Below, in pieces: positions 1 through 64,000 of a stretch of 64,000 nt of DNA (its first letter is position 1; the number at the start of each line of letters is the position of its first letter). Under the pieces are notes generated by a model. The model saw nothing but the letters and a program-made list of their open reading frames with translations, had not been told where the DNA came from and made no database searches. The translations under genes and the position numbers were made by a program. The stretch is taken from contig CP066698.1 in NCBI GenBank assembly GCA_016432645.1, positions 645,062-709,061 of the forward strand, read 5' to 3'. This DNA comes from Candidatus Falkowbacteria bacterium. GTDB taxonomy: Bacteria; Patescibacteriota; Patescibacteriia; Patescibacteriales; UBA12465.

Positions 1-1
1 A

Positions 2-64
2 GTAAAAGTCGCCAAATTTAAGACTGGTTATCATTTAAAGCAGGCTCTTAAAGGCAAGAGATAA
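2..64 (+). CDS. 3' end of an ORF truncated by the window edge (..VKVAKFKTGYHLKQALKGKR*); product not identifiable
   Basis: Only frame open from position 2, with TAA at 62-64. Basic C-terminus. Too short to assign. Confidence 0.25.
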   Translation, partial: VKVAKFKTGYHLKQALKGKR

Positions 65-121
65 AAAGACGCCGCCCGAAACTTTAACTCGCTTCTGTTA
101 TAGCTGAGGGCGTGTTTGTTT

Positions 122-198
122 GCGCTCGTAGCTCAACTGGATAGAGTACTTGGCTTCGGACCAAGGGGTTGCAGGTTCGAATCCTGCCGGGCGCACCA
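122..198 (+). tRNA. tRNA-Arg (anticodon TCG), CCA encoded
   Basis: Cloverleaf folded by hand: acceptor gcgctcg/cgggcgc, D arm gctc..gagt, anticodon arm cttgg-ctTCGga-ccaag, T arm gcagg-ttcgaat-cctgc, then ACCA. Confidence 0.9.
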
Positions 199-260
199 GT
201 TAATATAGTTCAACTGAAAATCACACAATTCTGGGCTGCCATAGGACATGGCGCCCTTAT

Positions 261-334
261 GGCTGGGTAGCTCAGCTGGTTAGAGCGTAGCACTCATAAC
301 GCTAAGGTCGCGGGTTCGATCCCCGCCCCCGCCA
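261..334 (+). tRNA. tRNA with CAT anticodon (elongator Met or lysidine-type Ile2), no encoded CCA
   Basis: Acceptor ggctggg/ccccgcc has one U4-C69 mismatch. Anticodon loop is ctCATaa and the T arm is gcggg-ttcgatc-cccgc. The anticodon stem lacks the GGG/CCC run of initiators. Confidence 0.8.
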
Positions 335-395
335 CTTGTATTTGACAATATTTGGTTAATGATTAAAATGTAAATATTAGTTTATTGCTATGTAT

Positions 396-468
396 GCGCT
401 CATAGCTCAGCTGGTAGAGCAGTTGCCTCTTAAGCAAACGGTCGCAGGTTCGAATCCTGCTGGGCGCA
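396..468 (+). tRNA. tRNA-Lys (anticodon CTT)
   Basis: Acceptor gcgctca/tgggcgc, D arm gctc-agctggta-gagc, anticodon loop ctCTTaa, T arm gcagg-ttcgaat-cctgc. Confidence 0.9.
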
Positions 469-506
469 CAGTTAAAAACAGGTTTTTCCTGTTTTAATTT
501 GTTTCT

Positions 507-1076
507 ATGACTAATCTTATTTTTTTCGGAACTCCCGGTGCCGGAAAAGGCACCCAAGCCGAACTTATTTCCCAAAAGTATAATTTAACCCACTTATCCA
601 GCGGGCATATTTTGCGAGCAGAAATGGCGGCCGGAGAATTAGGCACAGAAATAAAGTCTTACGTTGATAAAGGAATTTTAGTTCCTAACGAATTAGTAAT
701 CGCGATGATGGAGAAAGCAGCTAAAACTAGTTGGGCTAATAACCAGGGCGTAATTTTTGACGGCTACCCACGTAATTTAGAACAAGCCGAGTCCTTACAA
801 AAATTTTTTGCCGCTAACAACTTAGAACTAACAGCGGTAATTAATTTGGAAATCAGCGAGGAAGAGGCTAAAAAAAGAATTTTGCTACGCGGACAAAATT
901 CTGGACGCTCTGACGATAATCCGGAAACAATTTCTGAGCGCTTCAAGACCTATCATGACCAAACCAAGCCATTAATTGATTACTACCAAAATCTGAGCAA
1001 GATAAAAACGATAGACGGCGCGCCGGACATTGAAACGGTCGCTAAAAGCATCCATCAAATTATAGATAACCTGTAA
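507..1076 (+). CDS. adk: adenylate kinase (short-lid type, no Zn-binding lid)
   Basis: P-loop GTPGAGKGTQ, then LSSGHILR, GILVP, DGYPRN and LLRGQNSGRSDDNPE. 189 aa. Confidence 0.93.
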   Translation: MTNLIFFGTPGAGKGTQAELISQKYNLTHLSSGHILRAEMAAGELGTEIKSYVDKGILVPNELVIAMMEKAAKTSWANNQGVIFDGYPRNLEQAESLQKFFAANNLELTAVINLEISEEEAKKRILLRGQNSGRSDDNPETISERFKTYHDQTKPLIDYYQNLSKIKTIDGAPDIETVAKSIHQIIDNL

Positions 1077-1080
1077 AACT

Positions 1081-1108
1081 AAAAAGAGCCCTTCCAGGGG
1101 CTCTTTTT
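1081..1108. terminator. bidirectional hairpin terminator between convergent adk and recA
   Basis: aaaaa-gagccc-ttccag-gggctc-ttttt. Confidence 0.75.
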
Positions 1109-1127
1109 ATGAGCGCGATTTATAAAA

Positions 1128-2195
1128 TTATTTTTTCTTATCTTCCTTAGATTCTTCAACTTCTTTACTTTTAATCTCAGCAATAATTGCCTTGCGGATT
1201 TCCGCTAACAGTTTCTTATCATCCTTAATCATTTTTTTAGCTGTTTCCCGACCGGTACCGAGCTTAACTTCGCCAAAAGAATAGGAATTGCCGTTCTTCT
1301 TAATTACTTCGTATTCCACTCCTAAATCAACTAGATCGCCGGAAACAGAAATGCCTTCATTATACATAATATCAAACTCACAAGTCTTAAACGGCGCAGC
1401 CACCTTATTCTTAACAATCTTTACTTTGACGCGATTACCAATAATCTTTTCGCCCTGCTTAATTTGCGCGGCCCGGCGAACTTCAACCCTGACAGAACAA
1501 TAAAATTTCAAAGCATTACCGCCGGTAGTTGTTTCTGGATTGCCGAAGAAAACGCCAATCTTATTTCTAATCTGATTGATAAAAATAACGACAGTTTTAG
1601 TCTTGGCAATCGCTGCTGTTAATTTTCTCAGTGCTTGGCTCATAAGGCGCGCCTGAAGACCCATATGTTGATCACCCATATCGCCTTCAATTTCTTTTTG
1701 CGGGACTAAAGCGGCCACACTATCGACCACAATTACATCCACAGCATTGGACCGCACAAGCGTTTCTACGATTTCCAGGGCCTGCTCCCCGCTATCCGGT
1801 TGAGATAATAACATCTCCTTAATGTTAACGCCTATTTTGGCCGCATAATCGGGATCCAAGGCGTGCTCGGCGTCAACGAAGGCGGCAATCCCGCCGGTTT
1901 TTTGGACTTCGGCGACGATATGTTGTGCCAAAGTAGTTTTACCGCTGGATTCCGGACCAAAAATTTCAATGATACGTCCGCGAGGAACGCCCCCGATACC
2001 AAAAGCAATGTCCAATGATAAGCAGCCGGTAGAAATCGCATCCACGTTAGTTTTACGGGCGTCACCGAATTTCATAATAGCTCCTTCGCCGAATTTGCTT
2101 CTAATTTGCTGAATAGCGCTTTCCGCCGCCTCGAATCTTTTATCATGACCCTCGGCCCCTTCTTCAATTGTTTTTTTGACTCTTTCTTTAGCCAT
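1128..2195 (-). CDS. recA: recombinase RecA
   Basis: [18 protein letters not shown] Walker [19 protein letters not shown], and the L2 loop region [26 protein letters not shown]. Confidence 0.97.
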
Positions 2196-2247
2196 AAAAT
2201 TATATACTAATTTATTAATTATTTTTTGCTGCTTATTTGTTAATTAT

Positions 2248-2269
2248 AGCGCTTAGCAGCTAAGACGCT
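2248..2269 (-). promoter_or_regulatory. imperfect palindrome agcg-cttagc-a-gctaag-a-cgct next to a TATAAT upstream of recA; candidate operator
   Basis: The core 13-nt perfect palindrome is at 2252-2264. A minus-strand TATAAT lies at 2243-2248. No T-run follows the hairpin. Confidence 0.3.
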
Positions 2270-2287
2270 GATAAAAAATAAATCAAC

Positions 2288-2641
2288 TTATTTTAAAATA
2301 ATAACTTTTTGAAAAATAATCCGTTCGGAATTTTGTAAGGTCAACTGCCAGCCAGCATCAGTTTTAGTAAAATTAATAAAGCCCCCTAGTCTGTTCCAGA
2401 ATTTATTAGTAGTCGTGGCCTTTTCGTCTTCAGTGCTGATTTCCGGCGTACTCGTCGGTGTTTTTTCCCAAAGCTTTTCTATTTTATTAACTGCTGTTTT
2501 AGCAACTTGATAAACTGCATTGCCCTTAACTCCGGCCTCCTGGTCTTCTTGGCCGCTGTATTCAATCGTCGCTAAAATAGCCAAGACTATAAAAGCAACG
2601 ACTACCACGATTGAATAAAATGTTGAAAAAGGTTTAATCAT
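2288..2641 (-). CDS. hypothetical membrane-anchored protein
   Basis: 117-aa ORF with an N-terminal hydrophobic helix (FYSIVVVVAFIVLAILATI). No recognisable domain. Confidence 0.55.
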   Translation of the reverse strand: MIKPFSTFYSIVVVVAFIVLAILATIEYSGQEDQEAGVKGNAVYQVAKTAVNKIEKLWEKTPTSTPEISTEDEKATTTNKFWNRLGGFINFTKTDAGWQLTLQNSERIIFQKVIILK

Positions 2642-2658
2642 ATTTTTGCTAACAATTT

Positions 2659-3930
2659 TTACAGTTCTAATTTTGCGGAAACCCCTGGCTTATCGCTTTC
2701 AGAAAAAATGTTTATACCTCCATATTGGCCATCAAATCCAGGATTGATGACTAGCTCGCCAGAACGCATTCGCCTTATGCCTTCAATAATCCGCCAATCA
2801 GTGTTATCTTTTAATTTTTCCAAATCACAATCTAAAAGAATGAATAATTCGCTGCCAAATTTAACAATTAATCTTTGATATTCGGCCTGCACCTGCTTAG
2901 ACGAGCGGCTTTTAATATTAAGGGCTTCCGCAATTATCTTGTCTAATTCTATAATTTTTTTAAAAGAAGCGGCGGTCTCTGGTTTAAAGCCAAGCGGCCG
3001 ATCGGCCAGTTCAACAACTCTATTTAAAACTCCAATCACTAGAGGCTTTTTACAAACTGGGCATAAATTATTAAGTTTTTTACTTTCCTCGGGCAAACAG
3101 CTGAAATGACAATCGCGATGTCCGTCTATATGATACATGCCTTCTTCCGGATAAAATTCAATTGTCGAAACAATACCTGATTTCCCACCCCGTTTATGAT
3201 TCTTAATAACTTCGTATATCTGATTATAGTTGATCGGTGCTTCCAGCTCCATGACCGTGGCCTCGCGGCCAATATTAGCCGGACTATGCGCATCGGAGCT
3301 AGATAATAGCGTTAGCTTATCTAGGGCCGATAAGCGCCAATTCATTTCCGGGTCGCTAGAAAGACCGGTCTCGTAAGCATAAATATTTTCAGTTTCCTCT
3401 TTGAAACATTCCTCTAAAGTATTAAAGCCTGACTTGGAGCCAAAGACGGAAAACCAGGGCGTCCAAATATGAGCGGGGTAAACTAAAAAATGTTCATCAA
3501 TATCTAGCAATAATCTTACCAGTTCCGGCGCTTTAATTCCTAGAATCGGGCGGCCATCGGATTTAATATTATATCTTGCTCCCAAGCGTTCATTTAATTT
3601 AGCAACCGCTTCAATACTAGGCGCATGAATGACTAAATGAATACGCCGCGCCCTAACTTCATCTTTATAAATTAGCGCTACTTCCGTCGACAGAATAAAT
3701 TTAATTTTATCATCCGGCGCGGTCTTTAATTTATACAAGCCGGAGCCGGCAAAAGTTTCTTCTAGCTGTTCACTAATGGCTTTAAACCAGGCCGGATAGG
3801 TAAAATCGCCGGTGGCAATAATATCAATCCCTTTTTCGCGGCAAGTTTTATCAATATTTGTTAAAGTTAGCTGCGGCGAACAAGCTCGAGAATAGGGGGA
3901 ATGAATATGTAAATCCAGAACTTGTTTCAT
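2659..3930 (-). CDS. PHP-domain nuclease with Zn ribbon, endonuclease Q (EndoQ/COG1379)-like
   Basis: DLHIHSPYSRA, ATGDFTYP, YPAHIWTPW, ETGLSSD, SSSDAHSPANIGRE, YHIDGHR, CPVCKKPL, NRVVELADR, FGSE and NPGFDGQYGGINIF follow the order I recall for archaeal EndoQ. Confidence 0.7.
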   Translation of the reverse strand: MKQVLDLHIHSPYSRACSPQLTLTNIDKTCREKGIDIIATGDFTYPAWFKAISEQLEETFAGSGLYKLKTAPDDKIKFILSTEVALIYKDEVRARRIHLVIHAPSIEAVAKLNERLGARYNIKSDGRPILGIKAPELVRLLLDIDEHFLVYPAHIWTPWFSVFGSKSGFNTLEECFKEETENIYAYETGLSSDPEMNWRLSALDKLTLLSSSDAHSPANIGREATVMELEAPINYNQIYEVIKNHKRGGKSGIVSTIEFYPEEGMYHIDGHRDCHFSCLPEESKKLNNLCPVCKKPLVIGVLNRVVELADRPLGFKPETAASFKKIIELDKIIAEALNIKSRSSKQVQAEYQRLIVKFGSELFILLDCDLEKLKDNTDWRIIEGIRRMRSGELVINPGFDGQYGGINIFSESDKPGVSAKLEL

Positions 3931-3941
3931 AGCTTTAGATA

Positions 3942-4682
3942 TTAAGCATCAACCAAGCCTTCGGCAATTTGCAGTTCTTCGGGAGAATTAATTCCCATCG
4001 CTTCTTTAGGTTCAATATTCCAAATACCGACATGATGGCCGGCAGCAAAAGCAATTTTAACCATATCGGTCAGATAAAATTCATGAGCTTTATTATCATC
4101 ATGAACCTTATCAATATTGGCAAAGAACCAATCCTTGTTAAAACAAAAACAATTTGGATTTACTTCTAATATTTCTTTTTCCTCATCGGTCGCATCTTTA
4201 AACTCTTTAATTCCTTGGACATTATTGTCTTTTCCTCGAATAATTCTTCCCCAGTGATAAAAAACAGAACGCCAATCAGAAAAATTAGGAAGAATTAAAG
4301 TAATCATGGAAACTACGCCCTGATGCTTGAGCGGAAAGCTATGAATAGTTTCCGGTTTATAGAAGGGGTGGTCGCCATTTAAAACAAAAATGTCTGTAGC
4401 CTGAGGGTCAATGAAATCATGGGCACTGGCCACCGCATGGCCAGTTCCTAATTGCTGTTCTTGAATAACATATTGGATATCATATTTCTGCAAAGCAGCG
4501 GCAATTACATTTTTGTTATCCGGAGACACAATTACAATTGGCTTCAAAGCGGGCGTGGTTTTAGAAATAGAATCCAAAAGATAATCCAACATCGGACGGC
4601 CCTTAAGCGGAACTAGTACTTTTGGTAATTCCGAGCCCATGCGCGTCCCTTTCCCGGCCGCCATTATAATAATCTGTGTCAT
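3942..4682 (-). CDS. sugar-1-phosphate nucleotidyltransferase (GlmU N-terminal-domain-like, no acetyltransferase domain)
   Basis: MAAGKGTRMGSELPKVLVPLKGRPML and QLGTGHAV motifs. Start moved to the ATG at 4682 (MTQIIIMAAGKG), because the 20 upstream ORF-track residues look non-coding. Confidence 0.75.
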   Translation of the reverse strand: MTQIIIMAAGKGTRMGSELPKVLVPLKGRPMLDYLLDSISKTTPALKPIVIVSPDNKNVIAAALQKYDIQYVIQEQQLGTGHAVASAHDFIDPQATDIFVLNGDHPFYKPETIHSFPLKHQGVVSMITLILPNFSDWRSVFYHWGRIIRGKDNNVQGIKEFKDATDEEKEILEVNPNCFCFNKDWFFANIDKVHDDNKAHEFYLTDMVKIAFAAGHHVGIWNIEPKEAMGINSPEELQIAEGLVDA

Positions 4683-4771
4683 AACAAAATAAAAAATAAA
4701 ATAAAGGAAACTCAAATCTGAATTTCCCTTATATTTTAGCATTTTTTGAGTTTGAGAGCAAATTGAAAAAA

Positions 4772-6193
4772 TTATTTAATATAAGCTAAAATTTTAGCCT
4801 TTATTTCATCTACTTTTGCCCCAGCTTCGGTTTTTGTTCGGGCTTCCGCATAAATTCTAATTATGGGCTCAGTGTTGGAAGCGCGCAAATGCACCCAGGA
4901 ATCAGACCAATCAATTTTAACGCCATCAATATCCGTAATTTTTTCCTCAGCATAATCAGTTTTTATTTTTTGCAGAATTTCCGAAACATTTATTTCGGGA
5001 GTTAACTCTAACTTATCTTTAACCATAAAATATTCCGGCAGACTTTTGCGAATTTCTGACATTTTTTTATTTGACTGAGCAAGCATTGATAAAAATAAAG
5101 CCACTCCCAACATGGCATCACGCCCATAGTGGAGTGCCGGAAAAATAATGCCGCCATTTCCTTCGCCGCCGATTACCGACTTAACATCTTTCATCTTTTT
5201 TACCACATTAACTTCACCAACCGCCGCCGCTTCATATATTCCGCCGTGCTTTTCAGTAATGTCTCTTAAGGCGCGGGAGGAAGATAAATTAGAAACCGTC
5301 GCTTTTTGATATTGTCCGGAATATAAGTCATTTATAACCGCAAAATTTTCTAAAATATAATCGGCAATCGCCACTAAAGTATACTCTTCACCGAACATTT
5401 CACCGTTTTCATCAATAAAAGCCAAACGGTCAACGTCCGGGTCAACCACGATTCCCAAATCCGCTTTCTCGGATTTTACCCGTTCCATAATTTCCGTTAA
5501 ATTTTCCGCGAGTGGCTCCGGTTTATGAGCAAATAAACCGTTGGGCAAACAATTTAACAGACTTATTTTAGTTATTCCTAAACTTTCTAAAACATGGGGA
5601 ATGGCTTTACCGCCGGCAGAATTAATTCCGTCGACAACAATTTTAAAATCACGTCCAGCCACCGCTTCCCTGTCAATCAGGGGCAAGGCCATAATTTTAT
5701 CAATATGATCCCATTCTAAATACGGCGAGAAAAAATAGGAGCCAATTCTATCTTCAGCCACATAAACCGCCTGATTATTTTCGGCCAACACTAAAATTTG
5801 TTCACCTTCAGCCGCTGACAAAAACTCCCCCCGTTCGTCTATTAGCTTAAGAGCATTCCAGCCGCCGGGATTATGCGAAGCGGTGATAATAATGCCTCCT
5901 TGCGCCTTCTGAGAGACGACAGCGACTTCTACGGTGGGGGTTGAGGAAATACCTAAATCAATAATATCAATCCCCAAGCTTAAAAGATTGCCAACAACTA
6001 AGCGGCTAACCATTTCCCCGGAAACGCGCGCATCGCGCCCCACAATAATTTTCGTTTTTATTGACGGGTTACGCTTAATTATAAAAGCGCCAAAAGCGGA
6101 ACTGAATTTGATGATTTCTACTGGGGTCAGGTTATTTCCCGGTTCGCCGCCAATGGTGCCGCGAATACCGGAAATTGATTTGATGATGGACAT
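4772..6193 (-). CDS. phosphohexomutase (phosphoglucosamine/phosphomannomutase family)
   Basis: SGIRGTIG, active-site TASHNPGGWNALK, metal loop VVDPDVDR, and GGEGNGG. Start trimmed to the ATG at 6193 (MSIIKSISGIRG). Confidence 0.85.
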   Translation of the reverse strand: MSIIKSISGIRGTIGGEPGNNLTPVEIIKFSSAFGAFIIKRNPSIKTKIIVGRDARVSGEMVSRLVVGNLLSLGIDIIDLGISSTPTVEVAVVSQKAQGGIIITASHNPGGWNALKLIDERGEFLSAAEGEQILVLAENNQAVYVAEDRIGSYFFSPYLEWDHIDKIMALPLIDREAVAGRDFKIVVDGINSAGGKAIPHVLESLGITKISLLNCLPNGLFAHKPEPLAENLTEIMERVKSEKADLGIVVDPDVDRLAFIDENGEMFGEEYTLVAIADYILENFAVINDLYSGQYQKATVSNLSSSRALRDITEKHGGIYEAAAVGEVNVVKKMKDVKSVIGGEGNGGIIFPALHYGRDAMLGVALFLSMLAQSNKKMSEIRKSLPEYFMVKDKLELTPEINVSEILQKIKTDYAEEKITDIDGVKIDWSDSWVHLRASNTEPIIRIYAEARTKTEAGAKVDEIKAKILAYIK

Positions 6194-6325
6194 AAAATTC
6201 CTTAAATATTTATAAAGATATTCTACAATAAATAACAATTTTGGCCAAATTAACTGATAAATGTTAAAATTATAATAGTATATTGAAAAATCAATCAAAG
6301 GTCGCGGACGGAGGCCGCAGCTAAA

Positions 6326-6964
6326 ATGAAAAAAGTAATTTTACTCTCAGAGTTAACTTTTAACTCTTGCCTGACTTACGCCACTGTACGTCTATGGAAT
6401 TGGGGAGATTACGACATTAAAGTTAGTTTCGTCCCCCTAAATGATTTAAATGGAGTAATCTCTCAGGCGATAGAACTATACGATATTGTAATCGCTATGG
6501 GCTATCGAAACATCGACCCATACTGGCCGGACAATAAAAACCAGCTAGTAGTTCTTGCTCCCCGGGAAGATGAGCAAGGCGGGAAACTATTTCTCGTACC
6601 TTCAAAACAAAAATTAACGCCAAAAACTGTAGAATTAATTAAAAAAATTGAAAAAATTGCCAACAAACAAATTAATGACGGAATCCGCATCGATTTACTC
6701 AGTTATTTATCAAATAACGAGAGCAACCGGGCAGTAATTGATTATTTAAATCTACAGCGTCGCTATTTTCAGGCTCTCAGTGTCGTTAAAAGATTTTACG
6801 GAAAAGAAGAGCAGCTGAGACTGCACAAATTCTTTCTTTTGGAAATTCTGGACGAGCCCGAAGATGAAAATCAATGGCTAGATGCTTTAATTGCTGAATA
6901 TGATTCAGCAGAAAATCAATATCAAAAGCCTCTGCCACTTATGCTGGAATTGAATGTAAACTAA
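6326..6964 (+). CDS. hypothetical protein
   Basis: 212-aa ORF with no recognisable motif and an acidic C-terminal third. Confidence 0.5.
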   Translation: MKKVILLSELTFNSCLTYATVRLWNWGDYDIKVSFVPLNDLNGVISQAIELYDIVIAMGYRNIDPYWPDNKNQLVVLAPREDEQGGKLFLVPSKQKLTPKTVELIKKIEKIANKQINDGIRIDLLSYLSNNESNRAVIDYLNLQRRYFQALSVVKRFYGKEEQLRLHKFFLLEILDEPEDENQWLDALIAEYDSAENQYQKPLPLMLELNVN

Positions 6965-6993
6965 AAAAAGGAGCCTTAAAAAAGCTCCTTTTA
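6964..6993. terminator. bidirectional hairpin terminator between convergent genes
   Basis: aaaa-aggagc-cttaaaaa-gctcct-tttt. Confidence 0.65.
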
Positions 6994-7019
6994 AATTTTT
7001 TAAAAAATCATAAAGTACG

Positions 7020-8447
7020 TTAGGTATTAATGCTGCCTGTGCCGCTACAATCATTTTGATAATCGTTTTTTACTGATTCAGCACAAACTTCATCTTTTGG
7101 CCATTCGCCTTTAGTAAGCAACGTCCGCGGCGCAATCGAAACTAAGACTGATAAAATACTAAACTGCAGTTCCTGCCAAGTAATATTGTCTCGCTTTGAA
7201 ATGACTACCCTTGTTTCTTGAGCGCTATGAACTTCATATCCTAAATCAACATCGGTAATCTCAATAACTTTAAAAAGGAGTTCATCTTTAACTAAATTGG
7301 AATCAAAATCAAAAGGCAAATAAAATACCAATTGCCCAACAGCATTAATCTGATAGCTAACCAATGCCGGCTGAGAATTTTCCGAGGTTTTTTCAGGATG
7401 GCTGACTTTAACATTGAAGCCCTGTTTATCGTCGTACTTCTCAAAAACTGACGGTAATACCTCAAACGGTCGAAAAAAATCAATTTCTGGACACAGGACC
7501 AGCGTTACCACGCTCTTTTTGGGGTCAAAAACGTAATGGACATGGGCAGAATCAATCCCCCAAAATCCTTCTTTCATTAAATCTTTAATCCGCTCCTGCA
7601 AATGAATATCCCAAAATGTTAAAATGATTTCTCGCTTAGCATTAAACACAATATCCACTTTAACCATTCCTGGTTCCAGGCTAGAATACCCGGGCCACTC
7701 ACCCTCCCAGTCAACTCCGGCCGGGAAATAATCAGCTGCCACTGCTAAAACATCTTTCTTTAACTCCCACCAACTTCGGTCATCATCCTTGATCAACACT
7801 ATTTTGCAATCCTTAATGTTGTCATGCACAATAATATGAGAAATCGATTGGCGCCCGCGTAAACGCTCGCAAAAATCATCAAGATAGTCATAGCCCTGGT
7901 CAAAATTCAAATCCAGAACCCGATTTCCATCTTTTTTAATTTTAAAATGTTGACGAAACAGCCGCAGAGCATATTGACGATGAAGCTGGGCGAATATCTC
8001 TCCAATTAACTTGCTTTTAAAATCAGAGAAACTGGCAGCTGGCGACTTGGTGACGGTAATGTCATGGCTTTCAACCGAAAGTTTAGTTATTTCCAAAAAC
8101 ATTTTCTGAATCTTAATCAGTTGTTCATTGGTAAACACGTGCGGCCAACTAGTAGCCAAGGTTAAAATGTCATGGTTTTTATAGGCCACTTCTCTTACCG
8201 TCAATCGGGAATCAACCGGACTAACGAAACGATGCGCCTCAAGACAGTCTGCATCATAGTCATAAATAGTAACTACTTTTTTCTCGCTGAGTGCAGTCTC
8301 GGGTTGCACTGGTGTTTCTGCTTCCGCTTCTAAACGTGCTTGTCGTCGACAGTACAAATACCAAGCGACGGCAATTAATACTACGGCTCCTAAAAAAGCC
8401 AGACGCCAACCAATTGGCAATTCCGAATAAAAATTTTCTCCCTTCAT
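7020..8447 (-). CDS. hypothetical single-pass membrane protein, 475 aa
   Basis: N-terminal TM (WRLAFLGAVVLIAVAWYLY). Recurrent W-x-EL..GEWP-type segments suggest internal repeats. No known domain recognised. Confidence 0.55.
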   Translation of the reverse strand: MKGENFYSELPIGWRLAFLGAVVLIAVAWYLYCRRQARLEAEAETPVQPETALSEKKVVTIYDYDADCLEAHRFVSPVDSRLTVREVAYKNHDILTLATSWPHVFTNEQLIKIQKMFLEITKLSVESHDITVTKSPAASFSDFKSKLIGEIFAQLHRQYALRLFRQHFKIKKDGNRVLDLNFDQGYDYLDDFCERLRGRQSISHIIVHDNIKDCKIVLIKDDDRSWWELKKDVLAVAADYFPAGVDWEGEWPGYSSLEPGMVKVDIVFNAKREIILTFWDIHLQERIKDLMKEGFWGIDSAHVHYVFDPKKSVVTLVLCPEIDFFRPFEVLPSVFEKYDDKQGFNVKVSHPEKTSENSQPALVSYQINAVGQLVFYLPFDFDSNLVKDELLFKVIEITDVDLGYEVHSAQETRVVISKRDNITWQELQFSILSVLVSIAPRTLLTKGEWPKDEVCAESVKNDYQNDCSGTGSINT

Positions 8448-8604
8448 GATATTAAGTTTTAGAAGGAACTAAAGTTAAGTGAACGCCACCTAACAAACGG
8501 TTTTGTGGCCCGAAGCCCTTCAAGACGTTATCTCGCCTCATAGTTCTCTTCACTGAGAACCTATCTTTTTATCATAGTAGCTATTAAAAATCAAGTAAAA
8601 TTAA

Positions 8605-8627
8605 CAAAAAAGAGCCCCTATGGCTCT
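8605..8627 (-). terminator. terminator downstream of 5S rRNA
   Basis: On the minus strand: agagcc-ataggg-ggctct followed by tttttt. Confidence 0.7.
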
Positions 8628-8671
8628 TGTTTTACACTCAAATAAATTTCCCCCAATTAAAAAACACCATT

Positions 8672-8789
8672 GTTCTGGCGGCGACCTACTTTCCCAGGGC
8701 TCAGGCCCAAGTATCATCGGCGCTGTCTGGCTTAACTTCTGAGTTCGAGAAGGGATCAGGTGTGACCCAGACGCTTTAACCACCAAAAC
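8672..8789 (-). rRNA. rrf: 5S rRNA
   Basis: The reverse complement reads gttttggtggt..cacctgatcccttctcgaactcagaagttaagc..gccgatgatacttggg..gggaaagtaggtcgccgccagaac. Helix I pairs the two ends, and a flanking caccattgtt/aacaatggtg stem extends it. Confidence 0.93.
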
Positions 8790-8887
8790 AATGGTGTCTT
8801 TTATATATTAAGCGCTATCGCGCTAAAAACCATTGGTATTATTATATATGTTACAGAGTAAAAATTCAAAACTTTAAAAATAAAAGT

Positions 8888-11897
<3,010 letters not shown>

Positions 11898-12042
11898 GCT
11901 TTTATATTTAAAGCTACAAAAAGCGTGTCATATTCTTTTACAGCTTGAAGGGTCTCAACCTTCAATAGAATACTTTTATCTTAATTGAACATTTTATTTG
12001 ATGTCTTTACTCTAACATAAATTGTTAAGGGACTCGGGGCGC

Positions 12043-12066
12043 AAAAAAACCGCTTTAGCAGCGGTT
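12043..12066 (-). terminator. hairpin plus T-run between pilT and the 23S gene
   Basis: Minus strand: aaccgct-gctaa-agcggtt followed by ttttttt. Confidence 0.6.
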
Positions 12067-12218
12067 CTAAGTAATCGCAAAATAGCTGATCAATTAGAAT
12101 CGCTGTTTAATATGATAAACATGAAGTTTTTGCATATTTTTCTAGGTTTTTATAGCCCTGTTAAAACTGATACCAATTATAGCTGTTTTAAAAAATATGT
12201 CAAGAGCTAATTAAATAC

Positions 12219-12249
12219 CAAAAAACGGCCTTATTTTAGCCGTTTTTTT
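12219..12249. terminator. bidirectional terminator just downstream of pilT
   Basis: aaaaa-aacggc-cttatttta-gccgtt-ttttttt. Confidence 0.7.
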
Positions 12250-12269
12250 AATACTTAAAAATAGAATTT

Positions 12270-13328
12270 TTAGTCCCCTAAAAGGCCAGGGTCCCCTAAT
12301 TGCCCCATGGCCACTTCCTTGGTAATTAAGTTATCTTTGTATAGCTGTTTAACATGTTTATCCATTGTTATCATTCCCGAAGCGCCGCCGGTTTCAATTA
12401 CGCTCTTAATCTGGGCAACTTTCCCTTCTCTAATCAAATTAGCAATCGCTGAATTGTTTAACAAAATCTCCCGAGCAGCGACGCGTCCGCCGCCGACTTT
12501 ATTCAACAAGCGCTGAGAAATAATCGCTGATAAAACAAAAGATAATTGCGACTTAATCTGGTTCTGTTGATATGGCGGGAAAATATCAATAATTCTATCA
12601 ACTGTCTGAGCGGCGCTATAAGTATGCAGGGTTGCTAAAACTAAATGCCCAGTCTCGGCTAAGGTAATCGCTGTAGAAATCGTTTCCAAATCACGCATTT
12701 CACCAATCATAATTACATTCGGATCCTGGCGCAAAGCATGCTTTAAGCCGCTGGAAAAACTAATCATATCGCTCCCTAATTGTCTTTGAGAAATGATGCT
12801 CATTTTCGGTTTAAAAATATATTCAATCGGATCTTCTAGGGTGATAATGTTAACACTGGTGTTAGCGTTAATATGATTTATCATCGCTGCCAAGGTTGTC
12901 GATTTGCCGCAGCCAGTCGGGCCAGTTACTAAAATTAAGCCTTGTTGGAGATTAAGCATCTTTTCTACTACCGGGGGCAGACCTAATTCCTCTAGGGTCG
13001 GCTCTTGCTCTTTAATAATGCGCGCCGCCAAACAAACATTATTTTTCTCAAAAGAAAAATTAACGCGATAGCGGTATTCCTCAACTTGATAGGCCAAGTC
13101 TAAGTCGCGCTTATCCATGAATCTTCTTTTTTGTTCTTTGGTTAAAATTACATCCATGACATTCTCCATTTCTACTGTATTAAGCACCGGAAAATGGCCA
13201 TCAGGAAAAACGTCATTAACATTAAATAATTCGCCATCAATCCGCAAAATCGGCTCCTGACCGACAATCATATGAATATCGGAGGCCTCTTTTTCGGCGG
13301 CGATTTTAAATAAGTTTTTAACTTCCAT
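12270..13328 (-). CDS. pilT: type IV pilus retraction ATPase PilT
   Basis: ASDIH, Walker A GPTGCGKST, ITLEDPIEY, IMIGEMRD and ETGHLVLATLHT. 352 aa. Confidence 0.9.
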   Translation of the reverse strand: MEVKNLFKIAAEKEASDIHMIVGQEPILRIDGELFNVNDVFPDGHFPVLNTVEMENVMDVILTKEQKRRFMDKRDLDLAYQVEEYRYRVNFSFEKNNVCLAARIIKEQEPTLEELGLPPVVEKMLNLQQGLILVTGPTGCGKSTTLAAMINHINANTSVNIITLEDPIEYIFKPKMSIISQRQLGSDMISFSSGLKHALRQDPNVIMIGEMRDLETISTAITLAETGHLVLATLHTYSAAQTVDRIIDIFPPYQQNQIKSQLSFVLSAIISQRLLNKVGGGRVAAREILLNNSAIANLIREGKVAQIKSVIETGGASGMITMDKHVKQLYKDNLITKEVAMGQLGDPGLLGD

Positions 13329-13343
13329 AAAAATTAAATTATT

Positions 13344-14042
13344 TTACCAACCCATTTTTTTAAGCCCCTGGGAAGCGGCGGCTACTTGGGCTTCTTGCTT
13401 AGAGGAGCCTGCGCCTGTGGCAACTTCCTCATCATCTAAATATAAGCCGACCGTAAAAACTTTGGCGTGATCCGGACCGACTTCATCTAAAATCTGATAA
13501 TGGGGAGTAACTCCGCGCACTTCTTGAGCTTTTTCTTGAAAACGAGATTTAGGATCAAGATATAAACGATTTTCCAAAATACTATCAAGCTTGCAGATAA
13601 TATGTTTTAAAATAAATTCTTTAGCCACTTCGATTCCCTGATCCAAATAAGCAGCACCGATAATGGCCTCAATCGCATTAGCTAGAATAAATTGCCGTGA
13701 TTTTTTATTTTTATCTTTAGCTTCACCCTTAGAAAGATAAAGAGCATCTTCAATTTTTAATTCTTGGGCGACTTCATAAAGCATCTTGGCATTAACCAAA
13801 GAGGCGCGCCAATTCGTTAAGTCGCCTTCCGGAACGTCTTTAAAATTTAAAAATAAATATTCCGTGACTACGATTTCCAAAACTGCATCGCCTAAGAACT
13901 CCAAACGTTCGTTGTGGCCGACCCTAAAGTCCGGGTGCTCATTAATATAAGAGCGATGGACCATAGCCTGGCGAATCAAGTCTTCATTATTAAAACTGAT
14001 GCCGAGATTATTTTGTAATTTTGTTAAACTGTTAGCTGTCAT
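13344..14042 (-). CDS. rnc: ribonuclease III
   Basis: NERLEFLGDAVL signature, EAIIGA, and a C-terminal dsRBD (GPDHAKVFTV..G.GSSKQEAQ.AA). Confidence 0.93.
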   Translation of the reverse strand: MTANSLTKLQNNLGISFNNEDLIRQAMVHRSYINEHPDFRVGHNERLEFLGDAVLEIVVTEYLFLNFKDVPEGDLTNWRASLVNAKMLYEVAQELKIEDALYLSKGEAKDKNKKSRQFILANAIEAIIGAAYLDQGIEVAKEFILKHIICKLDSILENRLYLDPKSRFQEKAQEVRGVTPHYQILDEVGPDHAKVFTVGLYLDDEEVATGAGSSKQEAQVAAASQGLKKMGW

Positions 14043-14057
14043 AAAAACATAAAGGGG

Positions 14058-14579
14058 CTAGTCTTCCGTGGCCCCTGTTTCTAAATTATCATCCGCCTTT
14101 TCTTTAGCCGCTTCCGCTTCTTTTTCTTTGGCGGCCTCCGCCTCTTCTTTATTGTCGCGCTTTTGGATTTCCGGCTCATCGCCGTAAAGCGCGCCCAAAA
14201 CTCCATTCACAAATTTACCGGAAGAATCACCGCCAAAACTCTTGGCAATTTCAATCGATTCATTAATGGCCACTCGTGGCGGAATCGGAGTGTAGCTTAA
14301 TTCGTAGATACCGAGGCGTAAGATATTACGGTCAACGGCAGTTATCTGATCAAGCGGCCATTCAGTGGCATATTTAATAATGTGTTTATCAATCTCATCT
14401 AAATGTTCAACCACGCCGGCCACGAGTCCACGCACAAAACCCCCATCATCAAAGTTGGGGGCAAAGTTAGCAAAGTTATCTTCAATTAGACTTTCTAGTC
14501 CATCATTTTTACGTCCATTAAAATCCCAGGCGAACAAGGTTTGCAGAGCAATAGTTCTAGCGAGGTGACGATTAGACAT
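14058..14579 (-). CDS. nusB: transcription antitermination factor NusB with acidic repeat tail
   Basis: [33 protein letters not shown] and FVNGVLG. The C-terminus carries AEAAKEKE twice. Confidence 0.88.
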
Positions 14580-14582
14580 AAA

Positions 14583-14780
14583 TTATTTCTTCTTGACCGC
14601 TTTGGTCTTTGGTTTAGTAACCTCCTTACTTTTATATGTGCCGCAGAAAGCGCAAACAGTATGAGGCTTTCTCATCTCGCCGCATTTCGGGCATTTAGTA
14701 AGACTTACTTTTTTAAGAGCCAAATGAGCGCGACCGGTATGGGTCTTGCTATGGGTCTTCTTTTTCTTAGGATTAGCCAT
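14583..14780 (-). CDS. rpmF: 50S ribosomal protein L32
   Basis: MANPKKKKTHSK..R.H, then a CPKCGE..CAFCG zinc ribbon. 65 aa. Confidence 0.9.
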   Translation of the reverse strand: MANPKKKKTHSKTHTGRAHLALKKVSLTKCPKCGEMRKPHTVCAFCGTYKSKEVTKPKTKAVKKK

Positions 14781-14849
14781 ATAAATTTTTAATTATTACA
14801 ATTTTAGTATAACGTAAAGCCAATATTAGTCAATAAAGAAAACAAAAAA

Positions 14850-16679
14850 CTAAACATTAGCCGGCTTAGGGCCAACAATTTTATCAAACTCATCTTTCTC
14901 TAAAGTTTCTTTTTCTAAAAGGGCAGCGACAATCGCTTCGAGCTCCTGTTTCTTACTGCGAATAATTTTTTCCGCCTTATCAAAACCTTGTTTTATAAAG
15001 CCGCTGATTTCTTCATCAATTTTCTCAGCTACCTTTTCGCTATAATCGCGTTGTTCATGGATTTCGCGTCCCAAGAAAATCATTTCCTCTTTCTGACCGT
15101 AAGTGCGCGGACCAAGATGATCACTCATCCCGTAATCAGTTACTAAACTACGCGCCAAAGAAGTGGCCCGCCGTAAATCAGAAGTGGCCCCAGTGGTAAC
15201 TTCTGAAAAAATTTCTTTTTCGACTGTATGTCCGGCCAGTAAAACAGCAATTTCCGATATAAACTCGGACTTGGCGTGCATATGCCGATCTTCAAGCGGC
15301 GCTTTAAGCGTATAGCCGCCGGCTGAACCGCGGGAAATAATGGAAATTTTATGAACTGGATCAGCGTCCGGCAAAAAATGCGCTACCAGTGCGTGCCCCG
15401 CTTCGTGATAAGCAGTAATCTTTTTTTCTTTATCAGTAATAATTCGGCTTTTGCGTTCCGGGCCAATCATCACTTTTTCAATCGCCTCAAATAAATCTTC
15501 ATTGACAATTTCTTTCTTGCCCTGACGCGCCGCTAAGATGGCCGCTTCGTTTAAAATGTTAGCCAAGTCGGCGCCCGAAAAACCGGAAGTTCGTTCAGCA
15601 ATTTTTTTCAACTCCACGTTGGCTCCCAATGGTTTTTTACGCGCATGAACCAGTAAAATATCTTCACGATCTTTTAAGTCAGGTAAATCAATCATCACCC
15701 GTCTATCAAAACGTCCCGGACGCAGCAGGGCTGGATCTAAAACATCAGGCCGATTAGTCGCGGCGATGACAATAATATTTTGCGTCGGCTCAAAACCGTC
15801 CATCTCCACTAAGATTTGATTTAAAGTTTGTTCACGTTCATCATGGCTGCCTCCTAAACCGGAACCGCGACGGCGGCCGACAGCGTCAATTTCATCAATA
15901 AAAACAATACAGGGTGCGCTTTTTTTTGCTTTTTCAAACAAAGAGCGCACGCGTGAAGCGCCGACACCGACAAACATCTCCACAAATTCCGAACCGGACA
16001 TATGGAAAAATGGCACCTGTGCTTCCCCAGCTACCGAACGAGCCAATAAAGTTTTTCCGGTTCCCGGAGAGCCTAACAACAAAACCCCGCGCGGAATTTT
16101 TGCCCCTAGTTCATGGAATTTTTTCGGGAAGCGTAAAAATTCCACCACCTCTTTTAATTCTTCTTTGGCTTCTTTAGCGCCAGCGACATCTTTGAAGGTC
16201 GTCCGATTTTTATCATCCGGCTTAAAGTCTTTAGCGGTTGATTGCCCAAAACTCATGGCCCGAGAATTGGAGCCTTGAACGCCGCGCATCATAAAGAAAA
16301 AGAAACCGCCGATAATCAATAATGGCAATAAGAAAGGCAAAATATTAACTAAAAAATAATCCCAGCCGCTTTCATCTTTGATGGAAATTTTAATATCCGC
16401 TAATTTAGCTGGCTCAACTCCCAAGTTGCTTAAAAGCGTGCTCAAAGATTCCGTCGGCTCTTTTCTGGTTACTTCCTGTTTGCCGTCTTTTAAGGTGGCG
16501 GTAATTTTGTCGCCGCTAACAACAATCTCTGAAACATTGGCTTGATTAATCCCACTCACTAAAGCCTCAATACCTACGGCTTCACTTTTAACGGCATTAT
16601 TGGAAAAAGCACTAAAAATAGCCGCGATTATAAAGAAAATCGCTAAAAAAAGTAAAAAATTTCTTATTAGTTTTGTCAT
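14850..16679 (-). CDS. ftsH: ATP-dependent zinc metalloprotease FtsH
   Basis: Two TM segments, AAA+ [37 protein letters not shown], and the HEAGHA zinc site. Confidence 0.97.
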
Positions 16680-16802
16680 GTGTTTAGTCTTAAATGATTA
16701 TCTCTATTATAGGCGGAAACCGGCTGTTTGGCAAACCTTAAGGTTTAATAAAAATTCCCCGAAGAGCGAGGAATTTTTATTTTATTTAAACTAGGAAAAT
16801 TA

Positions 16803-18035
16803 TTATTCTGCTTTAGCGGTTTTTTTCTTGGCAACTTTTTTTTCTTTAGTTTTTTTCTCGTCGGTTTTTTCTTCGGCTTCAGCTACTTCTTCCTTTTCCT
16901 CCTTTTCAGCCTTCTTGGTTTTCTTGCCATCAGCTAATTTTAAACCTAAGCGATGTTCTGACGGAGAAACGCTCACGATTTCAAAATCACGAACCTCGTC
17001 GCTCTTAAAGAGCTCGGTAATTTTTTCCTTAACACCTAAATTTAATTGGCTGATATGAGCCAAGCCATGAATTTCTTCATCTAACTTAATGAATAAGCCG
17101 AAAGGATTAACTTTCAAGATAGTACCAGGAACAACTTGGCCGGCCTTATACTTAGCGCTGGCTTCTAACCATGGATCCTTTAATAATTTCTTAGCGCTCA
17201 AGAAAACTTTGGCGCCATCAATAGAAATAATTTCTGCTTTAATTTCGTCATTAACTTTGTACATCTCGCTCGGAGAATCAATTCTCTGCCAGGCTAATTC
17301 CGAAATATGGATTAAACCTTCAATACCTTCACCGAAAGAAACAAAGACGCCGAAATTGGTAATAGCAGTAATTTTACCGGCAACTTCCATGCCCACGCTA
17401 TATTTATCCAGCGCTGGCTTTTGTCTCTTGTTCCAAACATCTTTTTCGCTGAAAATAATCTTATTCTCTTCTTCATTCAAAGTCATAACCGTAACTTCAA
17501 ACTCTTGGCCGACAAAAGATTTTAATTTTTCTAAAATTCGGCTCTTATCGCCGCCGGAAATACGCGGATAATTTTCAGGGGCTAACTGGGAAACCGGTAA
17601 AAAGCCATCGATTTGGCAATAACGGCTAAGTAATCCGCCTTTATTAGCATCAACAATCTTAACTTTAACAGTAGTTTTGTCTTTAAGCGCCTGGCGTAAA
17701 TTAAGCCAAGCTTTTTCTTGTCCAACTAAGCGGAAAGAAAGTTCCAACTCGCCATTTTCATTTTCTTCATCAACCACCGCGGCTTCAACTTCGTCACCCG
17801 GCTTAAGTTCGGAATATTCAGGGACTTCATTATAAAGTTCCGGACCACGAACTACGCCCATTAAAACACCGGCCACGTCTAATTTAACTTCAGCCTTAGA
17901 AGCGGTAATAACGGTCGCCTTGATAATATCGCCCGCTTGCGGGATTTTAATATCATCTTTTTCTAACAATTTACCAAAATCAGCGTCTTGGTCTAAATTT
18001 TTGTCTTCCATATTTATAAAGCCAACTTTTTTCAT
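16803..18035 (-). CDS. rpsA: 30S ribosomal protein S1 (four S1 domains) with Lys/Glu-rich tail
   Basis: Repeated S1-domain pattern (G.I..G.V......G..V......GL.H.SE). 410 aa. The start could also be the internal Met9. Confidence 0.85.
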   Translation of the reverse strand: MKKVGFINMEDKNLDQDADFGKLLEKDDIKIPQAGDIIKATVITASKAEVKLDVAGVLMGVVRGPELYNEVPEYSELKPGDEVEAAVVDEENENGELELSFRLVGQEKAWLNLRQALKDKTTVKVKIVDANKGGLLSRYCQIDGFLPVSQLAPENYPRISGGDKSRILEKLKSFVGQEFEVTVMTLNEEENKIIFSEKDVWNKRQKPALDKYSVGMEVAGKITAITNFGVFVSFGEGIEGLIHISELAWQRIDSPSEMYKVNDEIKAEIISIDGAKVFLSAKKLLKDPWLEASAKYKAGQVVPGTILKVNPFGLFIKLDEEIHGLAHISQLNLGVKEKITELFKSDEVRDFEIVSVSPSEHRLGLKLADGKKTKKAEKEEKEEVAEAEEKTDEKKTKEKKVAKKKTAKAE

Positions 18036-18164
18036 TTTTAATTAATGCCAACAAAAAAAGCGTGCTTAACCCCATAGTGATGGAGCTCTTCGGCCACCTA
18101 AGTAGAGCTTGCTAGCTGCTACCCGAAGATATTTATTAAAGGTGGAATATTTATTTGTACTAGT

Positions 18165-18193
18165 AGTTTAAACGATTTATTTGATTTTGTCAA
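18165..18193 (-). promoter_or_regulatory. sigma70-type promoter for rpsA
   Basis: Minus strand TTGACA (18193-18188), 17 nt, TAAACT (18170-18165). It leaves a leader of about 120 nt. Confidence 0.5.
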
Positions 18194-18195
18194 TA

Positions 18196-18399
18196 CTAAT
18201 CTAAAGACTTAAAATAATCACAATGGCCCTCCGGAGAAATCTCGCCATTTTCCGCTAACAATTCTTCAAAGGTTTTTTCACTAGAAGTAACGCAAACATA
18301 TTTTCCGTCCTGTCCATAAAAACTAGCACAATGCTGGCACTGCGTCGCTTCATTACCCCACTCATTAACATATTCGCTATCTAAGCTGCGTTCTGACAT
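18196..18399 (-). CDS. small Cys-rich protein (C-x2-C ... C ... C), possible metal/FeS binder
   Basis: 67 aa with CQHCASFYG..YVCV..GHCDYF. The spacing is reminiscent of HiPIP-type clusters, but there is no signal peptide. Confidence 0.45.
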   Translation of the reverse strand: MSERSLDSEYVNEWGNEATQCQHCASFYGQDGKYVCVTSSEKTFEELLAENGEISPEGHCDYFKSLD

Positions 18400-18527
18400 A
18401 TAATTATAATTTATTTTATTAAAATAATTATATCATTTAATAAAGCCGGCGCAAGCCATCATTAAAAATACTAAGCCAAGAAAAAAGCGCCAAGTTTCCT
18501 TGACGCTTCGCAATCACAAAAAATTTC

Positions 18528-19298
18528 TCAGTTTTTTTCACGAGTCCGGATAATTTCCGGGGGCCGAAGATTTACTTCAATTTTTTTCGCATCGGCGAAA
18601 AGATGACCGAAGATAAGGTCGGGCTTAAACCACTTTTGTTCTAATTCTTTAGCTTTCAGTTTCTTTTGCTGCCAGGCGATAATATCATCGCGAACTAATT
18701 CGCGGCGATCGGACAAGAATTTGGCCAAGATTTTTTCCAGCGATTTATTAAAGTGAAAACAATTTCTATTTCTCCAAATGCCACTGCGTGCCTGAATCAT
18801 TTCTTCCAAATCTTCCGCCTGAAAATCTCCGTTTAAAATAAACTTAAGTTCCAAAACGATAAATGCTAAAAGTTTACCATTCATCGGAAAGATTACATGC
18901 AGTTCCAATTCTCGCTCCCGGTTATTTTCGCTCATATCCCAAAATTCCGGAAAAATAATTTCCGCATAAGGAACTTTGCCCCAAAGCGGCTTACGATAAA
19001 TTACCGCAGCATCCTGAATACCATCCGGCTTGATTAAAACAATCCGTCTTTTCATATTATAGAAATAGGTCATAAAAAAGAACGGCACCATAATATTTAA
19101 AACGGCGATAGCAAGCATTGCCCAAAACACCCAAGTCATCAAATCGTTTGTCAAAAAATCTTGAAAATCAGGAACGTCTTTAGAAAACGCGAGTAAAATT
19201 AAAACCGGGATAAAGATGGGCAAAAAAATCAGCCACAAAACGGCGATTATCGGGTTTTCAGCAACCAAAATAAAATACTTTTGTAAAAGCTTTTTCAT
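18528..19298 (-). CDS. 2-TM membrane protein, paralogue A of a three-member family in this window
   Basis: Shares YRKPLWGKVPYAEIIFPEFWD, LELKFILNGDFQAEDLEEMI and a C-terminal ..KKIEVNL.. block with 19471..20257 and 24622..25380. Confidence 0.7.
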   Translation of the reverse strand: MKKLLQKYFILVAENPIIAVLWLIFLPIFIPVLILLAFSKDVPDFQDFLTNDLMTWVFWAMLAIAVLNIMVPFFFMTYFYNMKRRIVLIKPDGIQDAAVIYRKPLWGKVPYAEIIFPEFWDMSENNRERELELHVIFPMNGKLLAFIVLELKFILNGDFQAEDLEEMIQARSGIWRNRNCFHFNKSLEKILAKFLSDRRELVRDDIIAWQQKKLKAKELEQKWFKPDLIFGHLFADAKKIEVNLRPPEIIRTREKN

Positions 19299-19365
19299 GA
19301 TACTTTGTTTATGAAGGTTAATACTAATTAATTCCTTATTTGTTAAAGAGTGAATTTAACATTTT

Positions 19366-19394
19366 AGATTAACACAATAGTTTTTCTCGGTCAA
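19366..19394 (-). promoter_or_regulatory. promoter of paralogue A (TTGACC-N17-TAATCT)
   Basis: Minus strand ttgacc-gagaaaaactattgtgt-taatct. The 19-mer tgtgttaatctaaaatgtt is identical to the one upstream of paralogue C. Confidence 0.6.
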
Positions 19395-19405
19395 TAAAAG
19401 GCAAA

Positions 19406-19441
19406 TAAAAAGACTCGCTTACCTAATAAGGAAACGAGTCT
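19406..19441 (-). terminator. terminator of paralogue B
   Basis: Minus strand agactcg..cgagtct hairpin followed by ttttt. Confidence 0.6.
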
Positions 19442-19470
19442 CAATATCTGTGTCCAAGTGGACAAATGTT

Positions 19471-20257
19471 TTAGAGAACAGCAGCAGCTCTGTTAAGTGG
19501 GAACATTTGAACCGTTGGGTTCGTTTTTATCATTCTTTGAACCGCGGTCAGATTCAATTCCATTTTTTTCACATTCGTGAAGAGGTCAGGAATTTTAACC
19601 ATTTGTAGAACACCATTTTCTAATAACTTTAAATTTATTTGCCCCAGATGGTAATCGGTGAGCAAAAATTTAATTGAATGGTGATTGCGCCGGCAATCGG
19701 CAACGAGAAAGTCCTGTAGACAATCAATGAATTCAAATTTTGTTTGATTTGGAAACTTTGCTTTTTGTGAAACAATTAATTTTTCCAAATCTTGAGCTTT
19801 GAACTCGCCGAAAACTTCAGCCTTAAGATCAAATTGTAATAGGAAAATTTCCTGTGACGAAATGGCCAAGCCAATCAACAAAGAAGTTTGATGCTGGCCA
19901 ATCGTATGAGTCACATCCCAGTCATCCGGGAAAATAATTTCTACAAACGGAACCTTTTTAAAAATTGGTCGATTGTAGATTTTCACTTTTCCGCCATAAT
20001 ACAACAGCGGAATGCGGTGCTTATTTCTGGAAAACCAGGTAACAAATAGTTTGGTAGCCGTCAGATGGGCAATACCCAAAATGGCCAGTGCCAAAAAAAA
20101 AGAATTTGGCAACTTTTGTTACCATGAGGTAATCCCGAAAGATTGCAGAGATGGCCATCATAACAATGGCAAAAAGGAAAACAACTATCGTGGCCGACAG
20201 CAAAGGTTGTTCAACTACGATTAACGAAGCAAGTCTCAATTTCAAATTTGTTTTCAT
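19471..20257 (-). pseudogene. paralogue B, reading frame broken at a T9 (coding-strand) homopolymer
   Basis: ORF 20021..20257 encodes the N-terminal TM1 segment. ORF 19471..20112 encodes TM2 plus the conserved domain (IYNRPIFKKVPFVEIIFPDDWD). The frames switch at A9 on the plus strand, 20093-20101, and T8 would give one ORF of about 260 aa. Confidence 0.7.
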
Positions 20258-20468
20258 GATTGCTAATTTTTAAGTTTATATTCGATGAATTGTAAAATTT
20301 ACCTGGAGCATACAGATGAACTTAACAATTAATCCAATCCTTTATGTTAAAGAGCGACTTTATAATAATATTAACATAAACTATTTTTTTAGCAAAAATA
20401 TTTAAGTTATATTAAAAAAAGAATCTTATAATTATACCACGAGAAGTGTAATTTGTCAATAATAGTGA

Positions 20469-20497
20469 TTGACACCCCCAACCATAAGTTTTAAGAT
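20469..20497 (+). promoter_or_regulatory. sigma70-type promoter for 20546..21070
   Basis: TTGACA, 17 nt, TAAGAT, 49 nt upstream of the ATG. Confidence 0.45.
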
Positions 20498-20545
20498 AAG
20501 CTGTTAAACAAATAGATCTTTAAAATAACTATTAAAACTAACGCC

Positions 20546-21070
20546 ATGGAACTTGAAGGCTTACACGAATGCCGGCTGGTAATTAGCCGCGTTCCCGAAC
20601 TACTGATTGCCGCTTTAGAGGCAATGACTCTCTCCTGGCTGGAAAACAGCAGCAACTTAGGGGCGACAAACATCCAATTAATGACAGTTGATGATTATCA
20701 AAAATTGGAACATCCCTACCGCGGCGCGCACCCTTTTCTCTGCTGCTATCCAGAACGAAACGGCAGCCGGCCACCAACAAGCGGCTTTCACGAGCCGCAA
20801 CCATTATTTGAATCTCGTAATTATGAGCATTTAACAAATGACTACAAAAAACTGGTCATGATGAACAAGCTAAAAAGCTTGATTAACAGCCATGATTTTA
20901 TGTCCAAACAAGTTGATAAATACGAGAGTGTTTATGGCCAAATTGTGCCCGCTCTGAGCCCAGAAGAAAGACTACAAAAAACTTTTATTCTGGAATTCAG
21001 TGACAACTACGAAAATTCCTTCCTCAGCATCTCCTTGGCTAAACAGCCAACCAGAAATCGCTGGGACTAA
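20546..21070 (+). CDS. hypothetical protein, 174 aa
   Basis: ORF with its own promoter and a shared terminator. The first half is locally GC-richer. No motif recognised. Confidence 0.5.
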   Translation: MELEGLHECRLVISRVPELLIAALEAMTLSWLENSSNLGATNIQLMTVDDYQKLEHPYRGAHPFLCCYPERNGSRPPTSGFHEPQPLFESRNYEHLTNDYKKLVMMNKLKSLINSHDFMSKQVDKYESVYGQIVPALSPEERLQKTFILEFSDNYENSFLSISLAKQPTRNRWD

Positions 21071-21104
21071 AAAAGACGGAACCTAAAAAATTCCGTCTTT
21101 TTTC
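21069..21104. terminator. bidirectional terminator
   Basis: aaaa-agacggaa-cctaaaaaa-ttccgtct-ttttt. Confidence 0.75.
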
Positions 21105-21123
21105 TTTTCTTTTTTATTAAAAT

Positions 21124-21894
21124 CTAATCAAGTTTACACTTTACCAACACCGAACGGTGATCGGAAATATATTTCCCTAAAATCGCCTTAGAAGCTTTGA
21201 GTCCGCGAATAAAAAACCAATCTAATTTTAAGTGAAAAATTTCCCAGCGGATGCTAAAAACTGACCAAGTCGTCCGCTTAATATCGGTCATGTCTTTAAA
21301 GCCGCCGCCATTAATTATTTTTAAAAATGGATAGCGCTCATCTTTTAAATAATCCTCGCTTCCCCTCAACAAACTAGCAGCCGGAACGCGATGAAACCGC
21401 TGCACAAATTTACGTCCGAAACCAGCAGCGGGGACAACTGTGTTAAAATCACCGCAAATAATCGCGGGGCCGATGAATTTCTTGGCATCGGCAAGAATAA
21501 ATTTTAGAGCCGCCGCTCTTTCTTTAGGGCCGATATCATGAATCTCAAAATGACAATTATAAATTTTTAAAACTTTATTGCCAATTTCCAGATTGGCCCA
21601 GAGCACTTCACCGGAAATCCTATCTAAAAACGAGGGGCAATTAATTTGTCCGCTGCTTATAATTTTAAATTTGCTTAAAATAACATTAATGCCGTTTTTA
21701 TCCTCCGGCGAAAAAACATAATTATATTTATGAGCCTCTTTAAAATAATCAAGCTCATCAATAATCGTTTCTCCTTCTTGCAAACAAATAATGTCGGCGT
21801 TTATTTTTTCAAGCGCCGGTTTTACTTTTTTGAAAAGAGTATGGGTATAATATTTTTTACCTTGGATATTCCAATCCAGAACCGAGAAAGTCAT
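21124..21894 (-). CDS. endonuclease/exonuclease/phosphatase (EEP) family protein
   Basis: LDWNIQG, ADIICLQE, CGDFN and SDHRSV motifs in canonical order. Confidence 0.8.
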   Translation of the reverse strand: MTFSVLDWNIQGKKYYTHTLFKKVKPALEKINADIICLQEGETIIDELDYFKEAHKYNYVFSPEDKNGINVILSKFKIISSGQINCPSFLDRISGEVLWANLEIGNKVLKIYNCHFEIHDIGPKERAAALKFILADAKKFIGPAIICGDFNTVVPAAGFGRKFVQRFHRVPAASLLRGSEDYLKDERYPFLKIINGGGFKDMTDIKRTTWSVFSIRWEIFHLKLDWFFIRGLKASKAILGKYISDHRSVLVKCKLD

Positions 21895-22536
21895 TTATTT
21901 ATGTTTAACTTCCACGATACGATACCAATCATTCTCAACTTGGACATACTGGCAGTCATTAAGAAGAATAAATTTGTTTTTAACTTTATAATTAAAGGCT
22001 AATCTTTGATTCAGATATCTTTCCTTAAAATGTTCGCTCCCCCAATGCGGAAAAACTACAAAATCCACTAGACTCAGGCCTCGATAGCCTTTCAGTTTTT
22101 TAGCGACATTAGCTTTATCTAAATTATAAACCGGATAAACATCCGGCCCGGCAATGATAGAGCCGGCGCTGGTGCCAATATAAATTTTACCGGCCTTAAC
22201 AGCCGCTCTAAAAACCGACAAAGAATTAGAAAGTTGGAGCTGTTGCAACAGATAAAAAGTATTGCCGCCGCTAAAATAAATAACATCAGCCTGTTTGACG
22301 GCCGCCGCCACCGCGGCTTTCTTTTTGCCGGTGACCGTATATTCCGCCACCTTAAACCCTGCTTTAATCAAAGCATTGCAATCACGGGTTTGCCAAGAAG
22401 TGTCTTTTTCGTTTTCGGCTGCGGTAGAAATAAAAAGAAGCTTTTTATTCTTAGCGCCGCCAATTTTCTTAGCAATATCACGCGCCACCGCATGCACGCT
22501 GGAAGTTAAAAAAATGCGTTTCGTAATTTTTGCCAT
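21895..22536 (-). CDS. peptidase S51 (peptidase E / type-1 glutamine amidotransferase-like)
   Basis: FSGGNTFYLLQQL and the nucleophile motif GTSAGSII. The stop codon abuts the ATG of the EEP gene. Confidence 0.75.
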   Translation of the reverse strand: MAKITKRIFLTSSVHAVARDIAKKIGGAKNKKLLFISTAAENEKDTSWQTRDCNALIKAGFKVAEYTVTGKKKAAVAAAVKQADVIYFSGGNTFYLLQQLQLSNSLSVFRAAVKAGKIYIGTSAGSIIAGPDVYPVYNLDKANVAKKLKGYRGLSLVDFVVFPHWGSEHFKERYLNQRLAFNYKVKNKFILLNDCQYVQVENDWYRIVEVKHK

Positions 22537-22537
22537 A

Positions 22538-23032
22538 TTATTTTTTCTTGAACATCGCGTAAGCTTGTTTAATTAATTTTACGCTATCAACCCCATTATA
22601 AAACTTGATCTTTCTTATATCTTTAATATTAATCCACTCCGCTTCTGACATATAGATTTTTTCATGCACATCGCAATTGGCCATAGAAATCCGGCCGCGC
22701 GGATTTTTACAAATATAATATATTAATATTCCCTGCAAACTTTTACGGCTCTCAATGCTGATAAAAAAACTGTCGGCCACGGTAACCAGTTTGTCAGGCA
22801 TAATCCGCAAACCGGTCTCCTCCCAAAATTCTCTTTTTAAAGCCTCGGCGATTAGCTCGCCTTTTTTAAGGCCGCCGCCGGGAAAATCATAACCATCCCA
22901 TTGCTTACTCAAAAGAATTTTATCGCCTTTAAACAGCAGTCCATAAACTGAGGGACGAAAAATCAATTCTTCTGCCTTAATTTTAAATTTTTTCTTGTTG
23001 ATATCTTCGCAGATAACTGTTTTGGATTTCAT
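22538..23032 (-). CDS. NUDIX hydrolase
   Basis: Nudix box GGGLKKGELIAEALKREFWEETGL. Confidence 0.88.
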   Translation of the reverse strand: MKSKTVICEDINKKKFKIKAEELIFRPSVYGLLFKGDKILLSKQWDGYDFPGGGLKKGELIAEALKREFWEETGLRIMPDKLVTVADSFFISIESRKSLQGILIYYICKNPRGRISMANCDVHEKIYMSEAEWINIKDIRKIKFYNGVDSVKLIKQAYAMFKKK

Positions 23033-23050
23033 ATATTGTTATTATAACAT

Positions 23051-23082
23051 AAAAAGCCCCTGTATATTCACAAGGGCTTTTT
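23051..23082. terminator. hairpin with A5/T5 flanks between the fusion gene and the NUDIX gene (terminator or attenuator)
   Basis: aaaaa-gcccctgt-atattc-acaagggc-ttttt with one C/A mismatch. A TATAAT-like ttataat follows on the minus strand. Confidence 0.55.
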
Positions 23083-23103
23083 AAAAGAACATTTAATGTT
23101 AGC

Positions 23104-24597
23104 TTATTCTTCCATCGCGGCTTTCAAATCGGCCCAATCTCTTTTGGGATCGGTACTCAAATGTTTAGCGGCAACTAATTCCGCAACCAAAGGATCTTCC
23201 TGTTCATACTGGTCAGAAGGCACGGAAATGCCGGAAATTATCGGCAACCCACGCCATTCTTCAGTGTATTTTTTGGAACGATTAGCAACACAAGCAATGC
23301 CGACAACAACGGCATCAACTGCATTAATGGCATCAATTGCTTTTTGGGTAGTGGCAAAATTATTGCACAGGTCCTCAAAAAGGATGACATACGAACCAAT
23401 TTCAACAGCTCCCGCATTACGGCGCATAACCAAATTCGATTGCTCTTTAGAGGTCGCGGTTTTAACGGCCGTTACCTCTTTTTCCAAACGTAATCCTGGA
23501 ATGTTAAGTAAACGCCCGACTTCTTGGGCGATTTTACTTCCACCCTCTGGAACGCCGATGAGATAATCAACCTTGTGCCCCCAGGTTTCTTCAAAAGCCA
23601 GGATTTTTTCGGCCATCAATTTGGCAAAATATTCAAGACGCTGAGGAGAGTCCTCAATTACGGCCAAATTAAAGTAAACATCGCCCACGAAATTCTTTTT
23701 ACCTGTCGGTGAATCATATTGACCGCTATAAGTAACCAGCGGCCCCATAAATTTTCCGTCAGGAGTTTTACGTGATTGGTAATGCCCCTCAAGATTTACC
23801 AGAGTTTCTAAAGGCTGACCTTTAATAAGACTCAAGGCGTCGGAGCGCAGGGCTTCAGCAATCGAAAGCTTGCGACTTTCAGAGGCAGAGATGCCTTTTT
23901 CAGAATTTCCCTTCATTAATTGGCCGCCAAGAACCAGATAATCAGCTCCGGCATCCAAGGTATTTTTAATGCCATCAATTCTGGCCGCTGATTGCTGACC
24001 AGCATCCATCCAGGAATCCCGAATCGCCGGGGTAATAAATTCAATGCAATCCGGTAAATTCTTTTTCAGAAGCGGCAGTTCCGCCGGTGAACAAACAACG
24101 GCATTAAAAAAATCCTCCTTAGGTAACAGGTTGGTAGCATCATTTAAAATCGCCATTCCCGGAAACATGCCACGACGCATCCGACATTCGTCCGGTTCAG
24201 TATCCGTCAACACGGAAACAATCGCAATTTTAACTCCCGCGGGAATCAAAGCGCGAACTTCACGGAAAGCTCGCAATGAAGAAGTGCTGACCATAGTCAG
24301 AATATCTCCTGAGCGCATGTATTTCAGGTATTTCAACAAAATATTTTTGTCGGTACCATTAGTATCCTGCAGTTTCAAATCCCAAAAAATAAAAATTTCG
24401 GGATATTCGTGAATCAAATATGGCAATATACCATCTTCACCCTTCATGCCTTCAAGATGCAAGGCATCATTGAATTTAAAATGACTGATAAAATCAGCCA
24501 TCTCGCCCGGTTCCTGCAGAGTTGCTTTAATTGTGTCCCAAACTGCTTGAGAATTTTTAAAGCCATCCAAGCCTAAAATAAACGGTTTTCTTTTCAT
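23104..24597 (-). CDS. fusion: OMP-decarboxylase-family domain (N) plus type-I phosphoribosyltransferase domain (C)
   Basis: N-terminal: FKFND, IFWDLKLQDTNGT (the DxKxxD pattern) and GADYLVLGGQLM. C-terminal: YLIGVPEGGSKIAQEVGRLLNIP and an acidic PRPP-loop start VILFEDLCNNFATT. 497 aa. Confidence 0.6.
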   Translation of the reverse strand: MKRKPFILGLDGFKNSQAVWDTIKATLQEPGEMADFISHFKFNDALHLEGMKGEDGILPYLIHEYPEIFIFWDLKLQDTNGTDKNILLKYLKYMRSGDILTMVSTSSLRAFREVRALIPAGVKIAIVSVLTDTEPDECRMRRGMFPGMAILNDATNLLPKEDFFNAVVCSPAELPLLKKNLPDCIEFITPAIRDSWMDAGQQSAARIDGIKNTLDAGADYLVLGGQLMKGNSEKGISASESRKLSIAEALRSDALSLIKGQPLETLVNLEGHYQSRKTPDGKFMGPLVTYSGQYDSPTGKKNFVGDVYFNLAVIEDSPQRLEYFAKLMAEKILAFEETWGHKVDYLIGVPEGGSKIAQEVGRLLNIPGLRLEKEVTAVKTATSKEQSNLVMRRNAGAVEIGSYVILFEDLCNNFATTQKAIDAINAVDAVVVGIACVANRSKKYTEEWRGLPIISGISVPSDQYEQEDPLVAELVAAKHLSTDPKRDWADLKAAMEE

Positions 24598-24621
24598 TTT
24601 CTTGATTTTTTTTGATTAATA

Positions 24622-25380
24622 CTAAATATGCAAGAATTGTTCTTGATCAAACAATTTTATTCTTATGTCTCCTCTTAACAATGAAATATAAGCATTCGCC
24701 TTAAAAAGAGGGTAAGGAAATTCAACCTCTGTTTGTATTAACTCTAAAATAGCCTTTTTATCAGCAATAGAACTAAATAACTGCTTCGCCAAGTCTTCAA
24801 GCTTAAGCTTGCGTTCCTCGTCGTTAAGATTAAATTCCGTAAAAACATTTTGGACACATTCATTAAGCTTGAATGTCCGCCGTTTCGGCTTCGCCTTTTG
24901 CCAGAGAATTAATTTATGCAATGTTGCCGCATCAAAATAATCACCCATCTCCAACTTTAAATTAAAGGGGATGATCACTTCTCTGCCTAAAGCTTCCAGC
25001 GTTAAGCTGACGCGGAAATCATGGCTCAGTACCTTCTTTTTGCCCCAGTCAGTCGGGAAATAAATTGTCTTATAATTAAATTTCCCCCACAACGGTTTTT
25101 TATAATACTCAAATTTACCGTTGGGATAATAAATTATAACCGCCATCCGATTATCATCAATCGAAAAACTGGTAATTTTGTTATGGACAACAAAAATGAT
25201 GCCGCCTAAAACAACAAGAATCAGCCAAGCAGGCCATAGTGAAGCAAGGATCTTCGGAGAAAACCCCGAAACAAAAATGATGACCACAATATAAGAAAGG
25301 ACGCATAAAACAGCGGCCATCTCTAATATTTGCATAACTTCATTAGCAAGGAATAAAAAGATTTTTTTCATTTTTATCAT
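24622..25380 (-). CDS. 2-TM membrane protein, paralogue C
   Basis: YYKKPLWGKFNYKTIYFPTDWG and LKLEMGDYFDAATLHKLI. A 24-nt gap with no hairpin separates it from the fusion gene downstream. Confidence 0.7.
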   Translation of the reverse strand: MIKMKKIFLFLANEVMQILEMAAVLCVLSYIVVIIFVSGFSPKILASLWPAWLILVVLGGIIFVVHNKITSFSIDDNRMAVIIYYPNGKFEYYKKPLWGKFNYKTIYFPTDWGKKKVLSHDFRVSLTLEALGREVIIPFNLKLEMGDYFDAATLHKLILWQKAKPKRRTFKLNECVQNVFTEFNLNDEERKLKLEDLAKQLFSSIADKKAILELIQTEVEFPYPLFKANAYISLLRGDIRIKLFDQEQFLHI

Positions 25381-25490
25381 TTTAAAGGATTAAATAATTA
25401 GATTAATTATTGAGATAAGCTCATCTCCAAGATTAACTCAATAATTAACCTAATCTTTCCTTATTTTTTAAAGACCAAAATCAACATTTT

Positions 25491-25519
25491 AGATTAACAC
25501 ATAAGCTAATATAGGTCAA
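25491..25519 (-). promoter_or_regulatory. promoter of paralogue C (TTGACC-N17-TAATCT)
   Basis: Minus strand ttgacc-tatattagcttatgtgt-taatct, then the shared aaaatgtt and ctttaa.aaataaggaa leader blocks. Confidence 0.6.
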
Positions 25520-25537
25520 ATTGGCATATATTATAAT

Positions 25538-25570
25538 AAAAAAGACGCTACTTCGCAGAACGCCTTTTTT
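25538..25570. terminator. hairpin terminator after 25589..26062
   Basis: A6, then a gacgc..gcgtt-type hairpin with G-U pairs, then T6. Confidence 0.45.
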
Positions 25571-25588
25571 CTAAATTAATATTGATTA

Positions 25589-26062
25589 TTAAGAATATTT
25601 TTTAACTACCGTCCTCATTCCGGTCAAACCTCCGTGTAGAGTGTCCCCGGTTATTAAAACGCAAGTTAATTGCACGACAATGATATTAAACAATAAAATA
25701 TCAAAAGGAAACCAGACATAAAAAAGCATGGACGAAAAACTGATAGTATAAAGAAGATTATAGGCGCAATAACGTAAAAAAGAAACATTATCATGCCAAT
25801 AAGAACCAACCACCAACATGCCTAAATCTCTTTTTTCTTTGAAGAACCCAAAAAAAGTTTCGTAAGCAAAGAAGGTGGCCAGTACTGATAATTTGAAGCG
25901 TAAATCAAAACCAAAAATATAAAAAGCGGGAAAGCTGATAATCGCGACTGTAGATACATTTACTAAAGAGGCTAATAACTTTTGGTGGGCGACGGTGGTG
26001 CGAAAAAATAATAAATGATATAAACGCGATAAGCTGGGAAGATTTTTAAAATAATTAGACAT
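25589..26062 (-). CDS. hypothetical polytopic membrane protein
   Basis: 157 aa with about four hydrophobic segments. Confidence 0.55.
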   Translation of the reverse strand: MSNYFKNLPSLSRLYHLLFFRTTVAHQKLLASLVNVSTVAIISFPAFYIFGFDLRFKLSVLATFFAYETFFGFFKEKRDLGMLVVGSYWHDNVSFLRYCAYNLLYTISFSSMLFYVWFPFDILLFNIIVVQLTCVLITGDTLHGGLTGMRTVVKKYS

Positions 26063-26076
26063 ATATTTTACTGCCT

Positions 26077-26460
26077 CTAGTTTATCGCAGTTAACTTGCT
26101 AATGACAGTCTTAAGCTCATTATCAAACTGGCTAATCTCGGGATTTTTTAAAGCCGCTTGATAGCGCTGAGAAAATTCACTGTTATCATTGACCTCTAAA
26201 AGATTTTTTAAATTAGTTATTAAATCAGCAATCTTTTCAGCGGAGATATTTTCCGCTTCCGATTCTTCATCAAGTAAGGCAATGATTTCCAATAAACCTG
26301 ATAACCATTTAAAATCTTCGTGGCTGATAACCAAATTAAAATAAGCGCTATTGTCTAAAATCGGACCATACTCCGCTTCATAACGCGTCCGCTCTAAATC
26401 CAATAAGGCTTTATGGAGTTTTAATAATAAATTAACTAGTGCTTGGATTTTGGTTTTCAT
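26077..26460 (-). CDS. hypothetical helical protein
   Basis: 127 aa, 14 nt upstream of the membrane protein gene. Confidence 0.5.
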   Translation of the reverse strand: MKTKIQALVNLLLKLHKALLDLERTRYEAEYGPILDNSAYFNLVISHEDFKWLSGLLEIIALLDEESEAENISAEKIADLITNLKNLLEVNDNSEFSQRYQAALKNPEISQFDNELKTVISKLTAIN

Positions 26461-26568
26461 ACGATAAATATGATTTTAATATATATTAAGTATATCATCC
26501 TAAAAAACAATTTGACAAAATTATGACTCCACTTCTATAATAAGGCCAGTTCTTAAAAACCTTAAGTT

Positions 26569-26856
26569 ATGAAACAGAAATTAATTTTGAATGTTGGAGA
26601 AAATGCCGCCGTCTCCGTAACTCACATTATGCAAAAAACTTGCGGCCTAGTGGTTGTCGGAGCAGTCACTGAAAATGAAATCCATAAAGGAGATTTAGTC
26701 AGCATCCCGGCTAAAGGCAAAGAGCCCCTAATTGATGAGATTGTCAGAATTGAATTTTTTGGTGACGAAATCAAACAGGCGGCTCTCGGCTTAGAAGTTG
26801 GCATTTGCTTAAAAACTACTTCTAAAGAGACCTTATTGGAGCATTTGGGAATCTAA
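26569..26856 (+). CDS. stand-alone translation-factor domain-2-like beta-barrel protein
   Basis: GLVVVGAVTENEIHKGDLVSIP...IDEIVRIEFFGDEIKQAALGLEVGICL resembles EF-Tu/IF2 domain II (G.VV.G.V..G.I..GD.V.I....I..IE.....A..G..VG..L). 95 aa. Confidence 0.45.
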   Translation: MKQKLILNVGENAAVSVTHIMQKTCGLVVVGAVTENEIHKGDLVSIPAKGKEPLIDEIVRIEFFGDEIKQAALGLEVGICLKTTSKETLLEHLGI

Positions 26857-26876
26857 CAAAGGCTATTTTTCAAAAG

Positions 26877-26904
26877 AGCATCGCTTCTCAGCGATGCTTT
26901 TTTA
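26877..26904 (+). terminator. terminator of 26569..26856
   Basis: agcatcgc-ttctca-gcgatgct followed by tttttt. Confidence 0.75.
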
Positions 26905-26946
26905 TTTGAATTAACAGTTTTCCTCTTTCTTGACGGTCTTTTTGGT

Positions 26947-26975
26947 AAAAAAAAGGCCTTGTCAACACAAGGCCT
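26947..26975 (-). terminator. terminator of the 27793..27114 unit
   Basis: Minus strand aggccttg-tgttga-caaggcct followed by tttttttt. Confidence 0.75.
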
Positions 26976-27113
26976 CACCCGGAATTTCTGTAAAATGTTT
27001 TTGCTACTTATAGTAGCTCTGCACGACTTCTTCGCATGATTTTGTTTTTTTTGGTTTATCACTGTTAGAACTGTTAACACTATAGCACGAATTGAAATGT
27101 TTGTCAATAGTGG

Positions 27114-27413
27114 TTATCCCCAACTAAGTAACGAAGGACCAGCCGTCATTTCGTACAAAACGAACTCCGCCTGAACATTCTTTTCATAAGCCGTTAGCCC
27201 AGTAATCTGGGCAAATAACATCATGAACTGATCAGCCCCGCTTTTATTGGCATTATAACCAGAGACAATCGTTTTATTGTCATTAGTGCCCTCAAATTTT
27301 AAGGTATTGCCAAGGCCGCGACTGACAGACATCAGCATCAAGCTGCCGGAAAAGTAAATGGTAACCAAGTCCCCAGCTTGGACATTGGTTCTTTCGCCTG
27401 TTTTTAGGTGCAT
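27114..27413 (-). CDS. hypothetical protein, 99 aa
   Basis: ORF 20 nt downstream of the membrane protein gene. No motif recognised. Confidence 0.5.
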   Translation of the reverse strand: MHLKTGERTNVQAGDLVTIYFSGSLMLMSVSRGLGNTLKFEGTNDNKTIVSGYNANKSGADQFMMLFAQITGLTAYEKNVQAEFVLYEMTAGPSLLSWG

Positions 27414-27433
27414 GTTAAATTCTCCTTTATTCT

Positions 27434-27793
27434 TTAATTAAAATTTACTAGTCTTTGTTTGGTGCCGCGCCAGTAAAAAATTACGGAGCACAGATAGTTT
27501 AGGATAAAAACAATTATCAACAGCCCGAACATTTTCGGGTGGCTAAATAATTTCATACTGGAGTTAAGAGCAAACGCTATAAATACCGCGAAAAATAATT
27601 CCCCGATAAAAGCGGCTCCTAAGACATGGTACTTAGTAATTCCGTAGCGCTGCTTATCCCGCGGACTGTTAAAGCCATATGCGTAAGCGAATAAACTTGG
27701 GAGAATGATTGGAATGATGCTAGCGGCAACAAATAAAAGCGATAAGAGGGTTATCATCAAAATAAAGATTCTTGGATCACGTGGTGTTTTCAT
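27434..27793 (-). CDS. hypothetical membrane protein, 119 aa
   Basis: Three to four hydrophobic helices. A minus-strand TTGACA lies at 27877-27882. Confidence 0.55.
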   Translation of the reverse strand: MKTPRDPRIFILMITLLSLLFVAASIIPIILPSLFAYAYGFNSPRDKQRYGITKYHVLGAAFIGELFFAVFIAFALNSSMKLFSHPKMFGLLIIVFILNYLCSVIFYWRGTKQRLVNFN

Positions 27794-27944
27794 TTCGTAT
27801 GATTTTAAGTTTGTATTATTGATTTATTAATGTTCGATTTATTTAATAGCTTAAATTATCATTTTTAAGGTGATTTTGTCAAGAAATTACCTAAAACAAA
27901 AACACCAGATTTAAAACCGGTGTTTTGTTATTGGTAATTTATAG

Positions 27945-29459
27945 TTAATTCCTTTTTGTCTTCTTTTTCTCTAACGATTCTAAATATTCAACCGCCCAAG
28001 CAGCCAAGGGCATATCCCCGGGAAGATAATGGACATTGGCATAATTTGGCCCCTGCTGTGTTATTTGCCCCTCATAGTCGTATTCATATTTACCAAAGAA
28101 TAAATATTCTTGCGCTTTATGAGGAGAAGCTTGCTCGGACTTCTTTAAAGGTTCGGCCGTATTATAATCGACGCGCATGCGAGAAGCGATAATATAAGAT
28201 TTAAAAAAGTAAGGGATTGTGCTCTGATTGTCTAGTTTTTTTAATGTCTGGTTATAGGCCGCTTGAAAACTTTTATCTTTAGCCAAAGCATCATCATATT
28301 TACTTTTTAATTTTTCTACCTTTCTTATCTGCAGAAGATACTGGTTAAAATCACCCTGGCCATTGTTTTGAAAAATTTCGGCTAAATTTTTAAGCGCTTC
28401 CGGTGCCAGCTTTTTACTTTCTGCTTGTCCAAACTCCGACAAATCATTATATTTCTTAGGCTTATCTGGAGCTGCCGGTTTCACCTTTCCCTGAAGAGTT
28501 TTAAATTCGGTGTCCAGCGGCCAGAATCCCTCCATTTCACGCTTGCCAAAAATTGCTTGGTTGATGGAAAACAAAGATGGTCCGTTATCTTTAAAATAAT
28601 CAATTAAAAAAGCGGGTTTATCATTTTGGTTTTTACTATTATCAGCTAGGCCGAGAGCATAATCATTTATCCGGTATATTATATGCGAGAGATGGTGATA
28701 TAAATCATCGGCTTCATCACGAAGAGCCCTCTTCACCGATGGTTTAAGATGCTCAGTCTTCTCTAAGATATTAATGGCTTCTAAGAGGCGACGATGTAAG
28801 CCGGAAGTATATTCGTGCCAATCCTTTTTACCGAACGACTCCAAAATAGAAGATTCTTGGGCAATCAGGAGTTGGAGATTTTCCTGGCCACTAACTCTAA
28901 TATCCCGAGAATCAGAATCAGCATACTCCCCAAAAAGCTTTTCGGTCTCAAATTTAGCAACGTTGTTAACTAACCCAGTAAATTTTTCTTTATCAAAGCC
29001 GGCTAGATTTTTCTGGGATTGAAAAATTTTGGCTAAATTATTAAAAACGAAAGCGGCGGCAGCGGCTGATTTGTCGTCCAGATGGCCTAGCTGGCCATTA
29101 TAAAAAGAATTTTCCATCAAATGACAGCCGAGATTAATAATTTTTTGATCCTGTTCATTTAAAACCCGCGGTTGGCGTTCATCCTGGTCGGCAAAATTCT
29201 TTTCCGCACGCTCATCAGAACGGTATTGATATAAAACATTGCCTAAACGAACAGCTTCCTTGCCGTCGTCTGGCTGGCCATTATTTAAAAACTCAAAAAA
29301 CTTCTGGAGCGTTTTTGGACCAATCTGCTTTTTAAATTCCGGGCTCGCCTCTTCTAAAAGCATATTAGGTTCCATAGCAATCAGCTTGCGTTCATCCTTA
29401 TCATCTATGCCGGCATCCTGAGCGGCCTGGCTGAACATTTTGTATTCGTTAAATCCCAT
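27945..29459 (-). CDS. hypothetical soluble protein, 504 aa
   Basis: Long ORF with no recognisable motif. It is last in the 31135..27945 unit, and a hairpin plus T-run lies at about 27905-27935. Confidence 0.6.
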   Translation of the reverse strand: MGFNEYKMFSQAAQDAGIDDKDERKLIAMEPNMLLEEASPEFKKQIGPKTLQKFFEFLNNGQPDDGKEAVRLGNVLYQYRSDERAEKNFADQDERQPRVLNEQDQKIINLGCHLMENSFYNGQLGHLDDKSAAAAAFVFNNLAKIFQSQKNLAGFDKEKFTGLVNNVAKFETEKLFGEYADSDSRDIRVSGQENLQLLIAQESSILESFGKKDWHEYTSGLHRRLLEAINILEKTEHLKPSVKRALRDEADDLYHHLSHIIYRINDYALGLADNSKNQNDKPAFLIDYFKDNGPSLFSINQAIFGKREMEGFWPLDTEFKTLQGKVKPAAPDKPKKYNDLSEFGQAESKKLAPEALKNLAEIFQNNGQGDFNQYLLQIRKVEKLKSKYDDALAKDKSFQAAYNQTLKKLDNQSTIPYFFKSYIIASRMRVDYNTAEPLKKSEQASPHKAQEYLFFGKYEYDYEGQITQQGPNYANVHYLPGDMPLAAWAVEYLESLEKKKTKRN

Positions 29460-29487
29460 ATTAAAGGTGATTATTTCGTTACCCTTC

Positions 29488-30057
29488 TTAATTTCTCTTG
29501 GCCTCCTTAATTAATCTCTTAAAAACGAGATAATTATCCTCAGTTTCTTGTTTGCAAATATCTAGCGAAATTATATTATGTTTCTCATCAACTTTATTTT
29601 CTAGCTGCGTCAGCGCGTCATTAAAATTAGCAAACCGATTCCCAAAAATTAAGGCGCCATGGAAAAAGCCTTCCGGACTTAAAAAGCGGTAGCAATCAGA
29701 ATTAGCGCAAATCTCGGCTTCTAAACAAGAATAATTTTCTACTCCGTGATGTGATTCTATACAACTAATAATTTTGGTTAAAACTTCCGACTCTAAATTA
29801 AATTGTTTTAAAAATTCTTGAGCAACCATGGAGCTATCTTGAACGTGCTCGGCTAATCGTCCCTCTTTAATACACTGGCCAATCTTTAAATCCATAAGCA
29901 TCGTGCCGAGCAAAACAATATCTTTATCAGCGTTTAATTGCTCCGCTAATTGCTGTCCTTTCTCGTTAGCTAAAATAAAGTGTTCCATTTTAGGAACGCC
30001 GTATTGGTTAATTTCCGCGATTGCTAGCTCTCTAGCTTGGTCTATTATTTGTTGCAT
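29488..30057 (-). CDS. HD-superfamily-like phosphohydrolase (variant first motif)
   Basis: EH..(26 aa)..LMDLKIG stands where H..HD is expected, followed by ESHHG and NSDCYRFL. 189 aa. Confidence 0.45.
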   Translation of the reverse strand: MQQIIDQARELAIAEINQYGVPKMEHFILANEKGQQLAEQLNADKDIVLLGTMLMDLKIGQCIKEGRLAEHVQDSSMVAQEFLKQFNLESEVLTKIISCIESHHGVENYSCLEAEICANSDCYRFLSPEGFFHGALIFGNRFANFNDALTQLENKVDEKHNIISLDICKQETEDNYLVFKRLIKEAKRN

Positions 30058-30064
30058 ATGATAA

Positions 30065-31135
30065 TTATAAATCCAATCTTGTAACTACCCCTTTAAAAAC
30101 TTCCAGTAATAAATTTTCGCCATCCTTGATAATATCAGTAGCATATTTAGCGCCAGTTAAACAAGGGATTTTCATTTCCCGGGAAATTATAGAAGCGTGA
30201 GATAACGCGCCGCCATCATTAGTCACAATACCCTTCACTTTTTTAAGATAGGGGACAATATCTGGCTTGGTCATAGTGGTTACGAGAATCTCGCCAGCCT
30301 TAATCTTATGATAATCCTTTTTAGATAACACAACTACCGCCTTACCGCGCGCATTTCCTAAACAAGCAGCCTGCCCAGTGATTGTTTTTGTGTTCGTATC
30401 AATTTTTAAATGAGCCAGTTCTTCTTTAAGGGTTTTAGAAATATCAGCCAATCGGTATTCTTTAGTTTTTAAATCCTTAGTAATAACTAAATAACTTTTA
30501 GTCCGTTGTTTAATTTTATCCTTATCAATTTTACCAGTTTTTAAAAAAGCTAATAACTCTTGGCGCTTCATGTAGGGAGTTAAGCCTAATAGCCCTTTGT
30601 CATACTTAGCAAAACATTTGGGAAATTCGCGTTTCATGTCCATATCAATCGTATACATCCGCATTTTATCAAATCTGGTTCCGTATTTTTTTAAAAACTT
30701 TTTTATATTAGGCTTATCAGCGCCATAGCCCAAAAAAACAAAAAATAAATAATACATGACGGTTGGTAAAAAACTTTTATCCAACTCTATCAGTTTCTTC
30801 TTGATATCATTCTTGTTTTTTAAACTAGGGATTTCTTTAAATAGTTGGTAATTTCTAGCGACGAGCTCATCATAAGTATTCATCATCACTTCAACGGTCT
30901 TAGGATTCTTGGCGACCTTATCAATCAGCTTGTATGAACGTTCAACGTCCTTGGGATCGCGATAGATGTTAAGGATGTCTTTCTCGCCGGAGAACAAATT
31001 ATAAAGCAGGGTTGTTCCGACAACCTTTTCCATTTTCTTATAGGCGTCGTTGGTGTAGTCCGCCCATAAAAAGGGGTATTCTCGAGTCACCACCTTTTGC
31101 CAGTTGATTTTTGGGGTTTTGATTGTTTTGGCCAT
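30065..31135 (-). CDS. PEP-utilising-enzyme mobile (phosphohistidine swivel) domain protein with unknown helical N-terminal region
   Basis: The C-terminal 90 aa read G.A...G.A.GKAVVV...EILVTTMTKPDIVPYLKKVKGIVTNDGGALSHASIISREMKIPC, the swivel-domain signature including the catalytic His. No ATP-grasp or PEP-binding TIM domain is present. Confidence 0.65.
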   Translation of the reverse strand: MAKTIKTPKINWQKVVTREYPFLWADYTNDAYKKMEKVVGTTLLYNLFSGEKDILNIYRDPKDVERSYKLIDKVAKNPKTVEVMMNTYDELVARNYQLFKEIPSLKNKNDIKKKLIELDKSFLPTVMYYLFFVFLGYGADKPNIKKFLKKYGTRFDKMRMYTIDMDMKREFPKCFAKYDKGLLGLTPYMKRQELLAFLKTGKIDKDKIKQRTKSYLVITKDLKTKEYRLADISKTLKEELAHLKIDTNTKTITGQAACLGNARGKAVVVLSKKDYHKIKAGEILVTTMTKPDIVPYLKKVKGIVTNDGGALSHASIISREMKIPCLTGAKYATDIIKDGENLLLEVFKGVVTRLDL

Positions 31136-31165
31136 ATATTTATTGGTATATAGTGATTATAACAT

Positions 31166-31189
31166 AAAAACAGCCCGGGAGGGGCTGTT
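31166..31189 (-). terminator. hairpin plus T-run upstream of the PEP-swivel operon
   Basis: Minus strand aacagccc-ctccc-gggctgtt followed by ttt. Confidence 0.6.
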
Positions 31190-31295
31190 CGTGTTAGTTG
31201 CTGACTTGGATTAGAAAATGACAGAATTTATCTCCCCGAGGTCAAAATAGCGTCACAATTTTTATGTGGTGGTACAGGGGTAAATATTTAAACAA

Positions 31296-31883
31296 TTAAT
31301 ATAAAAAATTATATTGCTTTGTTTCTAAAGATTCACATTTTTGTTTTGCAGAACTAGTTAGTAAATAAGATGAGCATAATTCAGGTGTTTTATCTCGATA
31401 TTCAACCATATAATTATTAATATCCACTTCGGCTATGTCCGCATCAATTAATATTGATTTAATAGCCGTATTTTCAGATGTGTATCTAGGATCATTTGTT
31501 ATACAACTCTGATAAGCACCCAAGCCCGTTAATAGTCTTTCATTTTTATTAAACGCTGCTTCATTTTCATAAGGATAAAATAATGGTGAAAATGTAGTAT
31601 TTGCTCTATCAAAGTAAAATACGACACTATTTTGGACATTTTTTATACAGTCATTTTGTATTTCTCCAGCTAATTCAGACATTCTTATACTTTCTTCTTG
31701 TTGTTTTTTTTGTTTGTCTAATTCCGCTTTATCTTGAGCTATTCTTATATCCTCTGCTTGTCTTTCTTTTTCCAGATTTAATTTTTCGCGATTATAGCTT
31801 GGTAAAGAATATAAAAAATAGTAAGCAATTGATAGTGCCACTATTGTGGCCACTACACTAAAAATATTTTTGTGCTTTTCCAT
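31296..31883 (-). CDS. membrane-anchored coiled-coil protein with Cys-containing C-terminal domain
   Basis: N-terminal TM (FSVVATIVALSIAYYFLY), then a charged heptad region (EKERQAEDIRIAQDKAELDKQKKQQEE). 195 aa. Confidence 0.55.
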   Translation of the reverse strand: MEKHKNIFSVVATIVALSIAYYFLYSLPSYNREKLNLEKERQAEDIRIAQDKAELDKQKKQQEESIRMSELAGEIQNDCIKNVQNSVVFYFDRANTTFSPLFYPYENEAAFNKNERLLTGLGAYQSCITNDPRYTSENTAIKSILIDADIAEVDINNYMVEYRDKTPELCSSYLLTSSAKQKCESLETKQYNFLY

Positions 31884-31895
31884 ATTATTTTAATA

Positions 31896-32414
31896 TTATT
31901 TAGCAAAATCTGCATTGACTGTCTCAAATTTACTAAAATTAAATTTATATATTCCAAAAGATAAGACCTCTTTTTCTGTATCAATGGTATAAATTTCTAA
32001 TCTATCATGAACACACAAAGGATAATCATTATTATCTAATGTAATTAATAGTAAATCCTTATGTTTTTTTAAAAACGCGGCATTACACAAGTCAACAAAA
32101 CTAATTTGATTGTTATTAATATTTTTATTTGAGTATAAATTAGATAACACGGTAGCATTTTTAATGATCTCATTAGAACACGGTAAAACAGCGGCCACGA
32201 AAGAATTTAAATAATCTTCTTTTATCTTTCTATGAATTTGTTTTTTACATCCTTTTAAAAACTCAAAATTTATCAGATCGTTGATAATTGGTATACAGTG
32301 ATTTCCAGCTAAATATTCAAATAATTCATTAAAATAAGGCGTATTGGAATATTCATACGCCTTAATAATAAAACATGTATCTAATATAATATGATTATTG
32401 CTTACTATCGACAT
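31896..32414 (-). CDS. PIN-domain (VapC-like) putative toxin
   Basis: ILDTCFII (first Asp), a mid Glu, SFVDLCNAAF and LITLDNNDY fit the D-E-D-D PIN pattern. I chose the start at the ATG at 32414; the ORF track starts at 32435. Confidence 0.55.
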   Translation of the reverse strand: MSIVSNNHIILDTCFIIKAYEYSNTPYFNELFEYLAGNHCIPIINDLINFEFLKGCKKQIHRKIKEDYLNSFVAAVLPCSNEIIKNATVLSNLYSNKNINNNQISFVDLCNAAFLKKHKDLLLITLDNNDYPLCVHDRLEIYTIDTEKEVLSFGIYKFNFSKFETVNADFAK

Positions 32415-32547
32415 ATTTTGAAACACAAAAATCATGCTTTTCCTTATCCAATTCTAACTCTTGGGCATAAACTTTTTTAGCAAAAGTTTTTATCTTTTCG
32501 ATGTCCCAAACATAGTCCTTATTAAGTTTTATATCTTCATTATTCAT
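32395..32547 (-). CDS. untracked 50-aa ORF upstream of and overlapping the PIN gene; candidate antitoxin
   Basis: Hand translation: ATG at 32547, MNNEDIKLNKDYVWDIEKIKTFAKKVYAQELELDKEKHDFCVSKYVDSKQ, TAA at 32397-32395. It overlaps the PIN start by 20-41 nt. At under 60 aa it is absent from the ORF track. Confidence 0.4.
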   Translation of the reverse strand: MNNEDIKLNKDYVWDIEKIKTFAKKVYAQELELDKEKHDFCVSKYVDSKQ

Positions 32548-32603
32548 ATCTTTATATAACTATTATACCCTATTTATATTAATAATTATAGCTTTCTAGC
32601 CAT

Positions 32604-32632
32604 TGACAAAATGCTAATTTAGTTGTATAATG
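32604..32632 (+). promoter_or_regulatory. consensus sigma70 promoter for the HNH gene
   Basis: TTGACA, 17 nt, TATAAT, with both hexamers perfect. Confidence 0.65.
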
Positions 32633-32670
32633 CCAAGTTAAATTAAAATATCGTTTTTATTTTAAATTAT

Positions 32671-32955
32671 ATGTATAACAATTATTCAACAACCTACAGG
32701 AGTAAAAGGGGATATGTTTTCTTTAAAGCTACTAAAAAACCAGTCCATAGGTGGATAATGGAAAAAATTATAGGAGATGAATTGAGGCCAGGAACTGTCG
32801 TTCATCATAGAGACGGTAACAAAGCAAACAATAGACCAAGTAATTTGAAGCTCTTCCCTAGTCAAAAAGCTCATTTCATGTACCATTTAAACAATAAGAA
32901 AAAAACTGGTAATTGGTACGGTGCTAATAGACATTCGAGCTCATTTGATTTTTAA
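32671..32955 (+). CDS. small HNH endonuclease (HNH_3-type)
   Basis: GYVF......HRWIMEKIIG..L.PGTVVHHRDGNKANNRPSNLKLF. 94 aa. Confidence 0.8.
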   Translation: MYNNYSTTYRSKRGYVFFKATKKPVHRWIMEKIIGDELRPGTVVHHRDGNKANNRPSNLKLFPSQKAHFMYHLNNKKKTGNWYGANRHSSSFDF

Positions 32956-33022
32956 TATATTCCTATATTCATCATTTTCCGCTCAAAATAACTAAAAAAC
33001 AAACACCTTTTTCGCCACTGTT

Positions 33023-33200
33023 CCCCCAAATCCCCAGCCCTCTCGCTTGCCGCCGCCAGAAGTGCGGCGGCTGCACTCGTCCAGAGTTGGCGCCCGAAGC
33101 CCCCCCCGGAGCTTCGTTCGACGCTCGCTTACTCGCCTCGCCTTCCGTCTCGGCTCTTAGCTCACTTCCAACTAGTTCGATTCCCATTCTTTCCGTTTCC
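33023..33200. other. GC-rich hairpin-dense element of unknown nature (candidate structured RNA or foreign DNA remnant)
   Basis: Hand count gives 96 G+C in 140 nt (33023-33162) in an AT-rich genome. It contains a perfect hairpin gccgccgc-cagaagt-gcggcggc (33049-33071) and cgaagc..gcttcg (33095-33116), and it ends at the terminator at 33206-33233. Confidence 0.35.
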
Positions 33201-33205
33201 ATAAC

Positions 33206-33233
33206 AAAAAAGACTCCTTAGGGAGTCTTTTTT
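33206..33233. terminator. bidirectional terminator closing the tRNA/tmRNA unit and/or the GC-rich element
   Basis: aaaaa-agactcc-ttag-ggagtct-ttttt. Confidence 0.75.
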
Positions 33234-33241
33234 GTTCTGTG

Positions 33242-33313
33242 AGCGGGTAACGGGAATCGAACCCGTCTCTCGACCTTGGCAAGGTCGCATAATAACCACT
33301 ATACGATACCCGC
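33242..33313 (-). tRNA. tRNA-Gly (anticodon GCC)
   Basis: Reverse complement: gcgggta-tc-gtat-agtggtta-ttat-g-cgacc-ttGCCaa-ggtcg..gacgg-gttcgat-tcccg.. with acceptor gcgggta/tacccgc. Confidence 0.88.
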
Positions 33314-33333
33314 ATATTTGTATCGTTTCTACG

Positions 33334-33417
33334 TGCCGCGAGCGAGAATCGAACTCGCACTGTATCGCTACAACTGGATTTTAAGTCCAGCGCGTCTACC
33401 AGTTCCGCCATCGCGGC
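33334..33417 (-). tRNA. tRNA-Leu (anticodon TAA), long variable arm
   Basis: Reverse complement: acceptor gccgcga/tcgcggc, anticodon loop ctTAAaa, variable arm gttgtagcgatacagt, T arm gcgag-ttcgatt-ctcgc. 84 nt. Confidence 0.88.
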
Positions 33418-33444
33418 TCTTGCTTGAAGCTAAAAGCCAAGCTG

Positions 33445-33828
33445 TGGAGATGATGGGAGTTGAACCCATGTCCAATCGGTTTGTCTAAATACATTTACAA
33501 AGTTATCCCGATTTTATTGTTTTAACTTGAACCATCATAAACCGAGCAAAAGCGGTGCAAGCGATCTTCTTTTGGTTTTGATAACGCCCGAAAAGCGCAA
33601 GCGATATCTATCCTCATTTTTATGACACCAGCTGGAAGTTATGAGGCCTGGCCTCCAGTCCGATGGCTTTAGCTATTAATTAAGCTAAAACTGGGGCGTA
33701 ACTTGGTGTTGCCCAAGTAAACGCTTTTGCCGTTTTGGCATTTGTGTTTTTTTAGTCCTTTTAACGCGATTGGCTAAGCGCGCTTTGAATATTTAGAAAA
33801 AGGCCAACTGTCGATTCCTGGCATCCCC
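33445..33828 (-). ncRNA. ssrA: tmRNA (SsrA)
   Basis: The 5' end ggggatgccaggaatcgac pairs with the 3' end ggacatgggttcaactcccatcatctcca (tRNA-like domain). The internal tag frame GCC AAA ACG .. GTT TTA GCT TAA (33739-33680) encodes AKTAKAFTWATPSYAPVLA*. It lies directly downstream of smpB. Confidence 0.9.
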
Positions 33829-33839
33829 GAAATCTCTTG

Positions 33840-34304
33840 TTATCTTTTTCCTCTCTTTGTAAATGTCCGCAAATCGCGTTCGACGTCTCGTTTCTTGATT
33901 GCCTCCCGTTTATCATACCTCTTCTTTCCCTTCCCAACGGCAAATTCCAGCTTCAAAAAACTATGTTTAGTATATATTTTGATGGGGACTAGTGTCAAGC
34001 CCTCCTCCTTTTTTTTGCCTAAGAGCCGGTTAATTTCCCCCTTTTTAACTAATAATTTACGTTCCCGATTCCTGTCATAATCCGGCATAGTTCCCGCTTG
34101 TTTATAGGGCGGGATTTGGCAACCGATTAAAAATAACTCCGTTTTGCCATTAGTTGTCCGCACGCTGAGATAACTGCCCTTCAAACTCGCCTGGCCGGCC
34201 CGGACTGATTTGACTTCATGACCAAACAAAACTAGACCTGCCTCGTATTTCTCGAGCAGCTCATAATCAAAACTAGCTTTTTTGTTTATGGCCAGCGTCG
34301 GCAT
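33840..34304 (-). CDS. smpB: SsrA-binding protein SmpB
   Basis: INKKASFDYELLEKYEAGLVLFGHEVKSVR, YIPPY-like IPPYKQ, RERKLLVKK and a basic tail. 154 aa. Confidence 0.93.
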   Translation of the reverse strand: MPTLAINKKASFDYELLEKYEAGLVLFGHEVKSVRAGQASLKGSYLSVRTTNGKTELFLIGCQIPPYKQAGTMPDYDRNRERKLLVKKGEINRLLGKKKEEGLTLVPIKIYTKHSFLKLEFAVGKGKKRYDKREAIKKRDVERDLRTFTKRGKR

Positions 34305-35583
34305 AATTCCATTCTTTTAACTTAGCTAACACTTGTTCGTTAGTTAATATATTATTTAAATAAGTGGCGTAACTTTTTTCCTCCAGCATCTTCAAGACTT
34401 CTTGATTGCCGGCATATTGCTTCTTCAGCTCGTCAATCTTGTCGTTAATTTCTTTGTCGGTCGGGAAGATTTTTTCAATCACAGCAATCTCGCGCACAAT
34501 GAGAGCCGCCTTAACGCGCTTAATGGCATTCGGCATCATCTCCAGCATTAATTCATTTCTAGTTTTTTTAAGATGGCTTAAATAATCTTCAAATTTCCCG
34601 CCCTGTCTAATAACTGACTGTTCCAGCTCTAACATTAGGTTTTTGCTTTCGCTTTCAATTAACACTTCCGGGAAATCGCCAAATTTAGTTTTATCGCTGA
34701 TCTTGGCAATCATTTCCGATTCATTTTTTAAATCGGCATTATGCTTTTTTTCATGGAGCAAGCTATCTTCAATGTTCTTTTTCAAATCAGCTAAATCTTT
34801 AAGTTGGAAAAAAGTGGCGAACTCATCATTTAGTTCCGGCAAAATTCTTTCATAGACACTTTTGACTACCACTTTAAATTCTACCATCTTGCCGGCCAAG
34901 TTTTTTTGATGATGGTCGTCGGGATATGGCAGCGAGAAAGTTCTCTCCTCATCTTTTTTCATGCCTAAAATATTTTTATCAAATCCCGGGACAAAATAAT
35001 CCTTGCCCATTAAAATTGTTAAATCGTGATGATGGCCGTCTTCCAGCTGGACTTTATCCAAGAACATGTGAACGGTAGCAATTACTTTATCGCCATCTTT
35101 AATTTCCCGGTCAACAATTCTTTCGCTCGCGCGCATTTCTCTTAAATCATTCAAGGCGCGATCTATTTCTTTAGTATCAATTTTTACTTCTTCGGATTTT
35201 AAATTTAAATTTTTATATTCTCCTAAAGTAATAGTTGGCAGCAGTGAAATAATAACTTTATATTCAAGCGGATTGCCGGGAGCAAGCTTGGTGATATTTA
35301 CGCTTGGCTGGCCAACTGGCTGGCGGCCAATCGTTTCCTTCTCCACAATATCGTCTACGGTTTTCATAATCGCAATATGGGCGGCCTCCTCTAAAATACT
35401 CATTTCCCCGACTTTCTGCTTTAAAATCTCAAAAGGAACTTTTCCTGAGCGGAAACCTTCAATTTTAACGCTTTCGGATACTTTCTGGGCTCCTTTTTCA
35501 ATATAAGGCGCGAATTCCTCTTGGCTTAGTTCAATTAAAATTTCTAATTGTGATTTTTCTAAATCTTTTTTACTTACTTGCAT
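34273..35583 (-). CDS. tig: trigger factor
   Basis: GFRSGKVPFEILKQKVG ribosome-binding signature, a central FKBP-like region, and a C-terminal helical arm. Start trimmed to the ATG at 35583 (MQVSKKDLEKSQ). The 3' end overlaps smpB by 32 nt. Confidence 0.88.
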   Translation of the reverse strand: MQVSKKDLEKSQLEILIELSQEEFAPYIEKGAQKVSESVKIEGFRSGKVPFEILKQKVGEMSILEEAAHIAIMKTVDDIVEKETIGRQPVGQPSVNITKLAPGNPLEYKVIISLLPTITLGEYKNLNLKSEEVKIDTKEIDRALNDLREMRASERIVDREIKDGDKVIATVHMFLDKVQLEDGHHHDLTILMGKDYFVPGFDKNILGMKKDEERTFSLPYPDDHHQKNLAGKMVEFKVVVKSVYERILPELNDEFATFFQLKDLADLKKNIEDSLLHEKKHNADLKNESEMIAKISDKTKFGDFPEVLIESESKNLMLELEQSVIRQGGKFEDYLSHLKKTRNELMLEMMPNAIKRVKAALIVREIAVIEKIFPTDKEINDKIDELKKQYAGNQEVLKMLEEKSYATYLNNILTNEQVLAKLKEWNYADAGHKQKS

Positions 35584-35825
35584 AATATCTCTATAGTTAG
35601 CAGAAGCGGGTCTAAAACCCGCTTTGACAATGATTATTAACTTTATTTTAGCAGTTTTTAAAGAAAAATCAAGGCTCGAAAAAAGTGCTGAAAACATAAA
35701 ATGCGATTCCCAGTTGACATATTAGGTAAAAAGCTGTGAAATATCAGCATAACTAAATTAAAGTCGATTAAATCGATAAAACAAAAAAGTTCGTTAAAAA
35801 TAACTTATAGAAAAGGAGGATAACT

Positions 35826-36221
35826 ATGATTTCTAACAAAGCCTTTTATGGAATTGAATTAACCGCTTCCGGATTTGTCATCCTGTGGTTAATCAGCCAA
35901 AACTTAGTTTTGGCGGCAATCTTTGCGGCCTTTGTGGCTTATCTGTACGTTGGTTATCTAATAACTAACGGCGAAGATGAATTAAAAATGGAGAAGCTCT
36001 TCCATTTTTCACTCCGTCTTTCAATTGTAATCCTATTTGTTTCCATTTTGGAAACACTTCTCAGGTCGGCCGAAGTCCATTCCGGGCCAATCTCTCTGGC
36101 GTTCTCCTGGCCCCTTATTATCATGGGCGGGATTTTACTTTGTCTATCTCTTTTAGGAGAACTCACCATTCTCTTAAAAAGATATGAAGATTTCATCATG
36201 ATGGTAGAGGAGGGCTTCTGA
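35826..36221 (+). CDS. hypothetical membrane protein
   Basis: 131 aa with four hydrophobic helices and a strong AAGGAGG Shine-Dalgarno. Confidence 0.6.
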   Translation: MISNKAFYGIELTASGFVILWLISQNLVLAAIFAAFVAYLYVGYLITNGEDELKMEKLFHFSLRLSIVILFVSILETLLRSAEVHSGPISLAFSWPLIIMGGILLCLSLLGELTILLKRYEDFIMMVEEGF

Positions 36222-36646
36222 TGAAAAATGTATCTTGGTCTTTTTGGTCCTTAATCGGCCACTTGCTTATTTGCTTGATAGCAACCCAACTCATCTTAAA
36301 TCTGATGATTCCCGCTATCCCGGCATCCGCTCCTTATGCCATCGTTTTCAATGTTAGCTTCTGCTTGGGCGTTATCTCTGTCTGGTATGCTAAAAATTTT
36401 GACATGGACAGCTGGCATGTCGGCGCTTATTTAGCCTTAATTGCTATTCTGGCAATCATTTTTTTATTCAGTACATTTGACTGGATACTAGGATTTGATT
36501 TGATTCCTGTTCCTTGGCGCTATGTCGCGGTATTTGAATCTTTGCCACTTGCTTCAATGTTTATCGGCTTTTTAATAATCATTGCCGCCGATATCAGCTT
36601 CTGGCCCGCTGGAAAAAAATATTCCGGCGAGAGACAGCCCGCTTAA
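36221..36646 (+). CDS. hypothetical membrane protein
   Basis: 141 aa with four hydrophobic helices. TGATG stop/start overlap with the preceding gene. Confidence 0.6.
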   Translation: MKNVSWSFWSLIGHLLICLIATQLILNLMIPAIPASAPYAIVFNVSFCLGVISVWYAKNFDMDSWHVGAYLALIAILAIIFLFSTFDWILGFDLIPVPWRYVAVFESLPLASMFIGFLIIIAADISFWPAGKKYSGERQPA

Positions 36647-36663
36647 ACTAAAGCTCCCAGACA

Positions 36664-36858
36664 ATGAACCAGTTAACAAGAAAAAGTTTTATGGCTGATT
36701 ATCAATTAGCCATAGGACAAAAAAACAGAGAGGAGGCAGTTAAAAAAGTATTCGCTAAATATGAAGAATTTCTTCTGTCTTTAAGTATCATGGAAGCTAT
36801 AAATCTCGGAGCTGAAATGGGATTCTGGTCTAAAACAATCGCCACTAAGTTTAACTAA
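36664..36858 (+). CDS. hypothetical small protein
   Basis: 64-aa ORF, third in the same-strand cluster. Confidence 0.4.
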   Translation: MNQLTRKSFMADYQLAIGQKNREEAVKKVFAKYEEFLLSLSIMEAINLGAEMGFWSKTIATKFN

Positions 36859-36925
36859 GCGGCTTCGTCCTTTCAAAAAAGGCTTGGAAAAATCCAAGCC
36901 TTTTTTATTTTTGTTTTTCTAAAGT

Positions 36926-38923
36926 TTAGAGCAACAAACCGACAATCAACAGTGCCACGATGTTTAAAACTTTAATCATCGGGTTAATCGCCGGGCCGGC
37001 AGTGTCCTTATAAGGATCGCCAACAGTATCGCCGGTAACGGCCGCCTTATGAGCATCAGAGCCCTTGCCGCCGAAGAAACCGGATTCAATATATTTCTTG
37101 GCATTATCCCAAGCACCACCACCAGAAGTCATAGACACGGCGACAAAGATACCAGTAATAATTGAACCAACAAGTAAACCGCCTAAAGCTTCAACGCCAT
37201 GGCCAGCCCCAAATAAATTGAAACCAAAACCAACCACGATTGGGGCAAAAACCGGGATTAAAGCTGGTACAATCATTTCTTTAATCGCAGCTTTAGTAAC
37301 GATATCAACCGTACGTCCGTAATCCGGCTTTTCGGTATTAGTCATAATCCCTGGCTTTTCTTTAAACTGAGCGCGCACATCTTCAACAACGGAACCAGCA
37401 GTTTTACCAACCGCTTTCATGGCCATCGCGCCGAATAAATATGGCAACAAACCACCGATGAATAAACCAGCAAGGACAAAAGGATTATTAATTAAGAATT
37501 GAAATTGGTCGCCAATCTTGAAAGTAAAGTCGGCAAATAAAACTAAAGCAGCTAAAGCAGCGGAACCAATAGCATAACCCTTGGTTACGGCCTTAGTAGT
37601 ATTACCAACAGCGTCTAATGGATCAGTAATGTTTCTGACGTCTTCGCCTAACTCCGCCATTTCGGCAATACCGCCAGCATTGTCAGTAATCGGACCGTAG
37701 GCATCAATCGTCACAATAATTCCGGCCATAGATAACATCGCCATGGCGGCAATCGCAATCCCGTATAAACCAGCCAGCGAGAAGGCGCCTAAGATAGCGG
37801 CAACAATGACGATAATCGGCCAAGCAGTTGATTTCATAGAAACCGCCAAACCGGCAATCACGTTAGTACCGTGCCCCGTTCTGGAAGCTTCAGCAATTCC
37901 CTTAACCGGAGCGAAAGCGGTAGAAGTATAGTATTCAGTAATAACTACTAATAAACCAGTTAGAACTAAACCGATTAAACTGGCGATATAGATATTTAAG
38001 GCGTTGTCAGCAATAAAATATTTGGTCAAGAAATAAAAAGCAATTGCGGATAAAACACCAGCGGCAATTAATCCTTTATATAGAGCGCGCATAATATTTT
38101 TGCTCTTGCCTAAACGGATAAAGAAAATTCCAATAATGGAAGCGACAATGGAAACTGCTCCCAAAACTAACGGAAATAAAATTACATTTTCATTGCCCGT
38201 AAAAGTTAAGTAACCTAAAACCATAGCGGCGATAGAAGTCACCGCATAAGTTTCAAATAAATCAGCAGCCATCCCGGCGCAATCACCAACGTTATCACCG
38301 ACGTTATCGGCAATTACCGCTGGATTGCGAGGATCGTCTTCCGGAATACTGGCTTCAACCTTACCGACTAAATCTGCACCAACATCCGCAGCTTTGGTAT
38401 AAATACCGCCGCCCAGTCTGGCGAAGATAGAAATTAAAGAGCTGCCAAAAGCAAAGCCGATAATCGCGTGTAAATCATGAGTTAAAAAATAAAAACCAGC
38501 CGTACCTAAAAGCGCTAAACCAACAACCAGCATACCGGTAACGCTGCCGCCACGAACCGCAACGGTTAAAGCTTTCTGCAAACCGCCGCGAGCAGCCTCG
38601 GTAGTTCGAACATTAGCGCGCACCGAAACGAACATGCCAATATAACCGGTTAAAGCGGATAAAACCGCGCCGCTTAAAAAGGCAACCGCGGTTAGCCAGC
38701 CTAAAGCCGGAATAAAACCAATAGCGAGAAACAAGACAGCGGCCACAATCGCGACTGACTTATATTGGCGATTTAAAAACGCCTTGGCTCCCGCTTGAAT
38801 AGCAGTAGCAATCTCCTTCATTTTATCGTTACCAGCTGGTAAACGAAGAATGGAAGCAATGACTACAGCGCCGTAAATAATTGCGACGAGAGCGCCTCCA
38901 AGAATAAATAAGGTCGTCATCAT
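36926..38923 (-). CDS. hppA: membrane-bound proton/sodium-translocating pyrophosphatase
   Basis: [52 protein letters not shown] and GDTVGDP.KDT.GP. 665 aa, polytopic. Confidence 0.95.
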
Positions 38924-38945
38924 AATTTTGTGTTACTAAATTATT

Positions 38946-40268
38946 TTATTTTTTAGTTTTTTTAGGTTTAGCCGGCTTTTCATCAACGACCACTTCTTCA
39001 GCAGCAGCGTCTACTACCTCTTGAGCTTCCTCTAAAGTCTTCTCTGGTTCCGAAATAACCGCTCCTTCTTCATCAGCCGCCACAATCATCTTGTCGCCTT
39101 CTTCACCTGATTCAATAATATCAATTTTCCAACCGCTTAAACGAGCGGCTAGACGAACATTTTGTCCATTTTTGCCGATAGCCAGCGATAATTTGTCAGA
39201 ACTGACTTTAACCACTGCTTTATGCTCTTCTTCGTCCAAATCAATACTAACGACTTTCGCCGGAGCGAGCGCATTAGCAATAAATTTGGCCGGGTCTTCA
39301 TTATATTCAATAATATCAATCTTCTCACCACCCAATTCGCTGATAATCGTTTGGATTCTAGAACCGCGCTGGCCGACGCAAGAACCGACTGGGTCAACAT
39401 TTTCAGAATCCGTATAAATCGCCACCTTAGAACGAGAACCAGCTTCACGGGCAACGCTCTTAATTTCCACGGTACCGTTAGCGATTTCTGGAATTTCCAA
39501 ATAAAATACTTTGCGTAAGATTTCTTCACTGCGGCGGGATAAAATTATCTCCGGGCCCTTATGCCCTTCGCGGACTTCTTTGATAAATATCTTAACGCGG
39601 TCGCCAATATTATAAGATTCGTTATAAATTTGTTCTTCAGCTGGCAACAAGCCGATGGCTTTGCCTAAATCAACGAACACAAAACGGCCTTCACGGCGCT
39701 GAACAACGCCGGAAACAACTTCACGCTCCTTATTTTTAAATTCTCCAAAAATCATATCTCTTTCCATTTCTCTTAATTTTTGGATAATAACTTGTTTAGC
39801 AGTTTGCGCAGCCATGCGGCCATAACTTTCCGGAATCGGCAAATCGGTAACGATTTCATCGCCCACTTGAGCATCATGCTTTAAAATACTAGCCTCCTTA
39901 ATTTGAATATCGGTTTTCGGATTAAACTTTTTCTTACCCTCTTCTTCCGTTTCTTCTTCAGCTGGTAAATCAGGGCGATATTCTTGGCGCAATTCTTCTT
40001 TTTTCAATTCTTTCGGATTAGGATTATAAAGATTTTTTAACATCTCGGCTTCTTCTTCGGCCGGTAAATTTTCAACCACGGTTTTCACATCAAAAATCTC
40101 CGACTTACCAGTAGCCGGGTCAAAAGTTACCCTAATATTTTGATTTCTTTCGCCGTAGTCCTTGCGATAAGCGGCAGCTAGAGCTAATTCAATGGCCGAA
40201 ATAACCGATGAATACTCTAAATTCTTCTCCTCGCAAAGCTGTTTGATAGCATTAGAGATATCAGACAT
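38946..40268 (-). CDS. nusA: transcription termination/antitermination factor NusA
   Basis: N-terminal domain, S1 domain (VSGVVQRREGRFVFVDLG), two KH domains (GSCVGQRGSRIQ, AIGKNGQNVRLA) and an acidic/basic tail. Start trimmed to the ATG at 40268. Confidence 0.92.
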   Translation of the reverse strand: MSDISNAIKQLCEEKNLEYSSVISAIELALAAAYRKDYGERNQNIRVTFDPATGKSEIFDVKTVVENLPAEEEAEMLKNLYNPNPKELKKEELRQEYRPDLPAEEETEEEGKKKFNPKTDIQIKEASILKHDAQVGDEIVTDLPIPESYGRMAAQTAKQVIIQKLREMERDMIFGEFKNKEREVVSGVVQRREGRFVFVDLGKAIGLLPAEEQIYNESYNIGDRVKIFIKEVREGHKGPEIILSRRSEEILRKVFYLEIPEIANGTVEIKSVAREAGSRSKVAIYTDSENVDPVGSCVGQRGSRIQTIISELGGEKIDIIEYNEDPAKFIANALAPAKVVSIDLDEEEHKAVVKVSSDKLSLAIGKNGQNVRLAARLSGWKIDIIESGEEGDKMIVAADEEGAVISEPEKTLEEAQEVVDAAAEEVVVDEKPAKPKKTKK

Positions 40269-40361
40269 AATTGTTTTATTTAGTATTTTAAGAGAAAAAG
40301 CTAATTGCGGTAACAACTAGCTTTCCTTAATATAATAACAGATTTTAGATTTTTGTCAAAA

Positions 40362-40805
40362 TTACATGCCGACTAAGGGGTAGGTGCTGGTATCGGCATT
40401 TTTAACCGCGCGATTCATAATCACAATCACATAACGGGTAATCATCCAGGCGGCCAAGACAATCAATAAGCCAATAACCGCATTCCGCAATAATTTTACC
40501 GCTTCGGCGGTCTTATCAGAATTGCCGCCGGCAGTCATATATTTAAAACCGGCAAAAACTGTTAACCCTAGGAAAATAACGGCTAAAAATCCTAAAATAA
40601 TGGTAATAATATTAGCAACCAGGAAACGGGGGTCGACTTGAGCGCGGCTGCCGCCAAAAACCGTGCCAATATCGCTCAATCCAATTTGGCTATTAGTTAA
40701 TGTTTCATCGGCCCGAGCAGGGCTAGCTAAGGGTGACAAAAAGACCGGCGAAAAGACGAATAACAGAAAAATAAAGGAAAAGATTTGCTTTTTAGTTATT
40801 TCCAT
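40362..40805 (-). CDS. TrbC/VirB2-like (type IV secretion pilin-like) small membrane protein
   Basis: Signal peptide ending ..ARA, then a helix-loop-helix GFKYMTAGGNSDKTAEAVKLLRNAVIGLLIVLAAWMI typical of the T4SS-pilin family common in CPR genomes. Confidence 0.6.
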   Translation of the reverse strand: MEITKKQIFSFIFLLFVFSPVFLSPLASPARADETLTNSQIGLSDIGTVFGGSRAQVDPRFLVANIITIILGFLAVIFLGLTVFAGFKYMTAGGNSDKTAEAVKLLRNAVIGLLIVLAAWMITRYVIVIMNRAVKNADTSTYPLVGM

Positions 40806-40868
40806 AATAATGTTATAATTAAATTGACTGCTTATATTATATAAAAATAACTACCAAAACACAAGAAA

Positions 40869-42344
40869 ATGAGCTTATCGCGTAAAATTGCCCACAATAC
40901 CATCATCCAAATGGTCGGTAAAATATTTTCTACCGTCTTAGGTCTTTTTTCGTTGGCACTCATTACCAGATATCTAGGGCAAAGCGGTTTCGGCGAATAC
41001 ACCACCATTATTACCTTTTTAACCATTTTTGCAGTTATGGCTGATTTTGGCTTAACGCTCGTCACTGTCCAGATGATTAGCGGCGTTGATGATAAAATAC
41101 GAGAAACCAAAATTTTAAATAATCTTTTCAGCTTCCGCCTGCTGTCCATTATTGCCTTCTTGGCACTGTCGCCCCTAGTTTTATTCTTTATGCCTTACAG
41201 CGCCGCTATCAAAACCGGCGTTTTAATTACGGCTGCTTACTTTATCTTTCCGGCCTTAAGCCAAGTAATAATCGGCTTGCTACAAAAAAGGTTAAGCATG
41301 GATCGCGCCGCCCTCGCTGAAGTTTTGAGCCGCCTAGTTTTAATAGTTGGCATTTTAATCGTCTGGTTTGGCAATTTAGGGTTAACTGGTATTTTATTGG
41401 CCACCGTTATTTCTGGGGCTTCGAGTTTTATCTTCCACTATTTATTCGCGCTTAAATTTGCTGCTATTAAATGCGGCTGGGACACCTCGCTGTTCAAAGA
41501 AATTTTTCGCCGTTCCTGGCCCTTAGCGATAACAATTATCTTAAATTTAATTTATTTAAGAACGGATATTATTTTTCTGTCTTTATTTAAGGGCACTTCC
41601 GAAGTCGGTCTTTATGGCGCCGCTTACAAAGTGGTGGATGTGCTTACTACTCTGCCGTTTATGTTTGCCGGTTTAATCTTACCAATTTTAACCGCTTCCT
41701 GGTTGGCAAAAAAGACTGATTATTTTAAAACCGTCCTCCAAAAATCTTTTGATTTTATGGCCATCTTGGCGATTCCCTTGATTGTCGGTGGGCAGCTTCT
41801 ATCCGGACCAGTAATGACGGCAGTGGCCGGCCAAGAATTTAGCCAAGCGGGCGCTATTTTAAAATTATTAATTATCGCCGTAGCGGCAATCTTCTTAGGA
41901 ACGATGTTTTCGCATGCCGTCATCGCGCTTGATAAGCAAAAAAAATTAATCGGCTTCTATGCTTTTACTAGCATTAGCTCTTTGATTGCCTACTTCATTT
42001 TAATCCCGCGCTTCTCTTACTTTGGCGCGGCGGCGGTAACTATTTATAGCGAGGTAATGATTGCGATTTTCTCTGCTTATTGCGTCTTTAAATACGGCCG
42101 TTTTATTCCCAAATTCCAGACGGTTTTTAAAGCAATCGCCGCCTCGGCCATGATGGGGCTAGCTATTGTTTTATTCCCCAAAAGCTGGCAAGCTAATGTC
42201 TGGGGTTTAATCACAATAATTATCTCGGCCTCAGCTTTTTACGGACTATCTTTATTTTTAATCGGCGGTATCAAGCTTAGCGATTTAAAGGCGATGTCTA
42301 AAAAATCAACCGGCGCCGAGCCCTTTAATCCAAGTAATTTATAA
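40869..42344 (+). CDS. MOP-superfamily flippase (Wzx/MurJ-like polysaccharide or lipid-linked oligosaccharide exporter)
   Basis: 491 aa with about 12-14 TM segments. The N-terminus NTIIQMVGKIFSTVLGLFSLALITRYLGQSGFGEY is typical of this family. Confidence 0.75.
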   Translation: MSLSRKIAHNTIIQMVGKIFSTVLGLFSLALITRYLGQSGFGEYTTIITFLTIFAVMADFGLTLVTVQMISGVDDKIRETKILNNLFSFRLLSIIAFLALSPLVLFFMPYSAAIKTGVLITAAYFIFPALSQVIIGLLQKRLSMDRAALAEVLSRLVLIVGILIVWFGNLGLTGILLATVISGASSFIFHYLFALKFAAIKCGWDTSLFKEIFRRSWPLAITIILNLIYLRTDIIFLSLFKGTSEVGLYGAAYKVVDVLTTLPFMFAGLILPILTASWLAKKTDYFKTVLQKSFDFMAILAIPLIVGGQLLSGPVMTAVAGQEFSQAGAILKLLIIAVAAIFLGTMFSHAVIALDKQKKLIGFYAFTSISSLIAYFILIPRFSYFGAAAVTIYSEVMIAIFSAYCVFKYGRFIPKFQTVFKAIAASAMMGLAIVLFPKSWQANVWGLITIIISASAFYGLSLFLIGGIKLSDLKAMSKKSTGAEPFNPSNL

Positions 42345-42346
42345 AT

Positions 42347-43111
42347 ATGAACAATAATTTTCCTGATATTATTTTTGAAGACGATGATTATTTGGTTATT
42401 AACAAACCAGCCGGTTTAGCAGTGCATGGTGGCGGCAATATTAAAGAGGAAACACTCGCTGATTTGCTAATCGCCCGCTATCCTAAAATAATTAAAGTCG
42501 GCGATGATGAAGCGCGCCCCGGAATTGTCCATCGCTTAGATAAAGAGGTCAGCGGTTTAATGGTTATTGCCAAGAATAATGATAGTTTTGCTAATTTAAA
42601 AGAACAATTCAAAAAACGCGATATCAATAAACAATATTTAGCGCTGGCCTATGGAAAAATTGCCAATGATGACGGCGAAATAAATTTCCCCATTAAAAGA
42701 TCGAGTGAAGGCTATAAAATGGCAGCCATGCCGCTCAACGCTGTTGACTTGTTAACCAGACGCAGTCCGAAATCGCGCGATACCGGAAATATCAGTGGCG
42801 TATTTAAGGCCAAGGAGGCAATTACCTTATTTAAAGTTAAAAAGCGATTTGTAAATTACACACTACTTGAAGTAAAAATAAAAACCGGACGTACTCATCA
42901 AATAAGAGTGCATTTCTTTGCGCTGGGCCATCCGTTGGTCGGCGACAATTTATATTGCACCAAAAAAACTAAACTTAAAAATGAAAAATTAAAATTAGGC
43001 CGAGTCTTTTTGATGGCCAGTCAATTATCGTTTACTGATTTACAAGGAGAAAAACGTGAATTTTCCTTAACCCTCGCTCCGGAACTACAAGCCTTCTTGC
43101 CTAAAAATTAA
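42347..43111 (+). CDS. RluA-family pseudouridine synthase
   Basis: INKPAGLAVH, the catalytic HRLDKEVSGLMVIAK, and TGRTHQIRVH. Confidence 0.9.
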   Translation: MNNNFPDIIFEDDDYLVINKPAGLAVHGGGNIKEETLADLLIARYPKIIKVGDDEARPGIVHRLDKEVSGLMVIAKNNDSFANLKEQFKKRDINKQYLALAYGKIANDDGEINFPIKRSSEGYKMAAMPLNAVDLLTRRSPKSRDTGNISGVFKAKEAITLFKVKKRFVNYTLLEVKIKTGRTHQIRVHFFALGHPLVGDNLYCTKKTKLKNEKLKLGRVFLMASQLSFTDLQGEKREFSLTLAPELQAFLPKN

Positions 43112-43136
43112 AATCCAAAGCTTCGCCAAGCGTCTT

Positions 43137-43165
43137 TTGACTATCGTGCCGGTTTTTAGTATAAT
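43137..43165 (+). promoter_or_regulatory. sigma70-type promoter for 43223..44236
   Basis: TTGACT, 17 nt, TATAAT. Confidence 0.6.
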
Positions 43166-43222
43166 AGCAAATACAATAAGTAAAAATAATTAATAAGTAA
43201 TAATAAATAATCGCATAAACTT

Positions 43223-44236
43223 ATGAAGAATCATCTCAAGCGCCTGGCGCAATCCAAAACGATGACTAAGGTGGTATTGCCAATCATCCTAGTTATAATT
43301 TTGGCAATAATTGGTTTTGCCACTTTTAAAAAACCAGGAACCAAAAACCTCAGTTCCGAAGAAGCTAAGACTACAGCCGAGACTTTCATTAATGAATTTT
43401 TAATGTCTGGCGGCAATAAGGCAACCGTCAAAGAAATAACCGAGGAATATGGCATGTACAAGTTACAAATTGATATCGTCAGCGATGTCGTCGAGTCATA
43501 TATTACTAAGGACGGTAAGCTATTCTTCCCTCAAGCTCTAAACATTGCGGAAATGAGCGGACAACAAGCTAACAGCACTCCAGCCGCTTCCACTGCTGTC
43601 GCTCCGGCCGATTTGCCAAAAACCGATAAGCCAGTCGTAGAATTATTCGTTATGAGCCACTGCCCGTATGGAACCCAAATTGAAAAAGGCATCCTGCCAG
43701 TTGTAGAATTATTGGGCAAGAAAATGGACTTCCAGTTGAAGTTCGTAGATTACGCGATGCACGGCGAGAAGGAGCTCCAAGAACAGATGAACCAATACTG
43801 CATCAACGAAACTCAATCCGATAAATTTTATCCTTACTTAAAGTGTTTCTTGACTGCCGGCGATACTGCCAGCTGTCTAAAATCTACCGGCATCAACCAA
43901 GCGAAAGTTGATAGCTGCGTTAAGAAAACCGATACTGAATACAAAATTACTGAAAACTTCAAAAACAAAGTCGGCTACCAAGGAAGCTACCCCGGATTTG
44001 ATATCTACAAAGCCGATAATACCAAATACGGTGTTGGCGGTTCTCCAACCCTAGTTATCAACGGCAAGACTGTTCAATCAGGCCGCGATCCTCAAACCTT
44101 ATTAACAACCATCTGCGCCGCCTTCAACAATCAGCCGGATGAATGTAAAAATACTTTATCCAGCGACACCCCAGCTGCCGGTTTCGGAACCGGAACAGCC
44201 GCTAGCGGCGGTTCAGCAGCAGCTGCTTGCAACTAA
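43223..44236 (+). CDS. membrane-anchored thioredoxin-fold (DsbA-like) protein
   Basis: N-terminal TM, then FVMSHCPYGTQ (CxxG/C-type active-site region), several paired Cys, and a C-terminal Ala/Gly tail. Confidence 0.55.
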   Translation: MKNHLKRLAQSKTMTKVVLPIILVIILAIIGFATFKKPGTKNLSSEEAKTTAETFINEFLMSGGNKATVKEITEEYGMYKLQIDIVSDVVESYITKDGKLFFPQALNIAEMSGQQANSTPAASTAVAPADLPKTDKPVVELFVMSHCPYGTQIEKGILPVVELLGKKMDFQLKFVDYAMHGEKELQEQMNQYCINETQSDKFYPYLKCFLTAGDTASCLKSTGINQAKVDSCVKKTDTEYKITENFKNKVGYQGSYPGFDIYKADNTKYGVGGSPTLVINGKTVQSGRDPQTLLTTICAAFNNQPDECKNTLSSDTPAAGFGTGTAASGGSAAAACN

Positions 44237-44254
44237 TATTTAATACCTTGAGAT

Positions 44255-44287
44255 AAAAACAGACCGTGAAATTACGGTCTGTTTTTT
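44255..44287. terminator. bidirectional terminator
   Basis: aaaaa-cagaccgt-gaaatt-acggtctg-tttttt. Confidence 0.8.
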
Positions 44288-44310
44288 AATAATTATTTTG
44301 TTATGCTGGC

Positions 44311-45540
44311 TTACGAAATTCGTCCGCGATATTTCTCGGCGGCCAGGATTCTAGTAATGGCTAACCAATAAGCCGCTTGGCGCAAAGTAATTTTATTTTC
44401 CGCTTCTAAATATTTGTTATAAACGGCTGTCCAATTGGTTTTCATTTTCTTATCCAAGAGCTCGCGCAAATATTCTTCATCCAAAATCTGTCCGGTCCGA
44501 TTCTGCGCCCATTCAAAATAACTGGTAATTACTCCGCCGGAATTAGCCAGAATATCCGGAACAATAAGCGTTCCTTTGCCGGCCAGGATTTTGTCAGCCG
44601 CAAAATCAACCGGTCCGTTAGCCAACTCAATAATATATCTGGCTTTAATTTTATCGGCGTTAATTTCGGTAATCTGATTTTCTAAGGCCGCTAAAATCAA
44701 AATATCAACCTCAGTTTCCAAAAGCTCGGCATTAGAAATCTGGCTTCCCTCTTCATAGCTGCTGAGCGAACCAGCGGCCTGCTTAAACTGGGATAATTTG
44801 TTAACATCCAAGCCTTCGGCCTGAAAAACACCGCCGGAACTATCAGAAGCGGCAACCATCACAAAACCATCGGCTGCTAATTTTTCCGCAATGAAAGAGC
44901 CGGCATTACCAAATCCTTGAACAGCAAAGCTTAAGTTTTCTTTACCGGCTAAAAATTTACTAACCATTTCTTTAATAACAATATAGCCGCCTTGAGCCGT
45001 GGCATCGCCGCGCATTTTAATTCCGCCTAACTCTACCGGCTTTCCGGTAATCATTCCCGGCTCATGATGGCCGACAACTTTTTCAAATTCATCCAACATC
45101 CAGGACATTATTTTCCCGTTAGTATAAACATCTGGGGCCGGAATATCTTTATCTTGTCCCAAATATGGAGCAAAAGCGCGCGCATAAGCGCGGCTGATAG
45201 CTTCCAGTTTTTGCTCGCTTAAACCCTTAGGATTAAACTTAACGCCGCCCTTGGCGCCGCCATAAGGAATGTCGGCTAAAGAATTTTTAAGGGTCATCCA
45301 AAAGGCTAAAGATTTAACTTCATCTTCACTTACCTCCGGATGAAAACGGATTCCGCCTTTTCCCGGACCGAGCGCACGATTATATAGTATCCGCCAAGCG
45401 GGATATTTTCCGCCCTCAACTTCTAATTCAACGTATTGGTTTTGAACTGGCTCTAAAAGAACCTTCATTTCTTCGTCTTTAATTCCGGAAATTAATTGAA
45501 CTTCTTGTAAGCGTTTCAGATTATCAGCAAAAATACTCAT
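44311..45540 (-). CDS. Glu/Leu/Phe/Val-family (glutamate) dehydrogenase
   Basis: GPGKGGIRFHP, the PYGGAKGG catalytic Lys motif, and the GFGNAGS Rossmann motif. 409 aa. Confidence 0.9.
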   Translation of the reverse strand: MSIFADNLKRLQEVQLISGIKDEEMKVLLEPVQNQYVELEVEGGKYPAWRILYNRALGPGKGGIRFHPEVSEDEVKSLAFWMTLKNSLADIPYGGAKGGVKFNPKGLSEQKLEAISRAYARAFAPYLGQDKDIPAPDVYTNGKIMSWMLDEFEKVVGHHEPGMITGKPVELGGIKMRGDATAQGGYIVIKEMVSKFLAGKENLSFAVQGFGNAGSFIAEKLAADGFVMVAASDSSGGVFQAEGLDVNKLSQFKQAAGSLSSYEEGSQISNAELLETEVDILILAALENQITEINADKIKARYIIELANGPVDFAADKILAGKGTLIVPDILANSGGVITSYFEWAQNRTGQILDEEYLRELLDKKMKTNWTAVYNKYLEAENKITLRQAAYWLAITRILAAEKYRGRIS

Positions 45541-45559
45541 ATATTTTGGGTTTAATAAA

Positions 45560-45889
45560 TTAAATTAAACCCTCAATTTCGCTTTTTAAAGTATCCTTAT
45601 TGCGCATCCCGATAAACTCACCGATAATTTTCCCACCCTTGAAAAGTTTCATATTAGGAATGCTTTGGATGCGATATTCCATTGCTAAGTCTTGATTATC
45701 GCCGTCTTCGGTATCAACTTTAGCGACTTTAATTTTACCAGCCATCTCAGCCGCTAGTTCATCTAAAATCGGCGCCATCATCTGACAAGGCACGCACCAT
45801 GGTGCCCAAAAATCTACTAAAACCGGCAAGTCGCTTTTTAGGACTTCCGCCTCAAAGTTACTCTTACTGAGTTCCATTGCTTTTGACAT
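45560..45889 (-). CDS. trxA: thioredoxin (active site WCVPC)
   Basis: VLVDFWAPWCVPCQMMAPIL and IQSIPNMKLFKGG. 109 aa. Confidence 0.9.
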   Translation of the reverse strand: MSKAMELSKSNFEAEVLKSDLPVLVDFWAPWCVPCQMMAPILDELAAEMAGKIKVAKVDTEDGDNQDLAMEYRIQSIPNMKLFKGGKIIGEFIGMRNKDTLKSEIEGLI

Positions 45890-45904
45890 AAATGTATTTG
45901 TTAA

Positions 45905-46147
45905 TTATTTATTAATTAATTCTTTAAATATTTTTTCCATTTTTTGTTGCGAAGAAAGTTTTTCATCCAAAAGACAATAACTGAATTCATCGGCAATAAT
46001 CTTTTCCATAAGCGAAGCCATCGCCGACTTAACCGCTTTCAATTGCACGATTAAAGAGACGCAATCTTGCGGACCGTCGGCCAGCATTTTTTTAACGCCC
46101 TCTAGCTGGCCAATAATATTATTGATTCTTTGTTCGCTGGTTTTCAT
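45905..46147 (-). CDS. CsoR/RcnR/FrmR-family metal-sensing repressor
   Basis: RINNIIGQLEGVKKML....C..LIVQLKAVKSA. 80 aa, the DUF156 pattern. Confidence 0.8.
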   Translation of the reverse strand: MKTSEQRINNIIGQLEGVKKMLADGPQDCVSLIVQLKAVKSAMASLMEKIIADEFSYCLLDEKLSSQQKMEKIFKELINK

Positions 46148-46163
46148 ATTACTATAATATCAT

Positions 46164-46180
46164 ACACCCCCAGGGGGTGT
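46164..46180. promoter_or_regulatory. GC-core palindromic operator acaccccc-a-gggggtgt inside the promoter of the repressor-trxA unit
   Basis: Perfect 8-bp arms. On the minus strand, TTGACA (46183-46178) overlaps the palindrome, and TATTAT/ATATTA lies about 17-18 nt downstream, roughly 10 nt before the ATG. Confidence 0.6.
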
Positions 46181-46249
46181 CAAGAAAATAAAAAAATTGC
46201 TAACAATAGCAAAATTTAATAAAAAACCGAAATTTGTTGTTTAAATCGT

Positions 46250-46960
46250 CTATTCCAAAATTAGCCAGTAATTACGCGAATCTTTTTTGATAACAATTTT
46301 CTTAAAACCAGCCTTATGAGCTAAGTGTTTTAACTCGCGCTTATAAAAAGCGTGGTAATAGCGCTCACTTACTTCTTCTCCGGCACTGTTCTTCCAAGGA
46401 AAAATTATGTCGCCAAAATCTAATTTATTTAAACCAATAATTTTCTTCAGAGCCTGTTTAAAAAGTAGCGATCGCTTCGGGCTGGCCCATAAATTCCAAT
46501 TGCTAATAATTAACTGTCCGCCGGGGACCAATAAAGTCTTAAAATTCTTAAGTAGTTGGACTCTAAGGTCTCGACTGGGAATATGCTGCAAAACAGCAAT
46601 ACAAAAAATAAAATCAAATTTCTGGCCAGCTAAAAAATTAACATCCGAAAAATTAGCAGCACTTAAATCTAACTCTTGAAAATTATAATTAGGATAATTA
46701 GCCTTGGCCAAATTTAATAAAGCCGCGCTATTATCAATCCCTAAATAATCAATGGTTTTGTCTCGAAAAGCTTCAAGCAACCTACCATTCCCACACCCGG
46801 CATCTAAAACTTTAGCGCCATTTTTAATATTTGACGCGAATTCAAGCATTTCCGGCCATAAATATTTTTTTCTGCTTGCATCAAAATCGGCAGCTATTTG
46901 ATTATAGCTTTGTTTGGAGAGCGCACTGAGTTTTTGGATGAGTTCCAGTTTCATAAACAA
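46250..46960 (-). CDS. class I SAM-dependent methyltransferase
   Basis: VLDAGCGNGRL motif I, and FIFCIAVLQHIP. Confidence 0.8.
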   Translation of the reverse strand: MFMKLELIQKLSALSKQSYNQIAADFDASRKKYLWPEMLEFASNIKNGAKVLDAGCGNGRLLEAFRDKTIDYLGIDNSAALLNLAKANYPNYNFQELDLSAANFSDVNFLAGQKFDFIFCIAVLQHIPSRDLRVQLLKNFKTLLVPGGQLIISNWNLWASPKRSLLFKQALKKIIGLNKLDFGDIIFPWKNSAGEEVSERYYHAFYKRELKHLAHKAGFKKIVIKKDSRNYWLILE

Positions 46961-46961
46961 G

Positions 46962-48734
46962 CTACTCGCTGATTAAATATTCATGCTTACTGCTAGTTTG
47001 CGGATGTTTTTTGAGACGCGAACAAGAATCGCATTTCCCGCAGGGCTTAGCACTTAAATCACCAAAATAATTTAAAATATATTCTTGACGGCAGCCAGTA
47101 TGATAAACATAGTTTTCCATCTCATCCAATTTTTCATAAGCACGCGCCGCTTTTTCTTTTAAAGCCTTAAAATCTAAATTTAAGTCTTCCGGCTCTACCA
47201 TTTTTAAAATTTTAATTTCCGTTCCCCTAAACGGCGGTTTATATTCCACCAAATCTTTCTCGGCTAATTTTTTAACTGCGCGCAATAATGAATCTTTTTT
47301 AACTTTTAAAACCACCGCCACTTCTTCCGGCGAAAAATCCCAGCCAGTTTCTAGTTCGGCTGCATATTTAAGCGATAATTTCTCCCAAATCTCGACTTGC
47401 ATTTTCGAGCGCTTACCAATAGCCGCTCCAATTTCCGCCAGTGGTCGCTTGGCTTTCAAAAAAGAACTAGAATTTTTTTCATTAGGACGGGAGATATAGC
47501 CTTCTTTTTCTAAAATTTTTAAAGCGGTGCCAATCGCCATTTCCGGAACACTCTCGGATAAGTTTTGGCCGATTTCGGCGTAGGTAACTAAAATAGAAGC
47601 GTCGGGGTCAATTTCTAATTCCGCCCGCCTTAACAAAAAATCATAAATCTCTACAATCAAGCGCGGTTCCGGATTATCACCCTTAATAAAAAACTCGCGC
47701 AAATATCTATCCTGCTGGTGATAAAATAACAAACAAAAACTATCAATTCCATCGCGCCCCGCCCGGCCCGCTTCTTGATAATAAGCTTCAACTGTTCCCG
47801 GCAAATCATGGTGGATAACAAAACGAATATCTTTTTTATTAATTCCCAAACCAAAAGCATTGGTCGCTACTACCACTCGCGCCGCGCCGCTCATAAATTG
47901 CTCCTGTACCCAATCGCGGCTACTAGCGTCCATCCCGGCATGATAAGCAACAGCTTTAATATCATTATCCATTAAGAGCTCCATAATCTCATCGGTCTTA
48001 GAGCGCGTGCCGGCATAAATAATCCCAGCACCTAAATCAGGATTGGTAACTAAAAAATTTAAAATATGTTCCAGCTTTTGACCGTTCTGTGAAGGAATAA
48101 CAGCGAGCTGTAAATTAGGGCGCGCAAAACCGCTAATAACTGTTTCCGGGTCTTTAAGCGCTAATTGTTTAATGATATCATCGCGCACTTCTGGGGTAGC
48201 GGTCGCGGTTAAAGCCACGACCGGCGGACGGCCGACAAAACGAACCGCATCTTTTAGGCGCAAGTAGCTGGGACGAAAATCGTGCCCCCATTGGCTGACG
48301 CAATGGGCTTCGTCAACTGCAAACAAAGAAATTTTAATTCCCTTAAGCCCTTCTAAAAAACTTTGGTTATAAAAACGCTCGGGAGCGATATAAATTATTT
48401 TATAATAACCCGCCTTTACTTTTTCTAAACGTGCACTCGCCTCATCCGGCGAAATTGAGGAATTAATGAAAGTGGCCGGAATGCCAACCCTCTCCAAAGA
48501 ATCAACTTGATCTTTCATAAGCGCAATCAGCGGCGAAACCACAATCGTGGCGCCTTCAAGCACTAAAGCCGGCAACTGAAAAATTAAAGATTTGCCGCCA
48601 CCGGTCGGCAAAACAACTAAGGTATCCCGGCTATGGAGAATATTATCAATTGCCTGTTCTTGCCCAGGCCGAAAAGACTCATAACCGTAATGAATCTTTA
48701 AAAGTTCCAATAATTGTTCTTTTTTCTTAAGCAT
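46962..48734 (-). CDS. recQ: ATP-dependent DNA helicase RecQ
   Basis: [61 protein letters not shown], and the Zn site CGKCDSC. I prefer the ATG start at 48734; the ORF track begins at a TTG two codons earlier. Confidence 0.93.
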
Positions 48735-48762
48735 TGACAAAAATCGTTAAAGGTTGTATAAT
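48734..48762 (+). promoter_or_regulatory. consensus sigma70 promoter for 48812..49120
   Basis: TTGACA, 17 nt, TATAAT. The -35 hexamer overlaps the recQ start codon on the other strand. Confidence 0.6.
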
Positions 48763-48811
48763 AGTCCAATAGTTATTAATAGTTCATTTCAAAACATCAA
48801 AATACAGTATT

Positions 48812-49120
48812 ATGAAAGCAATTGCTCGTTTTTTTCTGATTATGAAAAATTTTTCCAATGATTTCGTTCAGTTTTTTAAGACCTCGCCACTTAGCAAGGG
48901 TAGAATCGTTTTACACCTATCAGCCATGGGATTTCTGGCGGCCTTCTTCATTATTGGAGGAATTTATGGCTTTGCCAAAGGAGATGATTTCTCCACCCTG
49001 GTGTTTGTACTTGTCGGCCTAATTTGCTTGGCTGCTGGCATCGTGGGTATTAACCCTAAATCATGTAAAGCTTTCTGGATAGAATCTCTTCCTCCAGACG
49101 ACTCACGCTTCGATGGCTAA
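48812..49120 (+). CDS. hypothetical 2-TM membrane protein
   Basis: 102 aa with two hydrophobic helices. Confidence 0.5.
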   Translation: MKAIARFFLIMKNFSNDFVQFFKTSPLSKGRIVLHLSAMGFLAAFFIIGGIYGFAKGDDFSTLVFVLVGLICLAAGIVGINPKSCKAFWIESLPPDDSRFDG

Positions 49121-49176
49121 CTAATTTGGTTTCAAAAACCAAAACATAAATCATCTTTCCCAAAAGATGATTTTTT

Positions 49177-49980
49177 TTATTCCCGCATATCCGAATTACG
49201 CCTAAAAATTTCCAAAACATTTTTAAACAAAAAGGCGACAGTCATCGGGCCAATTCCTCCCGGAACTGGCGTAATATAAGAGGCTTTATCTTGTAAATCA
49301 ACAAAGTCCGCATCGCCTAAAACTTCTTCGCCAACCTTAGTTATCCCAATATCAATTATCGCCACCCCATCTTTAACCATTTCTTTTTTAATTTTATGCG
49401 GCTCTCCTAAGGCGCTCACAATTAAATCAGCTTGAGTAATGTCTTCACGAGCGCAAATTTTAAAACCGCGTTCTGTTAAAAGCTCTTCTACTCCCTGCCC
49501 AAAAACATCAGAATTATAAAGTGCACAGGCGGTTTTACCGACGCCGGTCATTTTTATTTCATCCAAACAAGCTCCGACCGAAGCTAAAACCGGCGAAATA
49601 ATATAATCGGGATGTTGCGGATGAAAACCATCAACATCTTTATCGGGATTAATGGCTTCTATAATTTTATTGGTGTTAAATTTTTTTGGCAGCGGTAACT
49701 GAATTAAAATACCGTCTATGGACGAATCTTGATTTAAAAATTTTATTGTTGCGAGCAACTCTTCCTCGCCGGCGTCCTCATCAAATTTATAAAGATGGGT
49801 ATCGACACCAACCTTGACGCCCTCTTTCTGCTTAAGGGCAACATAAATTTTAGAATCTTCGCGTTCGCCCACTAAAATAATGGCCAAGTTTGGCCTTGGT
49901 CCATTAAGTTCAAATATTGTCTGCGTGATTTCATCTTTTATTCTTTCAGCAATCGCTTTACCGTCAATCAGTTTTACCAT
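49177..49980 (-). CDS. folD: bifunctional methylene-THF dehydrogenase / methenyl-THF cyclohydrolase
   Basis: LIDGKAIA, ILVGEREDSKIYV, ILIQLPLP, DVDGFHP and PVPGGIGPMTVA. Confidence 0.93.
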   Translation of the reverse strand: MVKLIDGKAIAERIKDEITQTIFELNGPRPNLAIILVGEREDSKIYVALKQKEGVKVGVDTHLYKFDEDAGEEELLATIKFLNQDSSIDGILIQLPLPKKFNTNKIIEAINPDKDVDGFHPQHPDYIISPVLASVGACLDEIKMTGVGKTACALYNSDVFGQGVEELLTERGFKICAREDITQADLIVSALGEPHKIKKEMVKDGVAIIDIGITKVGEEVLGDADFVDLQDKASYITPVPGGIGPMTVAFLFKNVLEIFRRNSDMRE

Positions 49981-50003
49981 AAGTTATTTGTCTTGTGAGA
50001 ATG

Positions 50004-51248
50004 TTATTTGGTTGGAATCGGAAACTTTGCACACAATTTTTTAATCTCTTCTTTAAGTTCCGCCAATTTAACTTCATCATCTTTATTCATTAAAGCCTTA
50101 TCCATTAAGGAAACAATTAATTTCATCTCCGCTTCTTTCATGCCTCTCGTGGTAATCGCCGGAGTTCCCAATCTAACTCCCGAAGGATTCATTGGCGGAT
50201 TTGGATCATTAGGAATAGTGGAACGAGAAACCGAAATGCCAATTTTTTCCCAAGCGATTTCCGCTTCCTTTCCGGCTAAGCCTTTACTGCTCAAATCAAC
50301 GACCATTAAATGATTATCGGTGCCGCCGGAAACTATTTTATAGCCGAGGCTTAAAAATTCTTCGGCCATTGTCTTGGCATTCTTAATTATCTGCGCCGCA
50401 TATTCAATAAACTCCGGCTTTAAAGCTTCACCAAAAGCGACAGCTTTAGCGGCAGTAATATGATCATGCGGGCCACCCTGCATCCCTGGAAAAACAGCAC
50501 TATTTACCTGCTTAGCATATTTTTCCTTGCACATAATAATCGCACCGCGCGGACCACGTAAAGTTTTATGCGTTGTCGTTGAAACAACGTCAAAAATTGG
50601 CACTGGATTTTTTAATTGCTTGCCGGCAATCAGCCCGGCAATATGGGCAATGTCCGCAAAAGTATAGGCCCCAATTTCATCAGCAATATCTTTAAATTTC
50701 TGCCAGTCAATTTCGCGAGAATAAGCGCTAAAACCAGCAACAATCATTTTTGGTTTTTCTCGCTTGGCAATTTCTCGAACTTCGTCCATATCAATAATTC
50801 CAGTTTCGGGATTAACACCATATTGAACAAAGTTATACAAGCGTCCGGAAAAATTAACACTATGCCCATGTGACAAATGGCCGCCATGATCCAGCTTCAA
50901 ACCTAAAACTTTATCACCCGGATTTAAAAAAGCCATATAAACCGCGGCATTAGCCGGGGAGCCGGACAATGGCTGAACGTTAACATGTTCAGCGTCAAAT
51001 AATTTTTTAACTCTCTCAATCGCTAAGTTTTCAATATCATCAATAATATAATTGCCGCCGTAATAACGATGTCCAGGGTAGCCCTCGCTATATTTATTAG
51101 TGAGCACAGTTGCCATTGCCTCCAAAACCGCCGGGGTCACATAATTTTCCGAAGCGATTAGTTCAATCTCTTCGTTCTGGCGTTTTTCTTCGCGCTCGAC
51201 GATTTCAAAAACCGCCTGGTCTTGATTTTGCAAATGGTCGTACTTCAT
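50004..51248 (-). CDS. glyA: serine hydroxymethyltransferase
   Basis: ELIASENY, KYSEGYPG.RYYGG, TTTHKTLRGPRG (PLP Lys) and SGVRLGTPA.TTRG. Start trimmed to the ATG at 51248. Confidence 0.95.
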   Translation of the reverse strand: MKYDHLQNQDQAVFEIVEREEKRQNEEIELIASENYVTPAVLEAMATVLTNKYSEGYPGHRYYGGNYIIDDIENLAIERVKKLFDAEHVNVQPLSGSPANAAVYMAFLNPGDKVLGLKLDHGGHLSHGHSVNFSGRLYNFVQYGVNPETGIIDMDEVREIAKREKPKMIVAGFSAYSREIDWQKFKDIADEIGAYTFADIAHIAGLIAGKQLKNPVPIFDVVSTTTHKTLRGPRGAIIMCKEKYAKQVNSAVFPGMQGGPHDHITAAKAVAFGEALKPEFIEYAAQIIKNAKTMAEEFLSLGYKIVSGGTDNHLMVVDLSSKGLAGKEAEIAWEKIGISVSRSTIPNDPNPPMNPSGVRLGTPAITTRGMKEAEMKLIVSLMDKALMNKDDEVKLAELKEEIKKLCAKFPIPTK

Positions 51249-51276
51249 ATTTTTATAGTTATTTTGTACTTTAATC

Positions 51277-52917
51277 TTAATCCAGCGAGGGCCTTTTGTC
51301 AAAACTCTTAAAGAGATAAGTATTTTTTAATTTATAACCGAATTTCTTATAATAACCGCGCACCCCTACCCCAGAAATTACTGCAATTTTTGCTAAATTA
51401 TTAGCCTTAACAATATCTTCAGCGGCCGCCAAAAGTTGTTTTCCTAATCCGCTATGTTGGACTTTTTTATCACCGCCGACAGAAACTAGTTTGCCATAGA
51501 CATGAAGTTCGCGAATAATTGCCGGAGCAATCGGACTATTACTATCCAGACGCAAACGGCAAAAACCATATAGCGTTTTATGATCAGCACTATCGGCACT
51601 TAAGAAAAATTCCAGGCCAGAAGAGGCTGGATATTCAATAATATTTATTTTAGGCGAAACAATATGACCATCCTTAACTTCGCGGCAACGAATACAATGG
51701 CATTTCACTCCCCGTTGCTGCATAACTTGCCGCAAATTGGTAATTTTATTACCGGCAATAATTGATTCTCCGGGAATATCGCGAATCAACCGGATAATGC
51801 GCACGTATTCAGGCACCGCTTCTTTGCATTTAACAATCAATTCCTGCAAAGTTTTGTCGGAATATGGTTTATATTTACCTTGACGATACCATTCGTATAA
51901 TAAGCTGCCTTTGGTGACAACGGTGGGATAAAACTTTATCTGATCCGGCTGAAAACGCTCATCATTAAACAACATCTTGAACATTTTTAAATCTTTAGCC
52001 GGAGTGGACCCGGGAAGGGCTGGCATAATATGGTAGGTGATTTTGAAGCCGTACTCTTTAAGGAGCTTGGTTGCTTCCGCGACTTCTTCAATTCCGTGAC
52101 CGCGCTGATTTAAGGCAAGAATCTTATCGTCAAGCGCCTGCACTCCCATTTCCACCCGAGTGCAGCCAAATATTCGCATTTCCTTTAACTCGGTCTCAGT
52201 AATATAATCCGGCCTGGTTTCTAAAGTTAAACCAATAATTCGGTATTTGGCGTTTTCATTTTTTTGCTGTTCACGTAAAAGGGCGGCCTGCAAATTAGCT
52301 AAACTTAAATTCTGTTTATAAAAAGAGTTAATATTAATTTTAAAGCTATTATCCTCTTTAGCGCCAGATAATTTTTTAAGGCGCAGGCGCGGATAATCAT
52401 TGGCAGCACGAAAACAATTAGCGATGTACCAGTATTTATATTTTTGTGGCAAATAACTCCAAGTGCCGCCAATAACAATAATTTCAATCTTCTCTGGTTC
52501 GTGGCCATTATTTTCTAAAGCCTTTAGCCTTAAAACAACCTGCTTATAGGGATCATATTGGCAACGAATCGCCCGCATAACTGCCGGTTCATTAGACAGA
52601 TAACTAACCGGAACGTCTTCCTGGCGCGGACAATAGGCGCAAGTTCCTGGACAAGGGTAAGATTTAGTCAAAACTGCTACCGGCGCAATACCGGATAAGG
52701 TTCGGACGCTTCTTTTACGCAACAAATTTTCAAATCTCTCCGATCGCTTAATTCTTTTAGCGGCTAAAAGCAGACGATAGGTCTTAAAAATGTCAGAATT
52801 AAGGATGGTTTTTAATTTAAATTGACGGCAATAAGCACGCTTAACATCCTCCAATTGGTCTCGAGTTTCGAGAATATTGACGTTTTCAAGGATTAATTTT
52901 TTTATTGCTTCAGCCAT
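51277..52917 (-). CDS. elp3: Elp3-family radical-SAM / GNAT acetyltransferase (tRNA U34 modification-type)
   Basis: CPGTCAYCP (Cx4Cx2C) cluster motif, RVEMGVQALDD, PDQIKFYPT, and a C-terminal GNAT HSGLGKQLL. 546 aa, the single-polypeptide architecture of archaeal/eukaryotic Elp3. Confidence 0.8.
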   Translation of the reverse strand: MAEAIKKLILENVNILETRDQLEDVKRAYCRQFKLKTILNSDIFKTYRLLLAAKRIKRSERFENLLRKRSVRTLSGIAPVAVLTKSYPCPGTCAYCPRQEDVPVSYLSNEPAVMRAIRCQYDPYKQVVLRLKALENNGHEPEKIEIIVIGGTWSYLPQKYKYWYIANCFRAANDYPRLRLKKLSGAKEDNSFKININSFYKQNLSLANLQAALLREQQKNENAKYRIIGLTLETRPDYITETELKEMRIFGCTRVEMGVQALDDKILALNQRGHGIEEVAEATKLLKEYGFKITYHIMPALPGSTPAKDLKMFKMLFNDERFQPDQIKFYPTVVTKGSLLYEWYRQGKYKPYSDKTLQELIVKCKEAVPEYVRIIRLIRDIPGESIIAGNKITNLRQVMQQRGVKCHCIRCREVKDGHIVSPKINIIEYPASSGLEFFLSADSADHKTLYGFCRLRLDSNSPIAPAIIRELHVYGKLVSVGGDKKVQHSGLGKQLLAAAEDIVKANNLAKIAVISGVGVRGYYKKFGYKLKNTYLFKSFDKRPSLD

Positions 52918-52988
52918 CTTTTTAGAGTATAATTAGTCTATAATCTAATTAACAATATAACATTTTACCAAATTTAACAAGGATTATT

Positions 52989-54125
52989 ATGAATATTAAA
53001 CATCTTAAAATCTTTATTATTACGGCTTTAATTATCATTCCTCTGGGGGTGTTCGGGGCTAGTAATAATAACGAACAAATTTTAATCGCCGAAAATGATG
53101 TTGTTTCCGGCAATCTGCTGGCAGCCAGTAAAAATATTACGGTAGACGGAACCGTGAGTGGCGATGTGATTGCCGCCGCCCAATCAATAACAATTAACGG
53201 CCGGGTTGAGGGCGATGTTTTGGCGGTTGCTCAAAATGTGGTAGTTAATGGTGAAGTGGGCGGGAACATCAGAGTACTCGGAAATTCTGTAACAATTAAC
53301 AGCCAAGTGGCCAGAAATGTTAATGCTTTTGGCGCCGATATCGTTATTAGCAAAGATGCCCGTATCGGTTGGGACGCGATGCTTTTCGCTTCTAGCGCTC
53401 AAATAAAAGGCGCTATCACCGGCGGTTTAACTGCTTATGTTCAAAATGTAATAATCTCTGGAAAAATCGGTAAAAATGCCGACCTGAAAACTTATGACAA
53501 AAATCAGGCGCAGAGAATAATTATTACCAAAGAAAGTATTATTAATGGCGACCTTAATTATACCTCAACAACCAGAGCGGAGATAGAATCAGGTGCGAAT
53601 ATTTCCGGACAAATTAACTACCAAGCACCGATAATTCAAAAAAAGAACAACGTCTCCGCTTGGATTTGGGCCAGAGTTTTTTCTATCCTCTCCATGATTT
53701 TAATCGGCTTAATATTCCTGTTTATCACCACCAAACACACTAACAATATTTTAAAGACTCTTAAAACTAAACCAGCAAAATCATTTTTAATCGGGGCGAT
53801 TATTTTTCTAATAATACCGCCACTGGCCATTGTTTTAGCAATCACAATTATCGGCCTACCGCTGGCCGCTATCCTATTATCTCTTTGGTTGGCTGGGATG
53901 TTCTTGGCGAAAACAATGGTGGCAATTTTTATGGGCAACTTATTAATTAAAGATTTAATTAAAAAACCCCAAACTCCTTTATTTTGGTCGCTAATCTTTG
54001 GAACGTTTATTATGTCAATATTATTTTCACTTCCGGTTGTCGGCTGGATTATAAGCTTGCTTACAATTTGGCTGGGCTTAGGAGGATTTTTATTTTATGT
54101 TACCAATCAATCAAAAAATATTTAA
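52989..54125 (+). CDS. bactofilin-like beta-helical repeat domain fused to a polytopic membrane domain
   Basis: Signal/TM, then a repeated (V/I).G.V.GDV.A.A..(V/I).(V/I)NG pattern over about 180 aa, then four to five TM helices. Confidence 0.5.
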   Translation: MNIKHLKIFIITALIIIPLGVFGASNNNEQILIAENDVVSGNLLAASKNITVDGTVSGDVIAAAQSITINGRVEGDVLAVAQNVVVNGEVGGNIRVLGNSVTINSQVARNVNAFGADIVISKDARIGWDAMLFASSAQIKGAITGGLTAYVQNVIISGKIGKNADLKTYDKNQAQRIIITKESIINGDLNYTSTTRAEIESGANISGQINYQAPIIQKKNNVSAWIWARVFSILSMILIGLIFLFITTKHTNNILKTLKTKPAKSFLIGAIIFLIIPPLAIVLAITIIGLPLAAILLSLWLAGMFLAKTMVAIFMGNLLIKDLIKKPQTPLFWSLIFGTFIMSILFSLPVVGWIISLLTIWLGLGGFLFYVTNQSKNI

Positions 54126-55470
54126 AGCTTACGACATTCGCGGAATCTACGGTGAAGACTTTGATAACGAGCTAGCTTATCGCTTAGGTTTAGCTTTTAT
54201 AGAACTAAGAAAAGCTGACTCTGATTATATTAACGGCCAAACCTTTAATATCGCCGTGGGGCGCGATATGCGAATTTCATCTCCACTACTTAAAGAAAAT
54301 TTAATCCGCGGACTGCAAGATGGTGGCGCTAATGTTCTGGATTTAGGACTGGTGGCGACTCCGACCTTCTATTTTGCGGTTGGCAAAAATAACTGCAATG
54401 GCGGCATCATGATTTCTGCTTCCCACAACCCTAAACAATGGAACGGCTTCAAACTGGTTAGAAGCAAAGGTGTGCCAATTAGCGGCGAAACCGGAATTAA
54501 TATTCTGAAAGATAAAATTTTAGAAAACAAATTTATCCCCGCCAAAATCCGCGGCCAGGTAACTTTGCAAGAAAATTCCTTGGAAGAAGAAATTGCTTAT
54601 ACGCTGAAGAGAGCGGACATCAATAAAATTAAAGCTTTAAAAATCGTGGCCGATGCGGCTAACGGCATGGGGGCGACTTATTTGAAAAAAATATTTGAAT
54701 ACTTGCCGACAACCTTAATTCCGTTAAATTTTGATCTAGACGGATCTTTCCCGGCGCATGAAGCTGATCCATTAAAAGAAGAAAATTTAGAACAATTAAA
54801 AAAAATGATTATTAGTCATCAGGCAGACTTGGGCATTGCGACTGATGGCGATGGTGATCGAATTTTCTTTGTTGATAATCAAGGGAAAACCATTAATCCG
54901 GCGATTGTCCGCGGCTTGCTCGCTAAATTATTCTTAAAAGAAAAGCCGGGTGCGAAAATCGGGTATGATGTGCGTCCAGGAAAAATTACCGCCGATTTAA
55001 TTACCAATAATGGTGGCCAAGCAATAATAACTAGGGTTGGTCATTCGCTCATCAAAGAACAAATGTTGAAAGAGGATATCTATTTTGCTGGTGAATCATC
55101 AGGACATTTTTACTTAAACACTGAACTTGGCTGTTTTGAATACCCGAGCATTATGATTTTAAAATTGCTCGCTCAATTTTCCGAGACCAGTCTCCCGGCA
55201 GCCAATTATGTTTCTGATTACCAAAAATATTTTGCTTCTGGGGAGATAAACCGAACCGTGAATAATAAAGATGAAGTGCTAAAAAAAATAGAAACTCAGT
55301 TCTCTGACGGCGACATCAACAAGCTGGATGGCGTCAGCGTTAGTTACCCCGACTTTTGGTTTAATGTGCGCGCCTCTAACACCGAGGATATTGTCAGATT
55401 AAACCTAGAAGCAATTAACCCAGAAATCATGAAAACCAAGACGGAAGAAATTTTAAAACTGATGGTTTAA
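54097..55470 (+). CDS. phosphomannomutase/phosphoglucomutase
   Basis: IFKAYDIRG, active-site SASHNPKQWNGFK, metal loop ATDGDGDR, and GESSGH. It overlaps the preceding gene by 29 nt. Confidence 0.88.
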   Translation: MLPINQKIFKAYDIRGIYGEDFDNELAYRLGLAFIELRKADSDYINGQTFNIAVGRDMRISSPLLKENLIRGLQDGGANVLDLGLVATPTFYFAVGKNNCNGGIMISASHNPKQWNGFKLVRSKGVPISGETGINILKDKILENKFIPAKIRGQVTLQENSLEEEIAYTLKRADINKIKALKIVADAANGMGATYLKKIFEYLPTTLIPLNFDLDGSFPAHEADPLKEENLEQLKKMIISHQADLGIATDGDGDRIFFVDNQGKTINPAIVRGLLAKLFLKEKPGAKIGYDVRPGKITADLITNNGGQAIITRVGHSLIKEQMLKEDIYFAGESSGHFYLNTELGCFEYPSIMILKLLAQFSETSLPAANYVSDYQKYFASGEINRTVNNKDEVLKKIETQFSDGDINKLDGVSVSYPDFWFNVRASNTEDIVRLNLEAINPEIMKTKTEEILKLMV

Positions 55471-55530
55471 AAATAGTTAAATAAAAAAGACCTTGAACAA
55501 TTCAAGGTCTTTTTTATTTAACTATTTTTA
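55468..55530. terminator. 63-nt perfect inverted repeat (30-bp arms, 3-nt loop) running from stop codon to stop codon of two convergent genes
   Basis: taaaaatagttaaataaaaaagaccttgaa-caa-ttcaaggtcttttttatttaactattttta. The GC core agaccttgaa/ttcaaggtct has A/T-run flanks. Confidence 0.8.
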
Positions 55531-58341
55531 TTTAACCTCGCCAACTCCAATCTGTCGAAGATTATTATTAGATATGCCAAGAGATAGATTTCTCATTAGC
55601 GCATAAGCATCTTCGGGGCGACCTAAATAATATCGAAGTTTAGTAATCGGATTAACATACCAGGCTTCCCCATGAGCCTCCACTTGCAAAAGAATTTTTC
55701 CTTGTTGGTTGCCGGCAAAAACCTGATCAAAAATAATTTTATTAGTTCCGTTAGTATTATAGCCATTAAGCAGTTCTGTTCGGTCATCATAGTGATCACC
55801 ATCGGTATCAGTCTTATGTTTATCAGAACTTATAGCATCTTCCAGTGAATCTGAAAGGCCGTCGCCGTCGGTATCAAGATTAGTATTTAAATTAATATCG
55901 GCAATTTTAATTTTCGCTAAATTAGCGTTTGATATTCCTTGCCCGAAAGAGCGCATAACCGAAAAAGCCATAGCAGAATTTCCTAAATAATATTTTAATT
56001 TATTAGCCGGATTCAAATACCAGACCTCTCCATGACTTTCCGTTTGAAGCAAAAGTCGGCCAGCAAGATTGGAGGATAGTTTCTGATTTACTTTAACAAC
56101 TAACGCTTTTTCGGCAGAAACCAATTTAGAAGCTAGCGCCAAATTAGCAGCCTGAGTAAAATTATTGCTAACACTGCCAAGGGCGGCATCATCATTGGTT
56201 TTATTTTTTATAATCTCCATAGAGGAGCTGCTGCTAATTATATTAGTACTTGTCGCTGTGTTAATAACCGTTTTTGTAGAGCTAGCGCTAGAAGCAGCCT
56301 GACCGCTAGAAGAAGACAGCGGTCCATTACTACTCCCCGAAGAGCCGCCACCTGAAGAACCAGAAGAGCTACTCCCCGAAGAGCCGCCGCCAGATGAAGC
56401 TACTGGCACAGTGACAGTAACCGGCGGAACAACCTCTGATGCCGCCGGACTAGGATCTTTTAAATATATTACTGAACCGTACGGGGCAATAGTAATATTT
56501 CCCGCCGCTTGCTTATTTCCCTCAATATCTACGGCCGCCCAGGGCAAAGATATTATTTTATTCTCCGTAGTGGCATTATAATCAAAAAAAATATTACTTT
56601 CATCAGAAGTGGATATTGGAGATTTTTTAGAATTTTGATCTTGACCAGTAAATGCCTGCCATTGAGAAAGCGTCCTATTAGTTGTAACGGCTAGTATATT
56701 TGTCTTAATGGTTAAATTATCATCCAATGGTCTGGCGTAAATATTATTATTTAAATTGGAGGTGCTAAAAGAAATTGGATAGTTATTATCCCAATTTGTA
56801 TAAGAAATAGCCAAATTATTAGGCGACTTAACTATAAATTTATTGTTAGTAATCGTGTTATTTATTAAATTGTTTTCATTTACCCAATTAGACATTTTTA
56901 AGCTTTCTCTATTGTCATACAAAATATTACCGGTAACATTATTATTATTTGCTTTATGAAGAAAAATCCCTCCTCGACCAGAACCAATCACTGTATTGTT
57001 ACGAACGGTAACGGTAGTCGAATATTCATCAAGGTAAATTCCTTCGCCGACAGAATTTAAAATAATATTTCCTTCAATCAAAAGATTGATTTGTGGTTTA
57101 TTGGAGCCTGAAGTATAGATTGCTCCTTGATCTTGTCTTAAAACACAAGCGTTTTCAATAAAATTATTTTTTATAGTAACGTTGCTGGTATCGGCGCCAA
57201 TGTTAATTGCATCATAACCGGTTCCTTTAATTATATTATTAGCAACATAAGGATTGGCGGTGTTAAAAAGAGTAATAGCGCCTCTATATATATAAGGCAA
57301 ACTCCCTTGCCCCTCGACTAAGCCCTGATTATTTATGGTGTTGCCGGAAATAACCGGGCTATCTCCATAAGGAAGAATACCGACGCCATTAACATTATTA
57401 ATTAAATTATTTTTTATCTGTATGGAACTGCCGGCGGTATAAATTCCAGCGGTTCCTGAAAAATTAACGTCGCAATTTTGTATTATTAAATAATCGTTCT
57501 GCCAGCCCATATTTATATTTTGAGCAATGCTGCCAGTAAAATTAAGATTTTCTATTGTTAAGTAATCTTCACCGGAAAAGGTGGCCAGCGTGTTATTGAC
57601 CGTAGCCACTTTAACCGTCTTTGTGTTAGGGTCAACTCCCCCAAAATACATATAAAACTTACCGGTATTTACATCGTGATACCACTCCCCCAACTGATCT
57701 AAAGTTCTAATATCATTTTGGATAAAATATAAGCCGCCAGTTCCCAGATTAGCATTGCTGGTCCAGACATAATCAGTGTAGGTTATGGTGTTTCCAGAAT
57801 GATTATTAATTAAAGAGCGATCTATTTCCCAGCCATTTTTAGTGATAACCAATTCGGCTCCAGTCCAATTAGGGGTTCCCGACAATTCCTGGTCCGTAAT
57901 TGAAATATTTGTATTAAACTCCTCATAAGTCAGGTGTCCGGTGTTTGGATATCTCCCCATTGCTTGCTGAACGCCGTCCAGCAAGACCATGTTTGTAAGC
58001 TTCGGGGCGACAATTATCTTTGAATATATACCATCGCCTTCATTTACCCAATCTGATATTGTGGTAAATCCGGTAATTATTGGTTTTTCTCCCAAACCGT
58101 ATGAACTATAGGTAATCCTACCAGAAGAAGAGCCGGAGCCCCTGGGGTCAAGCGTTCCGTAGAACATATCTCCCCTATTAAAAAGGATATTATCTCCGGG
58201 CTTGAAGGTGGTGGCATTTACCTTGGTTAATGTCTGCCACGGAGAAGAGCTAGACGTCCCATTATTAGAATCGTTCCCGGTTGAAGAAATATAATAAGTG
58301 GCGGCCCTGGTTAATGTCGGCAATAAAAAACCGGCAACCAT
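55528..58341 (-). CDS. large secreted right-handed beta-helix (pectate-lyase-fold-like) protein with Ser/Gly linker, Ca-binding TSP3-like Asp repeats and a duplicated C-terminal domain
   Basis: Many NN.I....G.GI-type beta-helix turns, an SSGGGSSGSSSSGSSGGGSSGSS linker, and DTDGDGLSD / DTDGDHYDD repeats. LLLQTESHGEVWYLNPANKLKYYLG is duplicated as ILLQVEAHGEAWYVNPITKLRYYLG. The true start may lie upstream (see findings). Confidence 0.7.
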   Translation of the reverse strand: MVAGFLLPTLTRAATYYISSTGNDSNNGTSSSSPWQTLTKVNATTFKPGDNILFNRGDMFYGTLDPRGSGSSSGRITYSSYGLGEKPIITGFTTISDWVNEGDGIYSKIIVAPKLTNMVLLDGVQQAMGRYPNTGHLTYEEFNTNISITDQELSGTPNWTGAELVITKNGWEIDRSLINNHSGNTITYTDYVWTSNANLGTGGLYFIQNDIRTLDQLGEWYHDVNTGKFYMYFGGVDPNTKTVKVATVNNTLATFSGEDYLTIENLNFTGSIAQNINMGWQNDYLIIQNCDVNFSGTAGIYTAGSSIQIKNNLINNVNGVGILPYGDSPVISGNTINNQGLVEGQGSLPYIYRGAITLFNTANPYVANNIIKGTGYDAINIGADTSNVTIKNNFIENACVLRQDQGAIYTSGSNKPQINLLIEGNIILNSVGEGIYLDEYSTTVTVRNNTVIGSGRGGIFLHKANNNNVTGNILYDNRESLKMSNWVNENNLINNTITNNKFIVKSPNNLAISYTNWDNNYPISFSTSNLNNNIYARPLDDNLTIKTNILAVTTNRTLSQWQAFTGQDQNSKKSPISTSDESNIFFDYNATTENKIISLPWAAVDIEGNKQAAGNITIAPYGSVIYLKDPSPAASEVVPPVTVTVPVASSGGGSSGSSSSGSSGGGSSGSSNGPLSSSSGQAASSASSTKTVINTATSTNIISSSSSMEIIKNKTNDDAALGSVSNNFTQAANLALASKLVSAEKALVVKVNQKLSSNLAGRLLLQTESHGEVWYLNPANKLKYYLGNSAMAFSVMRSFGQGISNANLAKIKIADINLNTNLDTDGDGLSDSLEDAISSDKHKTDTDGDHYDDRTELLNGYNTNGTNKIIFDQVFAGNQQGKILLQVEAHGEAWYVNPITKLRYYLGRPEDAYALMRNLSLGISNNNLRQIGVGEVK

Positions 58342-58405
58342 TATTGAGGCGGCTAAAAATATTTTTATTTTGGCTGATTTCTTTAAATATCTAATATTTT
58401 TAAGC

Positions 58406-58675
58406 TTACTTTCTTTCTACCACAATCGTCACACTGGAAAGCAGGGCGGCTAATGCGCCGATAGCGGCTAGAAGCGGCGCTACGACAACGCCGACAACCG
58501 CAAAGGTAACCGGGATTTCCATTAATGTTTTGCCTTTATCATTCTTAATAATAATCCGACGAACATTACCTTCTTTAATTAATTTTTTAACTTTAGCTAA
58601 GACTTCTTCACCAGCAACTTTAAATTGTTCGCTGGTATTTTTTTCTTGCTGCTTGCTTTTAGTTTTAGTGGCCAT
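58406..58675 (-). CDS. DUF4342-like small protein
   Basis: FKVAGEEVLAKVKKLIKEGNVRRIIIKNDKGKTLMEIPVT followed by a hydrophobic tail. 89 aa. Confidence 0.65.
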   Translation of the reverse strand: MATKTKSKQQEKNTSEQFKVAGEEVLAKVKKLIKEGNVRRIIIKNDKGKTLMEIPVTFAVVGVVVAPLLAAIGALAALLSSVTIVVERK

Positions 58676-58701
58676 AAAATTTAAATTAATAATTATTTAT
58701 T

Positions 58702-60375
58702 TTATAGATAAGCATTTTGAGCATATTCCTGCAAAACCCTCTCGGTATTGAAAAATGAGGCGTTAATACCAATTACAAAGCGCATAATCTCCTGCCACTT
58801 TATCGAGTTGTTATAATAAAGCGGAATAATTTCTTTTTCCAATAAATTATACAAACTGAGAGCGTCTTTATAATCAACAGTTCCGGTCTCGGTAATTTTG
58901 TCGCCTCTAATAGTCCAGCCGGTTTTCCCGCGGATATAGCCCTCGCGCCACCAACCATCAAAAGTGCTTAGTTGTGGTACGCCATTATGAGCAGCTTTCA
59001 TGCCACTGGTTCCCGAGGCCTCGTTTGGTGGCAAAGGGGTATTAACCCACAAATCAACCCCGGCGGTCATCAGCTTGGAGATGTTGGTATCATAACTCTC
59101 GAGAAAAACAATTTTTATCTGCGCCTGAGATTTTTTAATAATTGACTGTAAATCGGCAATTAGTTTTTTCCCACCCATATCGGCCGGATGAGCTTTGCCA
59201 GCATAAACAATTTGAATTTTGCCAACTGTATTATTAATTTTAATCAATCTTTTAAGGTCGCTGAGCAGCAATAACGGTCTTTTATAGGCAGTAAATCTTC
59301 TTGCGAGCCCAATGGTAAAAATATTTTGTTCAAAATCAACGCCCGTTTTTTCTTTAATAAATTTTAATAACCGTTTTTTAGCTCCTTGATGAGCCTCCCA
59401 AATTTCGTCGCTAGGAATAATAAAGGCATTGCGCAAAGACAAGCTAGAATGGCGCCAATTCAATAGATGTTTATCATATAAAGTGGCAAACTCCGGGGCG
59501 GTCCAAGTTAAAGAATGAACGCCATTAGTAATCGTGTGGATTTGATAATCTGGAAACATTTTACGGGAAACGAGCGCATGACTGATAGCCACGCCATTTA
59601 TATAGCCGCTAAAATAAAGGGCTAGTTTGGTCATGTTAACTTGCTTGTCTTTAATAATTTCAGGCATATCTATCGGAAAATCCGGCTGGTGCTTTAAAAC
59701 TAAATCCAAAGGAAAAATATCATTAGCCATTTTAACGGGCGTATGGGTAGTAAAAACACATCTGGTTTTTGTATCGGCAATTCTAGCGGTTAAATTTTTA
59801 CGGCGCGAGCTTAAAAACTGACTGATGGCCACAAAACTGCCATGCCCTTCATTAATATGGAATTTTTTAATACCATAACCAAGCGATTTTAATAAAGCAA
59901 AACCTCCTCGACCTAAAACTATTTCTTGAAGCAGACGATATTCCTTGTCGTTGCCATATAATTTACCGGTTAAACTTTGGTAAATCGGCTTGTTCTCAGC
60001 AAAGTTAGTATCTAAAAGATAAACGGGGATTTTAAAACCATCTGCGCCATTTATTAAATATTTCCAAGCGCCAATCTTAACATTATCTTGGCCGATTTTA
60101 ATAACAGCGCTGTCTTTTATTTTTTTTAAATGAGAAAAGTCATAATCATCAACAATTGTTTCTTCTTGTTCACCTGCTTGATTTATTTTTTGATTAAAAT
60201 AACCCTGATTGTTTAAAAGAGTAATGCCAACCATTGGCAACCTTAAATCAGCGGCCGAGCGCAAAATATCTCCCGCTAAAATACCTAGCCCGCCAGAATA
60301 AGTCTTAATGGAATTTTCTAACTCTATCTCCATGCTAAAATAGGCAATTTTAAATTTATCTTTATTGATGGCCAT
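58702..60375 (-). CDS. alpha-glucan phosphorylase (GT35, short archaeal/Thermotoga-like form)
   Basis: AYFSMEIE...YSGGLGILAGD, HINEGH, FARRF..YKR, and the PLP-Lys region EASGTSGMKA..NG. Confidence 0.88.
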   Translation of the reverse strand: MAINKDKFKIAYFSMEIELENSIKTYSGGLGILAGDILRSAADLRLPMVGITLLNNQGYFNQKINQAGEQEETIVDDYDFSHLKKIKDSAVIKIGQDNVKIGAWKYLINGADGFKIPVYLLDTNFAENKPIYQSLTGKLYGNDKEYRLLQEIVLGRGGFALLKSLGYGIKKFHINEGHGSFVAISQFLSSRRKNLTARIADTKTRCVFTTHTPVKMANDIFPLDLVLKHQPDFPIDMPEIIKDKQVNMTKLALYFSGYINGVAISHALVSRKMFPDYQIHTITNGVHSLTWTAPEFATLYDKHLLNWRHSSLSLRNAFIIPSDEIWEAHQGAKKRLLKFIKEKTGVDFEQNIFTIGLARRFTAYKRPLLLLSDLKRLIKINNTVGKIQIVYAGKAHPADMGGKKLIADLQSIIKKSQAQIKIVFLESYDTNISKLMTAGVDLWVNTPLPPNEASGTSGMKAAHNGVPQLSTFDGWWREGYIRGKTGWTIRGDKITETGTVDYKDALSLYNLLEKEIIPLYYNNSIKWQEIMRFVIGINASFFNTERVLQEYAQNAYL

Positions 60376-60465
60376 AATATTTTTTCATTCTATTTACTAT
60401 TATAACACATTATTAATCGTCTTAACCAAAAGAAAAAACGAGCTTTTAACCTCGTCTTTTCCACT

Positions 60466-60540
60466 TGGGGTGCCCATCGGGAATCGGACCCGAAATAACA
60501 GGACCACAACCTGCTGTGTTACCACTACACCATGGGCACC
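60466..60540 (-). tRNA. tRNA-His (anticodon GTG) with genome-encoded G-1 and CCA
   Basis: Reverse complement: g-gtgccca..gcagg-ttGTGgt-cctgt..tcggg-tccgatt-cccga-tgggcac-c-cca. The extra 5' G pairs with C73. Confidence 0.88.
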
Positions 60541-60567
60541 ATGCTAAAATATTTCATTTAAGAAACG

Positions 60568-60639
60568 TACGCCCAGGGGGAATCGAACCCTCATAACCAG
60601 CTTAGAAGGCTGGTGTTCTATCCATTGAACTATGGGCGC
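60568..60639 (-). tRNA. tRNA-Arg (anticodon TCT)
   Basis: Reverse complement: gcgccca-ta-gttc-aatggat-agaac-a-ccagc-ctTCTaa-gctgg... The T arm has one A-C mismatch and the acceptor closes with G1-U72. Confidence 0.82.
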
Positions 60640-60692
60640 TCAAAAAAAATCAATCTTGTCCTATATTAATAGAATTATAAGCTATTGTCAAA

Positions 60693-61484
60693 CTATCTTT
60701 TTTTACTAATATTTCGCTGTCTTAGCGCTTCAAAAATAATTATGGCCGCTGAAACTGAAACGTTTAAGGAGTCAATTCCTGGTTTCATGGGAATTTTTAT
60801 TTTACTATCGGCTAATTTTAGCCATTCCTTACTAAGGCCGTCGGCTTCGGAGCCTAAGATAATAGCGCTTGGCTCTGAAAAATCAGCCTCTGTGTAAATA
60901 TGGCTTTTACTGGTTGCAGCGGCAAAACTTTTTATCCCTAATTTTTCAAATAATTTAGCAGTTTCTTTAACCGAGGCGGCGATAATTTGATTGGTGAAAA
61001 TATGCCCTTCACTAGACCTAATAACATTGGGATTAAAAATGTCTGTTTGGGCATCATTTAAAATTACCGCCTCGACGCCGGCCGCGTAAGCGCTGCGTAA
61101 AATAGCGCCTAAATTACCGGGTTTTTCAACAGTTTCTAAAACAATAACTAAGGGGTTGTGGCTCAATTTAAGGTCAGTAATGTTCTTTATTTCTCTGGCA
61201 GCCAGAGCCAAAAATCCATCGGCATTTTCCTTATAAGAAATTTTCTTAAAAACCGCCACGGAAACCTCAATAATATCGAACCGTTTAAATACTGCTGGTA
61301 AATTTTTCTTGGCTAATTCTGGGCAATAAAAGATATTTATAATACTGACCCCAGACGAAATTGCCAGATCTATTTCTCTAAAACCATCTATTAAAAATTG
61401 GCCCGCCTTCTTTCGAAAGCTCGCTTTTTGCAGCTTAATCAGCTCTTTTATTTTTTTGTTTTCTAAACTATTAATATTTGTCAT
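60693..61484 (-). CDS. TrmH/SpoU-family RNA 2'-O-methyltransferase (RlmB-like)
   Basis: LETVEKPGNLGAILRSAYAAG, IILGSEADGLS and IPMKPGIDSLNVSVSAAIIIFE. Confidence 0.88.
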   Translation of the reverse strand: MTNINSLENKKIKELIKLQKASFRKKAGQFLIDGFREIDLAISSGVSIINIFYCPELAKKNLPAVFKRFDIIEVSVAVFKKISYKENADGFLALAAREIKNITDLKLSHNPLVIVLETVEKPGNLGAILRSAYAAGVEAVILNDAQTDIFNPNVIRSSEGHIFTNQIIAASVKETAKLFEKLGIKSFAAATSKSHIYTEADFSEPSAIILGSEADGLSKEWLKLADSKIKIPMKPGIDSLNVSVSAAIIIFEALRQRNISKKR

Positions 61485-61578
61485 AATAATTATATTATAA
61501 ACTAAAAGTTGACAAAGTCATAATATAAAAAGAATAATAATGCTATAATAAGACTATAATAATACAAATATACTATAT

Positions 61579-64000
61579 ATGCCGATACCACAAATGCGAA
61601 GGCGTCAAATAGACGGCTGGAAAAATCAGGTAGTCAGAGCTTCTGCTCAGACCGCCTCCAATAGGCCAAAAAAAACAAAAAAAATAAATAAGTGGAAAAT
61701 AATTAAATTTCTGGTAATTCTAGCGGCAGCTTTTTTAATTATTGCCTTTATTGCCGTTGCCTGGATTTCGCGGGACTTACCAAATCCCAACCAATTAATT
61801 AATCGGGAAGTTGCTCAGAGTACTAAAATTTATGACCGCACCGGTGAAAATATTTTATATGAAATCCACGGTGACCAAAAAAGAACTTTAATTTCTCTCA
61901 GCGACCTGCCGGAATATGTAAAGTGGGCGCCGATTGCTATTGAAGACAAAAGTTTTTATAATCACGGCGGTTTTAGTGTTTGGGCAATGTTTAGAACGGC
62001 GATCACTGATGTTTTGTATGGACAAACCGCCGGCGGCTCTACCTTAACCCAACAATTTATTAAAAATGCCGTCTTAACCCCGGAAAAAAAGATTACCAGA
62101 AAAATAAAAGAATTGATTTTAGCTTATCGTCTAGAGCAGCGCTTTTCTAAAGATGAAATTTTACAAATGTATCTTAATGAAATTCCTTACGGCTCTAACG
62201 CCTACGGCATAGAAGCCGCCAGCGAAAAATATTTTGGCAAACATGCTAAAGATATCAGCTTGGCCGAGGCAGCGCTCTTGGCGGCGCTGACACAGGCTCC
62301 TAGCCGCTATTCACCATATGGCTCTAATAAAGATTTTCTCTTGGGCAGAAAAGATTACGTTTTAACATTAATGCGTGAACAAGGACATATTACAAAAGAA
62401 CAAGAAGAAGCCGCTAAAGCTGAGGAAATTAAATTCATGCCCCCGGAAGTAAGCATTACTGCTCCTCATTTCGTAATGTATATTAAAGATATTTTAGCAG
62501 AAAAATACGGCGAAAAAATGATTGAGCAGGATGGCTTAAAAATATATACCACCTTAGATTTATATAAACAGCAGATTGCCGAAGAAGTTATTAAAGAAAA
62601 AACAGAAAAATACCAAGAAAAATATAATGCGAATAATGCCGCCCTGGTATCTATTGATCCAAAAACCGGACAAATTCTAGCGATGGTTGGTTCGCGCGAT
62701 TATTTCAATGACGAAATTGACGGCCAAGTAAATGTGGCCTTAAGCAACCGCCAGCCAGGTTCATCAATCAAGCCGATTGTTTATGCTGCCTTATTTAAAA
62801 AAGGTTACAGCCCGGACACCATTCTTTATGACGTTAATACTAATTTTTCAAGTGATCCTACTAATCCCTACCAACCAAAAGATTATGATCTTAAAGAACG
62901 CGGCCCTATCAGCGTTAGAAAGGCTTTAGCTGGCTCTTTAAATACGCCGGCAGTTAAAGCCTTATACTTAGCGGGAATAAAAAATGTTTTAGATTTAGCG
63001 GACAGTCTAGGGTATTCTACTTTTTATCCGCGCGACCGCTTTGGCCTAGCGTTTGTATTGGGTGGAGCTGAGGTAAAGTTAGTCGAACACGTTAATGCTT
63101 TCAGCGCTTTTGCCCGCGACGGTCAAATGAGTCCAATTGTTAGTATTCTAAAAATAGAAGATAAGAATGGTAAAATAATCGAAGAATATAAGGCGGAAGA
63201 AAAAAAGGTGCTTGAGCCTCAAATAGCTAGAATGATTAACAGCGTCCTCTCTGATAACTCGGCGCGAGCCTTTATCTTTGGAGAAAAAAATAATTTAGTC
63301 CTTAGTGGCCGGCCGGTGGCTGCTAAAACCGGAACCACAAATGATTACCATGATGCTTGGACTATCGGCTACACGCCGTCGATTGTAACTGGCGTCTGGG
63401 TTGGCAATACTAATAACGACAAGATGAAGGCTGCTGCTGACGGCAGTGTCATCGCTGCCCCTATCTGGAACGCTTATATGTCTCGAGTTTTAGGTAATAC
63501 TCCTTTTGAAAGCTTTAAGGCGCCAGATGAATACAAGTCCGGTAAAGCAATTATTGACGGCCAGCTGCCATCACAAACAATAAAAATAGATGTCTCCACT
63601 GGACAGTTGGCAACCAGTCAAACACCGCCAGAGTTAACTTCCGAATTAGTTGTTCCGGAGGCTCATTCTATTTTATTTTATGTAGATAAAGATAATCCGC
63701 TTGGACCGCAGCCGGAAAATCCGGGAAACGATCCTCAATTCAATCTCTGGGAAGCGGCGATTACGACTTGGGCAGAAAAAAACGCTAGTTCCTCTTTATT
63801 ATTAAAAGATTATAATACCCTACATAAACCGGAAAATAACCCGACTATGACAGTTACAGAACCAAAAGACGGAGATGTTGTCTCTAGTTATAATTTAAAA
63901 GTTTCTGCTTCCGCAATCGCCCCTAGAGGTATTAGTCGTTTTGAATATTATATAAACGGCAATCTTTGGAAGACAAAAATTGGTAACGATGGAAATTTAA
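61579..64000 (+). CDS. class A penicillin-binding protein (PBP1A-type transglycosylase/transpeptidase), 3' end beyond window
   Basis: Hand translation from the ATG at 61579: MPIPQMRRRQ..TM.., the GT51 motifs IAIEDKSFYNHGGF, GGSTLTQQ and RKIKE, and the transpeptidase motifs QPGSSIKP, SLN and KTGTT. It is open to position 64000 and is not in the ORF track because it is unterminated. Confidence 0.9.
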   Translation, partial: MPIPQMRRRQIDGWKNQVVRASAQTASNRPKKTKKINKWKIIKFLVILAAAFLIIAFIAVAWISRDLPNPNQLINREVAQSTKIYDRTGENILYEIHGDQKRTLISLSDLPEYVKWAPIAIEDKSFYNHGGFSVWAMFRTAITDVLYGQTAGGSTLTQQFIKNAVLTPEKKITRKIKELILAYRLEQRFSKDEILQMYLNEIPYGSNAYGIEAASEKYFGKHAKDISLAEAALLAALTQAPSRYSPYGSNKDFLLGRKDYVLTLMREQGHITKEQEEAAKAEEIKFMPPEVSITAPHFVMYIKDILAEKYGEKMIEQDGLKIYTTLDLYKQQIAEEVIKEKTEKYQEKYNANNAALVSIDPKTGQILAMVGSRDYFNDEIDGQVNVALSNRQPGSSIKPIVYAALFKKGYSPDTILYDVNTNFSSDPTNPYQPKDYDLKERGPISVRKALAGSLNTPAVKALYLAGIKNVLDLADSLGYSTFYPRDRFGLAFVLGGAEVKLVEHVNAFSAFARDGQMSPIVSILKIEDKNGKIIEEYKAEEKKVLEPQIARMINSVLSDNSARAFIFGEKNNLVLSGRPVAAKTGTTNDYHDAWTIGYTPSIVTGVWVGNTNNDKMKAAADGSVIAAPIWNAYMSRVLGNTPFESFKAPDEYKSGKAIIDGQLPSQTIKIDVSTGQLATSQTPPELTSELVVPEAHSILFYVDKDNPLGPQPENPGNDPQFNLWEAAITTWAEKNASSSLLLKDYNTLHKPENNPTMTVTEPKDGDVVSSYNLKVSASAIAPRGISRFEYYINGNLWKTKIGNDGNL

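Follow-up and report, generated by a model that had tools for sequence, protein, structure and literature searches.

A candidate cis-regulatory leader on tandem, lineage-restricted membrane-protein paralogues of Candidatus Falkowbacteria

Three paralogous membrane-protein genes, A, B and C, are preceded by what we judge to be a real and new candidate cis-regulatory leader, carried by a lineage-restricted family of tandem paralogues. They lie within a 64-kb stretch (64,000 nucleotides, hereafter the window) of a 977-kb genome. In the window the leader model matched the three leaders and no other site. Since the leaders of most other window genes are short or lacking, these long leaders are exceptional.

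The host, Candidatus Falkowbacteria, is a tiny groundwater bacterium. The three genes, and the lesion in B, are located as follows:

18528..19298, minus strand: paralogue A, 256 aa, NCBI HY931_03130 (open reading frame; identical to P0001)
19471..20257, minus strand: paralogue B, +1 frameshift, 262 aa if repaired, orthologues 261 aa (two open reading frames in different frames)
20093..20101, minus strand: T9 homopolymer with an extra T (the lone 1-nt gap in the alignment to L001B and L005B)
24622..25380, minus strand: paralogue C, 252 aa (open reading frame; P0003)

An earlier note had placed three genes at these positions. All three are there, on the minus strand, but B is not a single open reading frame: its 787 nt are split into 20021..20257 and 19471..20112, both matched by the family HMM. 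Reading 19471..20257 as one gene had overlooked the frameshift in the T9 run, which holds one extra T relative to the intact 261-aa orthologues; an intact B gene is present in the relatives L001, L002 and L005. The family HMM matched A with E = 2.7e-76 and C with E = 1.6e-70; the NCBI start of C is the second ATG (249 aa, QQG52313.1, HY931_03165). Measured pairwise protein identity among A, B and C was 26–27%, within the 25–30% estimated earlier by eye, and hydropathy located the two expected N-terminal TM helices as two hydrophobic segments in the first ~80 residues of each protein. Stretches rich in K/R occur at the N-terminus and after TM2 in all three. Paralogue A consists of an amphipathic N-terminal helix, two TM helices and a ~180-aa cytoplasmic alpha/beta domain (AF2 model, pLDDT 90.5). 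The previously proposed shared motifs YxxPxWGKxPY..I.FP..W, which is the family's own conserved motif, and LK.E..G.F.A..L..(M/L)I were recovered, but KK(I/M)E(V/L)NL is found in A and B only.

A profile search returned 65 cluster representatives, nearly all of ~250 aa, and the named representatives came from Falkowbacteria or Patescibacteria. By these sequence criteria, the family is small and restricted to Falkowbacteria and close Patescibacteria. Its members form tandem overlapping arrays, with two paralogues in L006, three in L007, three in L012 and four in L018, and they lack conserved catalytic-type residues. The proteins A, B and C matched no model in Pfam, NCBIfam, PADLOC or PHROG; the statement that the domain could not be placed in a known family thus holds, and it maps to no well-known family.

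The SPFH/band-7 architecture guessed at earlier found weak structural backing and none from sequence profiles. With a confident AlphaFold model, Foldseek ranked prohibitin, stomatin and HflK/C first in the PDB and Band 7/SPFH first in BFVD, the full model and the domain model giving the same top groups, but these matches were weak (E 3e-3 to 9e-3, TM-scores 0.2–0.32, rmsd 8–10 Å). Band_7 (Pfam PF01145 and relatives) was not matched by A, B or C at E up to 10, nor, at E up to 1, by any of the 46 family members searched, and when the family profile A3 was compared with E. coli QmcA/HflC/HflK, hhalign gave 0.2% probability over 8 columns, with an SPFH profile that was thin (3 sequences). The family could be a true, very divergent SPFH/band-7 group whose paralogues are ring partners near FtsH, like HflK/HflC. 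Such a reading would suit the N-terminal membrane anchor (two hydrophobic helices within residues ~16–75), the occurrence of paralogues in sets, as for HflK/C and PHB1/2, and the position of ftsH 1.8 kb from A; the order array-67aa-S1-FtsH recurs in L001 and L013, and L025 has its family gene in the neighbourhood of S1 and FtsH, on the opposite strand. However, this shared synteny involves housekeeping genes in closely related genomes, and the long C-terminal coiled-coil helix is absent from the AF2 model, in which the longest post-TM helix has 15 residues and the C-terminal end consists of beta strands. Because the structural match is weak and the profile comparison failed, the suggested SPFH relationship is a lead only, and we consider it unlikely.

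Each gene has its own predicted promoter, and terminator-like hairpins punctuate the locus:

19366..19394, minus strand: promoter of A, -35 TTGACC at 19389-19394, TG at 19373-19374, -10 TAATCT at 19366-19371 (sequence)
25491..25519, minus strand: promoter of C, TTGACC at 25514-25519, TG, TAATCT at 25491-25496 (sequence and conservation)
20368..20395, minus strand: proximal promoter of B, TTGCTA-N16-(TGt)TAATAT (sequence)
20431..20459, minus strand: second promoter upstream of B, perfect consensus TTGACA-N17-TATAAT with TG (12/12 match)
18484..18509, minus strand: terminator-like hairpin and T run after gene A (consensus scan, 11-bp stem)
19404..19442, minus strand: terminator hairpin between B and A, GAGACTCG...CGAGTCTTTTTATTT (sequence)
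25535..25565, minus strand: terminator-like hairpin and T run of the gene upstream of C (read from sequence; not in the consensus-scan list)

The TTGACC-N17-TAATCT promoter described earlier for A and C is present at both genes, as is its weaker B version, TTGCTA-N16-TAATAT followed by TCTTTAACATAAAGG. With a TTGACA-like -35, 17-bp spacing and TG before TAnnnT, the A/C-type promoter is predicted to be of the sigma70 extended -10 type. All 12 A/C-type leaders share the same -35 hexamer and TG, and their -10 retains T1, A2 and T6 (TAAYNT), while the 14-nt spacer is fixed in length and variable in sequence (mean majority-base frequency 0.60). The proximal B promoter is kept in L001B, L005B, L012B and L017B, with -10 variants TAGAAT and TAAGCT; the second is conserved in L001 and L005, and its downstream flank is present in L012. 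The terminator between B and A, a compensated version of which is retained in L001 and L005, makes A its own transcription unit. The hairpin at 25535..25565 directly adjoins the -35 of C, and terminators also stand directly before the -35 in L007, L008, L009 and L018. With terminators immediately upstream of the -35 at A, C and several relatives, transcription would have to start here.

The leaders themselves are of a short and a long type:

19299..19360, minus strand: leader of A, short type, with GTTAAAT, box CTCTTTAACAAATAAGG at 19334-19350, remnant stem TTAAT-tagt-ATTAA, then ATTAACCTTCATAAA
20258..20364, minus strand: leader of B, with box TCTTTAACATAAAGG at 20339-20353 and hairpin ATTGGATTAATTGTTAAG...TTTTACAATTCATCGAAT at 20280-20338 (fold, pair counts)
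25381..25485, minus strand: leader of C, long type, with GTTGAT, box TCTTTAAAAAATAAGG at 25459-25474, hairpin at 25397-25454, then ATTTAATCCTTTAAA and ATG

Model R1 matched the leaders of B and C with 91.4 and 91.9 bits, and that of A, which has lost the long hairpin, with 36.8 bits; short forms like A's also occur in L001, L005, L012 and L013. The C leader folds with -29.5 kcal/mol (z = -4.7). The 19-mer TGTGTTAATCTAAAATGTT is exact at 19358-19376 and 25483-25501, with no further copy at ≤3 mismatches in the 64 kb (0.02 expected), and the leader block TCTTTAA(C/A)AAATAAGG is found in A and C. The earlier description of the upstream regions was right as far as it went; it overlooked that in B and C the box is followed by a long hairpin.

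Comparison with relatives demonstrated that the module is conserved. The promoter (TTGACC / TGnTAnnnT), the GTTAA...CTCTTTAAnAAAtAAGG block and the long hairpin precede the first family gene in 13–14 of the 14 independent arrays from other Falkowbacteria/Patescibacteria, where protein identity is only about 20–45%. The module stands before the first gene in L005, L006, L007, L008, L009, L012, L013, L016, L017, L018, L025 and L027, and array L024 has a degenerate leader only. Metagenome matches to the DNA pattern of the module were found only in front of family genes. From promoter to box the DNA is 75–92% identical, against 54–58% for coding DNA (79% against 54% for A versus C), so the claim that non-coding sequence is conserved better than coding sequence holds for A versus C and across relatives.

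An exact 19-mer at two places 6 kb apart might be explained by a recent local duplication or gene-conversion tract without functional meaning. We regard this as barely credible, and the orthologous and paralogous loci refute it: the same 19-mer fronts a 41%-identical homologue in another genome (L013), variants with one to three base changes occur in every relative, the leader of C is nearer to those of L006 and L018 than to that of A, and A and C have different -35/-10 spacers but matching functional hexamers. Since the module is kept ahead of orthologues and distant, diverged homologues elsewhere, the upstream similarity is not a local duplication. Rather than recent copying, purifying selection on an old cis-regulatory module would account for upstream DNA better conserved than the genes.

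When the upstream regions of family members were aligned, the leader proved conserved and its hairpin covaried. Across 18 pairs, 92% of cells were paired and 10 pairs were changed on both sides. None of 500 shuffles equalled this pairing, a significance inflated by kinship and the small number of sequences, and slid registers gave 19–52%. G.U cells numbered 21, against one A.C. The changes on both sides, together with this asymmetry, identify the hairpin as a sense-strand RNA helix, which would be transcribed. It forms one rod-like stem without any multi-helix junction, is rich in A/U (GC 0.20–0.30) and is followed by AUUAACCUUUAUAAAA; at its base both sequence and pairing are conserved, while in the variable upper stem the pairing is kept and the sequence is not. 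At least two lineages can dispense with the hairpin: the A-type genes with short leaders, and L027. Searches against Rfam 15 (4227 models) were negative, both over the whole window at the gathering score and over 19250-25600 at E up to 5. With a compensated sense-strand helix upstream of one gene family, the leader would fit the generic class of structured cis-regulatory RNAs in 5' leaders. The earlier note's surmise of a shared regulator or RNA element is supported by the recurrence of the same promoter and leader in many genomes and by the covarying, strand-specific hairpin.

The block between -10 and +35 shows conservation of sequence, with no pair altered on both sides; this part could therefore act as DNA. 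Within it, the TGTTAAA-N7-TTTAACA pairing is 87% paired, with a G-C pair broken in 7 of 12 leaders. A transcription factor might bind this palindrome over the start site, and perhaps also the inverted arms ATTAGGTTAATTATT / AATAATTAATCTAAT, as in inverted-repeat operators, the RNA fold then being a by-product. The sequence-conserved hairpin base would agree with this, and a half-site change copied to both arms would mimic covariation. Against it, the variable upper stem pairs on without sequence conservation, the 21 G.U cells would read as A.C mismatches from the opposite strand, the arms are 25–60 bp apart at a variable distance, no candidate regulator gene is conserved nearby, and the window contains no other copy of the palindrome. 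We hold such a purely DNA-level role to be improbable, though by no means negligible.

The block might instead encode a short leader peptide (MLNSLFNK for A, MLILVFKK for C) with a leaderless start, whose translation opens the hairpin in an erm/cat-type attenuation. An in-frame ATG...TAA mini-ORF does end at the hairpin foot in 9 of 11 A/C-type leaders, and many starts in the genome seem to be leaderless or to have short leaders. However, in L007 the start is TTG with a stop after three codons, the start position is CTG in L018, GTG in L027, CAG in L025 and AAG in the second leader of L009, and none of the five B-type leaders has it; three leaders have CAA in place of the stop. GTTAA and CTTTAA remain conserved despite these start-codon changes or losses, and codon 5 keeps its third base while its first varies. 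A coding role of this kind is thus quite improbable.

A selfish repeat (MITE/REP-like), an intrinsic terminator/attenuator or an SD-sequestering stem is a still less probable reading of the hairpin, although a long A/T-rich inverted repeat with conserved ends, and with AAGG and CCTT at its 5' and 3' feet, might suggest one. As a dispersed repeat it was rejected: it has no other copies in the 64 kb, where at ≤3 mismatches only the two arms of C's own hairpin match. As a terminator it was rejected because the stem is A/U-rich, only three U and no U tract follow it, and it is absent from the terminator-scan list. Weak SD-like motifs occur at only 8 of 44 window genes, so AAGG is not an SD and the hairpin does not sequester one; AAGG/CCTT is also missing from B-type and some short leaders. 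A riboswitch architecture was likewise rejected, there being no multi-helix junction, no terminator tail and no SD to sequester.

Our best explanation as a whole, an old cis-regulatory module with an RNA leader acting after initiation, seems to us reasonably probable. The ancestral and normal state would be one operon of 2–4 overlapping paralogues, and from this shared operon we infer that the paralogues probably assemble into a hetero-oligomeric membrane complex. The operon would be headed by the extended -10 sigma70-type promoter TTGACC-N14-TGnTAnnnT and a 60–150-nt transcribed leader comprising, in order, GTTAA(A), the CTCTTTAAnAAAtAAGG box, a 20–30-bp hairpin whose base is conserved in sequence, and an A/U-rich, unstructured stretch reaching to the ATG. 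In the lineage of the window, this array appears to have been split into three transcription units, each retaining a copy of the module, with that of A having lost the hairpin; the earlier note saw the three promoters and missed this derivation from a single-leader operon. The leader may then control expression after transcription start, most likely through a protein, of the RNase III type or another RNA-binding factor, that binds or cleaves the long double-stranded stem and would thereby determine how stable the mRNA is or how accessible its start region, which lacks an SD. An additional role as operator is possible for the promoter-proximal block.

Compared with SPFH proteins (HflK-HflC, prohibitin 1/2, stomatin, QmcA), the family shares an N-terminal membrane anchor followed, as in stomatin, by a compact cytoplasmic alpha/beta domain, as well as occurrence in paralogue sets, with ftsH near A, and SPFH proteins are its best, though weak, structural matches. 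It differs in having no sequence or profile similarity and TM-scores of about 0.3, in its two full TM helices plus amphipathic helix without a long ring-forming coiled-coil tail, and in its own YxxPxWGKxPY..I.FP..W motif. The E. coli rnc and pnp leaders are long 5'-UTR hairpins targeted by RNase III or RNA-binding proteins. They resemble the family leader in a nearly perfect 20–30-bp stem near the start codon, without a terminator tail, and in a function tied, as proposed here, to the double-stranded region and not to a multi-helix aptamer; unlike them, the family leader is sequence-conserved across genomes at the stem foot and flanking single strands, and its downstream gene encodes a membrane protein, not an RNA-metabolism function. 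With ermC and cat, which are leader-peptide attenuators, it has in common a short ORF, then a hairpin, then the gene start region, in 9/11 A/C-type leaders, but its mini-ORF start is not conserved and is absent in B-type leaders, and there is no SD needing release. To our knowledge, few regulatory RNAs have been described from the Candidate Phyla Radiation. Comparative genomics has revealed orphan cis-regulatory RNA motifs upstream of membrane or hypothetical genes (Weinberg et al. 2010, PMC2864571; 2017, PMC5737381), which, like the family leader, were found via conservation and covariation, belong to one gene family in narrow taxa and have no known ligand or partner. The family leader differs from these in matching none of the 4227 Rfam 15 models, in its occurrence in the Candidate Phyla Radiation, and in coming with its own conserved promoter.

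The source contig (977 kb; Candidatus Falkowbacteria bacterium, Patescibacteria/CPR) carries in the window the minus-strand genes A, B and C, which the earlier note described as three divergent paralogues of a two-TM protein. The gene features are as follows.

Genes A, B and C in the window
18528–19298, minus strand: gene A, ORF of 256 aa, identical to NCBI HY931_03130
24622–25380, minus strand: gene C, ORF of 252 aa, identical to QQG52313.1 (HY931_03165)
20093–20101, minus strand: extra T in a T9 run of gene B, found by alignment to intact 261-aa orthologues in two related genomes (loci L001 and L005)
Between B and A; directly before the –35 element of C; after A: terminator-like hairpins (sequence and terminator scan)

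The proposed intervals held for A and C, but that of B (19471–20257, 787 nt) comprises two ORFs in different frames. Candidate explanations for the B frameshift are an assembly error in the homopolymer, a young pseudogene and phase variation of the slippage type. With the extra base removed from B, the full-length proteins aligned at 26–27% identity and share the motifs noticed earlier, and each contains two hydrophobic segments within its first ~80 residues. K/R-rich stretches flank the TM pair of A, B and C, before TM1 and after TM2, from which the ~180-aa domain should be cytoplasmic. At the start of gene C (25372–25380) an in-frame ATG is followed three codons later by another, which is the one used by NCBI (249 aa); both are compatible with the leader alignment. 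Searched with a family HMM, the 64 kb yielded no fourth copy. The positions of the terminator-like hairpins indicate that A, B and C are separate transcription units.

The promoter and leader-box sequences reported upstream of A and C, and the weaker version upstream of B, are present. A and C have in common TTGACC-N17-TAATCT followed by TCTTTAA(C/A)AAATAAGG, and the counterpart in B is TTGCTA-N16-TAATAT plus TCTTTAACATAAAGG. The 19-mer TGTGTTAATCTAAAATGTT occurs exactly at 19358–19376 and 25483–25501, with no further match at ≤3 mismatches in the 64-kb window (0.02 expected). Across 12 A/C-type leaders neither the –35 hexamer nor the TG varies, and T1, A2 and T6 of the –10 hexamer are retained; the 14-nt spacer is fixed in length and variable in sequence (mean majority-base frequency 0.60). 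Judged by sequence, such a pattern marks an extended –10 promoter of the sigma70 type. Gene B has an additional promoter:

20431–20459, minus strand: second promoter of B, perfect TTGACA-N17-TATAAT with TG, 45 nt upstream of B's own promoter

L001 and L005 have kept this second promoter, and L012 has its downstream flank; B-type genes may thus have tandem promoters and a leader of ~165 nt.

The distribution of the module was examined across the whole protein family. Word-indexed homologue searches returned only 2–3 proteins, even from a 46-sequence profile, so that an exhaustive profile search over 1.84 billion representatives was needed; it defined a family of 65 clusters, nearly all of ~250 aa. 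Loci in other genomes were retrieved by protein patterns, one DNA pattern and exact-protein look-ups. Family genes usually lie in tandem, often overlapping arrays of two (L006), three (L007, L012) or four genes (L018; 260, 275, 254 and 256 aa), whose proteins are ~20–45% identical to A, B or C. The module precedes the first gene in 13–14 of 14 independent arrays, the leader of L024 being only a degenerate version, and its parts follow one another in a fixed order.

Order of the module, 5' to 3'
1: TTGACC, 14-nt variable spacer, TGnTAnnnT
2: TAAAATGTTAAAT, ~5 nt, CTCTTTAAnAAAtAAGG
3: long hairpin with foot ATTAGGTTAATTATT ... AATAATTAATCTAAT
4: ATTAACCTTTATAAAA, 5–15 nt, ATG

When the leader DNA pattern was run on the JGI metagenome collection, all three matching stretches lay upstream of family genes, and no match was found among the viral contigs scanned with it. 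DNA identity among members is 75–92% from the –35 element to the box versus 54–58% in coding DNA (79% versus 54% for A against C). The earlier proposal that noncoding sequence conserved better than coding sequence reflects a shared regulatory element is supported by these values and by the presence of the module in nearly all arrays. A recent local duplication or gene conversion of the A/C upstream block, in which case the tract should be absent from orthologues, was ruled out: the module is present in the relatives' loci, and L013, from another genome, has the exact A/C 19-mer upstream of a homologue with 41% identity, so the identity of the 19-mer within the window represents deep conservation. 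These results demonstrated that promoter and structured leader form an old module common to the family. We conclude that one ancestral operon was split into three units in this lineage, each of which retained the module.

Covariation of the leader among relatives, proposed earlier as a check, was found. In a plain MAFFT alignment of 12 long plus B-type leaders, RNAalifold predicted a single helix of 17 pairs, 5 of which show compensatory changes. After extension with the distant L025 leader, L015 and a second L009 element, the alignment gave a continuous helix of 18 pairs, with 92% of cells paired and ten pairs changed on both sides, a number reached in 0 of 500 shuffles; helix registers slid by 1–3 columns gave only 19–52% pairing. 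Compensation is exemplified by the A-U to G-C change in columns 48/104 (six sequences) and by L025, in which the arms are fully re-coded (ATTAAACTAATTACTAAG / CTTTAGTAATTAGTTTAAT). Above the conserved foot, stems differ in length and sequence while pairing is retained. The helix contains 21 G.U cells versus one A.C, so that its pairing is far better in the sense strand; such a bias is expected of a transcript, not of a cruciform in DNA or of paired half-sites for a protein. The C leader folds at –29.5 kcal/mol (z = –4.7). With filters off, the covariance model of the leader RNA (R1) matched only the three leaders in the 64-kb window (C, 91.9 bits; B, 91.4; A, 36.8); a weak match in L005 lay inside a coding region and was discarded. 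Rfam 15 gave no matching family, either at gathering score or with E allowed up to 5.

Several conventional readings of this hairpin were tested. An intrinsic terminator or attenuator was rejected, as the stem is A/U-rich and is followed by only three U, without a U tract. A switch sequestering the SD sequence was likewise rejected, as an SD-like motif, weak at best, stands at only 8 of 44 starts (window ORFs of at least 150 aa). Many window genes have a TATAAT-like box 3–10 nt upstream of the ATG, suggesting SD-independent, often leaderless translation in this organism; given the scarcity of SD-like motifs and these –10-like boxes, the conserved AAGG is not a ribosome-binding site. A dispersed repeat (MITE/REP) was rejected as there are no other copies in 64 kb. 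A leader-peptide system was considered because of two mini-ORFs that overlap the box and stop at the hairpin foot:

19336–19362, minus strand: mini-ORF of 8 codons in the A leader (MLNSLFNK)
25461–25487, minus strand: mini-ORF of 8 codons in the C leader (MLILVFKK)

The mini-ORF opens with the ATG in AAAATGTTAAAT, closes with the TAA in AAATAAGG and is found in 9 of 11 A/C-type leaders; elsewhere its start reads TTG, CTG, GTG, CAG or AAG, and it is absent from all B-type leaders. The nucleotides are conserved despite loss of the start codon, hence the peptide does not explain the conservation, and with no family-wide start codon this reading is mostly rejected and probably incorrect. The element TGTTAAA-N7-TTTAACA is 87% paired with no double changes, 7 of 12 leaders break its G-C pair, and no further copies were found in the window. 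It may form a hairpin at the 5' end of the RNA or, as DNA, a palindrome across the start site.

Natural variants separate the parts of the module. The short leader of A and its orthologues (L001, L005, L012, L013) has lost the 5' arm of the hairpin together with the apex and retains AAGGAATTAATTAGTATTAACCTT; the L027 leader is short in a different form and may be a separate loss. The stem is therefore modular and dispensable, the promoter and box not. Long leaders all have the same AAGG/CCUU closing helix, which B-type leaders lack. In L009, a leader-like element (2692–2810, plus strand; 47 bits, E 1.5e-5) with GTTAAA, CCTTAAAAA, a 20-bp stem with a TTAATT core, TTAACC and an A-rich tail lies upstream of ORF 2808–3242, an unrelated, non-membrane orphan of 144 aa with no Pfam match and no relative among the loci compared. 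Its position suggests that the module may serve more than one gene.

The surroundings of the genes include the following features.

18196–18399, minus strand: Cys-rich ORF of 67 aa (CQHC...C...HC), after the array here and in L001, L013, L018 and L020; no Pfam match
23104–24597, minus strand: OMP decarboxylase/phosphoribosyltransferase fusion (pyrF-pyrE-like, 497 aa), adjoining family arrays in several genomes
8673–11894, minus strand: 23S and 5S rRNA genes
33242–33828, minus strand: tmRNA gene, directly adjoining two tRNA genes

Compared over window 24622–26062, C and a 157-aa membrane ORF (25589–26062) are missing from the syntenic place in the closest relative (L001, 2294–2772), where a 127-aa gene is followed by the OMPdecase fusion. 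In L009, L016 and L018 a family gene lies directly upstream of the same OMPdecase gene, so the position of C is ancestral and was lost in L001. In the more distant L024 (2600–3000) and L027 (2000–2330), three tRNA-like genes and small multi-TM proteins precede the family locus; these neighbouring membrane proteins are not family members. No 16S rRNA gene was found in the 64 kb, and the rRNA operon therefore appears split. ORF 33840–34304 is presumably smpB.

On balance we favour, with some reserve, a cis-regulatory leader that is transcribed and functional; we place little confidence in any one effector. Transcription would start a few bases past TAATCT, and the long double-stranded stem with its sequence-conserved foot would be recognised by a protein, either an RNase III-type nuclease or another RNA binder. 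Such recognition would govern how stable the mRNA is or how accessible its A/U-rich, SD-less start region is, and the –10 to +35 block is possibly an operator in addition. CPR bacteria are uncultured, with genomes of roughly 1 Mb and few recognisable regulators, and for these reasons, to our knowledge, their regulatory RNAs and promoters are almost unknown. This locus offers a compact, phylogeny-supported promoter-plus-leader module with a clear covarying stem, tied to one unknown membrane-protein family and transferable to a reporter system. We regard it as a new candidate regulatory RNA motif in CPR, accompanied by an unannotated protein family and of moderate interest: a solid candidate and a good follow-up target that changes no paradigm and overturns nothing.

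The protein family defined here (at least 65 clusters) has a confident fold model and no annotation; the earlier note could not place the domain in a known family, and A, B, C and the family matched nothing in Pfam, NCBIfam, PADLOC, PHROG or PDB sequences. AlphaFold2 with the 46-sequence alignment gave pLDDT 90.5 and pTM 0.82 (pLDDT 91.5 for the domain alone). In the predicted structure an amphipathic helix leads into two long TM helices, and these into a domain built of a long beta hairpin, four helices and terminal strands. T77, Y101, P104, W106 and P117 are nearly invariant; being aromatic or proline in the main, conserved residues suggest a structural rather than catalytic role. The earlier guess of an SPFH/band-7 architecture was followed up by structure comparison, in which Foldseek placed prohibitin, stomatin and HflK/C (PDB) and Band 7/SPFH proteins (BFVD) first, at weak scores (E 3e-3 to 9e-3, TM 0.2–0.32, rmsd 8–10 Å), but hhalign against an E. 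coli QmcA/HflC/HflK profile gave no match (probability 0.2%) and the model lacks a long coiled-coil tail; it remains a guess. A far-reaching reading, which we consider improbable, is a new CPR class of signal-responsive RNA whose conserved single strands and stem foot bind a metabolite or protein, possibly the controlled proteins' own cytoplasmic domain, and which tunes a lineage-specific, SPFH-like hetero-oligomeric membrane scaffold working with FtsH, the L009 copy then making it the operator of a small regulon. The arrangement in several paralogues, together with the weak likeness to SPFH proteins, suggests a membrane scaffold; the envelope biology of these organisms is poorly understood. 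"SPFH-like scaffold" is used here as a working analogy, drawn from the multi-paralogue arrays and the nearby ftsH, rather than as a statement of membership among the SPFH proteins.

Follow-up and report, generated by a model that had tools for sequence, protein, structure and literature searches.

A GC-rich structured segment behind tRNA-Gly(GCC) in a Candidatus Falkowbacteria genome, the probable core of a small non-coding insertion unit

Organization of the locus

The window, i.e. the whole 64-kb stretch of genomic DNA of Candidatus Falkowbacteria bacterium that was analysed, carries on its minus strand, in this order, smpB (34304-33840), the tmRNA gene (33828-33444), tRNA-Leu (33417-33333), tRNA-Gly(GCC), a hairpin and a GC-rich segment. 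A 23S rRNA gene (3006 nt on a 2925-position model, with some extra sequence) followed by a 5S rRNA gene is also found on the minus strand (8673-11894). A 16S gene was detected nowhere in the window, and the rRNA operon thus appears to be split. The features of the element and of its surroundings are summarized in Table 1.

The GC-rich segment comprises 96 G+C in the 140 nt of 33023-33162 (68.6%; 39.6% in the whole window), the same value as counted in the initial annotation. It is the 140-nt stretch richest in GC in the entire 64 kb, and only one other stretch, within the 23S rRNA gene, reaches at least 62% GC. Two hairpins, GCCGCCGC-CAGAAGT-GCGGCGGC (33049-33071) and CGAAGC...GCTTCG (33095-33116), were found where they had been placed before; they represent helices P4 and P3, respectively, of the conserved fold described below, and both are kept by compensatory changes in the homologues. 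The direct repeats of 'ctcgc' read CGAG/GCGAG on the minus strand, where they build nearly invariant tandem G.A/A.G pairs.

The initial annotation let the segment end about 5 nt before a bidirectional terminator. The terminator-type hairpin was confirmed at 33206-33233 (by folding, a 15-bp A-tract/T-tract stem; it is not among the sites listed by a simple terminator scan), and the gap was corrected to 18 nt, since the conserved unit on the functional (minus) strand extends from 33187 to 33041 and is separated from the hairpin by an AT-richer spacer. The folding of 33015-33240 is considerably more stable than that of shuffled sequences, with z = -3.8 on the plus strand and z = -3.0 on the minus strand, and with the T-arm of the tRNA added, z = -6.0 (RNA parameters) or z = -7.5 (DNA parameters).

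Table 1. Features at the tRNA-Gly(GCC) locus of the window.
Feature	Position	Strand	Basis
tRNA-Gly(GCC), target gene	33241..33313	-	ARAGORN, Rfam, sequence
T-loop of tRNA-Gly, T54-T60	33261-33255	-	sequence
tRNA nt 58 to 3' end, ATTCCCGTTACCCGCTC	33241..33257	-	by analogy, from occupied and empty sites of relatives
Perfect A-tract/T-tract hairpin of the bidirectional terminator type	33206..33233	.	folds
AT- and purine-rich spacer	33188..33205	-	sequence comparison, promoter scan
Anti-T, AUGGGAAUCGAAC, reverse complement of tRNA-Gly G53-U65 with one G.U	33175..33187	-	15-bp helix with T-arm in folds; pair comparison
GC-rich conserved core	33041..33174	-	covariance model match, covariation
P1	33168-33173 with 33085-33090	-	core helix
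P2, long hairpin with CGAG/CGAG tandem G.A motifs	33123-33165	-	core helix
P3	33095-33116	-	core helix
P4	33045-33076	-	core helix
Variant 3' flank, GGGCUGGGGAUUUGGGGG..., replacing the usual tRNA 3' fragment	32977..33040	-	comparison with L106, L122 and L100
Variable island, from the element to the conserved downstream gene	31200..32976	.	synteny blast, Pfam, ORFs

Beyond the element, an HNH_3 gene (32671-32955, plus strand, 94 aa; Pfam and ORF prediction) converges on it, and a perfect TTGACA-17-TATAAT promoter is located upstream of this gene (32603-32631). On the minus strand, at 32547-31896, a 50-aa ORF overlaps a 179-aa PIN-like ORF in a toxin-antitoxin layout, the PIN match (E = 2e-4) being below the Pfam cut-off; a further ORF of 195 aa (31883-31296, minus strand) was assigned to no family.

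Homologues and distribution

SmpB-syntenic loci were taken from 80 species genomes, the nearest being those of Patescibacteria/Falkowbacteria-type MAGs, and were searched for the element by blastn. With blastn and a covariance model, homologues were found in five of the 80 species genomes (loci L004, L005, L018, L036 and L037). The copies in L004 and L005 are located directly after tRNA-Gly plus hairpin, L036 contains two copies after tmRNA, and L037 contains two after tmRNA, one after tRNA-Gly and one truncated copy. A degenerate pattern derived from the species copies yielded 49 more loci in metagenome contigs; as this family-derived pattern fixes part of the anti-T and of the core, the diversity in the metagenome set is under-sampled.

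The covariance model, R1, was built on 54 distinct copies, and its E-values are rough. It gave a single match in the window (33019-33190, minus strand, 133 bits, E = 3e-39), nine full-length matches plus the truncated copy in the species loci, and 68 matches in the metagenome loci; a weak match in L060 is probably due to chance. Approximately 80 homologues were found in Patescibacteria genomes and metagenomes. Its distribution is sporadic, since the closest relative (L003; SmpB 91% identical) is without the element and only 5/80 species have copies. The family is present in some and absent in other close relatives, and occurs only beside tRNA or tmRNA genes on the same strand.

The GC island had been interpreted initially as a structured nucleic acid outside the known RNA classes, and an Rfam scan and a homologue search in relatives had been proposed. 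Both were run, and the interpretation is borne out by the missing Rfam match together with strong covariation in the 54 homologues: the blastn search recovered copies, and the scan of 33019-33200 gave no family match at the gathering score (Rfam 15) and, at E<=10, only chance-level matches to the hairpin and the terminator. Two pattern scans of IMG/VR viral contigs revealed no copies of the element, and blastn against phage records and plasmids gave nothing beyond terminator-like matches, so that these searches pointed to no vehicle.

Conserved fold and strand

Covariation was tested on a MAFFT alignment of the 54 distinct homologues, which was not fitted to structure. In the four-helix model, P1 closes a junction that holds P2 and P3, and P4 follows. 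Standard pairs occupy 85.2% of the cells, compared with 31-38% when the partners are slid by 1-3 columns; 32 of the 36 pairs are changed on both sides, and the covariation score reaches 0.524, while the slid controls do not exceed 0.12. The observed pairing and covariation values were equalled by none of 500 shuffles. Tandem G.A/A.G pairs are found in 50-53 of the 54 copies at two sites and in about 40 at a third, with covarying Watson-Crick pairs on either side. It is the tRNA (minus) strand that folds, because G-U pairs exceed A-C pairs in the helices by 66 to 25. Such covariation on a single strand would fit a conventional RNA gene equally well.

The 76-aa ORF that had been noticed on the minus strand is spurious: stop codons occur in all three forward frames in 31/54 copies, the segment lengths are spread over all residues modulo 3, Pfam searches with the six-frame ORFs of the element gave no match, and an exact-protein look-up of the 76-aa product gave no record. 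A group I or group II intron, a permuted or split tRNA, and a tRNA on the opposite strand were considered as well and were rejected; the sequence offers neither a catalytic core nor an acceptor 5' strand, and on the plus strand no T-arm could be folded.

Relation to the adjacent tRNA

The tie between the element and tRNA-Gly had been missed by the initial annotation; the 5' end of the element is an inverted copy of the T-arm, and the element shows the behaviour of an insertion. In every copy with available upstream DNA (36 distinct tRNA/element pairs), a tRNA or tmRNA gene on the same strand was found approximately 50-60 nt upstream, or else a tRNA 3' fragment that is part of an array. In the conserved 5' motif GGGAAUCGAAC (33185-33175), G53-C63 of tRNA-Gly is found as its reverse complement, and in 35/36 pairs the seven T-loop positions are exactly reverse-complemented by the anti-T of the adjacent element. 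Nine of these 35 exact pairs represent the minority T-loops TCCGATT, TCCAATT and TTCAATT, the last one including tmRNA. The contiguous complementarity covers loop and T-stem over 11-18 nt (13-18 nt for Phe, His and Gly variants) and, reaching even into acceptor bases, follows the individual T-stems of tRNA-Phe, tRNA-His, tRNA-Trp and tRNA-Gly variants. This match was not imposed by the search, since the tRNA lay outside the search pattern.

At the other end, 37/54 copies close with ...GCGMGRA, after which the sequence of the adjacent tRNA is repeated directly, beginning at about nt 58 and running to the discriminator or CCA; these 3' copies match the Gly, Glu, Phe, Trp or His tRNA of the same locus, and a second hairpin follows the tRNA 3' fragment. 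As sequence potential, the anti-T of 37 copies could pair with the unit's own tRNA-end copy in a helix, P0, of 5-11 bp. In the window, where the unit is in its integrated state, anti-T and T-arm could form the 15-bp helix with the DNA-parameter z value given above.

Evidence for insertion

Empty and filled sites were compared among relatives. At the empty tRNA-Gly sites of L007 and L008, the tRNA is followed by the terminator GCAGTCCGAAAGGGCTG; at the filled sites of L089, L120 and L124, this terminator is located beyond the tRNA fragment, and the hairpin between tRNA and element is a different, unit-specific one. The terminator-type hairpin thus travels with the unit and varies from unit to unit, in contrast to the ancestral GCAGTCCGAAAGGGCTG of the empty sites. 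Similarly, the flank CCATATAGGGGG... of the empty site in L009 recurs in L086 and L089 beyond their distal fragment. L089 has two copies that are nearly identical; these have the upstream hairpin and the spacer in common and not the downstream flank, and L124 contains two identical units in tandem. From this comparison of empty and filled sites and of duplicated units, the unit is defined as [tRNA nt 58-76 copy + hairpin + spacer + anti-T + core]. The sequences indicate that a unit of approximately 235 bp has been inserted at about position 57/58 of the T-loop, regenerating the tRNA and pushing the original 3' end and its terminator downstream.

Two other derivations were rejected. A unit composed of core, fragment and downstream hairpin, inserted after the terminator, does not agree with duplicates that share the upstream hairpin, nor with ancestral terminators that follow the fragments; and an origin of the fragment from a reverse-transcription stop at m1A58 does not agree with fragments that copy genomic 3' flanks (CTCA...) and not CCA-matured tRNA.

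Six different tRNA-type genes are occupied. Arrays comprise up to four copies (L131), and the units within one array are often divergent; the cores are mosaic, for example with the same P4 at tRNA-Trp (L123) and at tRNA-Gly (L093).

The copy in the window

In the window, tRNA, hairpin (33206-33233), spacer, anti-T (33187-33175, one G.U) and the full core to 33041 are present. By analogy with the relatives, ATTCCCGTTACCCGCTC at 33241..33257 is probably the unit-supplied copy that restored an intact tRNA, and within the window it is indistinguishable from an original. No second tRNA-Gly end TTCCCGTTACCCGCTC was found in the 64 kb, even with 3 mismatches allowed. The copy is intact on its tRNA side, its distal junction being remodelled and the downstream tRNA fragment lost. 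As this diagnostic fragment is absent, the copy is regarded as an insertion by its homology to complete units.

After the core, the window continues with GGGCUGGGGAUUUGGGGG..., of which about 60 nt are common to L106 and L122, and part to L100. In this subgroup of copies (window, L106, L122 and L100), the variant flank GGGMUGGGGAUUUGGGG starts exactly at the usual junction of core and fragment, and its GGGGAU could pair with AUUCCC, as judged from the sequence. The variant flank may represent a second target type, the end of another element, or an extra domain.

In L005, fragment and hairpin are followed at once by a gene orthologous to the one at about 31115-29494 in the window (synteny blast). 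Hence, the window from 32976 to about 31200 represents an extra variable island. L005 is without the HNH/PIN island, and at this place L122 carries a 3.6-kb island of other DNA. The HNH gene is thus a neighbour within the island and not a partner of the element, as the island is variable and L005 has the element without HNH. An association with HNH genes in general was also rejected: the gene in the window is HNH_3, and the sole other HNH gene (L086/L089, PF01844) belongs to a different family and is part of a nested island.

In an independent assembly of run SRR12113407, two Logan contigs break off within the locus, L002 at 33037 and L001 at 33381 of the window. The former break falls within the element, only a few bases from its distal edge, and the latter within tRNA-Leu, and both fit sequence that is repeated or variable in the community. 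The end of contig L001 reads ...GGACTCAA where the window has GGACTTAA, i.e. another tRNA-Leu anticodon variant is present in the sample.

Cargo genes and other islands at the same tRNA

At some loci, cargo genes are located between tRNA and anti-T. Cargo comprises a 408-aa ORF (L085), a 321-aa ORF (L125), a PMT_2 protein (L083), the HNH gene together with a 104-aa ORF in the nested island of L086/L089, and a 23S rRNA-intervening sequence protein (23S_rRNA_IVP, four-helix bundle, PF05635; L096, 1183-1566), the latter between the copy after tmRNA and tRNA-Leu. ORF clustering over about 55 loci revealed no protein or recombinase family linked to the copies, and the minimal units contain no ORF; likewise, no DEDD/IS110 or other recombinase adjoins the element in these loci. 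The largest ORF cluster, with apparent 'serine recombinases' from 24 loci, proved to be artefactual, since its ORFs run through tRNA-Gly in antisense.

The tRNA-Gly(GCC) gene is an integration hotspot in the clade, with islands of L003 and L036 at the same tRNA. In L036, a large serine recombinase gene (7902-9143, minus strand; PF07508 + PF13408) abuts or overlaps tRNA-Gly with its 3' end, and in L003, an ORF at 7057-7488 (minus strand) is presumably the C-terminal part of a tyrosine recombinase, from our own reading of the HxxR...Y motifs. Fragments of tRNA-Gly 3' ends that start from T54/T55 (TTCGATTCCCG...) and have no GC-rich core beside them were observed in L025 (about 7125-7175), L027 (about 5490-5515) and L034 (about 11540, minus strand); in L025, another small GC hairpin, GGGGCTTCCGCCCC, stands before the fragment. 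The three fragments are probably att scars of other element types. Fragments from other islands start at T54/T55, and those of the element described here at 57-59.

Proposed mechanism and alternatives

We consider it probable that the GC-rich segment is the conserved core of a non-coding insertion unit of approximately 235 bp in the T-loop of tRNA-Gly(GCC), which would be moved by an enzyme supplied in trans. How the unit moves is inferred in its entirety. On the tRNA strand, the unit is made up of a copy of tRNA nt 58-76, a terminator-type hairpin of its own, a short spacer, an anti-T of 11-18 nt and a core of about 135 nt. Site-specific recombination would take place at 57/58 of the T-loop, with the enzyme provided from elsewhere. 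The substrate may be a folded single strand, in which the anti-T would pair with the unit's own tRNA-end copy (nt 58-65) and mimic the target duplex, or would present the complement of the target loop for strand exchange; the core could serve as a cis-acting module for recognition, replication or guidance. A folded single strand is proposed because a classical double-stranded attP needs no inverted T-arm copy, and tandem arrays would be explained by the regeneration of the target upon insertion. The junction is without a full T-loop overlap, which is a misfit to the classical tyrosine-integrase crossover within the 7-nt loop. As a specific and tentative version, possible and well short of an even chance, we propose a gene-less mobile element that passes through a folded single strand of DNA or RNA, selects and mimics its T-loop target by the inverted T-arm copy, depends on an enzyme encoded elsewhere, and uses the G.A-rich core for recognition or as a guide.

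An alternative that we regard as unlikely is a resident sRNA gene on the tRNA strand, the 5' end of which would pair, within the precursor or in trans, with the T-arm of the tRNA or tmRNA beside it and control the folding, processing or modification of the tRNA. Such an RNA would be antisense- or guide-like, and the tRNA-end copies and arrays would then be by-products of local duplication. Covariation on one strand with a G-U bias would be in line with such a gene, and terminator-type hairpins bracket each core, with a hairpin after most copies; on the other hand, a strong hairpin with a T-tract stands in front, and no conserved promoter was seen between hairpin and anti-T, either in a promoter scan or in sequence comparison across copies. 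The complementarity of 11-18 nt varies with the local T-loop, and it does so also at positions 54-57, which the 3' fragment does not contain; tandem G.A motifs are typical of RNA modules that bind proteins. In archaea, C/D guide RNAs are able to direct Cm56 of the T-loop. No C/D or H/ACA boxes are found in the element. The sRNA interpretation is further opposed by the sporadic distribution (5/80 related species, absent from the closest relative L003), by the displacement of the original 3' end seen between empty and filled sites, and by the occupation of six different tRNA-type genes with mosaic cores.

Rather improbable, in our judgement, is a core that acts as a guide RNA for RNA-directed recombination, following the concept of the IS110 bridge RNA, with the anti-T picking the T-loop and an enzyme in trans inserting the unit. 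Like the bridge RNA, which has 177 nt (PMC11208160), the element has a non-coding structured segment of comparable size (about 150-170 nt, near 170 nt in the comparison), part of which covaries with the target across the crossover point (T-loop, 35/36), and no protein-coding capacity. However, the bridge RNA has bipartite left-bottom/right-top guides in two internal loops and an adjacent DEDD recombinase (PMC11208160), whereas the element has one contiguous top-strand complement at its 5' end and neither an IS110 (DEDD) nor any other recombinase adjacent at any locus. In addition, the unit holds a 17-19 nt copy of the 3' side of the target, which RNA-guided insertion sequences do not need, and a promoter was not seen.

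A 3' UTR or RNA of the HNH gene on the plus strand, ending at the bidirectional terminator, had been suggested by the initial annotation. The segment does lie between the hairpin and the stop codon of HNH (32955), and the perfect sigma-70-like promoter upstream of the gene would be compatible with such an RNA; it is nevertheless very improbable, as the helices require G-U pairs found on the minus strand only, the orientation relative to the tRNA is constant, the approximately 80 homologues are without an adjacent HNH gene (except in the nested L086/L089 island), and L005 has the element and no HNH. Foreign high-GC scrap or a gene for the 76-aa protein, as could be suspected from the high GC content and the open frame in the window, has hardly any probability in view of the approximately 80 homologues at syntenic, tRNA-linked sites conserved with compensatory changes, and of a frame that is closed in most homologues, has no Pfam match and encodes a product not on record.

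Comparison with known systems

Sublocation classes of integrative elements that target tRNA and tmRNA genes have reportedly been distinguished by Williams in 2002. Tycheposons are tRNA-targeting genomic islands that form arrays (bioRxiv 10.1101/2020.12.28.424599). Like such islands, the element is inserted in the 3' part of a tRNA or tmRNA gene and supplies a replacement 3' end, and a displaced partial tRNA marks the far junction (in 37/54 homologues; in the window, only the intact tRNA side is present). New insertions stack at the tRNA, older ones are pushed outward, and cargo and decayed remnants build up. The empty site of relatives with its original flank beyond the insertion, as expected of a tRNA island, was observed as well (L007, L008 and L009, in comparison with L089, L086, L120 and L124). 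Unlike these islands, the unit is without an integrase and has a minimal size of approximately 235 bp, its identity block begins at nt 57-59 and not at the start of the T-loop, and it has a covarying single-strand fold and an inverted T-arm copy.

IMEX elements such as the CTX phage integrate as folded single-stranded DNA via the host recombinases XerC/D. The element resembles them in being without its own recombinase, in its strand-specific structure, and in that integration regenerates a usable target, which leads to tandem arrays. Its two inverted target-like arms, with the short spacer between them, could mimic the chromosomal site when folded, so that the P0 helix and these arms would, by their sequence potential, provide the foldable target mimic of the IMEX type. 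In contrast to IMEX, the target is a tRNA T-loop and not dif, which makes strict membership unlikely; the minimal unit carries no gene at all, and the element was not found in viral contigs.

Integron attC sites are simple imperfect palindromes of 60-140 nt with R and L boxes, defined by single-strand structure, which form arrays and are recombined by an enzyme encoded elsewhere. Similarly, the element is a candidate site based on single-strand structure, it occurs in arrays, and its enzyme would be encoded elsewhere; in contrast to attC, it has four helices, tandem G.A motifs and tRNA-derived ends, and no IntI is nearby. The mobile GC clusters of yeast mitochondria and the palindromic elements of Rickettsia resemble the element as non-coding repeats, rich in GC and forming hairpins, which spread through AT-rich genomes; these are shorter, and the element differs from them by its tRNA-derived ends, the repair of the target gene and the conserved multi-helix core.

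The element shares one or two features with each of the nearest systems and fails the defining features of all of them, and literature searches for an equivalent element in Patescibacteria retrieved no description. We place it, as probable, among the tRNA-targeting integrative elements, in a form with a structured core that belongs to no known family.

Significance

Patescibacteria have tiny genomes, and their DNA exchange is little understood. Variable islands, among them the HNH/PIN island in the window, have the family at their tRNA-proximal edge, and it may act as a cis-acting 'integration cassette' that seeds such islands. It represents a compact system, with a conserved fold of about 135 nt and a target-complementary segment, in which the gene for the enzyme is absent. 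In practical terms, the family is missing from Rfam, it breaks assemblies (as in the Logan contigs), and its tRNA fragments can confuse tRNA annotation. If the units are recombined in an RNA-guided manner or as single strands, they would be an addition to the short list of nucleic-acid-programmed recombination mechanisms; mobility as a folded strand, if true, would be a new way in which minimal parasites of the minimal genomes of Patescibacteria spread and give rise to genomic islands.
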